64,000 nt of DNA from an uncultured virus (IMG/VR IMGVR_UViG_3300021519_000008) (IMGVR_UViG_3300021519_000008:1-64000), one strand, 5' to 3'; positions 1 through 64,000 are shown, counted from the stretch's first letter. The notes: generated by a model from the letters alone, not told the origin. Translations and numbers: made by a program.

Positions 1-516
1 ATTTAAATCTAAGTAGTGTACGAAGATGTGATAGTCATTAAGAATCTCATTTTCTACAGCTTTGTCTGTCTTGAATACATACTTAATAGGATAGTATTCC
101 ATCATAAGTTGACCTTTCTCTGAAGTCAGGTACTTAGGAGGAGTTCCTGTTAAGCCTAAGATTCTTCCTCTGTAGTTAATAAGAAAAGGTAAAGCAGTCG
201 CTTTAAGAGAGTGTGCTTCATCTAAGATAACAATATCATACTCCTCAGGATTGTGCTTAGTTAAAGAAAGATAAGTAGAGAATGTAATCCTATCTAGGAG
301 TTCTTCTACTTCAAACTTCTTAGCGTCATCAATCCAAGACTTAAAGATATCTACCTTAGGAGCTACTACTAGCACTTTATAAGTATCAGGTAAGACAGTT
401 ATGTAGTCTAATCCTACTTTTGTCTTACCTGCACCTGTTGCCAGTTGTAATCCACTTCTTTTAAATTGCATGGCTTCTTTTAAAGCCTGATGTTGTACTA
501 GGTCTCTTGTTATCAT
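1..516 (-). CDS. Superfamily 2 (DEAH-box) helicase, N-terminal part, runs off the window start
   Basis: Manual translation from ATG at 516: Walker A LATGAGKT, Walker B IILDEAH, motif III LGLTGTP. Not in the ORF track because the stop lies outside the window. Confidence 0.9.
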   Translation of the reverse strand, partial: MITRDLVQHQALKEAMQFKRSGLQLATGAGKTKVGLDYITVLPDTYKVLVVAPKVDIFKSWIDDAKKFEVEELLDRITFSTYLSLTKHNPEEYDIVILDEAHSLKATALPFLINYRGRILGLTGTPPKYLTSEKGQLMMEYYPIKYVFKTDKAVENEILNDYHIFVHYLDLN

Positions 517-1010
517 TTAAAACTCTTTAGTTTGCTTACGTAAGTAGGATCTTCTGCATAGACTCCGTCTATGTTCTTAAGATATCGCTTCTGAATGTGA
601 GCATAGCATTTGATGTTGTCTCTGTAAGAGTCGTACTTAGCATAAACTCCATGCTTACCAGCTACATGCTTACATCTGTGATAGGTAATACCAAACAAGT
701 TTTTTGCTTGGATACCTACGTTAGATTTACCATGATTGCTTTCTATTTTAGACTGTAAACATGCAACAGCAGCTAAGATGACTCCTTGATTGGTTAACTC
801 AGCTGTAATACCTGAATCATTAAGGACTATGTCTTTCTCTGTTACGATTTCTTTTACAATTTTAGTCTTGTAAATAGGTTTATCTGGGTTAGTGAATGCC
901 ATAAACAGAAGTACAGCAAAGATAACATTAATAATTAAAGAACCATAGAATAGGTTTCTGAAATTTGGCACTTTTGAAAAGCTAAGGTCTTGATTTTGTT
1001 TGTAATACAT
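513..1010 (-). CDS. Glucosaminidase-family (GH73/FlgJ-like) peptidoglycan hydrolase with N-terminal TM helix
   Basis: Motifs QSKIESNHG, KNLFGI and YAEDPTY; hydrophobic segment near residues 20-40. Confidence 0.8.
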   Translation of the reverse strand: MYYKQNQDLSFSKVPNFRNLFYGSLIINVIFAVLLFMAFTNPDKPIYKTKIVKEIVTEKDIVLNDSGITAELTNQGVILAAVACLQSKIESNHGKSNVGIQAKNLFGITYHRCKHVAGKHGVYAKYDSYRDNIKCYAHIQKRYLKNIDGVYAEDPTYVSKLKSFK

Positions 1011-1099
1011 GATTTTTAATATTATAGGTTAAACATAAATTAAGGCAACAACTATGCCAATTGGAACCTAGGGCAGGTATTTCTCCTACCCTAGATTGA

Positions 1100-1546
1100 T
1101 TAACGGACTACAATTTGGTCCTTAGTGATGATGATATTACTAGTTTTTTCGATGTGAATGATAGTTCCGTGGAAATCTATCTTAATCATAGAATTAGCTA
1201 CGCTTTCTTTGATTGTAGATAGTTTAGGAGCTACTGTAGGTGTTTGAATAGCTCCTAAAGCCATTTTATATGCTTTACGTGCTTTTTGTTTCTGCAAACG
1301 CCTTTTAGTTGCAACCATTCTTGCTGCAGGCTCACTCATTGAAATTAAACCTTGTTTAATCATTTCAGTTCTTACAAGATAAATAACACCTGCGTTTCTT
1401 AACTCAAAATACTGAGGATACTTAGCTTTTACCTCAGAAGCTTTTTTACCAGCTTTAAACTCTGTAAGTAACTCACTAATTGCCTGCTCACTAAAGTTTA
1501 ACTTGTGAAATGGCTTGTAATTGATTGTTTGTGTTTGGTTTTCCAT
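1100..1546 (-). CDS. Hypothetical basic protein
   Basis: 148-aa ORF with A-rich leader. Confidence 0.6.
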   Translation of the reverse strand: MENQTQTINYKPFHKLNFSEQAISELLTEFKAGKKASEVKAKYPQYFELRNAGVIYLVRTEMIKQGLISMSEPAARMVATKRRLQKQKARKAYKMALGAIQTPTVAPKLSTIKESVANSMIKIDFHGTIIHIEKTSNIIITKDQIVVR

Positions 1547-1595
1547 AATTTTTTGTTTTGTGTTTTAGGTTTTTGTTTTTATTTTTGTTTTTTTG

Positions 1596-2126
1596 TTATT
1601 TTTCAAATGAATACACTATCATTGGGCTCTTGTTAGGGCTTAAATAGCGGTAGATTTCAGTTACTTTGTATCCACTAAAGTCTTCTAATAGTTTAGGAAA
1701 TACATTGTAACGAAAGTCATCAAGATCTTTAGCTCCATAGAATTTTAATTTGTTTCCAAATAATTCTCTTTTACCTTGAATGGTTAGACAAATAGTCTTA
1801 GCTGTTGAATCTTGAAAGTAAGAAATGAAGGTATTTACAAGCATTGGACTTAGATTAATACATAAGTCTAGCCATACAAAGTCATATCTGCCCTTAAGAG
1901 TGAAGACGTCTCTGTTTAAATACTCTACATTCTGTGGTTTAAATTTTCTACCACGTTTGTAAGTTTCTGTGTCTAGCTCACAACAAGTGATTTTAGCATT
2001 AGGAAACTTAGACTCAAAGAGAAAGTTGTCAGCAGGCAGGGATAATATATCCCCACCTGTGTACTTCTGACTGATAATCTCTCTGACATCTTCTTTGACT
2101 GAATAGTCTTGAAAGTTAAATGACAT
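1596..2126 (-). CDS. Putative class I SAM-dependent methyltransferase-fold protein
   Basis: ITCCELD, NRDVF and YDFVWLD resemble Rossmann MTase strands; no clear glycine-rich motif I. Confidence 0.5.
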   Translation of the reverse strand: MSFNFQDYSVKEDVREIISQKYTGGDILSLPADNFLFESKFPNAKITCCELDTETYKRGRKFKPQNVEYLNRDVFTLKGRYDFVWLDLCINLSPMLVNTFISYFQDSTAKTICLTIQGKRELFGNKLKFYGAKDLDDFRYNVFPKLLEDFSGYKVTEIYRYLSPNKSPMIVYSFEK

Positions 2127-2146
2127 AATTTATCTGTTAGTTTGTT

Positions 2147-2521
2147 TTAGTCTTGCCAATCAATTACTGATACGACTTCAAGTCGCTCAATAAAAGTCTT
2201 AAGATAGTTTTTACCTACTCTAATATTACCTAGAACAATGTCTGGTATTACTTCGTAGTCTTGAGGTACAACTACTTCTTCCCGTACAGGAATAATAGTT
2301 TGTTTAGTAGGAAGCTGAGTTAAGGTCTTTAAATACCTTTTCTCATCTAAGATAGAGTCAATGGTGAGATGTTTAAACATGTTACTGATTTCAACTTCTC
2401 TAATTCTCTCTAATTTTTTAGAAATGAATCGCTTAGTCCTTCCTTGAATAGGAAGTACATTGATAGGAGACTCAGGACTAGCTGAGTACACTTTTTCTGC
2501 TTTGATAATTCTTTTTCTCAT
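2147..2521 (-). CDS. Hypothetical protein
   Basis: 124-aa ORF co-oriented with neighbours. Confidence 0.6.
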   Translation of the reverse strand: MRKRIIKAEKVYSASPESPINVLPIQGRTKRFISKKLERIREVEISNMFKHLTIDSILDEKRYLKTLTQLPTKQTIIPVREEVVVPQDYEVIPDIVLGNIRVGKNYLKTFIERLEVVSVIDWQD

Positions 2522-2852
2522 TCTGTATAGGTTTAATTATTAGGTTCGAGATAATTTAGGATAATAAAAAAAGGAAGCTCACACTCTTCCCTTTTTACCC
2601 TAACAGATATGATTGCTTTAATATAGAAAATATGAAAAACTATAGTGTGAGTTCAGCAATAGTTTAAGATAACTAACGTTTGTTAGTTCTTGGTAGTCAA
2701 GATAAGCGCTAACCTATCTTGACTCATAAAGAGAAGCTTTAAGTTTAAAGGGTTACTGATTGAGTGCAATGAGTGACGCCTACCTACTATTAACCCTTTT
2801 TCGGTATTTAAAACACTCTACTTCTCAATTACAGCTTAACTACTTCTCTTTG

Positions 2853-3019
2853 TAACACAGACAGGAGTTGAACCTGTAAGTCATTCGTGGTTTTCTCTAA
2901 TTTACCCTTGCAAAGGTACCACATGCGTTTTACTACACCTGATGAAAATCCGCTTACCTCCTTTCATCAATATCAGCTTTGCGAGCCAATGTTAGCGTTT
3001 ACCATTTCGCCACTGTGTT
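2853..3019 (-). ncRNA. Enlarged tRNA-like RNA 1 (about 167 nt)
   Basis: Acceptor AACACAG/CTGTGTT; D-arm TG-GCG-AAATGGTAAA-CGC; T-arm ACAGG-TTCAACT-CCTGT; about 110 nt multi-hairpin insert in place of the anticodon and variable arms. Confidence 0.75.
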
Positions 3020-3109
3020 GTTTAAAAAGAAGCCCCAAAATCAGATCTTACGGTATGAAGTTGGGGACATTCTGTAGCCAAGAGATACTATCTCAAGGGT
3101 GGAACACTG

Positions 3110-3117
3110 CAAATATA
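3110..3117 (-). promoter_or_regulatory. Bacteroidota sigma-A -7 element (TATATTTG)
   Basis: Matches TAnnTTTG in intergenic DNA upstream of a hairpin RNA and tRNA-like RNA 1. Confidence 0.55.
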
Positions 3118-3163
3118 AGCTTAAATTACTATAAATCAGAGAAGAGAAAAAGGAAAGAAGGGG

Positions 3164-3478
3164 TTAATCTTCTTTCAATATTGTAATCTCTGATCCTTTG
3201 TGTATATAGATAGGTCCTATATAACCGTCTTTGATGATGTATGTTCTTTCTTCTTTTGGTAACTTATAAGAGATTATGTAGTTCCACTCAGAGAATTTGT
3301 AAACAAAGCAATCTAAGACTTTAGGAGAAGGATGTTTGCCTTCGCCTATCAGATCTTCTACAAAGATTGTATCAGATAAATTAAGAGGTAAAAATACTTC
3401 TAGGCTTCTAATAGGGAATAGTTGAGCTTTTAGGTTACTGAAGCCAGTTAAAATTAAGATTAAGAACAGTTTTTTCAT
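3164..3478 (-). CDS. Hypothetical exported protein
   Basis: Signal peptide MKKLFLILILTGFSNLKA-Q. Confidence 0.6.
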   Translation of the reverse strand: MKKLFLILILTGFSNLKAQLFPIRSLEVFLPLNLSDTIFVEDLIGEGKHPSPKVLDCFVYKFSEWNYIISYKLPKEERTYIIKDGYIGPIYIHKGSEITILKED

Positions 3479-3524
3479 AGAGTAATAATAAAAGTAAAGG
3501 GGGAGATCTCTCTCCCCTGTTTAA

Positions 3525-3866
3525 TTAGTTGAATTTAGTTGCTACTAAGTTCTCGAAGTAAACAATAGTTTCTTTAGTTGATTCTAAAGTAGCTAGAGCT
3601 ATATCCAAATACTCTTGACGAGCTTGGATAGTTCTAACGTAAGAACTATTGTCAGTAAAGACAGAAGTTGGAAAAATTGCATTGTTCAACGCTTCTTCAG
3701 CATCCTCTACTGCTGTCTCATCATCAACTAGCTTTGCCTTTAAGGCAGCTAATTGACCATTAATAGCACTAGTTGCTTTACGTTCTACCTTTGCAGCTAC
3801 AACACCTGCTTCATCACCCTTCAAACGGGCTGTTACTTCTTTGATAAAATTTGATACTTTTGACAT
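3525..3866 (-). CDS. Hypothetical coiled-coil protein
   Basis: 113-aa helical, Ala/Glu-rich ORF followed by a hairpin at about 3499-3518. Confidence 0.65.
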   Translation of the reverse strand: MSKVSNFIKEVTARLKGDEAGVVAAKVERKATSAINGQLAALKAKLVDDETAVEDAEEALNNAIFPTSVFTDNSSYVRTIQARQEYLDIALATLESTKETIVYFENLVATKFN

Positions 3867-3879
3867 ATGTTTAGGTTTT

Positions 3880-5013
3880 TTAGATTGTTGTTAATTTACT
3901 TTTAGGTTTTGCTTTAATAGTAATAGGTTTTTGTTTGTACAAAGATAAAGGATCAGTATCTATAGTTGCAATAGTACTATGAGTAGAACCATGAGCTAAA
4001 TCAAGACGTACAGGATAAACTACACCATTAGTAAAAATAGGATTACTATCTGCAGCAGCACTAGTACCTTTAATTATAAGACGCTTAGCAGGTTCTGAAC
4101 TACCTATAGCACCAGAGCTATTTGCTATGGTTCTTGAGACATCTCTAAAATCATCTACTTTACTAGGTATCCATTCTGTAATTATGTAATCAGTTACTTG
4201 AAATGTCCAGTCTTCATAGGAAAAAGAACCATTTGATCCTATACTAGATTTAGGAATTACTAATGACCAGCCTAAGTACTTATTCATTAGTCCCATACTA
4301 TTCCATCCTTTAGGAGAAGAATGCCTCCAAAGACCTTTTTCTTTAAACTGTTGTTCTGTTAAGAATTTAATGCTAACAGTTTCTTCTTTAATCTTAGGTT
4401 CAACATAGTGTTCAACTTGAGTGACTTGTAAATACCAACCTCTTCCATAAGGACAATTACCATTACAATCATTTGCTCCTATGTTTTCATCAAAAGAAAC
4501 TCCAACATGACCTTGGTGAAAATGTACAATAGTTCCGTGCTTACCAGCTCTAATACCATCAATTTCAATAGCTGTTATTCTATCTCCTAGCTTAAATCCA
4601 TGTAGATGATACTGCTCAAGTTTTTTTTCAGGTTCACAATAAGGAGCTAAGATCATTTGGTTTTCTTTACTAAAGTTACATGTGTGACCATCATCATCTT
4701 TTACAATCCAATAATCATCACCGCCATCTCTTACAATAGTAGCTTTTTTATCACGCCAGTTTCCAATATTTTGGGTAATAATCACTTTGTCCCCTACTTC
4801 AGGAGTCCAGTGAGGATAGATAGTAGACCAACTTATTTCTATATCTGTTTTAGTAGCTGGTTCATATCCTTGTCCAAAGGAGGAAGTTTGGGGCCAAGTT
4901 TTTCCATCCATAATAATTTCAAAGCGTTCTGAACTTGTTTGGATACCTATACAACCCCTATAAGCATCACTAAAAGGTGTACCAGTTACTCTAATTAGTT
5001 TTAAGTTTGCCAT
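3880..5013 (-). CDS. Hypothetical multi-module protein with SH3/KOW-like repeats
   Basis: Segments VGDKVII and FKLGDRI...GVSFDE. Confidence 0.6.
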   Translation of the reverse strand: MANLKLIRVTGTPFSDAYRGCIGIQTSSERFEIIMDGKTWPQTSSFGQGYEPATKTDIEISWSTIYPHWTPEVGDKVIITQNIGNWRDKKATIVRDGGDDYWIVKDDDGHTCNFSKENQMILAPYCEPEKKLEQYHLHGFKLGDRITAIEIDGIRAGKHGTIVHFHQGHVGVSFDENIGANDCNGNCPYGRGWYLQVTQVEHYVEPKIKEETVSIKFLTEQQFKEKGLWRHSSPKGWNSMGLMNKYLGWSLVIPKSSIGSNGSFSYEDWTFQVTDYIITEWIPSKVDDFRDVSRTIANSSGAIGSSEPAKRLIIKGTSAAADSNPIFTNGVVYPVRLDLAHGSTHSTIATIDTDPLSLYKQKPITIKAKPKSKLTTI

Positions 5014-5046
5014 AGTTTTAGTTTTTAAGTTTATTTTTAAATTTAG

Positions 5047-5118
5047 TATCCCCTGGGTGAATCGAACACACCTTTAACAGGATGAAATCCTGCTGTCCTA
5101 CCAATAGACGAAAGGGAC
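5047..5118 (-). tRNA. tRNA-Glu (TTC)
   Basis: GTCCCTTTCGTCTATTGGTAGGACAGCAGGATTTCATCCTGTTAAAGGTGTGTTCGATTCACCCAGGGGATA folds as a cloverleaf; anticodon loop ATTTCAT; one T-stem mismatch; CCA not encoded. Confidence 0.9.
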
Positions 5119-5125
5119 ATTAAGC

Positions 5126-5302
5126 TTATCTATACTCTAGGAATTCTCCGTGATAGTAACGCTTAGATTTTTTACCACAACCATGTGGTACATTTTTAGA
5201 ACTTGCACAACCCTCTAAACAAATACAAATTGTAATTATTAAAGAGAACCATACAAGGGCTTTGAAGGCAGTACTTTCGCTAAAAGGATTTTCTGGTTTC
5301 AT
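5126..5302 (-). CDS. Small putative lipoprotein/membrane protein (58 aa)
   Basis: Manual ORF MKPENPF...WFSLIITICICLEGCASS with lipobox-like LEGC. Confidence 0.5.
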   Translation of the reverse strand: MKPENPFSESTAFKALVWFSLIITICICLEGCASSKNVPHGCGKKSKRYYHGEFLEYR

Positions 5303-5394
5303 AGTCTTGAAATTACTAAGTAGTTAGCATAAGCATCTTCATAGGTCAAAGCCCAGATTCTGTAGCCGTCAATGACAAATAATTGTTTTTCCAT
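5299..5394 (-). CDS. Small hypothetical protein (31 aa)
   Basis: Manual ORF MEKQLFVIDGYRIWALTYEDAYANYLVISRL; ATGA overlap with the next gene. Confidence 0.55.
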   Translation of the reverse strand: MEKQLFVIDGYRIWALTYEDAYANYLVISRL

Positions 5395-5397
5395 TTG

Positions 5398-5604
5398 TTA
5401 AGTTGTTAAAAGGTTAAGTTCCCATTTAAGGGCATTAAAAGGATTCTCAGAGCCTACTTGATTCATTATCTCTCTTAGCTCTTGAGTATGTTCTCTAAAT
5501 TCTATTTCAGAAATAGCAGAAATCGCTTTGAGTACATCAAGTTGCATAAGTAAACGATAACCATGCTCTAGTTGATTAATCTCTTCTTGAATTAAGTCAT
5601 CCAT
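5398..5604 (-). CDS. Hypothetical protein
   Basis: 68-aa ORF tiled between neighbours. Confidence 0.55.
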   Translation of the reverse strand: MDDLIQEEINQLEHGYRLLMQLDVLKAISAISEIEFREHTQELREIMNQVGSENPFNALKWELNLLTT

Positions 5605-5607
5605 AGC

Positions 5608-5748
5608 TTATAAGAAGTGCCAGCCTTTAAAACCAGCAGAGTTAAGTCTTACCATAATTAATCTTCCTTGCTTATCGTATCCTCTTGCAAGGATCTTACC
5701 TGAAGGAATTCTAGGCTTAAGAACGCTTAGTGTCTGTTGATTAATCAT
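5608..5748 (-). CDS. Small hypothetical protein (46 aa)
   Basis: Manual ORF MINQQTLSVLKPRIPSGKILARGYD...GWHFL fills the gap exactly. Confidence 0.5.
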   Translation of the reverse strand: MINQQTLSVLKPRIPSGKILARGYDKQGRLIMVRLNSAGFKGWHFL

Positions 5749-5944
5749 TACCTTCTTCTTTAAGAGACTTAAGATAAAAGTGTCCTACTACTGTAAGTAA
5801 ACATAAAGTTAAAACTTCTGTAGTAAACACATAAGTAAAGGCTTGTGTTCCCATGCTACTAATAACATCAGGAAGAGCCATGATAAATACCATACCTGCA
5901 CATACAGCGATGACAAGTAAGAAAGTGGACGGTTTGATTTTCAT
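5741..5944 (-). CDS. Small two-TM membrane protein
   Basis: Two hydrophobic segments; AAACT-repeat leader. Confidence 0.6.
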   Translation of the reverse strand: MKIKPSTFLLVIAVCAGMVFIMALPDVISSMGTQAFTYVFTTEVLTLCLLTVVGHFYLKSLKEEGND

Positions 5945-6076
5945 ATTTTTTAGTTTTTAGTTTGTTTAGTTTGTTTAGTTAGTTTAGTTTATACTAGTTG
6001 GTATTATACCCTTAGGTATAAAAAAACTACAAGGTCCTCTAGACGTGTTAGTAGGATAAACCATACCTTGTAGTAG

Positions 6077-6212
6077 TAGTACATTTGGGACTCAAACCCA
6101 AGATAGTATCCATCAGCTCAACGATAAGCAGATACTCCCCAACATTGCAATATGTGCATTACTCTTTTTTAAATTCGTTGATTGGGAACGTGTGTCACCT
6201 CGCCTATGTACT
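6077..6212 (-). ncRNA. Enlarged tRNA-like RNA 2 (about 136 nt)
   Basis: Acceptor AGTACAT/ATGTACT; D-like arm GCG...CGT; T-arm TTGGG-TTTGAGT-CCCAA; enlarged stems CCCAA/TTGGG and AGTATC/GATACT. Confidence 0.6.
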
Positions 6213-6286
6213 ATTTAAAAAAGGCCTTTCACCTATTAGTAGCCAATAGCTGACTATACTGCATTGCTTCATCAGCACTTATGCTA

Positions 6287-6418
6287 TGCTTTACTTCCAT
6301 CTGCACTCAGTTGTAACGTGCTATCCACATTTAAGTGGCCAATACACTAGCTGGATATCCCGCTTCCTTTACAACTGCTCACCCTTTGGAAGTGAGTTAT
6401 GGTGCATTAAAGAAAGCA
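6287..6418 (-). ncRNA. Twister-type self-cleaving ribozyme (P1 type), copy A
   Basis: P1 CTT/AAG, UAA, P2 TGC/GCA, GA, pseudoknots CCA/TGG and CC/GG, P4 CTCAC/GTGAG, P5 CAGTTGTAA/TTACAACTG. Confidence 0.75.
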
Positions 6419-6602
6419 GTTTAAACACTTGCCTAGGTGTAGGATTTCATCCCATAGAGAGTTGTTTTACATTACGTATCATGGCTCACAAGCGATACAA
6501 CCTTTCCAGGAATTTAAATTTTGGGTTTTATATAAGAGTTCTGTAACGTAGAGACTCATAACTTACCGAATAGTTTTTATTAAGGTTTACTAATAACCTA
6601 TA

Positions 6603-6727
6603 GTACTTCACTCTGCATTCAGTTGTAATATCTAAAGGACACATATTTCAGCGTTAGATATTAAGAGCCCATCCTTGCTCATTACAACTGCTATCCCTTG
6701 TGAAGATAGAATGATGCATTAAAGCAA
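6603..6727 (-). ncRNA. Twister-type self-cleaving ribozyme (P1 type), copy B
   Basis: Same core with compensatory changes: pseudoknot CAC/GTG, P4 CTATC/GATAG, TC/GG. Confidence 0.75.
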
Positions 6728-7185
6728 CGAACTGAGAAGTTCGCTTAGAATCAGTTAAGGAATCATCAGGCTAATGATGATTACTACATAAGAGAAGAGA
6801 GAAGACATAAGAATAAGGGAAGGAAGGGAAAGGGTAATCCTTTAATCTCTTTTAATCTTTTTTAATCTCTTTTAAGGTTATTTAACGTAAAGTCAACAAT
6901 TTATATATAACGTAGCATTAAAACCCCACAATTACCCACTTTTAGGTGTTAAATAGAAGATTGAAGGGAGTGGTTCCCCACTATTTACCACTACATATAC
7001 CCCCCAATTGTCAGGAAAAAGTTAAACATTATGACAATTGTCTCGCAAAACACGGGGTTATGACTTACAAAAGTTAAACAAAACGTAAATTAGGTAGTTT
7101 GATGACATTAGACTGACAATATACCCGCAATATAAGAGAGAGATAAGAGAGTGATAAGAGAATTTAATTTCTCTTCTTCCCACTG

Positions 7186-7217
7186 CTGTCTGATTACTGT
7201 CTGATTACTGTCTGATT
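7186..7217. repeat. Tandem 11-bp repeat (CTGTCTGATTA, about 3 copies)
   Basis: Directly visible in non-coding DNA. Confidence 0.85.
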
Positions 7218-7245
7218 TAGGGGGTATTTCTACCCCCCTTTCAGA

Positions 7246-7785
7246 TTAATCTTGCTCTACTGCTACGCTTTCTACCACATTCTCTGTGATAGCACTGAGG
7301 TCAGTCTTCCTTACAAGGATGTCAAGCATCTCTGCATCGTAAGCACGAAGGAATGACTTACGGTAAATTGCTTTTCCGTTCTCGTCTGTTACCTTAGCAC
7401 CTGAGCGGTCTTTCTTGTAGTTACTTTCGTAGACCACAGGTTGACCTTTGTCATTACCTACAACACCTAAGGTCACTGCCTCTGCAAGTGATGTTGTTTC
7501 GATTACTTGGATACCATAGTTGTTGTTTACCAACTGTGATAGATTTACATCTAACTGAACAGGGGAGTCTTTGTCACCTGTAATAGTAGAAGCGTCCATT
7601 CCAAAAATCTTTGCGAACTTTTCTTCGCTAAAATTCTGAATGCAAGTCTTTGTCCATTCGCTACCTTTACCTGTAAAGACAGCCATAGGGTTGTTGTTGC
7701 GAATACCGCAAAGAACTGAGAGAGAGTTTGCTTTGTTGCGCCAAACGCTTAAAGCAATGATTGGAGAAATAGATGGGTTAAACAT
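7246..7785 (-). CDS. Hypothetical protein with acidic C-terminus
   Basis: 179-aa ORF followed by hairpin AGGGGGTA/TACCCCCT. Confidence 0.7.
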   Translation of the reverse strand: MFNPSISPIIALSVWRNKANSLSVLCGIRNNNPMAVFTGKGSEWTKTCIQNFSEEKFAKIFGMDASTITGDKDSPVQLDVNLSQLVNNNYGIQVIETTSLAEAVTLGVVGNDKGQPVVYESNYKKDRSGAKVTDENGKAIYRKSFLRAYDAEMLDILVRKTDLSAITENVVESVAVEQD

Positions 7786-7860
7786 AGTAAAGTAGATAGG
7801 AGGAAATCACAACCAAGCAAGGAAGGAGGAGACCACGTTAAATAAGGAAAAGAAGAAGCA

Positions 7861-8001
7861 TTACGCTTCTACCCAAATAATACCTTCGCAGGTCTTTATC
7901 CTTAACTTTTTTACAATTCCGTTAAATGATATGCGACCTAAGATTTGTCCGTAAGGTAGGCTTCTGCCTACGATAGGTAATGGTTTAAGTATATTGTACA
8001 T
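7861..8001 (-). CDS. Small hypothetical protein (46 aa)
   Basis: Manual ORF MYNILKPLPIVGRSLPYGQ...IIWVEA; ATG 5 nt after the CTCTTCTCT motif. Confidence 0.55.
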   Translation of the reverse strand: MYNILKPLPIVGRSLPYGQILGRISFNGIVKKLRIKTCEGIIWVEA

Positions 8002-8037
8002 AGATTAGAGAAGAGAAAAAGGGGCTTTAGCCCCTAA

Positions 8038-8337
8038 TTACAGATTATGCCGATGCATATTCTTATAAAAATCTATAAGCCACCATGGTATTTCATAATA
8101 CTCAGGTTCTTGTTCAAAGTAGTAGTGGTTTTTATACCTTTTCATAACGCTTACCCAATAGTTATCTGACCAAAGGAAATAAATGTGGTACCCTCCTACT
8201 AAGAGTTGAGCAGTAGTGCTATTCTTTCTTCTTAGTTTTACAGTATTAGTAGGGGCTTGTAGTCCAAGTCTTTCTATTACTTCCGTTACTCTAACTTTTA
8301 AGTTAGCAGTTCTTTCTTGTATAGTTTGTATATCCAT
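8038..8337 (-). CDS. Hypothetical protein (start revised to 8337)
   Basis: In-frame ATG 5 nt after CTCTTCTCC; removes overlap with the upstream gene. Confidence 0.6.
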   Translation of the reverse strand: MDIQTIQERTANLKVRVTEVIERLGLQAPTNTVKLRRKNSTTAQLLVGGYHIYFLWSDNYWVSVMKRYKNHYYFEQEPEYYEIPWWLIDFYKNMHRHNL

Positions 8338-8362
8338 ACTACGGAGAAGAGAAAAAAGATGC

Positions 8363-8686
8363 CTATTGGGCATCTCTTTCTGTTCCATAGTCTATGTATC
8401 TACCATCAGGGTAGATCTCATAGTAATGCTCTACCTCTCCCTTAGAGATAAGATAGATTTGGTCACAAGTCTTAGTACGTACAGTAAGTAACAACTTACT
8501 ATCAAGGTTAATCACACAATTCTTGATGTGATTAACACTCGCCAGTATGTTCTTACATACAGTACTATCGTCAGAGGAGATAGCACCAAAGGATTTAACT
8601 ACGTTAATCTTTGGCTTAGTTGTTCTGCTTACTTGACCAGAAAGGGAAGCACACAACAGGAAGGATAGGAAGATGAAGTATTTCAT
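8363..8686 (-). CDS. Hypothetical exported protein (start revised to 8686)
   Basis: The revised start gives a clean signal peptide MKYFIFLSFLLCASLSG-Q. Confidence 0.65.
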   Translation of the reverse strand: MKYFIFLSFLLCASLSGQVSRTTKPKINVVKSFGAISSDDSTVCKNILASVNHIKNCVINLDSKLLLTVRTKTCDQIYLISKGEVEHYYEIYPDGRYIDYGTERDAQ

Positions 8687-8717
8687 AGAATAGAGAAGAG
8701 AAAAAGATAGCCAAAGG

Positions 8718-8936
8718 CTACCTCTTCTTGTCTGTCTCATTGATTATGCTTGCTATCACAAAGGCTGGCATCCATCCTAAGGCAAAGCAATACTTCACTA
8801 CCTCAGTAAACTCCTGACCATACTCCTTCACCATTCCTATTTGGAAGTACACAGTCATAAACCATCCTGCTACAATGAAGGCAATCATACTAACTACCGC
8901 AATGGTAATCAATACACTCTTAGTTATCCTATTCAT
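8718..8936 (-). CDS. Small two-TM membrane protein (start revised to 8936)
   Basis: MNRITKSVLITIAVVSMIAFIVAGWF...; ATG 5 nt after the motif. Confidence 0.6.
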   Translation of the reverse strand: MNRITKSVLITIAVVSMIAFIVAGWFMTVYFQIGMVKEYGQEFTEVVKYCFALGWMPAFVIASIINETDKKR

Positions 8937-8962
8937 ACAATAGAGAAGAGAATAACAAGACA

Positions 8963-9148
8963 TCATTGCCTTGTCATTCTTTCTTTGCAGTAGTAGTAAC
9001 AATCCATGGCATCGCTGGTTGTTTCATCCCACTCCACTCTTGTTTCCAACATCTTGTTCTTGTCACAGAACATTGAGTAGGTCATGTCTTCTGTGTAGAC
9101 TATCAACATACCATTGTAGTTTACTTCTATTGTCCTTGTATCCATCAT
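8963..9148 (-). CDS. Small hypothetical protein
   Basis: First gene of the leftward arm; the second ATG (9145) is 5 nt after the motif. Confidence 0.55.
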   Translation of the reverse strand: MMDTRTIEVNYNGMLIVYTEDMTYSMFCDKNKMLETRVEWDETTSDAMDCYYYCKERMTRQ

Positions 9149-9322
9149 CTAGAGAAGAGGATACCCATAGGCAATGCTATAGGGGGTACCCTCAGCTTGT
9201 TTTTTAGGGTAGGGGGGAGCAATTATACATCCCCCACCCTCTTATAACCATAAAGAAAAGTAGGGGGGTAAAAATTTTGGGAAAAAATCGGGGAAAATCT
9301 GTTTCAGACTTATCTTTGATTT

Positions 9323-9835
9323 ATGTATATAAGTAAGGAATTAGAGGAAACAGCTACCTGTAAGGTTTTGGTTAGTTTACAGGAGATTATGGATAAGGAG
9401 TGGGGGGATTGGAAAACTGATGATGTGTTAGTAGTATGTGTTAGTCCTGACTATAGTGGAGCTATAGGGATGCGGGTTTTACATGGGTTAAGTAGAGATA
9501 GGGTTTTTCCTTATTATGATAGTGCTGATGTTTCTTTTCCTGATAGTAGTGAGGAGTTTATTGAGGAATGTAAGTTAGAGTTTAGAGTACTTCTAGGTAT
9601 GTGGAGGATTCAGGTAAGTAAGATTGTTTTAGTTGAGGCAGGTATACTTACTGGGGGTAATTATACTTGGATGAGTAGGATGATAGAGGAGTTTGGTTTT
9701 CAGAAGCCTATTACTGTAGCACTAGTAGAGAGAGTACAGTCTAAGTTTAAGTGTGATGTGGTTGGAATGTATTGTGAGAAGATGCCTACTTTCTGGTGGG
9801 AGCAGGATAATAAGCATTGGGATGGTATAGATTAA
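9323..9835 (+). CDS. Type I phosphoribosyltransferase-like protein
   Basis: PRPP-loop-like IVLVEAGILTGGN; C-terminal FWWE resembling FPWE of purine PRTases; TATCTTTG at 9311-9318. Confidence 0.65.
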   Translation: MYISKELEETATCKVLVSLQEIMDKEWGDWKTDDVLVVCVSPDYSGAIGMRVLHGLSRDRVFPYYDSADVSFPDSSEEFIEECKLEFRVLLGMWRIQVSKIVLVEAGILTGGNYTWMSRMIEEFGFQKPITVALVERVQSKFKCDVVGMYCEKMPTFWWEQDNKHWDGID

Positions 9836-9901
9836 GTTTAGTTTAGTTTAGTTAAGTTGTTCTATTTTAAGTTTAGTTATTTAAATCTAGGTTTAGTAGG
9901 T

Positions 9902-10588
9902 TTAGTAGGTTCTAATTAGTTTAAGAATTGCTTCTTCTGTTTCTACCCAACTATGCTCTATTGCTTTGGTTACTGTATTTTCTATTTCAGAGATTAATCT
10001 AAGTTCTTTAGCCGAGGCTAAGTTACGCATTCCTTGGATGTGTTCTCCAAATACTCGTAAATTAATCTCTCTAGCGTACTTGGGGTAATCTGGTTTTTCT
10101 AAAACTCTAGATATTGCTCCGTTCATAGGTTTGAATTTATCTCCTGCTTCCATCCTATCAAAGATTAAACTATCAGTCAACCAAATAACAACCTTAGCAT
10201 ATAACATAGGATTAAGTTCCATAGCAATTAGAGTCCAGATGTAAGAATCGCATACTACGTTTCTATTTTCTCCTCTTCCTGTGGTCTTCCAAACACCTAG
10301 TTTTTTTAAGTAGTTTATAAGTCCTTGACTTTCAATCATTTCGGTAAAAACGTGAAAAGACGTTTTTATGAGATCCCTCTCATTGAGTAGGTGATATACT
10401 TTCTCTTGGGTAAATCTGAATTGTAATATATCATTAACTCTTCTTTCATTCCAACCATGCATCCACCTAGCTTTCTCATAGGCTTGTTGAAGGTCTGTTA
10501 CAGACATAAATCCATTTTTTGTTTCTTGTCTTACCTTAATCCCAAACACTTCCCTGTCTGTAGATTGCATTGTTACATTTGTTTTCAT
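9902..10588 (-). CDS. KilA-N domain DNA-binding protein
   Basis: VRQETKNGFMSVTDL, TTGRG and IAMELNPMLYAKVVIW are typical of KilA-N; own TATATTTG upstream. Confidence 0.8.
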   Translation of the reverse strand: MKTNVTMQSTDREVFGIKVRQETKNGFMSVTDLQQAYEKARWMHGWNERRVNDILQFRFTQEKVYHLLNERDLIKTSFHVFTEMIESQGLINYLKKLGVWKTTGRGENRNVVCDSYIWTLIAMELNPMLYAKVVIWLTDSLIFDRMEAGDKFKPMNGAISRVLEKPDYPKYAREINLRVFGEHIQGMRNLASAKELRLISEIENTVTKAIEHSWVETEEAILKLIRTY

Positions 10589-10658
10589 AAGTTTATAAAT
10601 ACAAATATATAAAGAAATTACTTTAGTTTATATTAATTTATATTAATTTATACTTCCC

Positions 10659-10688
10659 TTGACTTAATTTCTAGATTCTCTACATTTG
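10659..10688 (+). promoter_or_regulatory. Bacteroidota sigma-A promoter
   Basis: TTG-N19-TACATTTG. Confidence 0.7.
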
Positions 10689-10831
10689 TAAACGAGGAGG
10701 ATCAGTGTTTGTGGAGTTACGATTTCTTTGTGACTAATTTCTTAGCCATTTTTTGGAGGGTAATTAGGTAGGGATCAGATCTTTCTCCTTCATTACCCTG
10801 CCTAAGCCCTCTTTTTTCGTTAAGATATTTT

Positions 10832-11209
10832 ATGATACGTGATAACTTCTTTCTAACCCCTGGCTACTCTCAAGATTTAATGGAGGCTATTATTAAAGGC
10901 TTCTCAGAGAAGACTTATGTTTGTCCTCATGACTGGCAACAGCTTTATCAATTTAAAGAAAGGTTAGGAGTTACAATTAGGCGAGAAAATGAAAAGTGGT
11001 TTATGCTTATTAGAGGAGGAGATAACTACGGAGGAGAGTTTGAAACTCAAGTTATCGAAAGTAAAGCGATTCCGTGTTCTAAGCCTAGATTTGAGTTTCC
11101 CTACCAAAGACAAGGATTCTTAAGATATGAAGGACAAGTACAAACAGGCCACTATCTAGAGAACGGCTATATCCTAACAGAAGAAAATCAATACATCGTT
11201 TTTGAATAA
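10832..11209 (+). CDS. Hypothetical protein (possible tail-fibre-associated)
   Basis: 125-aa ORF directly upstream of the fibre gene. Confidence 0.6.
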   Translation: MIRDNFFLTPGYSQDLMEAIIKGFSEKTYVCPHDWQQLYQFKERLGVTIRRENEKWFMLIRGGDNYGGEFETQVIESKAIPCSKPRFEFPYQRQGFLRYEGQVQTGHYLENGYILTEENQYIVFE

Positions 11210-11217
11210 AACTAATT

Positions 11218-14200
11218 ATGAACTTTAAAGTATCCCAACTTAAATCCCTAACAGCAGGGCAAGTAGCAGTAGACGATTTGATCTACGTTATAGACAGTAA
11301 TCCTACAGATGGTTCTGTTAAATCTAAAAAAGTCACAGTAGGCGACTTAATTGATTCAAGGATCTACGGAATCAGTTCTAGTCAATTCGTTTTAATCACG
11401 GGTTACTATGCAAATCCTTCTTGGATCAGTTCGTTAGATTGGTCTAAGATAACAAACGCTCCTTCTTTTGTTACCTCTCTTTCGGCTTTAACAGACGTAC
11501 AACTCTCAACTCCTCTTGTAGGACAAGCTTTAGTTTATAACGGAAGTAAATGGGTAAACCAAGGAATAGGAGAACTAGACACTCTAAATTCAGTAACAAC
11601 CAGAGGTAATACTACTACTAACTCGATTACTGTAGGAGGGCTTACTATCTCTAATGGTTCTGCATCAATTACGAAAACAACTTCTGGAGCAACACTGACT
11701 CTTACTCCAAATGCTTCAGATAATGCTATTGTAATTAACAATAATGGATTTATAAAATTCACATCTGGTGCTGATTCTTTTATTAGAGGTAGCTCATCAA
11801 CCTTTGTTATTTTAGATGCTAGTTATGTATCAAAGGTTCAATTTCATTGGGGAGGAAATGCTTCGTGGATAAACACAGGGGGTAATCTCCTCATAGGAAC
11901 TACCACTGATGCTGGTTACAAGCTAGATGTAAATGGTACAATCAGAACTACAGGGACAAGTACAAACGGAGTTATATTCTACGATGGGACATATGGAGCA
12001 AAGATTTCTATGTCAAGTTACATTTTTACTATTGAAAAAGAAGGAACTTACGGTATATCAACGTATTTATTTAAATATAATGACGGAACTGCTGCTCTTT
12101 CTTTAACTGGCAATACTACTATTCTTGGAATAGGAGGTAGCGATGATGCTGTAATGCTATCTAGAAACGTATATGCAAGACATGATGCAGCTTTTGGATT
12201 TACTACTTATGCAAGTACTACAAAGTATAAAGCAATCCAAGCGATATTTACAGACAACAGTACTAGTGGTGTAGCGTTCAACTATAAAACAGGAGGTACA
12301 GATACAGAGGCAATGAGAATAACTTCTGCTGGTAATGTAGGTATAGGAACTGTTTCTCCTACTGAAAAATTGTCTATATCGGGAGGCAATATGACAATGG
12401 AAAGTGGGCGTTTTATTAAGTTTAATTACTCCACCCCTTTTTGGATTGGTGCAGATGGTACCGCTAATGGTTTTACAATATTTGATGCTACTGCAAGTTT
12501 AAGAAGATTTACTATAACTACAACGGGCAACGTTTTAATCAATACCACCACAGACGCAGGATACAAACTAGATGTAAATGGTAGTGTTCGAGCAGTAAAT
12601 GATATTACAACCAACGGTACTTTTGTTGCAACATCTACAAGTTTAAGTGGATCTGTTAAATACTTTAATCTAGTCAGAAGTACTGATGGTAATAATCCAT
12701 TCTATGTTACCTCTGATAAAGTAAATATGTACGGGGTACTTTTCCAACTAAGTAGCCAAGGAGGAGGAACTATATCTAGTGGTAATAGTGTTGGAGGGGC
12801 AAGTACATACATCACTATGAGTGGTCCAGCTTACTACTCTTCAACAAGTGGAGTAGCGGGTACATTTGCTGTAGCTGGACAATCCAATATGTCTAGTGGA
12901 ACTGCTACATTTAATACATTAACTGTATCTCCTACTATAAATAACTCAGGAACTTACTCGGGTATTTTTAGAGGATTTTACTACAACCCCACTCTTACCT
13001 CTCTTACAGGAACTACTCACAGAGCAATAGAGACAACTAGCGGAGATGTGATATTTAATGGTGGTAATGTTGGAATAGGTACTAGCAGTCCTACTTCTAA
13101 ACTTTATCTGGATGGAGGATTATTTACTAAAAAGTACTATACGGATACTGCAAGTAACACGATAAATTTTGGAAGTGCATACGAATTATTTGGAACATTA
13201 CACGCTTCATCAGGATATTCATTTTTTATTAATCCTAGTGGATGGTCTGCTGGTTGGAATGTTAAAATAGGTAACACTACTACATCTTTTGATTTTGATT
13301 ACAGTTCGGGATTTTCTGCTCCTAGAATTAATACTGAATTATTAAATTTAGGAGGAGGTATGGTTTCTTATTATAAATCCTCACCTGATACAGGATTTGC
13401 TTATAGTTCTGCAGGGGGGTGGGACTTTGTAATAAGAGGAACATCTGACGAAAAACTAAGAATAAAAGCTGGAGGTAACGTTCTTATAGGTACTACAACG
13501 GATGCAGGATTTAAATTAGATGTTAATGGGACTGCAAGAGTGCAAGGAAATGCAACAGTAACAGGTACTGCAAGTTCATTTTCTTTAGATGCAAGTAATA
13601 GAAGAGGTGTTGTAATTGGTAGTGCAAGTTCTCTTGGCAGTGTTGAATTGCGTGGAGATACATTATACAGCGGATTTCTAACATTTTCTCGTAATACAAC
13701 AGGAGAGGCAAATTTTGGTATTAATTATGTATCAGGTGCTAGTGCACTTAAAATAAGCAATACTCTAACGAGTCCTTTTTATATTACTACTCCATCTACA
13801 ACGGTGTTTGATGGATCTATTACCGCATCATCCTCTTTAGCAAGAGGATTATTAGTAAGTAACACTTTAGTAGCAGCAGCAAACAATGACGTATTAGTAG
13901 GACTAGACATCAATCCTACCTTTACTAATGGTGCATTCACGGGGGTAAGTAATTTTGCTTTGAGAGTTGCTTATGTAGCAAGTAGATATATTTCCTTTAC
14001 CCAAAGACCAGGATACGCTGACTACGGAAGAATTCAGTTTACAAATGTAACAGGTGGAGATATTTACTCTAGTTCAAAAATAGATTTAATTCCTAATGAT
14101 ACAGATCAAAGCGTTGGGTTAGGCAATGGTCTTACAAGTAGACGATTAGCTTCAAGTACAAACTATGGACTTTATGGCCCAACACCTCCAGGATTTTTAG

Positions 14201-17200
14201 TAATAGGAAACTCTGCATTTGTTGTTCTTTCTGCTAATGCAGATGTAAACACAGATAGTTTTGTATTTTCTGGACCAACAGGATCGAGACATTTCTTTAA
14301 AGTAGTACAGAACAACGTACCGTACTTTACCATAATGCCTACGGGTAACGTATTAGTTAACACAACCACAGACGCAGGATACAAACTAGATGTCAATGGG
14401 ACTGCTAGATTTCAAGGATTTACTACAGTAAGTGCTACTACTTTGGTAAACGGAGATGCGGCATTAACTATCCAATCTACAACTAATAACTCTGTTGTCG
14501 GTCAACTATATGGCATAAATAACATAGTAACAGCAAGTACAAACGTATCAAATATTTCTGGTATTAACTCAGCCGTAAATACAAGTTCGTCCGCTTCATT
14601 AATGGCAGCTGTTCAAGGTCAAGTTAATATTAGTGCAAATACAGTTACAGAAGCAAAAGGATTTACTACTAATCCAGCAGCTACAGGAACAGGAACATTT
14701 ACAAGATATATTGGATTTGACAATTTGGCTGTATTTACCGCTGGTAGTGGATCAGTAGGCTCTCAGATATTTTTAAGATCTCAATATTTAAATGCAGCTG
14801 CAAATAATATTGGTCTACTATTACAAGATGCAGCGGCTGCAACAGTAACTGGAAACTGGGCTATTCATGATCAGACTGGTTATGGCAGTTATTTTAAAGG
14901 CAGTATAGGTATAGGTACAACTACTCTTACAAGGCAATTAAACATAAGCGGAACCAATCCTGTTGCGTTGTTAAATGCAACATCTGTGTCTTATGCTGGA
15001 GTTAATTTAAAAAGTACAGCAGGAAATTTTTATGTAGCATTAGACGGTTCTACACCATCATTTGGAACTGCAAATGCATCAGTTTTTTGGAGTGAAATAA
15101 ATGCTCCTATGATCTTTGCTGTCCTAAACGTAGAAAGAGTTCGTATTCATGCAAATGGTAATTTTGCCATCGGAACCACTACTGATGCTGGGTATAAGTT
15201 GCAAGTTCAAGGGTCTGGATATTTTAATACTAATACTGCTTCTACAAATTCAATATTAAAATTAACCGATAATACTAATGGTACTGCTTGGCTAGGTATT
15301 TCCTCTGCAGTGACTACAGGATTTTTTATAGGAAGTAATGGAACAATGACTCTTGGTAAGATAACTGGAGGAGATAACTCAAGTCCAAGTACATCCTATT
15401 CTACAATTACGCTTAATCAAAATGGTGTTTCAAGTATTCAACTAGCAACAAACGTAGCAAATACAGGAATAGTATTCTCTGATGGAGTAAACGGAACGAT
15501 CAGAATGAACTTTCCAGCAGTTTCAGAAGCTGCAATTACTACTATATCCACTCATAATTTAAGCATTGGTGTAGCGTCTAGTACTGGTTCTTTGAGTTCT
15601 ACCACAATGAAGTTTTTCCAGTCTACTAATAATGTGGCAATAGGTACTACAACAGATGCTGGTTATAAATTAGACGTAAATGGATCTGTAAGAATAGTTT
15701 CTAGTTTACGGACAGATACTTTTGGAACAGATAATAACGCAACAATAGGGGGAACATTAGCCTTAAATTCCAGTATAATAGTATTAAACAAAGCACAAAC
15801 AACATACATACCGCTTGCAACAAGAAATACAACAGGTAGTGAAGTAGTATACGATCTAAGCAACATTGGTAGTATCTCAGCAACAGGAAACGTAGGTATA
15901 GGCACATCAACACCATTTGGAAAAGTAGATGTAAAAGATGGTGAGATATTTGTAACAACAAGTACCAATGCCAATTTAAGGAGTAGACTAACTTATCAAG
16001 GACTTTATGTAAGTCGCTCATCAGATGGAACTTATCCAGAACAAATTACAAGTGCAAGTAGTGCTTGGGAATATCATTCAAGAAATAGTCATGTTTTTTA
16101 TAGAGATACTCTTCCATATTTTGCAATGGGAACTTTGTTTGTTGGATCATTTATAAATGTAAATACAACAGGTAATGTCCTTATTAACACTAGTACTGAT
16201 GCTGGGTATAAACTAGACGTAAATGGTAGTGCAAGAGTAGGTTCTTTAGGATTATATGGGAATAATGGAACTATTACTGCTCCTTTAATTAAATTTAACG
16301 GTAGTAACAAAGTAAATGTAGATCCTCAAGGATACGGAACTGTTACAAACGATTCCCTTATTACAGGTAATTACATTCTAGCAAGTGGAGGAGGTATTCG
16401 TGCGAATGGTGGTTTTGGTGCAAAGTCAAGCACTAGCGTAGTATCCACGCCATTTATATCTTATGGAATATCTAGACCAGATAGTGATGCTTCTGTAAAT
16501 GCGTTGGCTGGTATGGGGGGTGTGCATGATGGTGCTACTAACTGGTTTCAAGGACTAGGGCTTGTATTCTATACATCAAATGGCCCAGATATAAGTGGGG
16601 GTTCATACCTTACAGAAAAGATGCGTTTGAGTTCTGTTGGAAATCTTGGAATAGGAACAACTTCCCCTAGTTATAAAACACAAATAAGTCAAGCAGGAGG
16701 ATCAAGTACTGCAATTTCAACTATTGCTTCTACAAACTACAACTTAGTAGTTCAAAACACTACAGACTTAGCAGGAACTTATACTGGTATAGGATTTATG
16801 AATCCTTATGATACACAGGGATATATTGGAGTTGCTCAAGTAGGAACAGGATACGGAGCAGGAGGAAATATGTTATTTGCTTTAAGACCTGCGGGAGGAG
16901 GAACTGTAATGACTGAGTATATGAGACTTACTTCTGGAGGTAACCTCTTACTAGGAACAACTACAGATTCTGCTAGATTAACAGTTAAAGGATCTGGTTC
17001 TACTTCAGCTACGAGTTCATTGTTAGTTCAAAATAGTGGGGGTACAGAAAGTTTTAAAATACAAGACGACAATATTGTAAGAACAACCTATTTAGGTGTT
17101 GGTGGTGGTACATCTACAAATAATATTGGTGGAACTACTATTGCTCAATTTGGTAATGCAGTAAGTTCAGGAGACCAATTAATAGTTGTTGACTCAGTAG

Positions 17201-17550
17201 CAGGAACTAAAAGAGGTTTTAAATTTGGAAACCAAGGTACTATTAGAATGGCCCTAATTCAAGACGGTGTTAATCTACAAATTGGAAATTTTGTAAGTAC
17301 TTTTAATCCCTATGTAACTTTTGAGTATGTAACAGGTAATGTAGGATTTGGAACTGCATCTACAAATTCATCCGCTAAAGTACAGATTGATTCCACAACG
17401 CAAGGTTTCCTTGCTCCAAGAATGACGACTGCTCAGATTAATGCTATTACTACACCAGCAGAAGGATTACAAGTTTATAATACAGACTTACATGTTATAT
17501 GTTTTTATGATGGTACAGATTGGAAAAAAGTATCTCACTCAAATATGTAA
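11218..17550 (+). CDS. Long modular tail fibre / receptor-binding protein
   Basis: 2110 aa, G/S/T-rich; about 14 GNVxIGT-type repeats (TTTDAGYKLDVNG); C-terminal STTQGFLAPRMT...GLQVYNTD module typical of Bacteroidota phage fibres. Confidence 0.85.
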   Translation: MNFKVSQLKSLTAGQVAVDDLIYVIDSNPTDGSVKSKKVTVGDLIDSRIYGISSSQFVLITGYYANPSWISSLDWSKITNAPSFVTSLSALTDVQLSTPLVGQALVYNGSKWVNQGIGELDTLNSVTTRGNTTTNSITVGGLTISNGSASITKTTSGATLTLTPNASDNAIVINNNGFIKFTSGADSFIRGSSSTFVILDASYVSKVQFHWGGNASWINTGGNLLIGTTTDAGYKLDVNGTIRTTGTSTNGVIFYDGTYGAKISMSSYIFTIEKEGTYGISTYLFKYNDGTAALSLTGNTTILGIGGSDDAVMLSRNVYARHDAAFGFTTYASTTKYKAIQAIFTDNSTSGVAFNYKTGGTDTEAMRITSAGNVGIGTVSPTEKLSISGGNMTMESGRFIKFNYSTPFWIGADGTANGFTIFDATASLRRFTITTTGNVLINTTTDAGYKLDVNGSVRAVNDITTNGTFVATSTSLSGSVKYFNLVRSTDGNNPFYVTSDKVNMYGVLFQLSSQGGGTISSGNSVGGASTYITMSGPAYYSSTSGVAGTFAVAGQSNMSSGTATFNTLTVSPTINNSGTYSGIFRGFYYNPTLTSLTGTTHRAIETTSGDVIFNGGNVGIGTSSPTSKLYLDGGLFTKKYYTDTASNTINFGSAYELFGTLHASSGYSFFINPSGWSAGWNVKIGNTTTSFDFDYSSGFSAPRINTELLNLGGGMVSYYKSSPDTGFAYSSAGGWDFVIRGTSDEKLRIKAGGNVLIGTTTDAGFKLDVNGTARVQGNATVTGTASSFSLDASNRRGVVIGSASSLGSVELRGDTLYSGFLTFSRNTTGEANFGINYVSGASALKISNTLTSPFYITTPSTTVFDGSITASSSLARGLLVSNTLVAAANNDVLVGLDINPTFTNGAFTGVSNFALRVAYVASRYISFTQRPGYADYGRIQFTNVTGGDIYSSSKIDLIPNDTDQSVGLGNGLTSRRLASSTNYGLYGPTPPGFLVIGNSAFVVLSANADVNTDSFVFSGPTGSRHFFKVVQNNVPYFTIMPTGNVLVNTTTDAGYKLDVNGTARFQGFTTVSATTLVNGDAALTIQSTTNNSVVGQLYGINNIVTASTNVSNISGINSAVNTSSSASLMAAVQGQVNISANTVTEAKGFTTNPAATGTGTFTRYIGFDNLAVFTAGSGSVGSQIFLRSQYLNAAANNIGLLLQDAAAATVTGNWAIHDQTGYGSYFKGSIGIGTTTLTRQLNISGTNPVALLNATSVSYAGVNLKSTAGNFYVALDGSTPSFGTANASVFWSEINAPMIFAVLNVERVRIHANGNFAIGTTTDAGYKLQVQGSGYFNTNTASTNSILKLTDNTNGTAWLGISSAVTTGFFIGSNGTMTLGKITGGDNSSPSTSYSTITLNQNGVSSIQLATNVANTGIVFSDGVNGTIRMNFPAVSEAAITTISTHNLSIGVASSTGSLSSTTMKFFQSTNNVAIGTTTDAGYKLDVNGSVRIVSSLRTDTFGTDNNATIGGTLALNSSIIVLNKAQTTYIPLATRNTTGSEVVYDLSNIGSISATGNVGIGTSTPFGKVDVKDGEIFVTTSTNANLRSRLTYQGLYVSRSSDGTYPEQITSASSAWEYHSRNSHVFYRDTLPYFAMGTLFVGSFINVNTTGNVLINTSTDAGYKLDVNGSARVGSLGLYGNNGTITAPLIKFNGSNKVNVDPQGYGTVTNDSLITGNYILASGGGIRANGGFGAKSSTSVVSTPFISYGISRPDSDASVNALAGMGGVHDGATNWFQGLGLVFYTSNGPDISGGSYLTEKMRLSSVGNLGIGTTSPSYKTQISQAGGSSTAISTIASTNYNLVVQNTTDLAGTYTGIGFMNPYDTQGYIGVAQVGTGYGAGGNMLFALRPAGGGTVMTEYMRLTSGGNLLLGTTTDSARLTVKGSGSTSATSSLLVQNSGGTESFKIQDDNIVRTTYLGVGGGTSTNNIGGTTIAQFGNAVSSGDQLIVVDSVAGTKRGFKFGNQGTIRMALIQDGVNLQIGNFVSTFNPYVTFEYVTGNVGFGTASTNSSAKVQIDSTTQGFLAPRMTTAQINAITTPAEGLQVYNTDLHVICFYDGTDWKKVSHSNM

Positions 17551-17562
17551 TAGGCATCTCTC

Positions 17563-17592
17563 TTGACATTTTAATCTATTAAATTATCTTTG
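17563..17592 (+). promoter_or_regulatory. Bacteroidota sigma-A promoter
   Basis: TTG-N19-TATCTTTG. Confidence 0.7.
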
Positions 17593-17621
17593 CAACGTAT
17601 ACAAAAAATTAAACTATAAAC

Positions 17622-17909
17622 ATGGCAACAAAAATTAAATCCGTTAACGTACCTGGTAAAGGTGCTGGCGAGTATTTGGACTTAACAGTTCTTTCTTTTT
17701 CTCTTTTCCCTAGCAACATCTCTTTGTACTGGGCTATTAAAGCTGAATCTATCTCTACTGACACTGAAGGAGTTGAAGTAGCAAGCGTAGGTGCCACTTT
17801 GACAGAAGGTAACTTAAGCGTTCCTGAAGCAATTGTATCCACTTGGGGTACTGATGATTCAGTAATTGCTGATTGGGCTATCGAAGAATTAGGCTTAGAA
17901 AAAGCTTAA
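17622..17909 (+). CDS. Small fibre-associated protein (possible chaperone)
   Basis: 95 aa immediately after the fibre gene. Confidence 0.55.
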   Translation: MATKIKSVNVPGKGAGEYLDLTVLSFSLFPSNISLYWAIKAESISTDTEGVEVASVGATLTEGNLSVPEAIVSTWGTDDSVIADWAIEELGLEKA

Positions 17910-17978
17910 TTGTTTAGACAATTTGTCATTATCTTAGCAAAAGGAATTATATTTGCATAAACCAACTAAATTTATATT

Positions 17979-18272
17979 ATGGCAACTAAGTTAACCGAAC
18001 AAGAAATCGAAGCTATCAAAGGCTTCCAACAGAAAACCCAGAACGTGATTATGGATTTGGGCAAAATCGAACTTCAAATGGCTGATCTTGAGTCTGTAAA
18101 AGCTCAAGTAAAAGACGTTATGAAAGAAGTAAGCAAAGAACAAACAGAGTTCTTCAAGAACATTGAAGAGACCTACGGTAAAGGTCAAATCAACTTGGAG
18201 ACTTATGAGCACATTGCTACAGAAGTTGAAGACCCTACTGTTTACCAAATGGGAGACGATGAAGTACTTTAA
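17979..18272 (+). CDS. Hypothetical coiled-coil protein
   Basis: 97 aa, helical; TATATTTG at 17948-17955. Confidence 0.65.
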   Translation: MATKLTEQEIEAIKGFQQKTQNVIMDLGKIELQMADLESVKAQVKDVMKEVSKEQTEFFKNIEETYGKGQINLETYEHIATEVEDPTVYQMGDDEVL

Positions 18273-18314
18273 TTAGTATTACAAAGTATTACAAAGTATT
18301 AAGTAATTTATTGA

Positions 18315-18342
18315 GACCCTCAGAGAAATCTGGGGGTTTTTT
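18315..18342 (+). terminator. Intrinsic terminator
   Basis: GACCCTCAGA-GAAA-TCTGGGGGTT followed by a T run. Confidence 0.8.
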
Positions 18343-18359
18343 GTTTTACAGTTAAGCAG

Positions 18360-18389
18360 TTGACTTATTTTTTTAAAGTTTTATCTTTG
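18360..18389 (+). promoter_or_regulatory. Bacteroidota sigma-A promoter for the lysis/surface operon
   Basis: TTG-N19-TATCTTTG. Confidence 0.7.
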
Positions 18390-18560
18390 CCCATAACCAA
18401 CCTTTTCTCGCCTCTACTATCTATGAAAGTCCGAAGTCGCTTTGAACATTTTCTCAGATATCACTGTATTGGTGAGTTTAACTGTTTTTCTCACTGTCCT
18501 ACTTTCTAAGTGGGTCATAGAAGACATTATTAAATTCTTAAAGAATAAAAAAGGTAACAT

Positions 18561-18809
18561 ATGAAACTATTAAACTTTATTGGCGGGCTCTTCAAAGATG
18601 AGAAGGGTGTTGTCTCCATGAAACGATTGTGCGGATTAGCATGCACAGTTACACTATGCGCTACATTGTACGCTAACTCTTTTACAGAGTCTCACTTTGC
18701 TCCTTCTGTTCCTTTAGTGGATGCAGTTGCATTGCTTGCTTTTGGTTGTCTTTCTTTGACAAGCGCAGAGAAAATTATGAAAAAGAAAGAAGGGGACTCT
18801 GCTGAATAA
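18561..18809 (+). CDS. Putative holin
   Basis: 82 aa, two TM segments, charged C-terminal tail, upstream of the endolysin candidate. Confidence 0.6.
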   Translation: MKLLNFIGGLFKDEKGVVSMKRLCGLACTVTLCATLYANSFTESHFAPSVPLVDAVALLAFGCLSLTSAEKIMKKKEGDSAE

Positions 18810-18811
18810 AC

Positions 18812-19513
18812 ATGGCTTATGTCTACAGACATATCAGGTTAGATAAGAATGTACCTTTCTATATTGGATTAGGTACAGATTCTAATTATTCTAGAGCACA
18901 CCAAACTAAAAGTAGAAATCAACACTGGCATAATGTTGTAAAGAACTCAGAGTATAGAGTAGAGATTATGTTAGATCATTTATCTTTTGAGGAGGCTTGT
19001 GTAAAAGAAATAGAACTGATAAGTGTGTATGGCAGAGTAGATACTTGTGGAGGTAGTCTAGTTAATTGGACTGATGGAGGTCAAGGTACTTTAGGTTGGA
19101 GACATGAAGTTGGATACTGGACAGGAAAATCCTTACCAGAATCTATGCGTAAGAATCTATCTGAAGTAGCTAAATTAAGAGTGGGAGAGAAGAACCCCTT
19201 TTATGGAAAGAATCATTCTGAAGAAACAAAACAAAAACTTAAACAGAGTAGATTAGGTAGCACCCTTACAGAAGAAACTAAACTTAAGATAAAAGAGTCT
19301 TTAAAGAACTCTGAAGCTTTTAAGAATAGAAAACATTCAGTAAGACTTGGTGCAGATAATCCTAAGTCTAAACAAGTAATCAACACTGAAACAGGAGAGA
19401 CTTATGAGAATCTTAGAATTGCTTCAGAGATTACTGAAATAAGTTACAACAAGTTAAGATCCTATTGCCAAGGAAAAGTTAAAAGCAAAACAAATTGGAA
19501 TTATTTACTATAA
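18812..19513 (+). mobile_element. Free-standing GIY-YIG-like homing endonuclease with NUMOD3 repeats
   Basis: YVYRH...FYIG, LVNWTDGGQG, NPFYGKNHSEETKQKL. Confidence 0.85.
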
Positions 19514-19537
19514 ATTATAAACTATAAACTATAAACT

Positions 19538-20125
19538 ATGAGTTACACAAGAGAACAAATTGAGGCTGCTATGAAAGCCAAAGGTTACAAGTACTTTGAA
19601 AACGGAGACTTTAACATCAACATCATTGGTGTTAGAAACTCTGCCACTGGTACTAAAGTAACTAACGTATTTGATGATCACTTGACTCTTTCTTACAAAG
19701 AAGGTGGAGAGTGGAAATTTAAAATCTGGCCTGCTACTACAGATCCAGGAACTAAAGGAGTTAAAGAATTCCATAACGCTGCAGGTGTTGCACGTTTAGT
19801 ACCTGGTCAATACTCAGGTTCACACCACATTGCATTACACCAAGGTAAATACGAAGCCCTTAAACAAAAAGCTAACGTAAAAGTTTACCGTGATGCTAAT
19901 AAAGACATGAACTATGATGAGTCCAAGATACAAGAAGGGATCTTCGGTATTAACATTCATAAAGCTGGTGCAGACTCTACCTACGTTGAGAATTGGTCAG
20001 AAGGTTGCCAAGTGTTTAAGAAGTCTGCCGACTTTGATGCGTTCTTGGCTATCTGTAAGAAGGCTGCAACATTGGGTGGTAATTCTTTCACGTACACTCT
20101 TATCGAGTCTAAAGATATTAAATAA
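19538..20125 (+). CDS. Putative endolysin with L,D-transpeptidase-like His/Cys motif
   Basis: GINIHKA...NWSEGCQVF; position next to the holin candidate. Confidence 0.65.
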   Translation: MSYTREQIEAAMKAKGYKYFENGDFNINIIGVRNSATGTKVTNVFDDHLTLSYKEGGEWKFKIWPATTDPGTKGVKEFHNAAGVARLVPGQYSGSHHIALHQGKYEALKQKANVKVYRDANKDMNYDESKIQEGIFGINIHKAGADSTYVENWSEGCQVFKKSADFDAFLAICKKAATLGGNSFTYTLIESKDIK

Positions 20126-20590
20126 ATGAAAGGACTTCTAGTAAGTCTTTTTCTAATTCTTTCTATTCCCTGCTTTTCTCAGATTAAAGTGATGAAGGCA
20201 GGGGATGGTTGGGATTTAAAGGTAGACTCAGCCTTAGCATTAATTGCTCAAACAGATGTCAATGTATACATTAGATTAATAGATGTCTGCGACATAGTAG
20301 ACTTTTGGATTAGTCCCTATTCTTCTAATAACATCTCTCAAGACGGAAACACTATTTACATAGCCGTAGGAGATGCAAAGATGCACTCAATAGCCAACTT
20401 AGCTTGCGTTCTAGTACATGAGAGTCTTCACTTAAACTATTTGTTACATCCAGTAACTCAGAGTCTAGAAGAAGAAGAACTTAAGTGCTACATATACGAG
20501 TTAAGTTTTATAAACAAACTACCAACCCCAGAGCCTTGGTTACAGGCAAACGCTGTAGAACAAATACACAAACTAAGTAAAATTAAGTAA
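20126..20590 (+). CDS. Exported HExxH (zincin-like) protein
   Basis: Signal peptide ending CFS-Q; LVHESLH with downstream EEELKCY. Confidence 0.65.
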   Translation: MKGLLVSLFLILSIPCFSQIKVMKAGDGWDLKVDSALALIAQTDVNVYIRLIDVCDIVDFWISPYSSNNISQDGNTIYIAVGDAKMHSIANLACVLVHESLHLNYLLHPVTQSLEEEELKCYIYELSFINKLPTPEPWLQANAVEQIHKLSKIK

Positions 20591-20611
20591 AATTAAGTAA
20601 AACTAAAACAC

Positions 20612-22513
20612 ATGAATAAAATAATCAAAGTCCTCATCGGAGTGCTCACATTGTTGGTTGGCAATGCATCAGCACAATCTTCTGCTACCTCTCCAGGTAC
20701 AGGTCACTGGGTAGTAATTGACTCAGGCTATCAAGTAGCAACAACTACTGTAGGTCAAACAGTTGCTCCTCTTCATTTTTACAATACTTCTACTTCAGAG
20801 AAGATTACAGGTATGCAATTTCGTGTATTCTATGACAAGACAGCTTTCACAGGAGTTGTGCCTTCTCTTAAGATTTCTGCTTCTGATCAATACCTTCAGT
20901 ATGTAGATAGTAACCTACAAGGATTCTTGACAGTTACTTTGGCTTACACAGGATCTAATTCTACTTTTAACTATTCTAATGGAGCTACATTTGATTTAAC
21001 TTTTACTCACGCAGGTGAAACAGTTTGGAATAGTTTAGATTCTATTAAGACTTTAAAAGTTGCTGGTGTTAAGTCATTCTCTAACAGAGCTGCTACTAAC
21101 TGGGGTAACGATACTACTTTGGTAGTTTACTCTTATGGTGGACGTTTCAATCAGAAAGTATTGCGTTTTGCTACTAAGTTCAAGAACGTAACTGGTACAG
21201 ATGCTAAGAATTTAACAGTTAGTTTAGAGAAAAGAGCTAAAGGTTCTTCTACTTGGTCTCAGATTGCTTCACAAAAGACTAACTCATTGGGTGTTACTGT
21301 GTTTAAGAAATTCCTAGATACTACTTATTGGGATGTACGCATTGTAGTTAAAGGAGACACAATGACTCCAGGTAACGTATTCTCTACTGCAGATGCACAG
21401 AAGATCAATCAATCTATCTTAGGTCAGTACACTCCTGCAGGATTTGATTACTATACAATGGATGTAAACGGTACTGCTGGTGATATTTCTATTGCTGACG
21501 TCTATTCAGTTTACGGAAGATTGGCAGGTAGATTCTCTGCTTGGCCTAACTCTAAGAAGGATGTAATGTTCTTTACAGTTGCTGAGTACAATGCAATTAA
21601 TGGAGCTGCTTCTAATTTAACTTCTACTTACTCTACTGTAAATAACTTTACTTACTCTGTAGATGGAAGAGACTCTATCACTTACTATGTAGCTGTTAAA
21701 GGAGACGCTAATGCTACAGGATTTAAAATGGCTCGTTTGACTCCTATTAAAATTACTAATCAAGCTAACGCTAAAAGATATATCATTGACGAAACTGTAC
21801 GTTATGATTTCCCTGCAGAAACTATCGAGGTAAACATGCCTAAAGTAAGTGTAGAAGAAGGAAACCTAGTTAACGTTCCTGTTAAAGTTTTGACTAACGG
21901 AAAGAACTTAGGTGCACTACAGTTAGATCTTAGGTACGATACAGCTTACTTAGAGTTTAAAGGTATTGAGAACTCTGAGAAGATGATGAAGTGGACTACC
22001 TACATGAATCCTTCTAATGGAATGGTTTCTTGGGGAGGTGCTGACTTAACTAACGAGAACATGCTTAACGATGGAGAGCAGGCTTTTAAAGTTCAGTTCA
22101 TTGCTAAAAAACCTCAAGACTCTTGGGCAAGTGCAGCTTTGTGGACAGGTGCTAAATACGTAGGAGACAAAGACTCTAAAGATATGAACATTATTCCTGC
22201 TATGGGAATTATTGAAGTCCGTAGAGTTAACAAAGGAACTATCTCGCTTAACGATTTAAACTCTATTATAGTATTCCCTAATCCTACAGAAGGAAACATC
22301 CAAGTCCAATTCAAGATTAAAGAAGACTCTAACGTAGATATGGCTATCTCAGATGAGGTAGGAAGACGCATAGAGACTCTTTTAAAGCAACGTATGCCCG
22401 CAGGTAAGTACAAGTATAGTGCAAACCTAAATCGTCTCTCTGATGGCGTTTATATTCTTTCTGTAACTACTGAGACAGAAATATTACATTCTAAAATAAT
22501 CGTACAAAAATGA
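20612..22513 (+). CDS. Secreted cohesin/dockerin-like protein with T9SS type A C-terminal sorting domain
   Basis: Signal peptide ASA-Q; two cohesin-like segments (ITGMQFRVFYD; VNVPV...LGALQLDLRYDTAYLEF); DVNGTAGDISIAD Ca-loop; C-terminal VFPNP...LSDGVYIL...SKIIVQK. Confidence 0.85.
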   Translation: MNKIIKVLIGVLTLLVGNASAQSSATSPGTGHWVVIDSGYQVATTTVGQTVAPLHFYNTSTSEKITGMQFRVFYDKTAFTGVVPSLKISASDQYLQYVDSNLQGFLTVTLAYTGSNSTFNYSNGATFDLTFTHAGETVWNSLDSIKTLKVAGVKSFSNRAATNWGNDTTLVVYSYGGRFNQKVLRFATKFKNVTGTDAKNLTVSLEKRAKGSSTWSQIASQKTNSLGVTVFKKFLDTTYWDVRIVVKGDTMTPGNVFSTADAQKINQSILGQYTPAGFDYYTMDVNGTAGDISIADVYSVYGRLAGRFSAWPNSKKDVMFFTVAEYNAINGAASNLTSTYSTVNNFTYSVDGRDSITYYVAVKGDANATGFKMARLTPIKITNQANAKRYIIDETVRYDFPAETIEVNMPKVSVEEGNLVNVPVKVLTNGKNLGALQLDLRYDTAYLEFKGIENSEKMMKWTTYMNPSNGMVSWGGADLTNENMLNDGEQAFKVQFIAKKPQDSWASAALWTGAKYVGDKDSKDMNIIPAMGIIEVRRVNKGTISLNDLNSIIVFPNPTEGNIQVQFKIKEDSNVDMAISDEVGRRIETLLKQRMPAGKYKYSANLNRLSDGVYILSVTTETEILHSKIIVQK

Positions 22514-22860
22514 ACATAAAAAAAGCACTTGGTCTTACCCAAGCAGAACCAGTAGCAGTAGATCCTAAAAACAGGTTCTACTACATGCTACAACAAATGC
22601 AAGCCAATCGTTGGAGAATTACCGCTATCGTATTAGGTTTGTTTACTTTAATCATTCTTGGTATTAATGCAGCAGTATTTTTAGGAGCATCTATTGGAGA
22701 AGATTGGAAAGAAATGTTACTTATTCTTTTGGGTGCCTTTGTAGGTAACTTAAACAAAGTAGTTGACTACTGGTTTAACTCTGAAGACAGAGACAAGATG
22801 TTAATACAGAAGGTCGATGAGGAAGACGGAGAATCACTATCAAACACAACTAATCCATAA
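22510..22860 (+). CDS. Two-TM membrane protein (holin-like C-terminal motif)
   Basis: Two TM helices; LLGAFVGNLNKVVDYWFNS. Confidence 0.65.
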   Translation: MNIKKALGLTQAEPVAVDPKNRFYYMLQQMQANRWRITAIVLGLFTLIILGINAAVFLGASIGEDWKEMLLILLGAFVGNLNKVVDYWFNSEDRDKMLIQKVDEEDGESLSNTTNP

Positions 22861-22864
22861 TATC

Positions 22865-23185
22865 ATGTCAGAAGAAAAAGAAGAAGGCGGTATGTCCGCT
22901 ATCAAAAAAACAATCATTGGAGCAATCACCACTGCTGTTACAGCAGGAGGTGCTTGGTTTGCTACTCACTTAGGTGGTGGAGAAGATGAAAAGCTAGAAA
23001 CTCCAACTGCTGTAGCAGCCCCTGCACCTGTGATTAACATCACTACGAACAACGAACAAAAGCAACAAGCAAATACTGGTGGTGGTAACACTACTATTAT
23101 CAGAGAGAAGACAATTGAAAAAGCTGCTTCTCCTGCTCCTGCTCCAGCAACTAAACCTAAAGAAACCGAAGAAGACCCATGGTAA
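22865..23185 (+). CDS. Single-TM protein with low-complexity Pro/Thr/Ala tail (start revised to 22865)
   Basis: MSEEKEEGG...IIGAITTAVTAGGAWF. Confidence 0.6.
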   Translation: MSEEKEEGGMSAIKKTIIGAITTAVTAGGAWFATHLGGGEDEKLETPTAVAAPAPVINITTNNEQKQQANTGGGNTTIIREKTIEKAASPAPAPATKPKETEEDPW

Positions 23186-23868
23186 AAAATATATTAACGA
23201 TACTAATAGTAATTTTTTTAGTTTCTTGTGGTAGTATGAAAACAACCACAGATGATGAGCCTGTAGTATCTAAGGACATCTCAAGTGTATCTGGTTATAC
23301 AGATTCTATTAAAAGAACAGTTCAAGTAGTTAGTGTAGACATGACAAAAGTCTTAAGTTTGTATCCTGCTTTACAGGAAAAGAACGTAGGCTTAGGTTTT
23401 GCAGAATCCGTATTAGACTATTTAGATGAAACAAATCGTTTTGTATTTACTGAGGAGAAGGCTGAAATCAAGGAGAGGATGGTGACTCAGTTCAAAGCTT
23501 CAAAGAAAGGTGTATTTGATGAACCCATTGATGGAAAAGGTAAGATTAAACCTGCTCACTATTTTGTGTATGTTACTGTGGCCGATTTTGCTGTTGATGA
23601 AGACGAGCAAGCTGAAGGTCTTAAGTCAAAGGTTGCTGTCACTACCTTTATTCGCTTACAAGTCCGTTTTGTTGATGCAAAGACAGGTCAGATATACATT
23701 GGATCTGGAGAAGGCGAATCACAAAAGATAGGCGAATCTTTCTTAAAGTCTCTTGACGATATGAAGTTTTCTCAAAGTACTGTCGGTAAAGCTACCAGAA
23801 AGTCTCTAGAAACTGCTTGTACTAATGTGATTCAAAATCTCATTAAGGCAGGTGTATTTAAAAACTAA
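23179..23868 (+). CDS. CsgG/HfaB-family lipoprotein
   Basis: Lipobox LVSC; LDETNRFVFTE; LQVRFVDAKTGQI..GSGEG. Confidence 0.75.
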   Translation: MVKNILTILIVIFLVSCGSMKTTTDDEPVVSKDISSVSGYTDSIKRTVQVVSVDMTKVLSLYPALQEKNVGLGFAESVLDYLDETNRFVFTEEKAEIKERMVTQFKASKKGVFDEPIDGKGKIKPAHYFVYVTVADFAVDEDEQAEGLKSKVAVTTFIRLQVRFVDAKTGQIYIGSGEGESQKIGESFLKSLDDMKFSQSTVGKATRKSLETACTNVIQNLIKAGVFKN

Positions 23869-25324
23869 AATATTATTAATCTTTTGCATACTAGCTCTGT
23901 CCCTAAAAGGTCAGAGCTTTATGTATTCATACACAGACCCTTGCACGCAGGAGTTAAAATTTATTAACGCAAATATGTCTAGTCCTATAGTAATTGCTTA
24001 CTATGGACAAGTCCAAACTTTCTCTTACACAGAATTAACAGACGGAACATTTGATAATTGGATAAATAGTGTATATTTGAAGTATAAAAATACATCACCC
24101 TGTCAAGGAGTTGGAGTAACTACTACAACAACAACAACTACAAATGCAACCTTAAACATCGTAAGTAATGTTATGAACTTAGGGGCTATATCAAATGTAG
24201 GAAGTGTTAACGTAGATGTAGGCTCTAGTACTTCTTCAGGAACTAACGTAGGAACCAACAATAAAACCAATAACAATGACAATCGAACTAACTCTCGGAA
24301 TCGTACTAGCAGTAGCTCTAGTAATTCTAATTCTTCTGGCAGCTCGTCAGGAGAAAGTGGACAAACAAACGGTGGATCTAACTCCTCAGAAACCTCAGGA
24401 ACCTCAAGTGGAAATTCCCCAGATCCCAATTCAGGAAGCAGCGGAGATGGTGCTTCAGGAAGCAGTGGCTCCAGCTCCAGTAGTGGAAGTAGTAGCGGAA
24501 GCAGTAGTGGAAGCTCCAGTGGTAGCAGTGGAAGCGGAAGTGGCTCAGGAAGTAGTGGTAAAACCGAAGAAAAAACGGAAGTACAAACCGAGAAACCCTC
24601 AGAACAAAAAGTAGAAGAAACTAAAACTGAGCAACAAAAGTCTCAGTCTAGTGGTACTGCGAAAGCAGCCAATAAAGCTAAAACCGAAGTTGCTAAGCCT
24701 GCGATCTTAGTAACTGGTGATTTAGTTGGTATTCAGACTAAGTCTGATGGAGCACAAGATGCAAGAGGTACTGCTTCCTTTACAAGAGTAAAAGGAGATG
24801 GTACTTCTTCTCTTGGGTTTTCAGCCGATTACATGCTTAATGCTAAGATCGGTAATATCTCATGCGTACGCTCTTGGATAGGAGCAAACAAAAAAGGCAA
24901 CAAACACATTAGTGTAGTATCAGATGGAATGAGTCTGATGCCTAAAGCCTTCTCTAACACAGCTCTGTTTGTTAGAGTAAATTCAATTAAGAATCTTACA
25001 GCACTTTACGGAGTTGCTGGAACTTACGGTAAACTCTACGGAGAACAAATGATCTCTACTATTGTAATAGGAGGTTTTATGTATAAAGGAAAAGTTACTA
25101 AGCATATAGACGCTACAATCATTATGGCTGGCATCTATTCTCCCTACTCTAAGTATTATACAGAATCTTTATTTAAAGCTAAACCAATTGTAATTCCTTT
25201 TGTAAATTTGACCTGGAAAATGACAAAGACATTTGGCTTAGGTATTACAGGAGGAGGAACTTATATTGCAGGTCAAGATATTCTTAACTTTCAAATATTA
25301 ATGGGAGCAAAGTTATTAATATGA
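23852..25324 (+). CDS. Exported protein with Ser/Gly linker and probable C-terminal outer-membrane beta-barrel
   Basis: Signal peptide LKG-Q; amphipathic beta-strand pattern over the last ~200 aa, ending LMGAKLLI. Confidence 0.65.
   Translation: MYLKTKILLIFCILALSLKGQSFMYSYTDPCTQELKFINANMSSPIVIAYYGQVQTFSYTELTDGTFDNWINSVYLKYKNTSPCQGVGVTTTTTTTTNATLNIVSNVMNLGAISNVGSVNVDVGSSTSSGTNVGTNNKTNNNDNRTNSRNRTSSSSSNSNSSGSSSGESGQTNGGSNSSETSGTSSGNSPDPNSGSSGDGASGSSGSSSSSGSSSGSSSGSSSGSSGSGSGSGSSGKTEEKTEVQTEKPSEQKVEETKTEQQKSQSSGTAKAANKAKTEVAKPAILVTGDLVGIQTKSDGAQDARGTASFTRVKGDGTSSLGFSADYMLNAKIGNISCVRSWIGANKKGNKHISVVSDGMSLMPKAFSNTALFVRVNSIKNLTALYGVAGTYGKLYGEQMISTIVIGGFMYKGKVTKHIDATIIMAGIYSPYSKYYTESLFKAKPIVIPFVNLTWKMTKTFGLGITGGGTYIAGQDILNFQILMGAKLLI
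24276..24614 (+). CDS. Nested alternative-frame gene: N-terminal TM, E/V/A/P linker, basic tail
   Basis: A-rich leader AATAAAACCAATAACA-ATG; coherent protein architecture. Confidence 0.55.
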   Translation: MTIELTLGIVLAVALVILILLAARQEKVDKQTVDLTPQKPQEPQVEIPQIPIQEAAEMVLQEAVAPAPVVEVVAEAVVEAPVVAVEAEVAQEVVVKPKKKRKYKPRNPQNKK

Positions 25325-26304
25325 GATGGGTTGTTATTCTATTCTTCTTTGTGAACTCACTGAGTGCACAATTCACCTATTCTGGATACTTGTATAATGC
25401 AAATGGTTCAGGTGCCTCTAATGTGGCTATAAATCTTTATAGAAGGACAAATCAAACGATAACAGGATTCACTAATCAACAGAACTATAACGGACACTCT
25501 TATTACCGTTCTACAGGTAGTGCTACTTGGACTACTGCTAGAACTAACTGTTCTAACATGGGTGGACACTTAGTAACTATTACTTCTTCAGGAGAACAAA
25601 GTTTTTTATTTGCTCTGTGGCCTTCTGGTTGGATAGGATTAACAGATGAAGTAACAGAAGGAACTTGGAGATGGGTAACAGGAGAAACCTATTCTTATTC
25701 AAACTGGAATAACGGAGAACCAAATAACTCAGGCAATGAAGACTATGTACAGTTTGTATCTAATGGTAAATGGAATGATTTAAACAACAATAGTAGTTTA
25801 GCCTACGTATTAGAGTTTGAATATTTAGTAACAACTTCTTCTTGGACTCTCTACAAAACAATCTATACTAACTCAGCAGGATATTATTCGATTTCAGAGG
25901 CTTATGATCCCTCTAAAGAATATTACATAGAAGTAAATGCCCCTACTAGAATTCAAGCTTATACTAATACAGATATTCAAGCAGTAGCCAATGTAGTTTT
26001 AAATAAGACTACTAGAAATGGTTTATCTTTTCATATGTTTGATGTTAATGATGACAAGATAATCTCTGTGGCAGATAAGTATTATGTAGCTGCAAGAAAA
26101 GCAGGAAGATTTTCTAAATGGAGAACAGCTCCTGATGTACGTATCTTTACTTTAACTGAATACAATGCTATCAAAGCCGCAGCTACTAATGTAAGAGGAA
26201 CGTATCCAGGAGTAAGCACTTACACAACTTCTACTTTAACTAGTGGACAAACTTTAAACTTATATCTAATAGCTCCTGGTTATGCTGGAGCAGTAACCTA
26301 CTAA
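25321..26304 (+). CDS. Secreted C-type lectin + dockerin-like protein
   Basis: Signal peptide LSA-Q; CTLD motifs GGHLVTI, WIGL, EPN, WND; FDVNDDKIISVAD Ca-loop. Confidence 0.85.
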   Translation: MRWVVILFFFVNSLSAQFTYSGYLYNANGSGASNVAINLYRRTNQTITGFTNQQNYNGHSYYRSTGSATWTTARTNCSNMGGHLVTITSSGEQSFLFALWPSGWIGLTDEVTEGTWRWVTGETYSYSNWNNGEPNNSGNEDYVQFVSNGKWNDLNNNSSLAYVLEFEYLVTTSSWTLYKTIYTNSAGYYSISEAYDPSKEYYIEVNAPTRIQAYTNTDIQAVANVVLNKTTRNGLSFHMFDVNDDKIISVADKYYVAARKAGRFSKWRTAPDVRIFTLTEYNAIKAAATNVRGTYPGVSTYTTSTLTSGQTLNLYLIAPGYAGAVTY

Positions 26305-26305
26305 C

Positions 26306-26752
26306 ATGAAAAAATTATTTATACTTTCCGCTTTAGTCACTATGATGACTTCTCTGAGTGCTCAATGCTACAAAATTGACACTGTAACTTCAATTGCTAC
26401 TGTAACAGAAATAGGAGGAAGACCTATAATCTTTGGAGCACAAACAACTCTAGAAGAGATTGCTTCTTCAAAGTACCAATTATGTAATGAGGGCAGTCCT
26501 ATTTCAGGAACAATCAAATCCATTGCAATGCCTGAACAACTTGTAAATATTGTAGGCTTACAGTTTCTTAAAAGAGAATATATTGTAAGTACAGAAGTTA
26601 ACGTAAATGGAATTCTTCTTCAAGGAGAAGCTAGTAAAGTAGTTTACGTTAATGCTATGTTTATTTCTGTAGAAGGTATTCCTCATAACAGAAAAGCTTA
26701 TTCTAAGGCTTTAGAGAAGTCGTTTAAGAATGGGTTTGAAAGTTTAAAATAG
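26306..26752 (+). CDS. Exported hypothetical protein
   Basis: Signal peptide LSA-Q; last gene of the operon. Confidence 0.65.
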   Translation: MKKLFILSALVTMMTSLSAQCYKIDTVTSIATVTEIGGRPIIFGAQTTLEEIASSKYQLCNEGSPISGTIKSIAMPEQLVNIVGLQFLKREYIVSTEVNVNGILLQGEASKVVYVNAMFISVEGIPHNRKAYSKALEKSFKNGFESLK

Positions 26753-27090
26753 GATAGGTTCCTTCTCTCTTCGAGAAGTAGTCTATTTTGACTTTCTATT
26801 CTAACTTATATTACAGCAGTTTTTAACCAAATAGCCTCTCAGAGGCTAAGTCTCTATTCTGTCCACTTATTGCCTACGGTCTATTAGTTGTAGGTTAGAG
26901 CACTGTAAACTTTATTAGAACATTTTGACACTATCGGAGAAACCTCTTTTCACCTCTGAGGGCTACTCATACAATCCAACTTCTAGCAGATTACTTTTAA
27001 ATCCTCGTCTGCGAACACAAAGATGTGATGTCACTACGAAGGTAACTACATTTTGTAGTCAACTGTTTGCTCTGTTGATAAATTGTGGAA

Positions 27091-27363
27091 TTAAATTCCT
27101 GCTGACTTCTGAGCATGCATGTAGTCAGTCTGTTGCATAGGTTGATCTTCATCTAAAAGTTCTGTTAAAGCTTCTTCAATGTAGTCAAATAGCATCTCTT
27201 CGTTATACTTCTTACGATAAGTAAATGTTTTAAAGCCATCATAGAGAGCTAATTTAAATCCTCCTATATCTCCTTCTAGCTTTACTTGCTCATCTTGGAG
27301 TGCTAGTAAGAAAATATCAAATACTTCCTGGGCATTTGGTTTTTTAATTTTATCCATCGACAT
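27091..27363 (-). CDS. Hypothetical protein
   Basis: 90-aa ORF with TATATTTG just upstream (about 27381-27388). Confidence 0.6.
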   Translation of the reverse strand: MSMDKIKKPNAQEVFDIFLLALQDEQVKLEGDIGGFKLALYDGFKTFTYRKKYNEEMLFDYIEEALTELLDEDQPMQQTDYMHAQKSAGI

Positions 27364-27506
27364 AACAAATCCTCCTTGTACAAATATAATCTTTAATTAT
27401 TTTTTGTCTAGACATAGTTTTTCACTAAAATAACCATAGGTGTTAAGAGTTGGGTTAACACGGTTAATATCTTAAGTTAAAAGTATTCTTTGAGTTAACA
27501 TATAAC

Positions 27507-27536
27507 TTGACTTTTTTTGTTAAGATAGTATATTTG
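27507..27536 (+). promoter_or_regulatory. Bacteroidota sigma-A promoter for the packaging operon
   Basis: TTG-N19-TATATTTG. Confidence 0.7.
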
Positions 27537-27559
27537 TTCATGTTAAACCAAACCAACCA

Positions 27560-27913
27560 ATGAAAGTAGCACGTAAATACGAAGAAGGAGTTAAGTTACA
27601 TCAGGCATACATTGATGTACTACTAAGACTTGCGGGATATAGATTATCCGATCTGTACACCAGTATATTAGCCCATAGTTCATTTTACGGTACTTTAGAT
27701 AAAGTAGTAAAAGAAAGAATCGCCAGTGAGTTTGACACATCAATACAAGTTATCTCTAATGGGATAACGAAGTTAAGAAAGATGGGCATCTTAGAAAAGA
27801 ATGCAGTCAACCCAAGATTGTGTCCTACTAGCAAGCAAGGTGTCACACTTACTCTGGTTCTTTCTACTTTAGATCAACCTGTTCTTAAACAAGAAGCTCT
27901 AGCAACTGCATGA
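27560..27913 (+). CDS. Winged-helix/HTH DNA-binding protein
   Basis: IASEFDTSIQVISNGITKLRKMGIL. Confidence 0.65.
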   Translation: MKVARKYEEGVKLHQAYIDVLLRLAGYRLSDLYTSILAHSSFYGTLDKVVKERIASEFDTSIQVISNGITKLRKMGILEKNAVNPRLCPTSKQGVTLTLVLSTLDQPVLKQEALATA

Positions 27914-28455
27914 CCTCAATAAGAGATACATACGAAACTATTGAAATTAAGACTTACGCTGCTTACTCTGATGTAGCAAAAGAAATGGGTCTTACTATTG
28001 ATAAGGTAAGTACTGTATACGAATGGTATCTAAAAAAAACCATAGAGGATATAGTAGAACTACCTACAGTTAAAGTTAGATTGTCTGGTTTAGGAGTTTT
28101 AGTTTTTAATCCTTCTAGAGCAATCAAACTAATAGCTAAGAAACTTAAGTCCGAGTATCTGTTAACTTATGAGACAGAAAGACAAGGACTCACAGCAATC
28201 AGAGGTTATGCTAACTACTACATGCTAGAAGATTGGCTTAAACTATTTAAAGAAAGATACGAAAGAGGACAATCCAAAAAACTCTACAACCAACAAACCA
28301 TAGAGTATATGGACAGAACATATCAGACACAATTATTAAACCACCAGAAATTATATGAATCCTTACAAAGAGTACATGGCCCTGAGCCTGAAGGGGCTAA
28401 AGAATTTGAACAAAGTATTGGAGGGAGTAGCAACGAAGACAGCGAATCAATTTAA
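27910..28455 (+). CDS. HU/IHF-like DNA-binding protein
   Basis: VAKEMGL...VRLSGLGVL. Confidence 0.55.
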   Translation: MTSIRDTYETIEIKTYAAYSDVAKEMGLTIDKVSTVYEWYLKKTIEDIVELPTVKVRLSGLGVLVFNPSRAIKLIAKKLKSEYLLTYETERQGLTAIRGYANYYMLEDWLKLFKERYERGQSKKLYNQQTIEYMDRTYQTQLLNHQKLYESLQRVHGPEPEGAKEFEQSIGGSSNEDSESI

Positions 28456-28732
28456 ACTACTAAGCAATGAAAAACAGAACATTATCGCAGACAGAATGGA
28501 CATTTGCATTAATTGTCCCTACAATTCGAGAAACGCAGTCACTTCTACCGAGTATGTACAACTCACAGGCAAGCACTACAGCACTGACAGAAGTGAACTT
28601 CACTGTTCGTTTTGTGGCTGCATCTGTACCTACAAAACGGCATCTCTATCTTCAGATTGTGGAATAGCAGATTGGAACGCAGATCATCCCTTACATAAAA
28701 TAGAATTAAAATGGAAAAGCACAGAAAAGTAA
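28355..28732 (+). CDS. Cys-rich putative zinc-binding protein
   Basis: RMDICINCP...CSFCGC...SDC. Confidence 0.65.
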   Translation: MNPYKEYMALSLKGLKNLNKVLEGVATKTANQFKLLSNEKQNIIADRMDICINCPYNSRNAVTSTEYVQLTGKHYSTDRSELHCSFCGCICTYKTASLSSDCGIADWNADHPLHKIELKWKSTEK

Positions 28733-28839
28733 CCATCAAGAACGGTTGCGACAAAAAACCAGGTAGCAAGTGTGGAGTTCAGATCTACTTCTTGCCTGCC
28801 GACAAACCTTTAACTAAGGTTTCTTCTAAAGCAAAATAA
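28711..28839 (+). CDS. Small hypothetical protein (42 aa)
   Basis: Manual ORF MEKHRKVTIKNGCDKKPGSKCG... fills the gap. Confidence 0.4.
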   Translation: MEKHRKVTIKNGCDKKPGSKCGVQIYFLPADKPLTKVSSKAK

Positions 28840-28840
28840 G

Positions 28841-29044
28841 ATGACAGACAACCAACCAACCTCCCAGCCATATGTAAACTTTACTTTGCAAGATAACTTA
28901 TTCGAGACGTTTAAGATATTTTGGAAAGCAGGATACTCATATAGTAAAACAGGCAGAGATGAAGACTTCTATGCACGTGTGCTAGAAGACATCATGAATA
29001 TGTCTCAAGAAGAATTTTTAAAGAAATACTCAAATGGCCGTTAA
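28841..29044 (+). CDS. Hypothetical protein
   Basis: 67-aa ORF in the operon. Confidence 0.55.
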   Translation: MTDNQPTSQPYVNFTLQDNLFETFKIFWKAGYSYSKTGRDEDFYARVLEDIMNMSQEEFLKKYSNGR

Positions 29045-29351
29045 GAAATTATCATACATATCAGCAGAACTAGAGTGGGCAGAACAACGCTTAACTGAGT
29101 GGAGAGGTTATATAGATAACAACCCTATTAACTCTTTGAAAGATAGAATTGAATGGAAGCCAACAGCTAAAGGTGGAACTATGCCTATGGTTATTGCTAG
29201 CCAAGAATCTCAAATCAAATCTTTAAGAGATACTATGAAAGAGTACTTAGCTCTTTTAGAGGTAGTAGATAGGTTGAGGGAGAAAGAGGAACAGAAAGCA
29301 GAAGCTAGAGGTTCTCAAGAGATTAACGGTAAGATGAAACAATTCAGTTGA
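29034..29351 (+). CDS. Helical protein upstream of terL (possible terminase small subunit)
   Basis: Position and coiled-coil character only. Confidence 0.45.
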   Translation: MAVKKLSYISAELEWAEQRLTEWRGYIDNNPINSLKDRIEWKPTAKGGTMPMVIASQESQIKSLRDTMKEYLALLEVVDRLREKEEQKAEARGSQEINGKMKQFS

Positions 29352-29352
29352 T

Positions 29353-31362
29353 ATGCATGCTAATCTAGAAAGTCCAGAATTCTTTATTAATGTTAAGTCC
29401 TTCCCTGAGATTGGCTCAGAGGAGTATGATGCATTTTGGGAGAACGAAGACAAAAAGATTACAGAAGGTGTAACTATTAATGGATTCTATTTCTCGCCTT
29501 TTATTTATTGGCACTTAAACTACTGGTCTATATACATAGATACAATGGTAGGTAAGCGTCAAATTAGAAAGCTAGACAAACCTCAGCTTTGGGATACCTA
29601 CTTAGCAGTAGACGAAACTATCCACAAAGCAGAAAATCACGTAGACGGAAAGAAAGGAGTTGTGATGGTAGGATCAAGACGTATCTCTAAGTCAGTTTTA
29701 ACTTCTTCTTATATGGCTCACAAAGCCATCACACAGAAAGGTTCTGACAATTTGATATCTGCGCTTAACCAACCTGACTTAAAAGTAATCACAGACTATG
29801 TAGACTTAGGTATTAGAAACCTTCCTGACTACTTTAGATTTCCTCGTATTGAGGATGACTGGAAGAGACAGGTAACTTTAGGATTTAAAGACAAGAGAAC
29901 TAACTCTCGTAATGAGTGGTCTAAGTTTCACGTACGAAACTTTGATGAAGGTAACAATACGGAAGCAGCGGCAGGTCTTACTCTATCTTCATTTCTTTTA
30001 GAAGAAGGAGGAAAAGGAAAGATCCTTTCTTGCTTAGCGGCAACTACTCCTTGTTTTGACAGTCCTTATGGCTGGCGTTGTTCTCCTTTCGTAATTGGAA
30101 CTTCTGGAGATATGACTAAGGCAGCAGATCTAGAAGAACTCTTTAACAATCCTGAAGCCTATAATTTTCTTCCTGTAGAATCTAATGAAACAGGAAAGTC
30201 TTATGGACTATTTATTCCAGGTACACGTTCTTTGAAAGTTCCAAAGCAAGAAACTCCTCTAGGACTTTACTTAGGTAAGGAAGAAGCTTCTGAGTTAGAT
30301 ATAATTAAGATCTGGGTAGCAGACGAAGAGAAAGGAAAAGAACTTATCTTAAAGTCTAGAGAACAGACTAAGAAATCAAACGGATTAGAAGCTTACTTAA
30401 AAGAAGTAATGTACTATCCTTTGAATCACGAAGAGTGTTTCTTAGAACTATCTCAGAACATATTCCCTGTAGACTTACTTCAAGAACAACTACAGAAATT
30501 AAGTGCTCAAGAAATTCAAGCAGACAACGTAGAACTTTTCATCAACTCTGAAGGAAAGATAAGACACAAGTTTACAGACAAGAAGCCTGTTATTAACTTC
30601 CCTGTTAAGTCCACAGATCCTATTGAGGGTTGTGTTCAGATTTGGGAATATCCTCTGTCAGAAGCCCCCTATGGACTTTATACAGCAGGAACGGATCCAT
30701 ACAAACAGTCTCAAGCACACTACTCAACTTCTTTGGGTTCTACTTATATTTATAAGAGGGTTCATAATCTAAGTGGAGAGGGATGGCAGAATATAGTTGT
30801 AGCTTGTTACACAGGTCGTCCTAAGAAGATTGAGACTTGGTATGAGATGACTAAGATGCTTCTTAAATATTACAATGCTAAGACTCTTTGTGAAAACATG
30901 GACTATGGTTTTATCCAGCATTGTGTAGATAAGAATGAATCTCCTAAAGTCCTAGAGAAGACACCTAAGTTCCTGAATGACATCCATCCTAACTCTACAG
31001 TAAACCGTGACTACGGTATTCACATGACCAAAGACATTAAGAACTATTTGATGTCTCTTATTATCGAATACATAACCGAAGTAATAGAAGTAGAAAGAGA
31101 TGAAGACGGAGCTATCATAAAAGAAAGACTAGGAGTAACTAGAATCTTAGATCCTCTTTTGATTAAGGAGTTAATTAAGTTTACACCTAAGTTAAACGTT
31201 GACCGAGTTATTTCATTTGGATTAACTTTAGCTATGGCTAAGACTCTTACTACTCAGGTTATTATTTCCAACTCTAGTGACGACAATAGAATACAAGCTT
31301 ACTTCAGAGAGAAGAAAGGAAACTCGTTGTTCCGTACAACCTCATCCCCATTTAGATACTAA
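29353..31362 (+). CDS. terL: Terminase large subunit
   Basis: Walker A-like GSRRISKS, Walker B FLLEEGG, motif III IGTSG, nuclease AGTDPY and NVDRV. Confidence 0.9.
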   Translation: MHANLESPEFFINVKSFPEIGSEEYDAFWENEDKKITEGVTINGFYFSPFIYWHLNYWSIYIDTMVGKRQIRKLDKPQLWDTYLAVDETIHKAENHVDGKKGVVMVGSRRISKSVLTSSYMAHKAITQKGSDNLISALNQPDLKVITDYVDLGIRNLPDYFRFPRIEDDWKRQVTLGFKDKRTNSRNEWSKFHVRNFDEGNNTEAAAGLTLSSFLLEEGGKGKILSCLAATTPCFDSPYGWRCSPFVIGTSGDMTKAADLEELFNNPEAYNFLPVESNETGKSYGLFIPGTRSLKVPKQETPLGLYLGKEEASELDIIKIWVADEEKGKELILKSREQTKKSNGLEAYLKEVMYYPLNHEECFLELSQNIFPVDLLQEQLQKLSAQEIQADNVELFINSEGKIRHKFTDKKPVINFPVKSTDPIEGCVQIWEYPLSEAPYGLYTAGTDPYKQSQAHYSTSLGSTYIYKRVHNLSGEGWQNIVVACYTGRPKKIETWYEMTKMLLKYYNAKTLCENMDYGFIQHCVDKNESPKVLEKTPKFLNDIHPNSTVNRDYGIHMTKDIKNYLMSLIIEYITEVIEVERDEDGAIIKERLGVTRILDPLLIKELIKFTPKLNVDRVISFGLTLAMAKTLTTQVIISNSSDDNRIQAYFREKKGNSLFRTTSSPFRY

Positions 31363-31382
31363 ACTAAAACAAATATACTAAA

Positions 31383-33836
31383 ATGATTATTGAAGCATTT
31401 AAAGAGCATGTAGATCCCGTCAATCATGCCTACTTCTACCCTGAGCAATTTGTAAGCTTGGAGTATAAGCAGTCTGAAAAGTGGGTAAAGTCTACCATGG
31501 ACTATTTTGCAAATATTGCATTTGCACAATATAAACAGAACGTAGAATTTAGAAAGAACTACCGCTTACTTAACGGAGAATTTAACTTTGCTGACTATAC
31601 AAACGTTGCAGATTATCAAGAGCTAATCAGCTATTTAGAAGATGCTCCTAATCAGGATCCAGATGTTCCTCAGCACTTAAAGCACTATCCAATAGTAAAC
31701 CCTCCTATCAATCAGTTAAAAGGAGAGTTGATTAATCGTCCTCACAAATACAAAGTAAAAGCTGTAGATGATGAAGCGATTAACGAAACTATTGACTTTA
31801 GAACTGACTTAATCAAGGAACACTTCTTAAAAAATCTTCAAGCTCAACTAGAAGGACAAGAGATTGATCCTGAACAGAGAGCACAGATGGAGCAAGACAT
31901 TCAGAATAAAATCTTGGATTATACTTCAGTGGCTGAAGAGTGGGGTAACAAAACTCTTAATGCTCTTAAATATCATTTTAACTTTAAAGAAAAGTCTCAA
32001 CAGTCATTCCTAGATTTCTTGGTAACAGGTAAAGAGTTTCACCACTTTTACCCTGACAATTCTCGCTTAGGATTTAACTATAAAGTAGAGAACCCTTCTA
32101 ACGTATGGTACTTAGGTAATCGTAATGCTCAGTACACTTCTGATTGTTGGGCATTAGGTCTTATTGAAGTTCTTTCAATGACTGAGATTGTAGATCGTTA
32201 CACCTTAACAGGAGAAGAAGTAGAACACCTAAGAGATCGTTCTCTTCAGAATTTAAGAAATAACGAATACTCTCCTATGGCTCCTGCTCTTCCAGATCCT
32301 AATGATCCTTTGTGGCAGTTAACATTTGAGAACGTAGGTGACTTTGCTAACGGAGGTATTGACCATAACGTATTCTCTTTTAACTCTCAGCATGCGTACA
32401 CAGTAGTTACCGCTTACTGGCAGTCTAAGAAAAAAATCTTTAAGAGAACTTACTTAGATGAAGAGGGATACCAACAAGAAATGTTTGTATCTGAAGAATA
32501 TAAGTTAAACAAAGACTTAGGAGATATCTCTATTGAAGAACTTTGGATGAATGAGTGGTGGAGAGGAATTAAAATCGGAGCAAACATTTACGTAAACGTA
32601 GAACCTTTAGAATTTATTCAAGATTGTCCCCTAGTAGGAATTATTAACACTTCTCGTAACACTCAAGGTAAATCTCTTCTAGATCTTCTTAAGCCTTACC
32701 AGGTTCTTTATAACATTTGTATGAACCAGTTATGGGAATTACTAGAGAAAGAAATTGGAGTAGTATTCTTAGGTGACCTTAAAGTAGTTCCTAAGAAAGA
32801 CTCTCAAGATCCTATCGAGACAATGTTGTGGAATGCTAAGAACAGAGGTACTCTTTTGATTGATACTTCAATTGAGAATACAGGAGGAGCTGTACAGTTT
32901 AACCAGTTCTCTCGTATTGACCTTACACGTTCTCAAGAAATTCAAGCACGTATTCAATTGGCTCAACAACTTCGTCTAGAAGCCTACGAGTTAGTGGGTA
33001 TTACTCGTCAACGTCTAGGTAACTCACAGGCATCAGATACAGCAACAGCTGCTAACAATGCTTTGATTCAATCTTTTGCTCAGACAGAAACTTGGTTTGC
33101 TTGGCATGACAACGTACTTCAGAAAGTATATCAGTCTATCCTAGACATGTCTCAGTACATTGAATTGCAGAAACCTACTTCTACGCTTAACTACCTTAAC
33201 TCTGAACTAGAGAGTGTATTCTTAAGAGTAAGTAAGAACGAACTCCTTCATGAGTTGTTTGTATTCGTATCCTCTTATGCAGAAGACAAAGTAACCCTAG
33301 AACAGTTAAAGCAATTGGCTCAGCCTGCTATGCAGAATGGAGCAGAGCTTTCTGAGATGGTAGACTTATTTACTGCTAACTCTGAAAGAAGTCTTCGTAA
33401 GACTTTAGGTGATGTACAGAAACGTAAAGAAGAAATTCGTCAACAAGAGCAAGCTCTTAAGCAACAACAGTTGGATCAACAACAACAACAGTTTGAACAG
33501 AAGATGCAAATGGATGCTGCTCAGAAAGCAGAAGACGCTCAACGTGATGACATGAACAAACAGTTAGATCGTGAGAACAAACTTCAGATTGTACAACTTC
33601 AAGGTATCGCTAACGAAGGTTCTTATAATCCTGACGTAGATACAACTAATCTTCTTATCCAACAAACTAAAATAGCTCAAGATCTTTCTAAGAGTCAATT
33701 TGATAAAATAACTAAAGATAAAGAGATGGGTTTGAGAGAGAAAGAGTTGTCTCTCAAGGAGAAAGACATCGACACCAAGCTAAAAATAGCTCAAACAAAT
33801 AAAAATAAGTACGATTCTGGCTCAAAAAAGCGCTAG
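31383..33836 (+). CDS. Portal protein
   Basis: 817 aa after terL; GITRQRLG motif; Q-rich coiled-coil C-terminus as in crAss-like portals. Confidence 0.9.
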   Translation: MIIEAFKEHVDPVNHAYFYPEQFVSLEYKQSEKWVKSTMDYFANIAFAQYKQNVEFRKNYRLLNGEFNFADYTNVADYQELISYLEDAPNQDPDVPQHLKHYPIVNPPINQLKGELINRPHKYKVKAVDDEAINETIDFRTDLIKEHFLKNLQAQLEGQEIDPEQRAQMEQDIQNKILDYTSVAEEWGNKTLNALKYHFNFKEKSQQSFLDFLVTGKEFHHFYPDNSRLGFNYKVENPSNVWYLGNRNAQYTSDCWALGLIEVLSMTEIVDRYTLTGEEVEHLRDRSLQNLRNNEYSPMAPALPDPNDPLWQLTFENVGDFANGGIDHNVFSFNSQHAYTVVTAYWQSKKKIFKRTYLDEEGYQQEMFVSEEYKLNKDLGDISIEELWMNEWWRGIKIGANIYVNVEPLEFIQDCPLVGIINTSRNTQGKSLLDLLKPYQVLYNICMNQLWELLEKEIGVVFLGDLKVVPKKDSQDPIETMLWNAKNRGTLLIDTSIENTGGAVQFNQFSRIDLTRSQEIQARIQLAQQLRLEAYELVGITRQRLGNSQASDTATAANNALIQSFAQTETWFAWHDNVLQKVYQSILDMSQYIELQKPTSTLNYLNSELESVFLRVSKNELLHELFVFVSSYAEDKVTLEQLKQLAQPAMQNGAELSEMVDLFTANSERSLRKTLGDVQKRKEEIRQQEQALKQQQLDQQQQQFEQKMQMDAAQKAEDAQRDDMNKQLDRENKLQIVQLQGIANEGSYNPDVDTTNLLIQQTKIAQDLSKSQFDKITKDKEMGLREKELSLKEKDIDTKLKIAQTNKNKYDSGSKKR

Positions 33837-33850
33837 AATGATCTGAAATT

Positions 33851-33882
33851 GGGGGGTTTGTGAGCTACAAAATCCCCCTTTT
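33851..33882 (+). terminator. Intrinsic terminator
   Basis: GGGGGGTTTGT...ACAAAATCCCCC followed by TTTT. Confidence 0.6.
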
Positions 33883-33972
33883 CAACATATTGTATATAAC
33901 GTATCATAAATAATTAATCTCTTGTGTTAATTTTTTAAAATACTATTTTTGAATTAAACCAAACTAACTATT

Positions 33973-35124
33973 ATGACTAATGATAATCCATTAGAGAACT
34001 TAGAGTTCTTTGACAGTTTTTCCGTGGATGATCCTTTCGAGGATGCCGCAGAAGATCCCAATGCCAACGTCAAACCAGACATCTTAAATGGGGAAGATTA
34101 CGATCCCCTAGCTGAGGAAACAGAACCAGAAGGTTCTGAAGATCCTTTAGAAGATGATGATTTACCTTTACCTAAAAAGAAAACTCCTCCTCCTGTAGAA
34201 GAAGAGGAAGAAGAGGAAGAAGTAAACTTAGAGGATGACGAAGAAGAAGGAGAAGAGAATCAATTTGAGATTTTTGCCAATGGTCTAATACAAGCAGGAA
34301 TGCTTAACGTAGAAGAAGGCGAAGAAATCGAATGGAATGAACAAACCTTCTTAGCTAAGATGAATGATACCATCGAAGACAAGGCTTGGAATCAACTAGA
34401 GCAACTTGCAACAGAGACCTACGGAGAAGCAGGAGTACAGATGATCGAAGATATCTTCATCAATAAAGTTCCAGTACAAGAATACCTACAGAAGTTCTCT
34501 AACGAACAGATTGTAGAAAATGTAGACTTGAGTGTAGAAGCAAATCAGGAAAGAGTTTTCCGTTTGTATCTAGCTAAAACAGGAATGGACGAAGAAGAAA
34601 TTACAGATCAACTTAACTACGCTAGGGACAATGATCGCTTAGAAGCCTACTCTCAAAAATACCACACTAAGTTGGTAGAGAAAATGCAACAAGAGAGAGC
34701 AGTACTTGCTCAAGAAAGTGAAGCAAGGGTTCAAGTGATGAGACAGAAAGAAGAAGAAAGAGAACAGTTATATGCAGACGTATTAGATGGAGCAATTGCT
34801 TCTGGTACTATTGAAGGTTATCCTTTAAACGAACAAGCTGCAAACGAACTATTTGATTTCGTTCTTTCTAAGCCTCACGTTCTTCCAAATGGACAACGTA
34901 TTAGTGAGTTTGAATACAAACTAGCTCGTATGCGTCAAGAAGATCCTAGTAAGTTCTTAGCTGTAGCAAAACTAGTTCAAAGCAATTTGGACTTGTCTCC
35001 TGTAAAAAGAAAAGCAGTAACAGAAGAAACCAATTCTCTGTTCAACAACCTTAAAACTAAGAGCAAGAAGTCTTCACCTTCTAATAAAGCAAACGAAGAT
35101 GTATTCTCAAAGTATTTCAAATAA
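33973..35124 (+). CDS. Acidic putative capsid scaffolding protein
   Basis: D/E-rich N-terminus; lies between portal and MCP. Confidence 0.7.
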   Translation: MTNDNPLENLEFFDSFSVDDPFEDAAEDPNANVKPDILNGEDYDPLAEETEPEGSEDPLEDDDLPLPKKKTPPPVEEEEEEEEVNLEDDEEEGEENQFEIFANGLIQAGMLNVEEGEEIEWNEQTFLAKMNDTIEDKAWNQLEQLATETYGEAGVQMIEDIFINKVPVQEYLQKFSNEQIVENVDLSVEANQERVFRLYLAKTGMDEEEITDQLNYARDNDRLEAYSQKYHTKLVEKMQQERAVLAQESEARVQVMRQKEEEREQLYADVLDGAIASGTIEGYPLNEQAANELFDFVLSKPHVLPNGQRISEFEYKLARMRQEDPSKFLAVAKLVQSNLDLSPVKRKAVTEETNSLFNNLKTKSKKSSPSNKANEDVFSKYFK

Positions 35125-35153
35125 ACAAAACAAAACAAAAATAAATTACTACT

Positions 35154-36683
35154 ATGCCTAATCAAAGTATTCCAAGGGTTAACGGGAGAGTTATAGCTAA
35201 CGCCCACATGACCAGCTCATTCTATTCTAAGAATGGTTTGGGTAAATTGACTGACAAGAATTTTGTTGAAACTATGTTGCGCACTAAGCCTGACCAGTAT
35301 GACAAAATGATGATCCGTCTATTCACTGACACTAAATTGTACTCTAACGATTTGATCGACCTAGTTATGAAGAGCGGTAAGCCTTTCATGGTTAACGATC
35401 CTAACGGTGTGTTCACCTACAAAATCAAGAAGCGTGCCGAATTGCCTAAAGTTATTGTTAACTTGGCTTCTAGCATTGCTAAACCTGGTATTGATGGACA
35501 AGAGTTTGAAATCGTGTTTGACAAAAATGTATTCGTTGTAAACGATATCATCACTGCACATCGTTATGAGCAAGAAACTCAGATCCAAGTTGTAGCTGAA
35601 GGTGAAAAGTATCAGAATGGCTTTAAGTTCCGTGCTCGTGCAATTGGTGCTTCTAGTTCTGATTTCGTTAACCAACGTTTCTTACAAGTAGGTACTGAGT
35701 ACTTCAAGATTGGTAACATCTTGGGTGAGTACACCACTTCATTCTCTAGCTTGGGATTGTTTGATGGTAACTTGGAAGTTATGGCTGATGTATTGCAACA
35801 GTATGGTGTTGAACACACTATCACTGACTGGGCTGATGCAACCAAATTGGGTATGCAGACTGACGCTTCAGGTAATCCTTTGGACATCACTTACTACTCT
35901 GTAACTGATCCTATGGCTATGGGCGAAAAGACCAAGATCGTTGGTTGGGAGCCTACAGTATCTCGTTTGCTTCGTATGGAGATGATGCGTATGAAGGCCA
36001 ACACTTTGATGTGGGGTCGTCAAGGTAACGCTAAAGATGAAAAAGGTCGTCCAACTCGTGCTAAGCAAGGTTTGTGGCAACAACTTCACTTGGGTAACGT
36101 TATCTATTATGATCGTGGTCAGTTCTCTTTGAACTTGATTCGTGCTGCTGTTGGAGATTTGTTCTACAACCGTGTATTGATCAAAGATCGTAGCGTTAAA
36201 ATCTACACTAACCGTTCTGGTATGGAATTAGCAGCTACTGCTATCCGTAAAGACTTCAACGGTCAGAACTTTATGGTAGATGCAGGTAAGTTCATGGATG
36301 GTAAAGATCGTTTGAAGCAAGGTTATGCTTTCCAATTTGATCACTTTATGACTACTGAAACTGGTCCAGTTGAGTTCGTAGAACTAGAGCAATTGAATGA
36401 GCATGCAACTTTCTTGGAATTGGGTCCTAACAAGAAGACTCCTCCAATCTTCATCATTTTGGATATCAGTGGTCAAGATGACGCTGGAATTCGTGAAGTG
36501 AAATTGTCTACTCGTCCTAACATGTACTATCAGTATATCCCAGGTTCAGTAGGATTCGGAAGCCAACAAACTGTTGTTGCTAGCAAAGATCCTTACTCCA
36601 CCTACATGATGAAAGATTTCGCAGGTATCTTCTTGGAAGATCCTACTAAGTCAGTAATCATTAAAGAATTCCCTCGTATCTAA
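35154..36683 (+). CDS. Major capsid protein (crAss-like)
   Basis: 509 aa, strong high-expression codon bias, synteny; hairpin at about 36698-36723. Confidence 0.9.
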   Translation: MPNQSIPRVNGRVIANAHMTSSFYSKNGLGKLTDKNFVETMLRTKPDQYDKMMIRLFTDTKLYSNDLIDLVMKSGKPFMVNDPNGVFTYKIKKRAELPKVIVNLASSIAKPGIDGQEFEIVFDKNVFVVNDIITAHRYEQETQIQVVAEGEKYQNGFKFRARAIGASSSDFVNQRFLQVGTEYFKIGNILGEYTTSFSSLGLFDGNLEVMADVLQQYGVEHTITDWADATKLGMQTDASGNPLDITYYSVTDPMAMGEKTKIVGWEPTVSRLLRMEMMRMKANTLMWGRQGNAKDEKGRPTRAKQGLWQQLHLGNVIYYDRGQFSLNLIRAAVGDLFYNRVLIKDRSVKIYTNRSGMELAATAIRKDFNGQNFMVDAGKFMDGKDRLKQGYAFQFDHFMTTETGPVEFVELEQLNEHATFLELGPNKKTPPIFIILDISGQDDAGIREVKLSTRPNMYYQYIPGSVGFGSQQTVVASKDPYSTYMMKDFAGIFLEDPTKSVIIKEFPRI

Positions 36684-36766
36684 TTAACGATTCTATAAGG
36701 GAGGGGTTTAATCACTCCTCCCAAATAGATAAAGATTAGAACCCAAAAAACCAAAAACCAAACCAA

Positions 36767-37705
36767 ATGAGTAACAATAACATCAAGGGTATGCGCATTA
36801 TTCGCCCTTACAAAAGAGAACCATCTAACATGCGTACGTTAGAAGGATCATTGTACCAGAATGGATATGCATTCATTCCAGGAACAACAAGAAAGTTTTA
36901 TCCTCGTGTAGATTCACGTGGAGTTATTAGGACAGGATTAGATGAGAACTCTCCAAAAATCAGAGCCATCTTTGATCCTAAAGTAAAGGAAGCTGAGGTA
37001 CAACGAATCAAGCAATTGAAAGATTACTATGAGTCGATCCTTGACGAATCTTTAGAACCTAATAGTACGTTCTATGACGAAATGAAAGAAAACGGAGTTA
37101 CCCTAGAAGATGGTGAAAACATCTTTAACATGGAGAACCCTCGTGAAGCTGTAAATTTCTATTGGATTATGGAGACTGATATGGTAGCCAATTCATTAGA
37201 TGACATTGAAAGTGGAAAAGTAGACACCTCAATTGTAAAATTCTATGTTTACAATGGAGAAGTTGAAACAAAGGTAACCTTTGAACGCAAGAAAAAGATC
37301 AACAGCGCTATTGCATCTCTCGATAAGATGACTGCAGTTAAGCGTAAGAAGATTCAGAAACTTATCGGCTTAGGATTGCCAATGGATAGTACAGAAGAAG
37401 AAGTTTACAATGCTATAGATGAATTCTTACGTACACCTGCTAGTGCAATGGACAGAGATCCTATTGAACAGTTTGCAAAGATCACCTCTTATAGTGATGA
37501 CTTGCTTGATGTTAAGGCTCTTGTTAAAGACCTAGTAGATAAAAACATAGTAAGAATTAAAGGTTCTATCATTTACGAAGGTGAGCATGTATGGGCTAAG
37601 TCAATTGAAGAGTTTGAACTTTTCTTAACTGACCCTAAGCACACTGAAGAATACGATTCCTTTAAGGACAAATTAAAGAATAAAGCTAGAATTGATTCTC
37701 TCTAA
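36767..37705 (+). CDS. Conserved crAss-like capsid-module protein
   Basis: Immediately after MCP; synteny. Confidence 0.6.
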   Translation: MSNNNIKGMRIIRPYKREPSNMRTLEGSLYQNGYAFIPGTTRKFYPRVDSRGVIRTGLDENSPKIRAIFDPKVKEAEVQRIKQLKDYYESILDESLEPNSTFYDEMKENGVTLEDGENIFNMENPREAVNFYWIMETDMVANSLDDIESGKVDTSIVKFYVYNGEVETKVTFERKKKINSAIASLDKMTAVKRKKIQKLIGLGLPMDSTEEEVYNAIDEFLRTPASAMDRDPIEQFAKITSYSDDLLDVKALVKDLVDKNIVRIKGSIIYEGEHVWAKSIEEFELFLTDPKHTEEYDSFKDKLKNKARIDSL

Positions 37706-37717
37706 TAAACATAAACT

Positions 37718-38434
37718 ATGATCTCAGTTGAGGAACTCATCTATGAGTTTAAACTAACCATAAACAAAGTCAATCGTCAGGATAACATTGATATCCCGAT
37801 TGAAGACATTATGGTTTATCTCAACAAAGCTCAAGTTAGTTGGGTTAAAACTAAACTTAATCCTAACAACGTTTATAGAGTAGGGTATGATTCTATCAGA
37901 AAACGGATTGACGACCTACAAATCTTAAAACAATCTAACGTTCTTTTACAACCAATTAAAACAAACGATCTCTTTCACATTGGCTATTACTGCCCTTTGA
38001 AAGATGCAGTAAACTATATGTTCTATATTTCGTCTTACGCTATAGCTAAAGAAAACAAATGTTCTGAGCCAATAACTATAGACTTAATTAGACACGGAGA
38101 ACTTACTACTAAGTATCTAGATGATAATTATAACCCTTCGTTTAAGTGGAGAACTACGATAGCCACACTGGGGAATGATAATTTAACAGTCTATACTGAT
38201 GGTAAGTTTACAGTTGACCAGGTCTACATTACATACTTACGTTATCCCCTTAGCATAGATGTCCAGGGTTATGTAAAGTTTGATGGAAGTAGTTCTGTTA
38301 ATCAAGACTGTGAACTCCCTGAATATGCTAAGTCAGACGTTGTCGACCTAGCTGTTAAGTTTGCTGCTCAATCAAATGACAATCAAGCACAAGCTGTGTT
38401 TGCTGAAGATCGTCTAACTAAAAACTCTGAATAA
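37718..38434 (+). CDS. Head-tail connector / tail ring protein
   Basis: YLNKAQ, RIDDLQIL, YLRYP, CELPE...VDLAV. Confidence 0.7.
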   Translation: MISVEELIYEFKLTINKVNRQDNIDIPIEDIMVYLNKAQVSWVKTKLNPNNVYRVGYDSIRKRIDDLQILKQSNVLLQPIKTNDLFHIGYYCPLKDAVNYMFYISSYAIAKENKCSEPITIDLIRHGELTTKYLDDNYNPSFKWRTTIATLGNDNLTVYTDGKFTVDQVYITYLRYPLSIDVQGYVKFDGSSSVNQDCELPEYAKSDVVDLAVKFAAQSNDNQAQAVFAEDRLTKNSE

Positions 38435-38445
38435 AACATAAAATT

Positions 38446-40008
38446 ATGAATCACAAAATCACACAAATTTTCGTGCCTACAGCAGTATCTACTTCTGCTA
38501 GCACTGATGCTTTGGCAACTCAACAGTTGGCCATTTATGACGGAAAATTGACTACTAACTTAGGTGCTACTCCTTCAGCTACTGAAGGTTACATCGTAAT
38601 TGGTTCTGGTCAATCTAAGTTTGGTTCTTTCAAATCTGGTTTGATCAAAAAATCAAACGTTTTGAAAATTACTAAAACTGTTCCTGATAACACTACTAAA
38701 CAACAAATCACTTACATTGGTTTTGATGAAGTTAACGATGGTAAATCTCCTTCTTTCTCTTGCGATGAAGAGTATGTTGTTACTTTGAAAATCAGCGAAT
38801 ACTGGAGCAAAGGTATTTTCCAACCTATGATCCAAGAATCAGTAAGTGTTAAAACTGCTTGCTGCGCTGACTGTGCAGGTGGATGTGACTCTTTGGGTTG
38901 CTCTACTTACATGTCTACTTTGGCTGACAAAATCAATGCTTCCCCACTGTTGAGCAAGTATGTAACTGCTAGCTACGTTTACAAAGGTACTTTGCCTACT
39001 TACAAGTATACTTTGACTCTTCCTGATCCAGGTACAAACGTAGGTGGTGTTTCTACTTTCACTTCTTCAGGTGCTAGTACTACTAACGGAACTTATACTG
39101 CTGTTGCTGCTACAGGTGGAACAGGAAGTTCTGCTACCTTTACTGTAGTTATTGCAGGTGGTGTTGTAACTTCTATTACTAACGTTGCTGCAGGTACTGG
39201 CTATACTATTGGAGATAGTTTGACTATCCCTTCTGCTAGTGTGGGTTCAGGTGGTGCTATCACTCTTGTATTAACTGCTACTACTGGTCCAGAAGGTACT
39301 TTGTTGAATGCTTTGAAAGCGTATTACCCAGCTGCAACTTATGGTGCAATTACTTTTACTGCTGATGTTGATGGTGATCCAGATGCAGATGCTTTGAATA
39401 ATAGTATGTTTGAAATTGCAACTCCTTTGATTTCTGATATTACTTTGATGCCTGTTTATAATAACATTGCATGGGAAAAAGTATTGGTATCTGCTGGTTC
39501 AGTAACTGCTTGTGGTGTTAAAATCATCGGTAATGCTTTGGATGAATTCGGAAACGCTTGTGTTCCTGATGCAGTTCCTTATGTATTTAACTTGGTACGT
39601 TTCAAAGTAAACATCCATGAAGGTCCTTACAACACTCAAGATTTCGATATCGAAAACTTCTGTGCTGCTATCCCTGTAACCACTACTCAAGAGATCAAGT
39701 ATCCTATTGGTGCTGGTAAGGCTATGGCTGAAATGGAGCGTCACTACTTCACTAACAACTTGCCTGCTGTTGCTGAAGCTCGCTACTATTGGAATCCTAT
39801 CTACAACGAGGACATTAAGTTCTACGTAGATAACACCAAATTGTACAATGCTTATGAGTTGACCTACGAAGAAGGTTCAATGGATGGCTTTGAAAAGAAG
39901 ACTACAAATGCTCACTCTGTATTGGTTTTGGTTGACTCTACTGCTAGCTCAGTTATCACTGCTGTAGAAAACTTGTTTACCAACTTCACTGGGTTGTCAT
40001 TCTCCTAA
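38446..40008 (+). CDS. Abundant virion structural protein (auxiliary capsid-like) with inserted domain
   Basis: High-expression codon bias; synteny; terminator at about 40016-40044. Confidence 0.65.
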   Translation: MNHKITQIFVPTAVSTSASTDALATQQLAIYDGKLTTNLGATPSATEGYIVIGSGQSKFGSFKSGLIKKSNVLKITKTVPDNTTKQQITYIGFDEVNDGKSPSFSCDEEYVVTLKISEYWSKGIFQPMIQESVSVKTACCADCAGGCDSLGCSTYMSTLADKINASPLLSKYVTASYVYKGTLPTYKYTLTLPDPGTNVGGVSTFTSSGASTTNGTYTAVAATGGTGSSATFTVVIAGGVVTSITNVAAGTGYTIGDSLTIPSASVGSGGAITLVLTATTGPEGTLLNALKAYYPAATYGAITFTADVDGDPDADALNNSMFEIATPLISDITLMPVYNNIAWEKVLVSAGSVTACGVKIIGNALDEFGNACVPDAVPYVFNLVRFKVNIHEGPYNTQDFDIENFCAAIPVTTTQEIKYPIGAGKAMAEMERHYFTNNLPAVAEARYYWNPIYNEDIKFYVDNTKLYNAYELTYEEGSMDGFEKKTTNAHSVLVLVDSTASSVITAVENLFTNFTGLSFS

Positions 40009-40067
40009 AATTAACGGGGGAGTTAATTGCTCCCCCTTTATTTTAACCTTAATTAAATAAAACAAAA

Positions 40068-40514
40068 ATGAAAGATATTATTCTAAAATCAGGTACATAC
40101 CTTAAGGAGACTAAGACATCACATACAAACTCTATCCCTGGAGAATCTTTGGAGAACTTTGTAATAAGTGTATTGGCTAATCCTACTTGCTGTGTAAAAA
40201 ACGTTTCTTTGACTAAAGGAACTGTTACTCAAGCTACTTCTCGTGCTACTGCTGTTACTTTGAATGCCCCTGCTGGAGTTATCACTACTGATACTACCAA
40301 CATTGCAATTGCAGGTAACGCTGTATTTACTGTAAACAACTCTTATGTAAAAGCAGATTCAGTTATTTTGTTGACTATCAACACTACTGGATTGGCTGCT
40401 TACTCTATCCACCTTGCGGTTGAGAGTGTTGCTGCAGGTTCTTTTGCTATCCGTATTTTTAATGCTACGGGAGCAACTTTATCAGCAATTAAAATTAATT
40501 ACGTAATCCTTTAA
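40068..40514 (+). CDS. Small virion fibre/decoration protein
   Basis: GTVTQATSRATAVTLNAPAGVIT...FTVNNS beta-rich domain. Confidence 0.55.
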   Translation: MKDIILKSGTYLKETKTSHTNSIPGESLENFVISVLANPTCCVKNVSLTKGTVTQATSRATAVTLNAPAGVITTDTTNIAIAGNAVFTVNNSYVKADSVILLTINTTGLAAYSIHLAVESVAAGSFAIRIFNATGATLSAIKINYVIL

Positions 40515-40520
40515 TTAAAT

Positions 40521-40545
40521 AGGGGAGGTAATACTCCCCTTTTTT
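40521..40545 (+). terminator. Intrinsic terminator
   Basis: AGGGGAG-GTAATA-CTCCCCT followed by a T run. Confidence 0.8.
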
Positions 40546-40550
40546 AAACC

Positions 40551-41057
40551 ATGAATGTACAACTAAACATAGAAGCATTAAAAGCGAAAGACTGCGCTTT
40601 CTTATCTATCTTGGATAACTCTTTATATCCAGTAGCTCCAACTAGTGCAGAAATTAATATCACTCTACCAGGGTTTTCAGATCCATATAATTTTGACTTT
40701 ATCTTAGGCGAAGTAAATACATTTACTTCTTATTCTTTTGGTCTTACAGTAGAGGGAACAGATAGCTTTACTCCACTTCCTGATGGTGTGTACAGATTAG
40801 AATTTGCTCCCTGCCCTAACGTAGGAGTAGCTAACAGGTACCATTTGCGTACTTGTAAAATTGATTGTCGTCTTGGAGTTCAGTGGGCTAAGTATGTAGA
40901 CTGCTGTGATGATGAGAAGATGTTATATTACTTAGACAAAATTGAGTTTTTGTTAAAGGGAGCTGAGGCACATGCTGATCTTTGCAACCCTGCAAAAGCT
41001 ACTGAATTATATATAAAAGCCGATGACCTACTCAGAAGAATTGAGCTTGACTGTTAA
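40551..41057 (+). CDS. Putative tail hub protein
   Basis: LPDGVY motif and helical C-terminus; synteny with crAss-like tail genes. Confidence 0.55.
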   Translation: MNVQLNIEALKAKDCAFLSILDNSLYPVAPTSAEINITLPGFSDPYNFDFILGEVNTFTSYSFGLTVEGTDSFTPLPDGVYRLEFAPCPNVGVANRYHLRTCKIDCRLGVQWAKYVDCCDDEKMLYYLDKIEFLLKGAEAHADLCNPAKATELYIKADDLLRRIELDC

Positions 41058-41211
41058 GAAGAAACTAGCTATGGCTGCCTACAAGGAACTACAGCATATC
41101 AAGTACTTAACAAAACCTTATTACAAAAAGTCTAGAGCATTAGCACGCTTTCTTAAGTATGCTGATTGTTTAGACTGCGATACACGTGCAACCCTAAAAA
41201 TTAAACTGTAA
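41023..41211 (+). CDS. Small hypothetical tail-module protein
   Basis: 62-aa ORF overlapping the previous gene. Confidence 0.5.
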   Translation: MTYSEELSLTVKKKLAMAAYKELQHIKYLTKPYYKKSRALARFLKYADCLDCDTRATLKIKL

Positions 41212-41226
41212 TTAAACTGTAAACAA

Positions 41227-41754
41227 ATGACTAAATGCTGCCCTACCAATAATTGTGTTGAGATCGTTCCTTCTGGATGCGTCAAATACACTGGTACTCC
41301 TACAGTAGGAGGACTTATAGATTCTTTTGATTCTTGTGACCCTTACCTAAATGACTTGCTTAAGTTGTTAGATGATAAGGTAGTTAACTTAGATGCTCGT
41401 GTAGGATTAAATAAAACTGCATTTGACAATGCTAATACTGCATGTGGACTTACTTCGGTAATCTCTACAACAGGTCTTACAGTTACAGATAATAAATATT
41501 ACTCTGCTGAGGTTGTACTTAAACTTGTAGGAGTTATCTGCGAATTGCGTTCTCGCATGAACTACTTGTCTTCTGGAAATATTAACTCCAATCTTGGAAA
41601 TGTTTATTGGGAAGACTTAGCATTAAGTCCTGATTTTATTCTTTATCTTAAAACTAAATGTTTAGGTGATGATCCTTGTGGTAGTGGATTACCTACTACA
41701 CTTGGAGGATTGCTTAGAACTATTATTAACAAACTTTGTACTTGCTGCCCCTAA
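41227..41754 (+). CDS. Cys-rich putative tail-fibre-base protein
   Basis: CVKYTG motif, short coiled segments ending in Cys. Confidence 0.55.
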   Translation: MTKCCPTNNCVEIVPSGCVKYTGTPTVGGLIDSFDSCDPYLNDLLKLLDDKVVNLDARVGLNKTAFDNANTACGLTSVISTTGLTVTDNKYYSAEVVLKLVGVICELRSRMNYLSSGNINSNLGNVYWEDLALSPDFILYLKTKCLGDDPCGSGLPTTLGGLLRTIINKLCTCCP

Positions 41755-41756
41755 CT

Positions 41757-43643
41757 ATGTCTACTTGTATTGATTGCTACGGAACTACTTCTATTGACCC
41801 TTGTGGAACTACAGGGTGTATCTCTACCAACTATGGTAAGTGTATAACCTATTCAGGTGCAGATCTTTTCTGTGCTACAGGTGCTGTTAAAACTTTTAGT
41901 GTAACTGGAGTAGCAGTAAACCCTACTGTACTTACTGACTACACCGTATCTCCAACAGGAGGAGCAGGAAGTTCTTTAAGTGTTAAGGTAACTCGTACTC
42001 CAGGTTCTACTACTTACACAGTGACTTTGGTTTCTGCAGGTTCAGGCTATGCTATTAATGACGTAGTAACTGTTGCAGGAGCTAGCTTAGGTGGAACTAC
42101 TCCAGCTAATAACTTATCTTTAGTTATTACCGCATTGGTTCCTTTGATTTCTTCAGTAAACACTATTGACGAAGTTATTGCTAATATTAACTCTAGACTG
42201 TGTACTTTAACTTCTGTAGGACTAAACTACTCAGGATTTAACTATGGATGTCTACGTGTAGGCGGTAACTTAAATAGTATAGGAACTTCTATTACAACTG
42301 CTCAACAGTTTGCTGAATCTACTTCTGCTGCTTTGTGTTCTTTGAATACTAGAACTCTTGCATTAGAAACTCCTACGTTTGTTGCTGCTTGTGTATCTGG
42401 GATTACTTCAGGTACTTCTACTCTAAGTCAAATCTTGACTGCTTATGGAACTAAAATATGCTCTATTAACACAAGTATAGATATGACAGGGGTTACAAAT
42501 AATCCTTGTATTGCTTATGCATTTACTACTAAGCCTTCTACTACCGTAGTATCAGATTATATTAACTGGGTCACAACCAACATGTGTGGTATGTTCCAGA
42601 CTTTAAATACAAGTATTGTTACTGTAACTACTGCAGCAGCTACCCTTAAGACTTATATCTCAGGAGGTAGTGCAGTTCCTGCATCTATTAACACTTCTTG
42701 TATCTCAGGAGGATCTGCTACAAGCACTTTGAGTGCAGCAGCTATCTTGTTTACTAGTCAGATCTGTGCAATCAACACTACTTTAGCTTCTATCCCTGCT
42801 TCTAGTTATGCTCTAACTTGGGCTACAAACTTTGGATCAACTCCTTACTATGGTTATACTTTTGGTTATACTAACAGTGCAGATACATTAGCTAATCAGT
42901 TAGGAAAGATTGTTTCTACTTTAGGTAGATTAAAACTTAAGTTAAACTCTAGTGACTTTGTTGCTACTAGTGATGCAGATGGATTAAATGTAGCTTTGGC
43001 TTCAGGAGTAAGATTTGCTTGTTCTCAATTGAGTACTTGTTCTATCTCTGCTTTATCTGATGTAACTACAAGTTCTCCTGCAACCTACCACACTTTGTTC
43101 TGGAATGGTTCTGAGTTTGTAAACAAAGAACTTATCTTTACTTCAACAGGAGGAACAGTAACAGTTACTCGTACTGATAACGTAGGTAATGTAACTATTA
43201 ATTTAGAGTCTTCTGGATCAAGTGGAACAGCTACAGCTGCTACTTTGGTTGCAGGAACTTTGACCAATGCAGTAGTTGCTGCTTCGTTAAGATTCCCAAG
43301 TGGATCTTTACCTAGAGTATCTAAGTTTGGTAAAACAATAACAATTGTAGGAAGTTTGGCTGTTAATGCTACAGGTTCTTTTGCTTGGGCACATGGTCAA
43401 TCTTTAATATTTGCAACAGTTCCTGCAGGATATCTTCCTTTATACCTTCCAGTATTTAACGTATTGATTCTTAAGTATACAACAACTTCAGGTACTAACT
43501 CGACTGTTGTGTATCAAGGTGTATGTTACATAAATGGTAGTGACTTAACGATAGAATTGAATAACCCAGCAAGTCCAATATCTTTGTCTGTTGGAGAATC
43601 TCTTGAGATATTTATCGGAGGAAATTCTTACGCAGCAATTTAA
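41757..43643 (+). CDS. Cys/Thr-rich tail fibre-like protein (start revised to 41757)
   Basis: CITYSG motif, repeated helix-ending-in-C units, C-terminal beta domain with VPAGYLP. Confidence 0.65.
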   Translation: MSTCIDCYGTTSIDPCGTTGCISTNYGKCITYSGADLFCATGAVKTFSVTGVAVNPTVLTDYTVSPTGGAGSSLSVKVTRTPGSTTYTVTLVSAGSGYAINDVVTVAGASLGGTTPANNLSLVITALVPLISSVNTIDEVIANINSRLCTLTSVGLNYSGFNYGCLRVGGNLNSIGTSITTAQQFAESTSAALCSLNTRTLALETPTFVAACVSGITSGTSTLSQILTAYGTKICSINTSIDMTGVTNNPCIAYAFTTKPSTTVVSDYINWVTTNMCGMFQTLNTSIVTVTTAAATLKTYISGGSAVPASINTSCISGGSATSTLSAAAILFTSQICAINTTLASIPASSYALTWATNFGSTPYYGYTFGYTNSADTLANQLGKIVSTLGRLKLKLNSSDFVATSDADGLNVALASGVRFACSQLSTCSISALSDVTTSSPATYHTLFWNGSEFVNKELIFTSTGGTVTVTRTDNVGNVTINLESSGSSGTATAATLVAGTLTNAVVAASLRFPSGSLPRVSKFGKTITIVGSLAVNATGSFAWAHGQSLIFATVPAGYLPLYLPVFNVLILKYTTTSGTNSTVVYQGVCYINGSDLTIELNNPASPISLSVGESLEIFIGGNSYAAI

Positions 43644-43735
43644 TAAAAATCTTGGCAGGATTTTTTGGTTGGTTTTCCTGTCATCTTGCTAGTAGGAGCC
43701 TGCGAAAGTGGGCTCTTCTAGTTTTAAAATAACCC

Positions 43736-43766
43736 TTGACTTAAACTTAAAATTAAATTATATTTG
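43736..43766 (+). promoter_or_regulatory. Bacteroidota sigma-A promoter after terminator hairpin 43689-43725
   Basis: TTG-N20-TATATTTG. Confidence 0.7.
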
Positions 43767-43802
43767 TAATGAACCTTAAATTAACCCAAACTATATCCTG
43801 AG

Positions 43803-44444
43803 ATGTACACAAATTCAGAATTAATCGGTAGAGTTAAGAGTGCTAACAAGTTTGTTAGTGACGATGACTTAATAACTGATCGTTATATTTATGGTTTATT
43901 AAAAACAAAAGCAGCTACTTTACTACGTAGAGAGATCAATTTGAGAAGGTTGCTTACTTCAGATAATGTTTATCAATCGTATGAGTGTGTACACTTGATT
44001 GAAGCTAAGGGATCAGAGTGTGATTTAAATTGTCCTATTCGTAGAACCAAATACAAACTACCAAACATAGATGAAGGTTTATATTCATATTTCATTCAGG
44101 GGGTATTCAATACTTCGAACTCAGAAGAACTTTTCCCCACGACTATTAGAGATTACATCAATCATACCCGCTTACGTTTTAAGACCCCTAAAAAGTACTA
44201 CACCATTCGTAATGGATATTTGTATGTTTTAGACCCTGACGTAGAGTGTGTTAATATGTACGCTTACTTCACCGAGTCTATAGAGGACTTAGATGGTACA
44301 GAATGCATGAGTATGTATGATAAACAATTTAAGTTCCCAGGTTATCTAACAGACACATTAATTGAAATGTGTACTCAGTCATTGATGAACTATCAAAGAA
44401 TCCCTCAAGACTTGGAAGATAACAACAGAGACGAACCCAACTAA
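43803..44444 (+). CDS. Tail ring protein
   Basis: YTIRNGYLYV, PQDLEDN; synteny. Confidence 0.6.
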   Translation: MYTNSELIGRVKSANKFVSDDDLITDRYIYGLLKTKAATLLRREINLRRLLTSDNVYQSYECVHLIEAKGSECDLNCPIRRTKYKLPNIDEGLYSYFIQGVFNTSNSEELFPTTIRDYINHTRLRFKTPKKYYTIRNGYLYVLDPDVECVNMYAYFTESIEDLDGTECMSMYDKQFKFPGYLTDTLIEMCTQSLMNYQRIPQDLEDNNRDEPN

Positions 44445-44446
44445 TT

Positions 44447-44938
44447 ATGTCGAAAGACTTCATAAGAAAAAACCAGCAACCCAAAGTAAGACAAAAAGAG
44501 AAAGACACAGCTTCAGATACGAACTATGTCTGTCTTGGTGCTTACGAAATGTTCTTAAGAGAAACCAAACGTAAAGATATCACCTACAGAGAATTCTGTG
44601 GCATCCCTAAAAAGATACACTTAAAGCTTATGGAGAGATTGTTACGTGGTAGATACGCAATTAGATTTCCAAACTTAGGTTCCATTAAAGTTGTAAAGAC
44701 AGAAAATGCAATTCCAAAAGCTAAACATACGATTATTAACTGGAAACTCTACCACGAAACTGGTGTCAAAGTGCCTTATAGAAACACACATACCAATGGT
44801 GCCGTCTATAAGTTTCACTTGTATCCTTACTATAAAAGGGTAGTACAGTTTGGCTTCTATGATTTAAGAGTGTCTAACAAACACAAAGCAGTACTAGCGC
44901 AAGCTATAAGAGAAAACAAAATAGACATACAGTCTTAA
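44447..44938 (+). CDS. IHF/HU-like protein of the crAss tail module
   Basis: IRFPNLGSIKVVK, INW, NTHTNG. Confidence 0.65.
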   Translation: MSKDFIRKNQQPKVRQKEKDTASDTNYVCLGAYEMFLRETKRKDITYREFCGIPKKIHLKLMERLLRGRYAIRFPNLGSIKVVKTENAIPKAKHTIINWKLYHETGVKVPYRNTHTNGAVYKFHLYPYYKRVVQFGFYDLRVSNKHKAVLAQAIRENKIDIQS

Positions 44939-44949
44939 AATATAAAAAC

Positions 44950-45786
44950 ATGAATTACGATAACACTAACTTTATTTCATCTGAGCCCTTAATTGCGGAA
45001 GTAAAGCAAGAGTTAAAGTCGTACTTTGAGGCAGGTGCAATAAGTGAAGTGATGATTCCTACTTACATAGATCAATCACTTCGTAAGCTTAGAGTAATGG
45101 TCTTAAAACCAGAAGAATTGGTTTTGTCTTTTCACGATTACAAGTCAGAACTTCCTTGCGACTTTGGGCTACTAGACTATGCTATATACTATGACTCCGA
45201 GATCTTCTGGTCTCAAGGAGTTAACTCTGTTAGAGGTAGTTGGTACAAGTCTATTCAATGTACTAATGGTTGTACAGATTGCGGACTTAAAGAAGAGATG
45301 TATGAAACAGTATCTGTTGCTACTCCTGGCTTTAAGATTACAATGAAGCAACCTACTTGGATTAAGGTTTACTATGGATCGAAAGCTCTCTGTGTAGAGG
45401 ACTGTCCTAACCTTAGTACTTCTTCAAATGATGTTATTCAAATTCATCCTAATAAAACTGTCACATCTACGTTTGAAACTGGTTGCATATACGTTAGATA
45501 TTTCTCACGTCCAATGGACGATGATAACCTACCTATGGTTCCAGAAATTCTTGAAGTTGAAGAGTATATCAAGTCTTATCTTAAGTTTAAGTTTTTTGAA
45601 CAACTTTGGCATTCAGTAGTAGACGAGAGTCAACGTCAGGTAGAAGCTAAGTTTCAGTACTACAGACAAGATCAACTAAACAAGTTGCAAGCAGCTAATG
45701 GTTACTTGTTAACTTATACCAAACAACAGATGGCAGATAACGTAGCTAAGATGCGTAATCGCTTTATCAAATACCATATTCAATAA
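44950..45786 (+). CDS. Tail tubular/ring protein
   Basis: ELPCDF, PMDDDNLPMVPE; directly upstream of the muzzle gene. Confidence 0.7.
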   Translation: MNYDNTNFISSEPLIAEVKQELKSYFEAGAISEVMIPTYIDQSLRKLRVMVLKPEELVLSFHDYKSELPCDFGLLDYAIYYDSEIFWSQGVNSVRGSWYKSIQCTNGCTDCGLKEEMYETVSVATPGFKITMKQPTWIKVYYGSKALCVEDCPNLSTSSNDVIQIHPNKTVTSTFETGCIYVRYFSRPMDDDNLPMVPEILEVEEYIKSYLKFKFFEQLWHSVVDESQRQVEAKFQYYRQDQLNKLQAANGYLLTYTKQQMADNVAKMRNRFIKYHIQ

Positions 45787-45791
45787 GATTA

Positions 45792-48700
45792 ATGGAGAAT
45801 AAAATCAATCAGAATACTGCTGGGTTAAATTTAGATTCAGTTAACTACCAGATAAAGGAGAACATGATTACGTTTGCCTTAAATGCAAATGTTCAGTCTC
45901 ATGATGGTAACTCAACTACCTATACTAACGAACCTTCTAGTCAGATTTGTTATGATTTTGTCAACTTGTATCCTGGATTTAAAATTACAGGAACATTAAG
46001 TATTACCGAACAATCTAAACTTATTGTCTTCTTAGCACACCCAGATGGACGTTCTTTGATTGGACAGGTTACTGACTTAGGAAAAGATTGTACTAGTCTG
46101 GTAGAAAGTGAAACAGATTGTGGTTGCATATCAGGTACTGTATTAGATAGTACAGTATTAAGTAGTTTAATTCCAATAGCTGGAACTGGAGAATGTCCTA
46201 CAGGATATACCTTTAATAGTAAATCAGGTTTTTGTGAGAAATTAATTACTACTCCTATACAGGAAACTGTCACAAAAAAATCTGTTATTTCTTCGTGCAG
46301 AGATGCTGAACATGGAACTACACTTACTAGAATATACAAAGATACTTGGATTACTCAAACTCCTCCTACATATCATACTGTAGTAGAATCTAACTTAACT
46401 CAATCTTTTTGGTTTCCAGGGGGTAATTTTTCTTATATTAAACAAATTGGTATTCAAGCAGATATTGATAATACTAATAATCCGTGTGGAACTCAGGAAA
46501 CTCTTGATTTTTTAGGATTTACTGAAACGATTTGTATTAGTGATACTAAACAATACTACTTAGGATTAGCTGCAGATGATTCTTTAAGGGTGTCTATTGA
46601 TGGGAATATAGTTTTTGATTTTGACGCTTTAGATCCTGCTAAAAGCTTTGCAACACTTACGGACTTATGGGCAAGATATAATCTATTTCCTGTTAATATA
46701 AGCAAAGGCAGTCATCTTTTAAAATTTGAATATAAAAATAAACCTACTGGTGATCCAGGAAATAGAGGGATGTTTGCCTATGAACTATATGACATCTCCT
46801 TAGCACAGTTGACAGATCCAAACTTAACTAGAGTTATTTTACAAAATAGTCGAGTTTTAAGTAATGGTAAACCTATTACTTCTGAAATAAAAGCTCCAGG
46901 TCGTATACTACAGATAAGTTATACTGGAACTGCTACTGGAACTTTTACAATCGTAAGTGCAGTACCAAGTAGTACTTCTGGAACAGGAACTGATGCAGAA
47001 TTTAAAATAGTTGTTAATGCGGGAGTTATTACTTCTCTAATACTTCAATACTCAGGTAAAGGTTACAAAACTGGAGATACTCTTATTATTTCTTCGGGAA
47101 GTGCTCTTAATGTAACCGTTACTGTAGTAGCTGCTTCAGGACAACAAGATTTTATTGAACTTTCCCAAGCATGTCCTGTAGGTTATACTTTATATGTAAA
47201 CGAAGATTGTGTAGCTTCTTGTCAGAAGATAGATCAAAAAAGTGCAATATTTCCAGCAACTTCTGTAAATTGTTGTACTTTTACTCCTTTAGTTGTAGAC
47301 AACTGTTGTGATTGTTCTGACTGTTACGAGTATTCTGTAGAAAGTATTTCTAAGTCTCCTTACATAGTAAATTATATAGACTGTTCTGGATTAGAGACTA
47401 ACATTACTTTTCCTGCAGGACAAGTGGGAGTATTTAGGGCTAGAAAAGATAAGTACACATTAACTTCAGACACAGGTATTGTTTCTGAACGTTTTATATC
47501 TCAGGGAATTTGTGTACCTAAGTCTAGTAAGTGTTGTTTAGGCTTAAGTCCTGACTATCCTGTGTACTCTGAGTATCGTATTGACAACTGTAATACCAAA
47601 GTATATTTTATTGCTAAGAACATTAGTCCTAGATTCTTCTCATTGGAAGAACCTTATGGCAAAGATCAGTGCGGAGTATTGGCTGATTGTCTTTCTGATT
47701 CTTGTGAGAGACTAAAATTGTTTCCTGACTTCTGTCAAGCAGACATATATCCTACCTCAATTAACTCAGGTGGATCATTAAAGGGAGGAGTTTATTCCTT
47801 CTCTATTGCTTATGCAGATGAGAATGGAAAAGAACTTACTGACTATGTAGATTTTTGTAATCCTATTCCAATTTTTGAGAGGTACATTACAGAACAAACT
47901 GAGTATGTAACTTCTAAATCTATTAGAGTTACTATAGAACACAGTACTGCTATCTTTGATTACTTTAACTTAGTAGTAGCTGAAAACATAAATGAAGTAA
48001 CTACATACCAACTAGTAGGTACTTACAGAGTTAATCAGACTACTAACAAAGATTCTTTAATCTATACAGGAGAATACACTTCTACGTTCTCTTCTATTGT
48101 TCCTCTTATTCGCAGTCCTCATTATACTAGTGCAGGAATTATTGATAAGCAAACTGACATGTTAATGCTAGGAGACTTAACAGAAACTCCTAAATATAAT
48201 TTTCAGTTACTTGCAAACAATATTAAGTTACGTTGGGAAACAGTGGAGATGCCTGCTGATAGTAAGTTTGATTACTCTAATCCAGAGATTGCATACTTCT
48301 TCCGTACATATCAAAGAGATGAAGTTTATCCATTTGGTATTAAGTTTAGATTAAAGAACGGAAAGTATACAGATGTATTCCATATTCCAGGAAGAGTTGC
48401 TTCTGGTTCTGATACAAATACTTTATCTAAGGGATCTAGTTTAGACGTATTTACTGTTCCCAATGATTGTATTGTAGAAAAAGATCTACCTACCTGGAAA
48501 GTATATAACACAGCTACTGCAGGTCTTACACCTCCTAGTAATGAACCTTCTATACAAGAAGCTCAGTACAGTTGTAAGATCACTGTCAAAGACTCAGGAG
48601 AGTTTGCTTACTGGGAGTCTACTGAGACTTATCCTTGTTACACAGAAGTATGGGGAGCACTAGCTGAACAACCTATAAGATTTCATAAGTTTCCTGAGAA

Positions 48701-51700
48701 TGCAATTTCTCACATACATGCAGACAGTAAAGATTTAATTTACCCTATTGGAGTACGTATTCTTGAGAGTTTGTTTGAAGCAGACTTAAATACATTTACA
48801 GTATACGATCCTTTAAACACTTATGGTAATAATCAGATTCCTGTTAAGGAACTTATCTGTGGTTATGAATTAGTAAGGGGTAATCGTGTAAACAATAAAT
48901 CAGTTATTGCTAAAGGTCTTATTTACGATGTTGGAACTTTTGAAGATGTTAAATCAGGTAAGAAGTTTTACTATCCTAACTATCCTTACAATGATATCAG
49001 GGAAGATGGTTATATTAAGTCTAGTCCAGATTGGTACAACGCAGCAGACAGAGGAGAAAAGAATGACAACATCCCAGGAATGGGTCCTCACAAAGGATTT
49101 AACACTATTGGATCTAGATACACATTTCACTCACCTGACACACACTTCCAACTTCCTAAGATTGGAACAGAACTTAAAATAGAAACTCTAGAGTTTGGTA
49201 AAGTACAAGGAAAGTTTATTCCTGTATTAGATCATCCTCAATATAAGTTTTTAACCAAAGCTGACTACGGTTTGTCTGCTGTTTTAGCAGATGCACTTTC
49301 TTTAGCCTTTGAGACTACAGCTTCTGCAGTTGATCCTAATACTAAATTAAAAACAGATGGTCTTTCAATCCTAACCAACAATCAAATATTTATAGATTTA
49401 ATTGAAAGACTTATTCCTAATACAAACTTTGCTTATCAGTTTAACTCAGTAGGTAAGTACACAAGTTTTAGACCTATCACTACTAGAGGCAACAGAAGAC
49501 GTTTCTTAGATATTGGATTATACGCTAATGATAAGATAGTAGAATTAAACGATGATAAACCTTTACATAATCGCCTAAGAGAGACTTCAGTTTACCTTAA
49601 GACAAGTGCTGGTTTTTCTTATGAGTATCCTTTTATTCAAGATACTAGTCGTTATACAATAGGAGAAAATAATCTAGAAGACACTCCAGAAAAAGTAACA
49701 GAAAGCGATACAAGAGCTTACTATGCTTCTATTAAACGTGAGTTTCCAAATCAGTATGGACAGATAGAAAACATTAGATATGTATCTACAGGATACATTG
49801 TTGATGTAACTACAAGTTTAAATGGCACAGCAAAGATTCTTAAGAAGTATTATCCTGCATTTGGTGGAGATACTTATATTAATAAGTTTGCTCTTAAACG
49901 TAAACATTCTTTCTTTACTCGTAACTTAGCGAACCTTCCTGCTAAAGTAAATAATGTTCCTTTTGATTATTGGCTTTATCCTAACTTAGGATATCCTACG
50001 TATTATATAGGAGAGTCTCCTGAAGAAATAGATGCTGCAGTTGCTTCAAGTCTTGCTGTAGGAGTAGGAGCAGCATTAACTGCAGCCTTAGCTGCGTCAC
50101 TTACAGGAGCAGCTAGTGGAGTAACACTTAATGCAGCTATCTCAGGAGCACTTGGTACTATCTACAGTTTATTTGTAAAGAAGAATAATCTAGATGCAGA
50201 TCCTAATGGATTCTTCTATCAAAAAGGATTCTTCTACACAGCCTCTTACGGTATACCTGTATTCTATGTAGAGTCAGACATTAACGTAGACTTACGTCAT
50301 GGAAGAAATGATCTAGAAGAAAACTTCTACCCTAACGTAGGAGATGGTATTCCTGATGATTGGTTGCATGAAGTAAACGTACCTATTAAGTTTGATAATT
50401 TCTACAGCTACAATGCTACTTACTCTGCACAGAACTTGAGTCCTAACTTTCCTTACAGATTAAAGTATCCTTCTTTAGAGTGTCTTACCTACCATCAGAA
50501 CAGAGTTATCTATTCAGATCCTGCAAATGCTTCTAACTATCTTTCAGATGCTTGGAGAGTATTCCGTCCTGGTAATTTTTATGATTTTCCTAAACAAGGA
50601 GGTCGCTTAATAGATTTGAATGCAGGAGAGAACGAAAGAGTATATGCTAGATTTGAAAATACAACTAAAGTATACAACTCTCGTATTACCTTAAGCACTA
50701 CTTCGCCTTATCAATTAGAGATTGGTAATGCAGAAATGTTCAAACAGAAACCTGTAGAACTCTCGAAGACAGATCTAGGTTACATAGGAACTCAGCACAA
50801 GGCTTATGTTAAGTGTGAGTATGGAACATTCTGGGTAGACGCTAAGCGTGGTCACATTTATCAAATTACAGGAGAAGGGTTTAACGAGATTAAAACAGAG
50901 AATAACTTTAACTGGTTTAAAAATAATTTACCTTTTAATATCCTTAAGGACTTTCCTGATGCAGACATAGATAATCCACAATCAGGATTAGGCATTGTAA
51001 TGGGATGGGATGAAAGATATGAAAGAGTGTTTATTACTAAACTAGATTATCTAGCACGTAAAGATCTAGTGGGTATTATAACTTATGAGGATCGTAAATT
51101 TTATTACCAAGAAATAAACTTAAGAATAGAAGTTCAGTTAACTAATCCAACATACTTTGAGAATAAGTCTTGGACAGTAGCCTACTCTCCTAAACTTAAA
51201 AACTTTATTTCATTCTATTCTTTCCTTCCTAACTTCTTTGTTCCTTTGTTAGGTCACTTTCAAACTATCATTAATACAGGAACAGGTTCAAGTATTTGGA
51301 ATCATAATTTGTCTGTTTATACTTACCAGACTTACTACGGAATTTTGTATCCTTACATACTAGAGTATAATGTAAATTCATTCCCTCAAGTATCTACAGT
51401 TAACTCTGTTACTTTGATGCAAGACATCCAAGAATACTATTCTGATTACGAGTACTACTCTTTGTCTACCGCAAACAAAAAGAATTTAGCAAACTTTACT
51501 AAAGCGATTATCTACAACAAAGAACAGTCTTCTGGTATTATTAAATTAATTCCTGAAGAGTTCGGTAACACTAGACAGAAGATAACCTATCCTAGAATGA
51601 CAGCAACAGGCATAGAAGCGCTTATCTCTCGCAGAGAACAGCTTTATACCTTTAATGGATTTTGGAACGTTGCAGCGCAAGGAAATGGACAACCACTTTG

Positions 51701-51896
51701 GTCAACTCAGTGGGGAGACTTAGTTACTCAATACCCAATAGACAAAGTACCAAACACTAAGAGTGTAAGACCTGTGTCTGTATCTTACCAGAAGAATAAA
51801 ATTAAATCAGACTTTGCTAAGGTAAGACTTATACAAGATGCTTACTCTAGATTTAAATTTATTAACACCATTCAAATAACACAAACCAATCCATAA
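45792..51896 (+). CDS. Tail stabilisation/muzzle protein with inserted accessory domains
   Basis: 2034 aa; GGSLKGGVY, RTYQRDEVYPFGI, FGGDTYI, SWTVAYS...FISFYSF.P. Confidence 0.85.
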   Translation: MENKINQNTAGLNLDSVNYQIKENMITFALNANVQSHDGNSTTYTNEPSSQICYDFVNLYPGFKITGTLSITEQSKLIVFLAHPDGRSLIGQVTDLGKDCTSLVESETDCGCISGTVLDSTVLSSLIPIAGTGECPTGYTFNSKSGFCEKLITTPIQETVTKKSVISSCRDAEHGTTLTRIYKDTWITQTPPTYHTVVESNLTQSFWFPGGNFSYIKQIGIQADIDNTNNPCGTQETLDFLGFTETICISDTKQYYLGLAADDSLRVSIDGNIVFDFDALDPAKSFATLTDLWARYNLFPVNISKGSHLLKFEYKNKPTGDPGNRGMFAYELYDISLAQLTDPNLTRVILQNSRVLSNGKPITSEIKAPGRILQISYTGTATGTFTIVSAVPSSTSGTGTDAEFKIVVNAGVITSLILQYSGKGYKTGDTLIISSGSALNVTVTVVAASGQQDFIELSQACPVGYTLYVNEDCVASCQKIDQKSAIFPATSVNCCTFTPLVVDNCCDCSDCYEYSVESISKSPYIVNYIDCSGLETNITFPAGQVGVFRARKDKYTLTSDTGIVSERFISQGICVPKSSKCCLGLSPDYPVYSEYRIDNCNTKVYFIAKNISPRFFSLEEPYGKDQCGVLADCLSDSCERLKLFPDFCQADIYPTSINSGGSLKGGVYSFSIAYADENGKELTDYVDFCNPIPIFERYITEQTEYVTSKSIRVTIEHSTAIFDYFNLVVAENINEVTTYQLVGTYRVNQTTNKDSLIYTGEYTSTFSSIVPLIRSPHYTSAGIIDKQTDMLMLGDLTETPKYNFQLLANNIKLRWETVEMPADSKFDYSNPEIAYFFRTYQRDEVYPFGIKFRLKNGKYTDVFHIPGRVASGSDTNTLSKGSSLDVFTVPNDCIVEKDLPTWKVYNTATAGLTPPSNEPSIQEAQYSCKITVKDSGEFAYWESTETYPCYTEVWGALAEQPIRFHKFPENAISHIHADSKDLIYPIGVRILESLFEADLNTFTVYDPLNTYGNNQIPVKELICGYELVRGNRVNNKSVIAKGLIYDVGTFEDVKSGKKFYYPNYPYNDIREDGYIKSSPDWYNAADRGEKNDNIPGMGPHKGFNTIGSRYTFHSPDTHFQLPKIGTELKIETLEFGKVQGKFIPVLDHPQYKFLTKADYGLSAVLADALSLAFETTASAVDPNTKLKTDGLSILTNNQIFIDLIERLIPNTNFAYQFNSVGKYTSFRPITTRGNRRRFLDIGLYANDKIVELNDDKPLHNRLRETSVYLKTSAGFSYEYPFIQDTSRYTIGENNLEDTPEKVTESDTRAYYASIKREFPNQYGQIENIRYVSTGYIVDVTTSLNGTAKILKKYYPAFGGDTYINKFALKRKHSFFTRNLANLPAKVNNVPFDYWLYPNLGYPTYYIGESPEEIDAAVASSLAVGVGAALTAALAASLTGAASGVTLNAAISGALGTIYSLFVKKNNLDADPNGFFYQKGFFYTASYGIPVFYVESDINVDLRHGRNDLEENFYPNVGDGIPDDWLHEVNVPIKFDNFYSYNATYSAQNLSPNFPYRLKYPSLECLTYHQNRVIYSDPANASNYLSDAWRVFRPGNFYDFPKQGGRLIDLNAGENERVYARFENTTKVYNSRITLSTTSPYQLEIGNAEMFKQKPVELSKTDLGYIGTQHKAYVKCEYGTFWVDAKRGHIYQITGEGFNEIKTENNFNWFKNNLPFNILKDFPDADIDNPQSGLGIVMGWDERYERVFITKLDYLARKDLVGIITYEDRKFYYQEINLRIEVQLTNPTYFENKSWTVAYSPKLKNFISFYSFLPNFFVPLLGHFQTIINTGTGSSIWNHNLSVYTYQTYYGILYPYILEYNVNSFPQVSTVNSVTLMQDIQEYYSDYEYYSLSTANKKNLANFTKAIIYNKEQSSGIIKLIPEEFGNTRQKITYPRMTATGIEALISRREQLYTFNGFWNVAAQGNGQPLWSTQWGDLVTQYPIDKVPNTKSVRPVSVSYQKNKIKSDFAKVRLIQDAYSRFKFINTIQITQTNP

Positions 51897-51914
51897 TTAA
51901 ACCAAAACCAAACC

Positions 51915-52310
51915 ATGAGCAACTTCAACATGAAAGAAAAAGAATTATTCACAACAATTAAGCCTGAGATCTTTATCGGCCAATTGTTCCAGTCACGTGA
52001 TATGATGCACTTGACTCACCTACAGACTACTTCGTTTGCAGAACACAAAGCATTGAATGGGTACTATGATGGTATTCTTGGCCTTACTGATTCTCTTACT
52101 GAAACTTACTTTGGTACAATTGGAAAACGTCTTAATGTTAAGATCCCTGCATCCGAATACATGAACTCTAAAACTCATTTAACTTACATGAAAGACTATG
52201 TATTCAAACACAGAGGAGTATTAGGTATGGAGAACACTCACATTCAAAACATCATTGATGAGATCATTGGTCTTATTACTGAAACTCTTTACTTATTAAC
52301 ACTAACTTAA
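51915..52310 (+). CDS. Ferritin/Dps-like four-helix protein
   Basis: HLTHLQTTSFAEHKAL..YYD; NIIDEI...TLYLLTL. Confidence 0.75.
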   Translation: MSNFNMKEKELFTTIKPEIFIGQLFQSRDMMHLTHLQTTSFAEHKALNGYYDGILGLTDSLTETYFGTIGKRLNVKIPASEYMNSKTHLTYMKDYVFKHRGVLGMENTHIQNIIDEIIGLITETLYLLTLT

Positions 52311-52320
52311 AATAAAATAT

Positions 52321-52563
52321 ATGGGTCGTTTAAAAGATTCTTACATGGGCTGCATGGAATGCGGTGGTAAGAAAATGAAATCAGGGGGTAATTGGATCAA
52401 AGGTGCTATTAAGAAGCCAGGATCTTTTACTGCCCAAGCTAAGAAGGCTGGTATGTCTGTACCTGCATTCCGTAATAAAGTGCTTAGCAATAAAGGTGCT
52501 TACTCTTCTACTACTGTTAAGAGAGCTAACCTAGCTAAGACTCTTTCTAAAATGAAAAAGTAA
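52321..52563 (+). CDS. Small basic putative internal virion protein
   Basis: NWIKGAIKKPGSF...KRANLAKTL. Confidence 0.65.
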   Translation: MGRLKDSYMGCMECGGKKMKSGGNWIKGAIKKPGSFTAQAKKAGMSVPAFRNKVLSNKGAYSSTTVKRANLAKTLSKMKK

Positions 52564-53735
52564 TGGTTGTCCCAGGGGTTAACGGTTCTATAATTGCAAA
52601 TTCTAATGCACCTACAGGTTCAAGACTTAAGGGTGCATATAAGAATTCTAAGAAACGTAAGATGGATGATGGGGGATGGGCTAACTGGACTCCCAATACA
52701 GGAAAACCTTACTTAAGAACTAGTCCTGCAGGTAATACAGGTTACTCAGACAATACTAAAGTAAGTAGCCCTGACCTAAACAATAGAAAAGCAGCAGAAG
52801 CTGCTCAGTATGCAAGAAAGGTAGGAAGTATCACTCAAGGTACAGTTAAATCAAATTATGAGAAAGCAAAAGAAGCTAGTTCTTTTGTATCTCAAGCAGA
52901 ACAACGTAAAGGTTCTGCTGATCCATTAGATCATGTATTAGATATGGTTAATCCCGCTTCACTTGCATTTGCAGCAACTGATTTAGTAGGTAATACAGGA
53001 TCTGCTGTATCTAATGCTGCACAAGGTAATTTTAAAGAAGCTGGAAGCAATTTGTTAAATGCTGGGATTAATGCACTCCAAGTTATACCAGCTGCTTCAG
53101 AATTACGTGGACCATTAAAATCCGCTAGTAAATATCTTACTACTAATACAGCATTAAAAAATACATACAAATACAATCCTTTAGCATTTAAACCTAATCC
53201 TGAATCTTATTATAGAGTGATGCCAGATGCAGGTGCTGAAGATTTAATTAATTCTGGATTTGTAAGACCTGCAGAAGGTTCTCCTACATCTTATTTTAAT
53301 AAAGGAGTACCTCTTGATATAAGAAGAGCAAAAACTTTTGGAACTAATACTCGTGAAGCTTATCATGGTTATAAGGGACCATATATGGTAGAATCAAATA
53401 ATCCAAAAGCATTTGATCCCTGGCTTCAGTTTCCTGAACCTAGTTTAAAATTTTATCAAACAAAAGCTCCTATTCCCTCTAGTGATATTAAATTATACAA
53501 AGAAGATTGGTTACAAGGATATAAACAAATTAAAAAACCAGGATTAAAAAAAGGAGGAGAGATAGATAATGATGATGATAAAGACATGGTTAACGGAGTA
53601 GCAAGTATTCTACGTAGGGTAAAAGACCCTAAGAATAGATTGCAATTAGCTAATCAGTTATCAAAACAATTTAATAGAGAAAAGGTAAAGTATGACTTAG
53701 CTTCTTTTTTAAATAAATCAAAAGTAAAAAAATGA
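52563..53735 (+). CDS. Putative internal cargo protein with variable insert
   Basis: MDDGG and LKKGG motifs flank a central domain. Confidence 0.6.
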   Translation: MVVPGVNGSIIANSNAPTGSRLKGAYKNSKKRKMDDGGWANWTPNTGKPYLRTSPAGNTGYSDNTKVSSPDLNNRKAAEAAQYARKVGSITQGTVKSNYEKAKEASSFVSQAEQRKGSADPLDHVLDMVNPASLAFAATDLVGNTGSAVSNAAQGNFKEAGSNLLNAGINALQVIPAASELRGPLKSASKYLTTNTALKNTYKYNPLAFKPNPESYYRVMPDAGAEDLINSGFVRPAEGSPTSYFNKGVPLDIRRAKTFGTNTREAYHGYKGPYMVESNNPKAFDPWLQFPEPSLKFYQTKAPIPSSDIKLYKEDWLQGYKQIKKPGLKKGGEIDNDDDKDMVNGVASILRRVKDPKNRLQLANQLSKQFNREKVKYDLASFLNKSKVKK

Positions 53736-54304
53736 AACAGATGATAAAACGCAAAGATGGATCTTACTCACAACGTGGATTGTGGGATAACATCCGTGCT
53801 AAGAGAGGTTCTGGAAAGAAGCCTACTCCAGAGATGCTTAAGCAAGAACGTAAGATTAAACGTGAAATGGCTGAGGGCGGTAAGATGCCTACAGCTGTTG
53901 CTAAAGCAAGATTCGTAGCAGCCAACTCAGGAAATGTATCTGAAGCTAGACAAGATGCTTCCAAGTACGGATATAAGTTTATGGCTGGGGGTAGACTGAA
54001 GATGGCTTACATGGCTAAAGGAGGAAACATTGCTAAGACTACTAAAGGTCCAGGAGCAAACTATCGCCCTACTAAGTCAGGAGCAGGTATGACTCAAAAA
54101 GGAGTTATGGCTTATCGTAGAGCTAACCCTGGATCTAAACTAAGTACAGCAGTAACAGGTAAGGTTAAAGCAGGCAGCAAAGCAGCTGGTCGTAGAAAAT
54201 CTTATTGTGCTCGTTCATTAGGACAGTTACGTGGATCTAAACAATCTACACAGAATGATCCTAACAGCAGAATACGTCAAGCACGTAGACGCTGGAAATG
54301 TTAA
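53732..54304 (+). CDS. Basic putative internal virion protein
   Basis: GLWDNIRAKR; RRKSYCARS...PNSRIRQARRRWKC; three xxxGG motifs. Confidence 0.65.
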   Translation: MKQMIKRKDGSYSQRGLWDNIRAKRGSGKKPTPEMLKQERKIKREMAEGGKMPTAVAKARFVAANSGNVSEARQDASKYGYKFMAGGRLKMAYMAKGGNIAKTTKGPGANYRPTKSGAGMTQKGVMAYRRANPGSKLSTAVTGKVKAGSKAAGRRKSYCARSLGQLRGSKQSTQNDPNSRIRQARRRWKC

Positions 54305-54329
54305 ACTAAAATAAACTAAAACTAAATAC

Positions 54330-54485
54330 ATGGCAGCTAAAGCATCTAAATCAAATACATCTTCATCTTCAAAGTTTACAGTTAAACCTAAGGTAAGAAG
54401 AAAGGGAGTTGTAGCAAAGACTAAAGCATCTAAGCTAAAGTCTAGCAAAAATTATCTCAAGAAAAAAGTTGGGCAAGGAAAGTAA
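54330..54485 (+). CDS. Small Lys-rich protein (51 aa)
   Basis: Manual ORF MAAKASKS...SKNYLKKKVGQGK with A-rich leader. Confidence 0.6.
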   Translation: MAAKASKSNTSSSSKFTVKPKVRRKGVVAKTKASKLKSSKNYLKKKVGQGK

Positions 54486-55216
54486 TGATAGTCTACAAAG
54501 CAACTAACCTAATTAATGGTAAAGTATATGTAGGTTATACAACTAAGACTTTAGATCAAAGAATTAAAACTCATTTAAATAAAGCAAACTGTTTAACTCA
54601 AAAACACTACACTCAAGCTTTTAAATTAGCTTTAAGAAAATATGGTGTAGAAAGTTTTTTTTGGGAGGAACTTGTTGTATGTACTACTAAAGAAGAGGCG
54701 TGTGAAAAAGAGAAAGAATTTATAGCTAAATATAATTGTATTGCTCCATTAGGGTATAACATGACTTTTGGAGGAGAGGGAGGAATACAGTCAGAAGAAG
54801 TAAAAATTAAAATATCAAACTCTCTCAAACTTCGTTACTTAAGTAATCCTGAGTTGTGGACTAACAGTGTTTTAGTTAATGCAGATACAGAACAGAGAAA
54901 GTTATATGCAAAGAAAGCAGTTGCTACTAAAGTAAAGAATGGGTTTAAATACAAAACAGGATTCACTAGATCTATAGAATCTAGAGAAAAGATGAAAAGT
55001 ACTAAAAGAGAAAAAAATGCTTGTACTTGGTATAACTTTAAGACAAAAACTTTTGTAATAGCAGCAGTTCCAGATATGGGTGAACTTACGGGATTATCTG
55101 TTGGAACATTTAATCATCTAAAACATGACAGAATTCATATTACTAAATGTGGGTGGCTATACGTTCCAAAAGAATCTTCTTACATAGAATTAGAAAAATC
55201 AGTAAAAAAGGGTTGA
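54485..55216 (+). mobile_element. Free-standing GIY-YIG homing endonuclease
   Basis: IVYKATNLINGKVYVG, R...H, GYNMTFGGEG. Confidence 0.9.
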
Positions 55217-55257
55217 GAAATCAACCCTTGCTTTTTTATCTTAATCTTGTATATTTG
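55208..55257 (+). promoter_or_regulatory. Terminator hairpin overlapping a sigma-A promoter
   Basis: AAGGGTTGA-GAAA-TCAACCCTT plus T run; TTG-N19-TATATTTG. Confidence 0.65.
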
Positions 55258-55320
55258 TATAACTGGCTTAAACTCAAGCAGTTATTAACTTTCTATGTTA
55301 ATAACATAAATAATTAAAAC

Positions 55321-57675
55321 ATGTTACGATACTCGCTTTACAAAAAATTTGGCACTGGGGGATCAAATGATACTCCTAATGAAGAAGGCATTAGTATACC
55401 TACTGTAGAAGACTTGAATGCAGTAATGCAAAAAGAGTTTGCTCAACCTAATCCGTCTACACTAGGTAAACCCTTTGCTCCTAAGGGAAGTTATAGGAGT
55501 TCTTTAATGCCTGAAGGTACAATTACTTCAGAAGGAACTACTTATGAGCCTGGAACATTTAACGATGCTTCTAAAACTCTTAATTTTCTTTATAGTAATA
55601 CAGGTACTAAGGCAAATGAAGGTCAGCCTAAGCCTGAAGGCAACCAAGATAACCAAACAAGAGACGCAATCTCTTTAGGACTTCTAGGATTAGATGCAGG
55701 ACTTGCATACAATCAAGACCTAAAGAATGAACGTACTCTTAACGAATCAATACAACAAAGAAATTCTAAACCTCGTTCTGATGTCAACTATCAATATGGT
55801 CGTACAACAAGTGGTGGTACAGAGTTTCAACCTACAATAAAAGTAGAAATGGGTGCACAAATAAAAAAACGTTATGCTTCTAATGGAGCAAATGATGTAG
55901 AGATTGAAGGTGGAGAATTTATCCAACTTCCAAACTTTGAAACAGAAATGGCTACAGGCCCTTCTCACTCTAATGGGGGGATACCTACAAACCTTCCTGA
56001 TCAAACTAAAGTATACTCTAACAATCTAAAGCCAGAAGGTTCTAAGAAGACCTTTGCTCAGATTGCTAAGAACTACGACATTACTTCTTACAAGAAGACA
56101 ATGGATAATCCTTTTGCTAAGCAGGTTGATAAAGACACTGCTAGTATTATGATGCAACGTAATCAAAAAATACTTGATGATTTATTTAATGATCAACAGG
56201 CTCTTAATGGAAATTCTAACGGAGAGATGGAAGCAAAGAATGGAGCAAGCATTAACAATGCAGGCTTCAAAGCACTTCCTCAAAGTGTGCAAGATAAAAT
56301 ACTTGCAGAAATGCAGTACGGAGGATACGCTAAAAGAGAACAAGGAATGTTACCTATGGCAGTTGATGGAGTACAAATAGAAGATATAACTAACCCTTAC
56401 GAAAAAGGAAACTTTCCTCCTAAGTCGGTTTATCCTTATGATCCAAAGAAGGCTGCTATGCCTGCATATACAGCAGACGAAACTACATTTTTAACAGGTA
56501 TGGATTCTAGGTTGTCTCCTAGTCAAGAGATGGTTCCTGGAATACAACCAGGATCTACTAGTGGTGTTTATGGAGATCAATCTAATATGGATGTTTTTAA
56601 TAGGAACTATGATTGGTATCTTAAAGATCTAGCTGCTAAAGGAGAGACTTACGATCCTAAAAGAAAAGGAGATTCTTACAAAGCACAGGTTGCTTTTAAT
56701 GAAGAAGCGTATAACAGATTTAGAAAACAAGGCTTAGGAGAAGAAGACGCACGTAAAAGAGTAAACGAGATTGGCTTTGATGTTAAAACAGGATTACAAA
56801 ACTCGTTAGATGACAAGTTAGGAAAGTATACAGCAACACGTATACTACCTGATGGAACTCCTGTTACTCCTGTTACTCCAACAGGTACTTCAGGTATACC
56901 TCCAGGTACAACCCCAGAGAAAGGTAAAAGTACGACTCCTAATACAGAACCTAGTAAAGAACCTACAAAAGATCCTGTTACAGGTAGAACTTTTACAGGA
57001 GTAGGAGAACCTAATAAAGGAAAGTATATTCCAGGACAGTTTCCTTTGTATCAAGCTATTCCAGAAGCTATGGGACTTGCTCAGTCACAAGAAATTTATC
57101 CATATGCTATTCCTGAGATAGATGCTCCTTATCTTCGTCCTCAGACTTTGAACATTCAAAGCGAGTTACAAGATATTGACAGTATGGCAACAGCAACTCA
57201 GAGAGCAGGTGGAGATCCATTAACTACTTATATAGCAGGACTAGATGCTAAACAAAGAGCATTTGGTGCTAAGCAAAACTACGATGCAAATGCACGTGCT
57301 GCTGCAGATCAAGCTAATGCTTCATCACAGTTTAATGCTGATCGAGTTAACATGACTGCTTTTGATCAAGTTTATAATACTCAAATAGCTAATGCAAGAG
57401 ATGCTCAGTCTTACGAAAAGAATAAACAAGTCAATAGTTTAGTTAATAAGAAAGCTCAGTTTACTCAAGAAGAAAATAAAAAATCTGCTTACATTAACAA
57501 CTTAATTGAGAACTATGATGTTGACTCTAAGGGTAACTTTACTTTGAAACCAGGCAAGAATCCAATTATAAACAATACACCTAGTAAAAACGTAGATGCC
57601 TCTACTACAGCTATTTCTCCAACCAAAGCTAAAACTAAAGGTAAGAACGGAATGTATAAAAAATCTAAATATTAA
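55321..57675 (+). CDS. Internal cargo/ejection protein
   Basis: VEIEGGE...GPSHSNGG motif; position after the muzzle gene as in crAss-like cargo genes. Confidence 0.65.
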   Translation: MLRYSLYKKFGTGGSNDTPNEEGISIPTVEDLNAVMQKEFAQPNPSTLGKPFAPKGSYRSSLMPEGTITSEGTTYEPGTFNDASKTLNFLYSNTGTKANEGQPKPEGNQDNQTRDAISLGLLGLDAGLAYNQDLKNERTLNESIQQRNSKPRSDVNYQYGRTTSGGTEFQPTIKVEMGAQIKKRYASNGANDVEIEGGEFIQLPNFETEMATGPSHSNGGIPTNLPDQTKVYSNNLKPEGSKKTFAQIAKNYDITSYKKTMDNPFAKQVDKDTASIMMQRNQKILDDLFNDQQALNGNSNGEMEAKNGASINNAGFKALPQSVQDKILAEMQYGGYAKREQGMLPMAVDGVQIEDITNPYEKGNFPPKSVYPYDPKKAAMPAYTADETTFLTGMDSRLSPSQEMVPGIQPGSTSGVYGDQSNMDVFNRNYDWYLKDLAAKGETYDPKRKGDSYKAQVAFNEEAYNRFRKQGLGEEDARKRVNEIGFDVKTGLQNSLDDKLGKYTATRILPDGTPVTPVTPTGTSGIPPGTTPEKGKSTTPNTEPSKEPTKDPVTGRTFTGVGEPNKGKYIPGQFPLYQAIPEAMGLAQSQEIYPYAIPEIDAPYLRPQTLNIQSELQDIDSMATATQRAGGDPLTTYIAGLDAKQRAFGAKQNYDANARAAADQANASSQFNADRVNMTAFDQVYNTQIANARDAQSYEKNKQVNSLVNKKAQFTQEENKKSAYINNLIENYDVDSKGNFTLKPGKNPIINNTPSKNVDASTTAISPTKAKTKGKNGMYKKSKY

Positions 57676-57678
57676 ACC

Positions 57679-59364
57679 ATGCCAATTTCAGCTAACCATA
57701 ACAGATTTGCAGACTCCCAGTACATATCTGCTTTACCTGCAGATGATCTTATTAACTTAGCAGTTAAGAAGCAAGAGATGTACACTGAGGGACTTACTAA
57801 AGTTCAACAGAGTGTAGACGCTTACGGACAACTCAGAAACAATATCAAGACTGACGTAGAACGTGAGTACTTTGATAAGACAATGGACAACCTAGTAAAG
57901 ACTATTAACAGTAGTGCTGGATTAGACTTTTCTATGAAGGGTAATGTACAAGCAGTCCTAAACATAGGTAAACCTTTAGAAAGAGATGAGTATATTACTA
58001 CAGCTATCTCTAACGGTAATGAGATTACTCGTAGACAAGAAACTTTAGGTAAACTTAAATCTGATGAAAGAAGTGCTGCTAACGATGCTGACTACTTTGA
58101 GGATGTACAAGACTACATGAAGAGTGGTAAACTAGGATACAAACTAGGAAGTAAAGAATATACTCCATACATTGATATCTCAAAAGAAATCAATGAGCGT
58201 ATGAAGGGGGCTAAAGAAAATGGTACGGTAGATATTATGATGGATGGTAAGTACATTAAAACAGAATCTACAAAAGGTTTAACTAACAATCAAGTTGCTG
58301 CAAAAATTAGAGCAGGACTAGGAGGTAAAGAATACAACCAACTTCGTATAGATGCAATGTATGACCTCAAACAACGAGGAGTAGAACAAGGACATGCTGA
58401 AGTAGTTAATTATTATGCTAATCTTAAACAAACAAGTGAAGCTATTCTATTACAAAGCCAAAACAATCTTAAAGCGGCACAGGATACTTATGCTAAAACA
58501 CCTACAGAAAGTGCAAGACTAGACCTTGAGGCTGTTAGAGGGCCTTTAGAAGAAGCAAGAGTTCAAGTAGAAGTAGCTAATAAGAACTTAACTAAAGTAT
58601 CTGATCCAGCTAACTTTAATCCTAATCAATATGTTAACTTGTTTACGGATAAGTTTATCTCTAATCAGTCTAATGCATATGTTTACAAACAGGTAGAAGC
58701 AAAAATTGAAGCCGATCCTTACGGTACAATTGAAGCAAATTCAAGAAAAGCAATGAACTTGGCTGCTTATAATAGTCAATTACGTATGCAAGAGAATGAA
58801 CAAAAATCAAATTTAACTTCAGCTAAACTTCCTGCAGATGCTCGTGTTATTTCTGGTCAAGACGTCTATGACTTAGGAGGTGATCCAACTAAACTGATGG
58901 ATGCAATAGTACAGAACTCTTCTAAAGCAGATCCTAAAATAGGAACTGATATAACAGAAGCTAAAGCTTTATTAGAAAAAGCAGCTATCTCTACTAATCA
59001 AGGAAGAGCAGATATTCAAAAAGCTATTACTTCGTTAAGAGCTTCTTATAATACTCTTTTGGAAGATCACGATGTGCAAGATAAAGCTTTAGATGGTCTT
59101 ATAAGAAAGACTCAAGCAATACTTTCAGGATACAATAACTATGAAAATAAACTTGCAGCTAAAGATAGTAAGTTTAAAAAGGGTGAATTCCAAGAAGTTA
59201 ATTATGGTAAAGGAACTATGCCAGTAGATGAATACTTTAAATTACCTTTTATGCAGTTATTGCAATCCGACCAAACTCAGATATACTCAAGGGCTCAAAG
59301 ATCTACTAGTACCAATGATTGGATGAATGGTATGCCTATAGATAATCCTCCAACAACACCATAA
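57679..59364 (+). CDS. Helical internal cargo/ejection protein
   Basis: 561 aa, helical; synteny. Confidence 0.6.
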   Translation: MPISANHNRFADSQYISALPADDLINLAVKKQEMYTEGLTKVQQSVDAYGQLRNNIKTDVEREYFDKTMDNLVKTINSSAGLDFSMKGNVQAVLNIGKPLERDEYITTAISNGNEITRRQETLGKLKSDERSAANDADYFEDVQDYMKSGKLGYKLGSKEYTPYIDISKEINERMKGAKENGTVDIMMDGKYIKTESTKGLTNNQVAAKIRAGLGGKEYNQLRIDAMYDLKQRGVEQGHAEVVNYYANLKQTSEAILLQSQNNLKAAQDTYAKTPTESARLDLEAVRGPLEEARVQVEVANKNLTKVSDPANFNPNQYVNLFTDKFISNQSNAYVYKQVEAKIEADPYGTIEANSRKAMNLAAYNSQLRMQENEQKSNLTSAKLPADARVISGQDVYDLGGDPTKLMDAIVQNSSKADPKIGTDITEAKALLEKAAISTNQGRADIQKAITSLRASYNTLLEDHDVQDKALDGLIRKTQAILSGYNNYENKLAAKDSKFKKGEFQEVNYGKGTMPVDEYFKLPFMQLLQSDQTQIYSRAQRSTSTNDWMNGMPIDNPPTTP

Positions 59365-59375
59365 AATCCTAACTA

Positions 59376-62300
59376 ATGCCTATAGAACCTGTATATAATG
59401 TACCTCCTAAGAGTGGGATACTAACTAGTCGGACAGTAAAATTAGGAGATACTGAAGCGTCTAGAGGATTGGTTGATGCTGATATTAGTGCTAGAAATAC
59501 TCAAGCACAAGTAGCTCAGATTAATCAACAAAAAGAAGCTATTAAATTAAAAGCAGCTAATGATGCTAAGATTGATGGAGCATTGACAACTGCAGCACAA
59601 GTTAATTTAGAAAGTGCAGGAGCATTAAGACCAGGAATTCTATTTGCTCTTCCAAGTGCTAAAGGAACAATGGGTCCTCAGTTGACTACAGAGTATCAGC
59701 TAGTTAACCAAGAGAAAAATAGATCTAAGCAAATTCTTACAGAAAGCTTTGCAGAGAAAGATCCTATCTCAGAAGAGTTAGATAAAAAACTAGGTCAAGT
59801 AGAAGATGAATTGAATGCTTTTACTTCTAGAAAACAACAAGGTTCTGCTATTACTAGTGTAGGAGCAGAAGCAGGAGGAGGAGCAGGAGGATTTTTACAA
59901 GACTTTATTGCAGAGAAGGCTTTAGGACAAGACACTAGTTTAAATAAAGAACAAGAATTAAAGAATACTATTGCTAATCTTAAACAGAGTCAAGCAACTA
60001 TAAACTCTTTTAAATCCGATCTACAACTAAAGAAATTCACTACAGATTATCTGACTGAGTTAAAAGGACAAGGTAAGAAGTTTGGAGAACAAGAAGCAGC
60101 AACTCTAATGCAGAAAGCAAAAGAGATTACAGCAAACCAAAGACATCTTACTAGAGGAGACGATTTGTATGATGACAACACATACAATACTTATATAAAA
60201 GACTTTCAGGGAAAGAATGATTTCTTTGACTGGAGACATACAGACATAAGTTTAGGTAATGCAATAAACTCTGTTTACAATCAAGTAAAATCTGCACAAG
60301 GTCCTGAGAGAGAAGAGTTAGTAGGAGTTCTTAACCAATTACAAGGTTATAGTAAAAGACATGAAGGTTCTAACAAAGACGCTTACGATCATTACTACGG
60401 GGGATCAAAACAATACTACAAAGAGAATACTCCTTGGAAAACTTATTTAGGTAACCAAATTGGAGGAGGAGTTGGAGAAGGATTATACAATGCTTTAGGT
60501 ACAATAGTTAGTACTTCTCAAGATCTACTAGGATACCACTCTGCTGCATTTGCTTCTAGACAAGGTAAGGATAAATACTTTTCAGCTGACATGCTTCAAG
60601 CAGACTTAGATGGAGATGGTAGGATTACAGAAAGAGACCAAGACATTAATGGTCAATATCAGTACATTGGAAAAAATGTTACTTATATAAAAGCAGGAGA
60701 TGGACCAGATAAAAAAGGAAGGGGTGATATAGGTTTTATTGGTCAATCTGTTTTAGGAGCTTCCGTAAGGACTCTTGCAGAAATGGCACCTACTTTATTA
60801 CTTACTAGAGGTATGATGGCAGCAGGTGCTGGCATGCGAATAGCAACCTTTGCTCCAGTTGCTTTAACTTCTACTATTCGTTCTTATGAAGAGAATAGAA
60901 AGTTCTTTAAAGACAAAGGAACTGCAGCGTTAGTAAGTTCTGTTCAGGGAATTATTGAAGGAGCAACTGAATCTATTGTTCCAGACATTAGTTACTTTAT
61001 GGGTAACAAGTCTCTAGGAACAAAAGCTTTAAACAATAGTAGTAGAAAATACTTTACAGCTCAAACCTTAGTTCCTGAGTTTACAACACTTTCTAATGCA
61101 GGTAAAAACTTTCTTTTAGGAACAGTCTATGCAGGAAAAGCTTTAGGTAAACAAACTTTACAAGAAGGTGCTGAAGAAGAACTTTCCATGTTTGCTAATT
61201 ATATCTTAGATAAACAACTTGAAACAAAAGATGATCTTTATGGAAAGAGAGAACAAGAGTTGGATGATAGCAGTGTAGAAGGATTCTTTAAGTCAGTAGC
61301 AAAAACATTTGTAGAATCTGCAGCTGCAGGATTACTTATGTCTGGTACTGCTATAGGAAGTTCTCGTACAGAGGATAGGAACTATATGCGATTTAACATT
61401 GCAAATAATCCTGATCAGTTTAAGGCAGAACTAAAAAGCCAACTAGAAGCAAAGAAGATTACACAAGATCAATATAATAAAGGAATCTTGGAGACAGGTC
61501 GCTTAAGTCAATTACAAGAACAAGCGACAAGTACTATGATGAATCTAGTAGACTCAGAAAATCTATTAGAAGATCATGACAAACAATACGAATACTTTTC
61601 TAAATTACTAACTAGAGATGATCTATTAACTAAAGTAGATTATAATGCTTTGTCTGAAACAGAAAAAGCAGAATACGTTAAGAAAGTAGAGACTGTAGAA
61701 AAAGAGATAGATAGCTTTGAAAATTCAGCAAGACAGTATGCAAACATGCCTAAAGAAGAGAAAGAAGGCATACTGGCTAAAATGTTTCAGAAGAATCTTG
61801 AAACTGTAAAGAACACAAATAATCCTGCAGTACTTTCAGAAAACTTAGAAGCTATTACAGACGCAATTGAGATAGGAGAAAAGACAGGTAAAGGTTCTCA
61901 AGTAGTAATATCAGGAAGACAACAAGTAAGAGAAGCTTTAGTAGGACAGATAGAAAGACTTCAAACTGTAGAGGATAATGGGAACACTGTATATGAGAAT
62001 CAATTATTAAATACTCCTATAGAATCTGCTGGAGAGTCTATGCAGATAAGTAATGCTGTTAAGTTAGAAAACCTATTGACTCAAAATAAAAACTTAGTCA
62101 GCCCTGCAGTAAGACAACAGTTACTTGGTAAGATTGCTCAGGCTTCTAGTGTTGCAAGAGAAAGACTTAATAGCCTTTCTAAGAAAGAACAGAAGAAAGT
62201 TATTGCTAGAGAATTAGCAAGAGTAGAATTAATATACCCTGGTACTGCTTTTAATAAAGAAAGATTAAAGACATTATTTGGTCAAGACTTAACTCAAGAA

Positions 62301-64000
62301 GAACACTCAGAAGTAATACAACAAGCTTCAGTTATAACTGCTAGAGAGAAGGAAACTCTTAAAGACGAAGACATATTACAACCTCAAGACGAGGATATAA
62401 CATTAAACTCTTTACTTAAATCTATTGAAGCTGCTCCTGCAGAGATTCAAGTAGAGAATGAGATGGGTAATGTAGAAACAAAAAGAAATGAAGAAAGAGT
62501 TACTAGAGAGCGTAGAGCTGTTATGTCTATTCCTAGAGCTAAATCTAAAGAACAAGCAAGAGGTAGAGTTAAAGCTATCTTTAAGATACTAGGTTATGAT
62601 ACTGAACAAATAAATAAAGCTTTAGAAGATCTTAACAAAGTATTTGATAATCAAGAAGTTACAAGTCCAGGTGAAATCTATGAAGGATTTCTTCGCTTCC
62701 TTGATTCAAACTTATTACGTTCTTTACCTGATAGAGCTATTACAACTTCAGAAGATGTATTAGCTGAAGAACCTATAGTAACAGAAACAGTAACTACTCC
62801 TACATCTACAGATGCTGTAGCTGATATAGAAAAAAGAAGACAAGAAGAGTTAAACAGAGAGGTGTATGGATATAATTATGAAGTAAACTATAGACCAGAT
62901 GTAGCAGCAGAATATGATACAGTCTTACAAGACTGGATTGACACTCCTAGTTATGCAGAAAGCAGAGAAAGAAATATTGAAGCAAAAAGAAAATATCTAG
63001 AAATCAATGCTAAGTATGATGCGGAATTAGCTGCTTTAGGACAGACTAGCACTACAATATCTGAAGAGGATGCTTTATTTGGAACTAATGAAGAGATTGA
63101 TGCTCGTAGAGGAGCAACAGAAGTTGTTGTACAAGGTCCTACAATAGATGCAGCAGATGAAGTAATAACTGAAACTCCTATTCCTGTAGTGGATCCATTA
63201 GATGGTTTAGAAGTAGTTGCTGCAAAGAGTATAGACTCTCCTAATCTAGTAGCAACTATTCCTACGGTATTTACAAATAGTAATGCAGTAGTACAAAGTT
63301 CTATTATGAGAACGATCAGTCAATCCTTAGAGTCTTTTAATTTAAAGTTAGTAGATATGTTCTCTTTTATAAGAGAGACTTTAGGAGAGTCAGCTATGCC
63401 TACCTTAGAGAAGATCTATAATAATGTAACAGAGGCGCTTAAAACAAACGACACAGAAACTATTGCTAGACTTAAAGAAGAGTACTTAGCTGTATTCAGT
63501 GGTAGTACATTTGCTAATGAGCAGTTAGAATATATCTGGAAAACACAATACGTAAACGGAAAACCTGATGCTTCCATTCCTTTCCAAGACTTAGCTTATG
63601 TTACCAATGGACAGTTTGCTACAGCATATCAAGGAGACGAAGTAATTGTTACTGCAGTAAAAAAAGAGACAGGAGAAGTGTTTACTTATAATGCAACTGT
63701 AACAGGCAAAGTAAATGAATCAAACCAAATCGAAGTAAAGACTCGTAACGGTAATATAGTTTATATTAAGAAGAGCAACCTTCAAACTATTGCTCCTAGA
63801 ACAATAAGTGTAAGAGCAAACTTTAATCAAACTAACTCTATTATGATGACTGCAGTAGATAGAACTACTGGAGAAATTGCTAAGTTTAATTCTAATGGAG
63901 AAAGAGATGCTCAAGGAGATACACAGTTAAATACATTTGTTCCTCAAGCAAACCCAACAATGATTGAAGTAAGAAAGAGTCTTGCTTCAGGTCAACCTGT
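59376..64000 (+). CDS. Giant virion protein, N-terminal >1500 aa (likely the virion RNA polymerase-containing ejection protein), runs off the window end
   Basis: ATG at 59376; frame spot-checked open at several points; Ala/Gly-rich hydrophobic segments and EG.EE-type motifs; catalytic motif not seen in this window. Confidence 0.7.
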   Translation, partial: MPIEPVYNVPPKSGILTSRTVKLGDTEASRGLVDADISARNTQAQVAQINQQKEAIKLKAANDAKIDGALTTAAQVNLESAGALRPGILFALPSAKGTMGPQLTTEYQLVNQEKNRSKQILTESFAEKDPISEELDKKLGQVEDELNAFTSRKQQGSAITSVGAEAGGGAGGFLQDFIAEKALGQDTSLNKEQELKNTIANLKQSQATINSFKSDLQLKKFTTDYLTELKGQGKKFGEQEAATLMQKAKEITANQRHLTRGDDLYDDNTYNTYIKDFQGKNDFFDWRHTDISLGNAINSVYNQVKSAQGPEREELVGVLNQLQGYSKRHEGSNKDAYDHYYGGSKQYYKENTPWKTYLGNQIGGGVGEGLYNALGTIVSTSQDLLGYHSAAFASRQGKDKYFSADMLQADLDGDGRITERDQDINGQYQYIGKNVTYIKAGDGPDKKGRGDIGFIGQSVLGASVRTLAEMAPTLLLTRGMMAAGAGMRIATFAPVALTSTIRSYEENRKFFKDKGTAALVSSVQGIIEGATESIVPDISYFMGNKSLGTKALNNSSRKYFTAQTLVPEFTTLSNAGKNFLLGTVYAGKALGKQTLQEGAEEELSMFANYILDKQLETKDDLYGKREQELDDSSVEGFFKSVAKTFVESAAAGLLMSGTAIGSSRTEDRNYMRFNIANNPDQFKAELKSQLEAKKITQDQYNKGILETGRLSQLQEQATSTMMNLVDSENLLEDHDKQYEYFSKLLTRDDLLTKVDYNALSETEKAEYVKKVETVEKEIDSFENSARQYANMPKEEKEGILAKMFQKNLETVKNTNNPAVLSENLEAITDAIEIGEKTGKGSQVVISGRQQVREALVGQIERLQTVEDNGNTVYENQLLNTPIESAGESMQISNAVKLENLLTQNKNLVSPAVRQQLLGKIAQASSVARERLNSLSKKEQKKVIARELARVELIYPGTAFNKERLKTLFGQDLTQEEHSEVIQQASVITAREKETLKDEDILQPQDEDITLNSLLKSIEAAPAEIQVENEMGNVETKRNEERVTRERRAVMSIPRAKSKEQARGRVKAIFKILGYDTEQINKALEDLNKVFDNQEVTSPGEIYEGFLRFLDSNLLRSLPDRAITTSEDVLAEEPIVTETVTTPTSTDAVADIEKRRQEELNREVYGYNYEVNYRPDVAAEYDTVLQDWIDTPSYAESRERNIEAKRKYLEINAKYDAELAALGQTSTTISEEDALFGTNEEIDARRGATEVVVQGPTIDAADEVITETPIPVVDPLDGLEVVAAKSIDSPNLVATIPTVFTNSNAVVQSSIMRTISQSLESFNLKLVDMFSFIRETLGESAMPTLEKIYNNVTEALKTNDTETIARLKEEYLAVFSGSTFANEQLEYIWKTQYVNGKPDASIPFQDLAYVTNGQFATAYQGDEVIVTAVKKETGEVFTYNATVTGKVNESNQIEVKTRNGNIVYIKKSNLQTIAPRTISVRANFNQTNSIMMTAVDRTTGEIAKFNSNGERDAQGDTQLNTFVPQANPTMIEVRKSLASGQP

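Follow-up and report, generated by a model that had tools for sequence, protein, structure and literature searches.

The DNA discussed here comes from an uncultured freshwater crAss-like phage. Its record is a 74-kb IMG/VR virus contig, estimated to be 63% complete, and the window is the whole stretch of 64,000 nucleotides of that contig that was analyzed. Portal, major head, and terminase families are recognizable in the record; identity of the large terminase to its counterparts in a Leptolyngbya phage, Cellulophaga phages, Flavobacterium phages, and crAss-like gut phages does not exceed 39%. Within a leftward block of small open reading frames (ORFs), the window contains a gene-free gap of 1.3 kb (5945-7245). 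Inside this gap, on the minus strand, lie two copies of an element laid out like a twister ribozyme. An earlier note, made from the sequence alone, had placed them there, and both are indeed found (Table 1).

Read along the minus strand, the region upstream of the two copies holds the end of a 179-aa ORF and a G-rich hairpin, followed by CAGACAGUAAU in three copies and by other repeats. The three direct repeats occupy 7150-7215, after the G-rich hairpin; further on come two copies each of GUUUAACUUUU and GACAAUUG, and the stretch looks like a control region. Some 120 nt upstream of copy A, at 6840-6890, are AAAGAGAUUAAA-like repeats followed by a pyrimidine-rich tract, CCCUUUCCCUUCCUUCCCUUAUUCUU. 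A hairpin then leads directly into copy A. Between the copies is a spacer whose 3' half is 79% identical to a spacer in the related genome G002.

Directly 3' of copy B comes a conserved module of about 75 nt, followed by some 150 nt with two hairpins and then by a terminator-like hairpin. The latter, judged from its fold, is likely to be the end of an RNA headed by copy B; a consensus terminator scan missed it because that scan allows only loops of 3-8. Just before the first gene of the block, at 6005-6020, stands a small conserved hairpin, UAUACC-NNNN-GGUAUA, followed by AUACCAA..UAGUAUAAACUAAAC. The same small hairpin recurs in L007, G001, G002, and G005 after their predicted ribozymes, between the ribozyme and the next module. 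Past it, in the window, come a 67-aa ORF, two more small ORFs, and a tRNA-Glu.

The earlier note had described the pair as lying upstream of tRNA-like RNAs. This part of its description is not supported. ARAGORN and the Rfam tRNA model give only the tRNA-Glu, 1.17 kb downstream, beyond the terminator-like hairpin and the three small ORFs. Neither calls a tRNA-like RNA between the predicted ribozymes and the tRNA-Glu, and neither finds one in 5945-6605 (with the Rfam model read to E≤10). Visual inspection alone suggested a T-arm-like hairpin near 6080-6100. The spacer and the module behind copy B were also considered as possible structured RNAs, an idea that was set aside; these stretches are conserved, but the fold z-scores are only +0.41, +0.17, and -1.15.

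Table 1. Features of the locus, with positions counted from the first nucleotide of the window.
Feature	Position	Strand	Basis or remark
Predicted ribozyme copy A, whole element, P1 to P1'	6604..6726	minus	sequence, R1 covariance model, MFE fold
Copy A, P1	6726-6722/6608-6604	minus	
Copy A, P2 (UGCAU/AUGCA)	6718-6714/6618-6614	minus	
Copy A, predicted cleavage site U6721 (-1) / A6720 (+1, putative general acid)	6720..6721	minus	predicted from the equivalent position, the UAA of the Rfam twister-P1 consensus
Copy A, loop L4 UUCACAAGG	6696..6704	minus	CAC 6702-6700 pairs with GUG 6611-6609 (pseudoknot T1)
Copy A, G6613 (putative general base), A6612, T1 3' strand GUG 6611-6609	6609..6613	minus	matches GAGGG of the Rfam consensus
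Copy A, P5 arm with conserved base CAGUUGUAAU/AUUACAACUG and variable tip	6620..6690	minus	alignment; 10 P5 pairs counted
Predicted ribozyme copy B, whole element	6288..6417	minus	sequence, R1 covariance model, MFE fold
Copy B, P1	6417-6410/6296-6288	minus	
Copy B, predicted cleavage site U6409 / A6408	6408..6409	minus	predicted as for copy A
Copy B, loop L4 UUCCAAAGG	6383..6391	minus	CCA 6389-6387 pairs with UGG 6299-6297
Copy B, G6301, A6300, T1 3' strand UGG 6299-6297	6297..6301	minus	
Hairpin directly 5' of copy A, 3' end touching the P1 5' strand	6726..6745	minus	-8.2 kcal/mol
Spacer between the copies	6410..6603	minus	fold z +0.41, no better than shuffles
Conserved module of about 75 nt directly 3' of copy B, ending in GGCC and a U run	6213..6287	minus	72-78% identity in four related records; fold no better than shuffles (z +0.17)
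Terminator-like hairpin CUACAAGG...CCUUGUAG + U7	6019..6074	minus	fold; same module in the relative G002
tRNA-Glu(UUC), the sole tRNA in the window	5046..5118	minus	ARAGORN; Rfam tRNA 43.5 bits

Layout of the two copies

The two copies have a common layout. From the start to L4, this is the 5' strand of P1, a U, AA, UGCAY, CA with 2-3 further nucleotides, and a 5-bp P4 that closes the loop UU-NNN-AA-GG. After P4 come a long P5 arm (CAGUUGUAA...UUACAACUG), an A, RUGCA, GA, NNN, and the 3' strand of P1. Compared pairwise, the copies have their core in common, while the P5 tip and the flanks have diverged. Minimum free energy folds of both recover P1, P2, P4, and P5 unaided, with fold-energy z-scores that are modest (-1.57 for copy A, -2.66 for copy B).

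A covariance model built from relatives together with both window copies, here called R1, scores copy A at 85.9 bits (E 1e-22) and copy B at 95.2 bits (E 1.9e-25), and finds no third copy in the 74-kb record. Its partial match at 52594-52652 on the plus strand (15.4 bits, E 0.054) consists of a UAAUGCACC...GUGCA hairpin only, lacks P4 and L4, and is probably due to chance. With 22 specified bases, a pattern for the 5' half of the element has two exact matches in the window; 100 dinucleotide shuffles gave none.

The copies also covary with each other, as the earlier note had observed. P4 is CUAUC/GAUAG in copy A and CUCAC/GUGAG in copy B. The pseudoknot T1 is CAC/GUG in the one and CCA/UGG in the other, complementary in both. 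In P2, copy B has UGCAC/GUGCA. The cut sites that had been proposed, 6721/6720 and 6409/6408, are correctly placed: at the sequence level, both copies have UAA where a twister has its cleavage site, N/A and then a second A, in the 5' strand of L1. Cleavage at those positions is a prediction.

The family and its covariation

Exact matches to the 5'-half pattern are found at no fewer than 119 loci in viral contigs and in seven MAG contigs, four of the seven labeled Chitinophagaceae, Chitinophagales, Sediminibacterium, or Bacteroidia. The host of the window's phage probably belongs to the Chitinophagales. Although the search pattern left out the 3' half, CUGARUGCAGA and NNN, this half follows in 123 of 126 instances among the matches listed. 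One of the three exceptions is at the end of its locus; the other two are diverged copies, scored by R1 at 68 and 51 bits. Among the same listed matches, T1 is complementary in 120 of 123 instances (CCC/GGG 82, CCA/UGG 21, CAC/GUG 16, UCC/GGA 1), and the G and A that a twister carries directly 5' of the T1 3' strand precede the triplet in 119 of 123. Every listed member has a P5, with lengths from 14 to 312 nt. Such instance counts take in near-duplicates; the distinct instances with full flanks number 110.

Many core positions are, of course, fixed by the search patterns, so that conservation in any single scan is partly there by construction. For this reason, two further scans each freed one half of the element. 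With L4-P4'-P5 as the only anchor, the first scan found 106 distinct instances, and UAAUGCAYCA stands upstream in 90 of them. Among the 16 variants, five have UGUAC together with GUACA, a compensating change in P2, and a sixth has UGUAC opposite an unchanged GUGCA, which leaves a U-G pair. In two, the sole change to the 5' half is a C for U at -1. Five carry two extra bases after AA; others keep AA. The four that lack the CA of L2 are hard to fit with any T2; C stands at -1 in two of them as well, and one of the four has the two extra bases besides.

The second scan was anchored on the 5' half and the P5 base, leaving L4 free in both sequence and length. Of the 105 instances it gave, 103 have UUNNNAAGG, which confirms for the family the extra U in L4 that the earlier note had seen in both copies. 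Since the freed scans give 90/106 and 103/105, the core of the family is conserved beyond what the search patterns imposed.

Covariation was scored in an alignment, A2, of 55 distinct members (of the 110) whose P5 is at most 80 nt, both window copies included. The structure scored comprised P1, P2, P4, P5, T1, and one T2 pair, which makes 30 pairs and 1643 cells. The sequences come from related phages, and the cell counts are not independent events; in that measure, standard pairs fill 91.9% of the cells, a share that drops to 26.4-51.3% once the 3' partners are displaced by 1-3 columns. Changes on both sides occur at 20 of the 30 pairs (P1 6/6, P4 3/5, P2 1/5, T1 3/3, P5 7/10), and none of 500 column shuffles reaches any of five measures. 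Because the pattern fixes the outer four pairs of P2, both end pairs of P4, and the letters of L4, none of these is informative here. T1 is paired in 99.4% of its cells. G-U pairs are common (20 rows have U-G at the P1 position next to the cut), in keeping with an RNA made in the minus-strand sense of the window.

The alignment thus supports, with covariation, the nested helices of a twister, P1, P2, and P4 with internal loops L1 and L2 and terminal loop L4. It also holds the three Watson-Crick pairs of T1 between L4 and the 3' strand of L1.

The second tertiary contact, T2, is less simple. The earlier note had read it as YC in L2 meeting GG in L4. Pairing of this kind is possible in all 55 rows of A2 (C-G 45, U-G 10). 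The changes are one-sided only, however, and not informative. Further, the Y covaries with the purine 5' of the P2 3' strand in strict Watson-Crick fashion: C:G 100 times and U:A 23 times, without exception in 123 instances among the matches listed. This, in turn, means that P2 may have 5 bp and T2 may be smaller. Either P2 has 5 bp with a reduced T2, or the purine is in a triple or an alternative state.

Surroundings of the family and database searches

The elements are intergenic; among 76, only two fall within an ORF of at least 50 aa. For 37 of the 76, an ORF on the same strand starts with ATG within 120 nt downstream, often at 30-50 nt, and same-strand ORFs are nearer than opposite-strand ones. 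The downstream ORFs are mostly small. Of 41, eight match any PHROG, and no PHROG family recurs beyond two matches among them, which gives no specific downstream gene. Upstream, a hairpin of -7 kcal/mol or better is found in 47 of 104 flanks, against 11 of 104 controls (Wilcoxon p 3e-4), and the enriched hairpin ends 1-7 nt before the cut site. What these data show is the family, its fold with the conservation and covariation of that fold, and its intergenic, gene-co-oriented placement.

More than one copy on the same strand within 3 kb is found at 17 of 80 loci, and further copies within a locus are always on the same strand. Close relatives of the window's phage have such tandem copies as well (G001 two, G002 three). 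Five near-complete genomes hold only one or two copies each, which points to a device of one locus rather than one placed between every gene. Spacers and flanking modules have been shuffled among relatives.

Several individual loci deserve mention. In L253 (G002), positions 1234-2279 hold three predicted ribozymes, and in L250 (G001), positions 1006-1671 hold two, 237-389 nt apart. All four aligned spacers, that of the window included, have the same end of about 35 nt (ACCUAAGCAUGUGUUUAAACUGCUUACUU) before the cut site. At L230:200-481, a member has in P4 an 87-nt insertion holding a piece like a tRNA T-arm, GAGGGUUCGAAUCCUC, and a tRNA-Trp starts 4-5 nt after its T1 strand; this is the only tRNA seen directly behind a member of the family. 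In L037:580-2124 (also L004, L103, and L116), P1 is of the GGU/GCC type. About 138 nt past the predicted L037 ribozyme, with a hairpin-like GGUGUGAAGAAUACUUCAGCACA between, comes a 429-aa protein of PHROG 850 ("RNA-binding protein", E 1e-120). Here, a ribozyme-headed small RNA possibly lies beside its binding protein.

The window, parts of it, and two short natural members were searched with all 4227 Rfam families, both at the gathering threshold and at E≤10. At gathering, none of the families recognizes either copy, and no twister model (P1, P3, P5, or sister) matches the window. At E≤10, none matches the 3 kb or the 471 nt that hold the copies, the 64-nt (131-nt) natural minimal member with a 14-nt P5, or another short member. 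The twister-P1 model, RF03160, was the check that the earlier note had suggested. It recognizes neither copy at E≤10 and has no match in the whole 74-kb record; its curated threshold of 67.2 bits is not reached by any family member examined. With every twister model silent at E≤10, the suspicion that the copies are a variant is confirmed.

On five other records that hold members, RF03160 gives a single match of 11.9 bits, and this lies away from the member. It falls at L377:1501-1553 (G007), spans 53 nt without P3, and has UAG at the cut site and the loop UUCAAAGCC. It may be a decayed canonical twister or chance; the G007 phage genome holds one family member elsewhere.

Beyond Rfam, GenBank phages give no match to a typical member at E≤0.01 and none to window 5000-9000. 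A description of this variant was not found in the literature, where the motif set of PMC10690425 (structured RNAs of viruses and phages) could include the family unnamed. Three riverine metatranscriptomes hold 6-8% of the words; on 4000-9000 the contigs are mostly from relatives. Two high-depth metatranscriptome contigs have only core pieces of about 20 nt in common with the locus, and these contigs, which could derive from DNA, carry no information on ends, strand, or level and thus speak neither for nor against cleavage or expression.

Predicted cleavage, rival readings, and known systems

The family is read here as a new variant of the twister class in a phage-specific form, a reading drawn from its sequences. 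Each of the two copies is probably a self-cleaving RNA of this type, cutting itself at U6721/A6720 and at U6409/A6408. Upon transcription of the minus strand, each element would fold P1, P2, P4, and its long P5. L4 would then dock on the internal loop through the three pairs of T1 and a small second contact. Docking would place G6613 (in copy B, G6301) as the general base and A6720 (A6408) as the general acid. In the twister, the general acid is the A after the cut, and the general base is a G of the 3' strand (sections of PMC11662667 and PMC5408937).

With cuts at both sites, three products would be expected. The upstream RNA would end in its hairpin with a 2',3'-cyclic phosphate. An excised RNA of 312 nt, from 6720 to 6409, would comprise copy A and the spacer. 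An RNA of about 390 nt, headed by copy B and having a 5'-OH, would probably end at the terminator-like hairpin near 6019. A hairpin at the cyclic-phosphate 3' end and a compact structure at the 5'-OH could plausibly protect these RNAs from exonucleases. The pair would then serve, in the leader that precedes the leftward block of small genes, to uncouple RNAs and protect their ends.

A quite different view is that the family is a conserved structured RNA with a twister-like fold that does not cleave, perhaps a protein- or ligand-binding leader element resembling the RAGATH motifs. There is some precedent, as RAGATH structures in locations typical of ribozymes failed to cleave (a passage of PMC6765202). 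The Rfam twister models also fail to recognize the family, T2 and L4 depart from the twister consensus, and a stem that served only as a spacer would not need a base as conserved as the CAGUUGUAA/UUACAACUG of P5. What makes this view unlikely is which residues are near-invariant. These are the active site and the docking residues of the twister, UAA, GA (119 of 123 among the matches listed), UNNNAAG, and a covarying T1, which an RNA without catalytic function would not obviously need.

Such likeness might also be convergence: a separate class of self-cleaving RNA could have arrived at a double-pseudoknot scaffold of this kind while its active site differs in part. Even minimal members have no detectable similarity to an Rfam model, P2 is not a free helix but a conserved UGCAY, P4 is closed by C-G where the twister's G-C is called "essentially invariant" (in text from PMC5408937), and the strict Y:R covariation suggests a different arrangement around T2. 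Against this, seven consecutive bases of L4, UCCCAAG, match the twister consensus together with UAA and GAGGG, in the same order and the same places. This exceeds what convergence would be expected to deliver, and makes a separate origin a decidedly poor prospect. Still less credible, to the point of being nearly dismissible, is a repeat acting at the level of DNA or as a transcription signal (a promoter or terminator cassette, or a recombination site) in which the RNA fold is incidental. The 1.3-kb gene-free control region does contain direct repeats and hairpins, the surrounding modules are shuffled between relatives, and the conserved 41-nt core could serve recombination. A DNA signal would not, however, account for compensatory changes at 20 of 30 pairs, the long-range pseudoknot among them, nor for frequent G-U pairs, which are A-C mismatches on the other strand. 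Further copies at a locus are, moreover, all on the same strand, and same-strand ORFs are nearer.

If the preferred reading, a cleaving twister variant, is right, the sequence space of the twister is wider than thought in its most conserved tertiary contact. This would explain why catalog models miss a family that occurs at 119 or more viral-contig loci, and the family would let one see, in a natural setting, how far the twister active site depends on T2 and L4. In freshwater crAss-like phages, ribozymes set right after hairpins would then process the leader of an early-type block of genes, a simple means of uncoupling neighboring RNAs and protecting their ends. A curated model would let metagenome annotators label the elements, and mark the orientation and boundaries of phage transcription units. 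From the window itself, what is new is the clean tandem pair, the Y:R covariation, and the finding, with ARAGORN and the Rfam tRNA model, of no tRNA-like RNA after the predicted ribozymes (5945-6605).

A bolder version goes further, and is offered as a speculation that we rather doubt. Here, the family would be a P5-obligate subclass of twister, a hallmark of environmental Bacteroidota crAss-like phages, in which one pair of T2 has been handed to P2; arrays of two or three at one locus would excise functional leader RNAs. The transfer of a T2 pair to P2 would account for both the strict Y:R covariation and the extra U of L4. An array would then make small RNAs, in this window one of 312 nt with a 5'-OH and a 2',3'-cyclic phosphate, and so do more than trim a message. 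Ends of these kinds are what an RtcB-type ligase needs.

Whichever version is taken, the closest known system is twister-P1 (RF03160; Roth et al., 2014, as reviewed in PMC5408937 and PMC6154101). The order of elements is the same in both: P1, U/AA, P2, L2, P4, L4, P4', P5, P2', GA, the T1 strand, and P1'. The Rfam consensus line runs P1, UAA, a 4-bp P2, GC, P3, P4 closing GUCCCAAGCC, UAAA, P2', GAGGG, P1'. That of R1 runs P1, UAA, UGCAC, CAUAA, CUCAC-UUCCCAAGG-GUGAG, P5, A, GUGCA, GAGGG, P1'. UAA, UCCCAAG, and GAGGG are thus identical, in the same structural places. This agreement, together with U/AA and the GA before the T1 strand, bears out the type-P1 layout assigned in the earlier note. 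Both have a T1 of three pairs between L4 and the 3' strand of L1, and both are intergenic in phage-related DNA (for the twister, parts of PMC6765202 and PMC10085705).

There are also differences. The family lacks P3 and always has P5, whereas P3 is present in 78% and P5 in about 1% of annotated twisters (a section of PMC6154101). Compared with the twister consensus G-UCCCAAGC-C, its L4 keeps UCCCAAG but has one U inserted, and the closing pair of P4 is C-G, not G-C. P2 is a conserved UGCAY. The T2 of the twister joins the conserved GC of L2 to two bulged bases of L4, and its T1 has three pairs and an A-A pair (parts of PMC5408937). In the family, the GC:GC contact is replaced by (Y)C:GG, with GG rather than GC at the T2-forming positions of L4 and with a Y that also covaries with the purine across P2. 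The 5' strand of T2 has been written "NC", which YC fits, and the two-pair pseudoknot of canonical twisters tolerates wobbles; insertions in L4 tend to lower their cleavage, and imperfections in T2 do so (all from portions of PMC11662667).

Other classes are further away. Twister-sister is without the pseudoknot and cleaves the opposite strand of the internal loop (text from PMC5408937), whereas the family has a covarying pseudoknot; with no match to the Rfam twister-sister model at E≤10, this identity was rejected. So was that of an HDV-like or theta ribozyme, as the helices are of the twister type, and no HDV family matches 4500-7500 at E≤10.

Theta ribozymes, which are HDV-like, stand next to tRNAs in gut phages (an excerpt of PMC10879173). 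Like theta, the family consists of small, phage-specific, and (here by prediction) self-cleaving RNAs, and it is found in non-coding RNA regions of phages with Bacteroidota-type hosts. Unlike theta, which has the nested double pseudoknot of HDV, it has a twister-type fold, and no tRNA adjoins it in the window. Clustered hammerhead and twister ribozymes in intergenic regions of bacteria and prophages have been proposed to process polycistronic transcripts (passages of PMC6765202 and PMC10085705). Here, too, several predicted units lie close together on one strand between genes, presumably for the processing of a transcript. In contrast to those clusters, both units belong to a single uncatalogued variant, and a genome carries one to three copies at one locus rather than copies at many sites.
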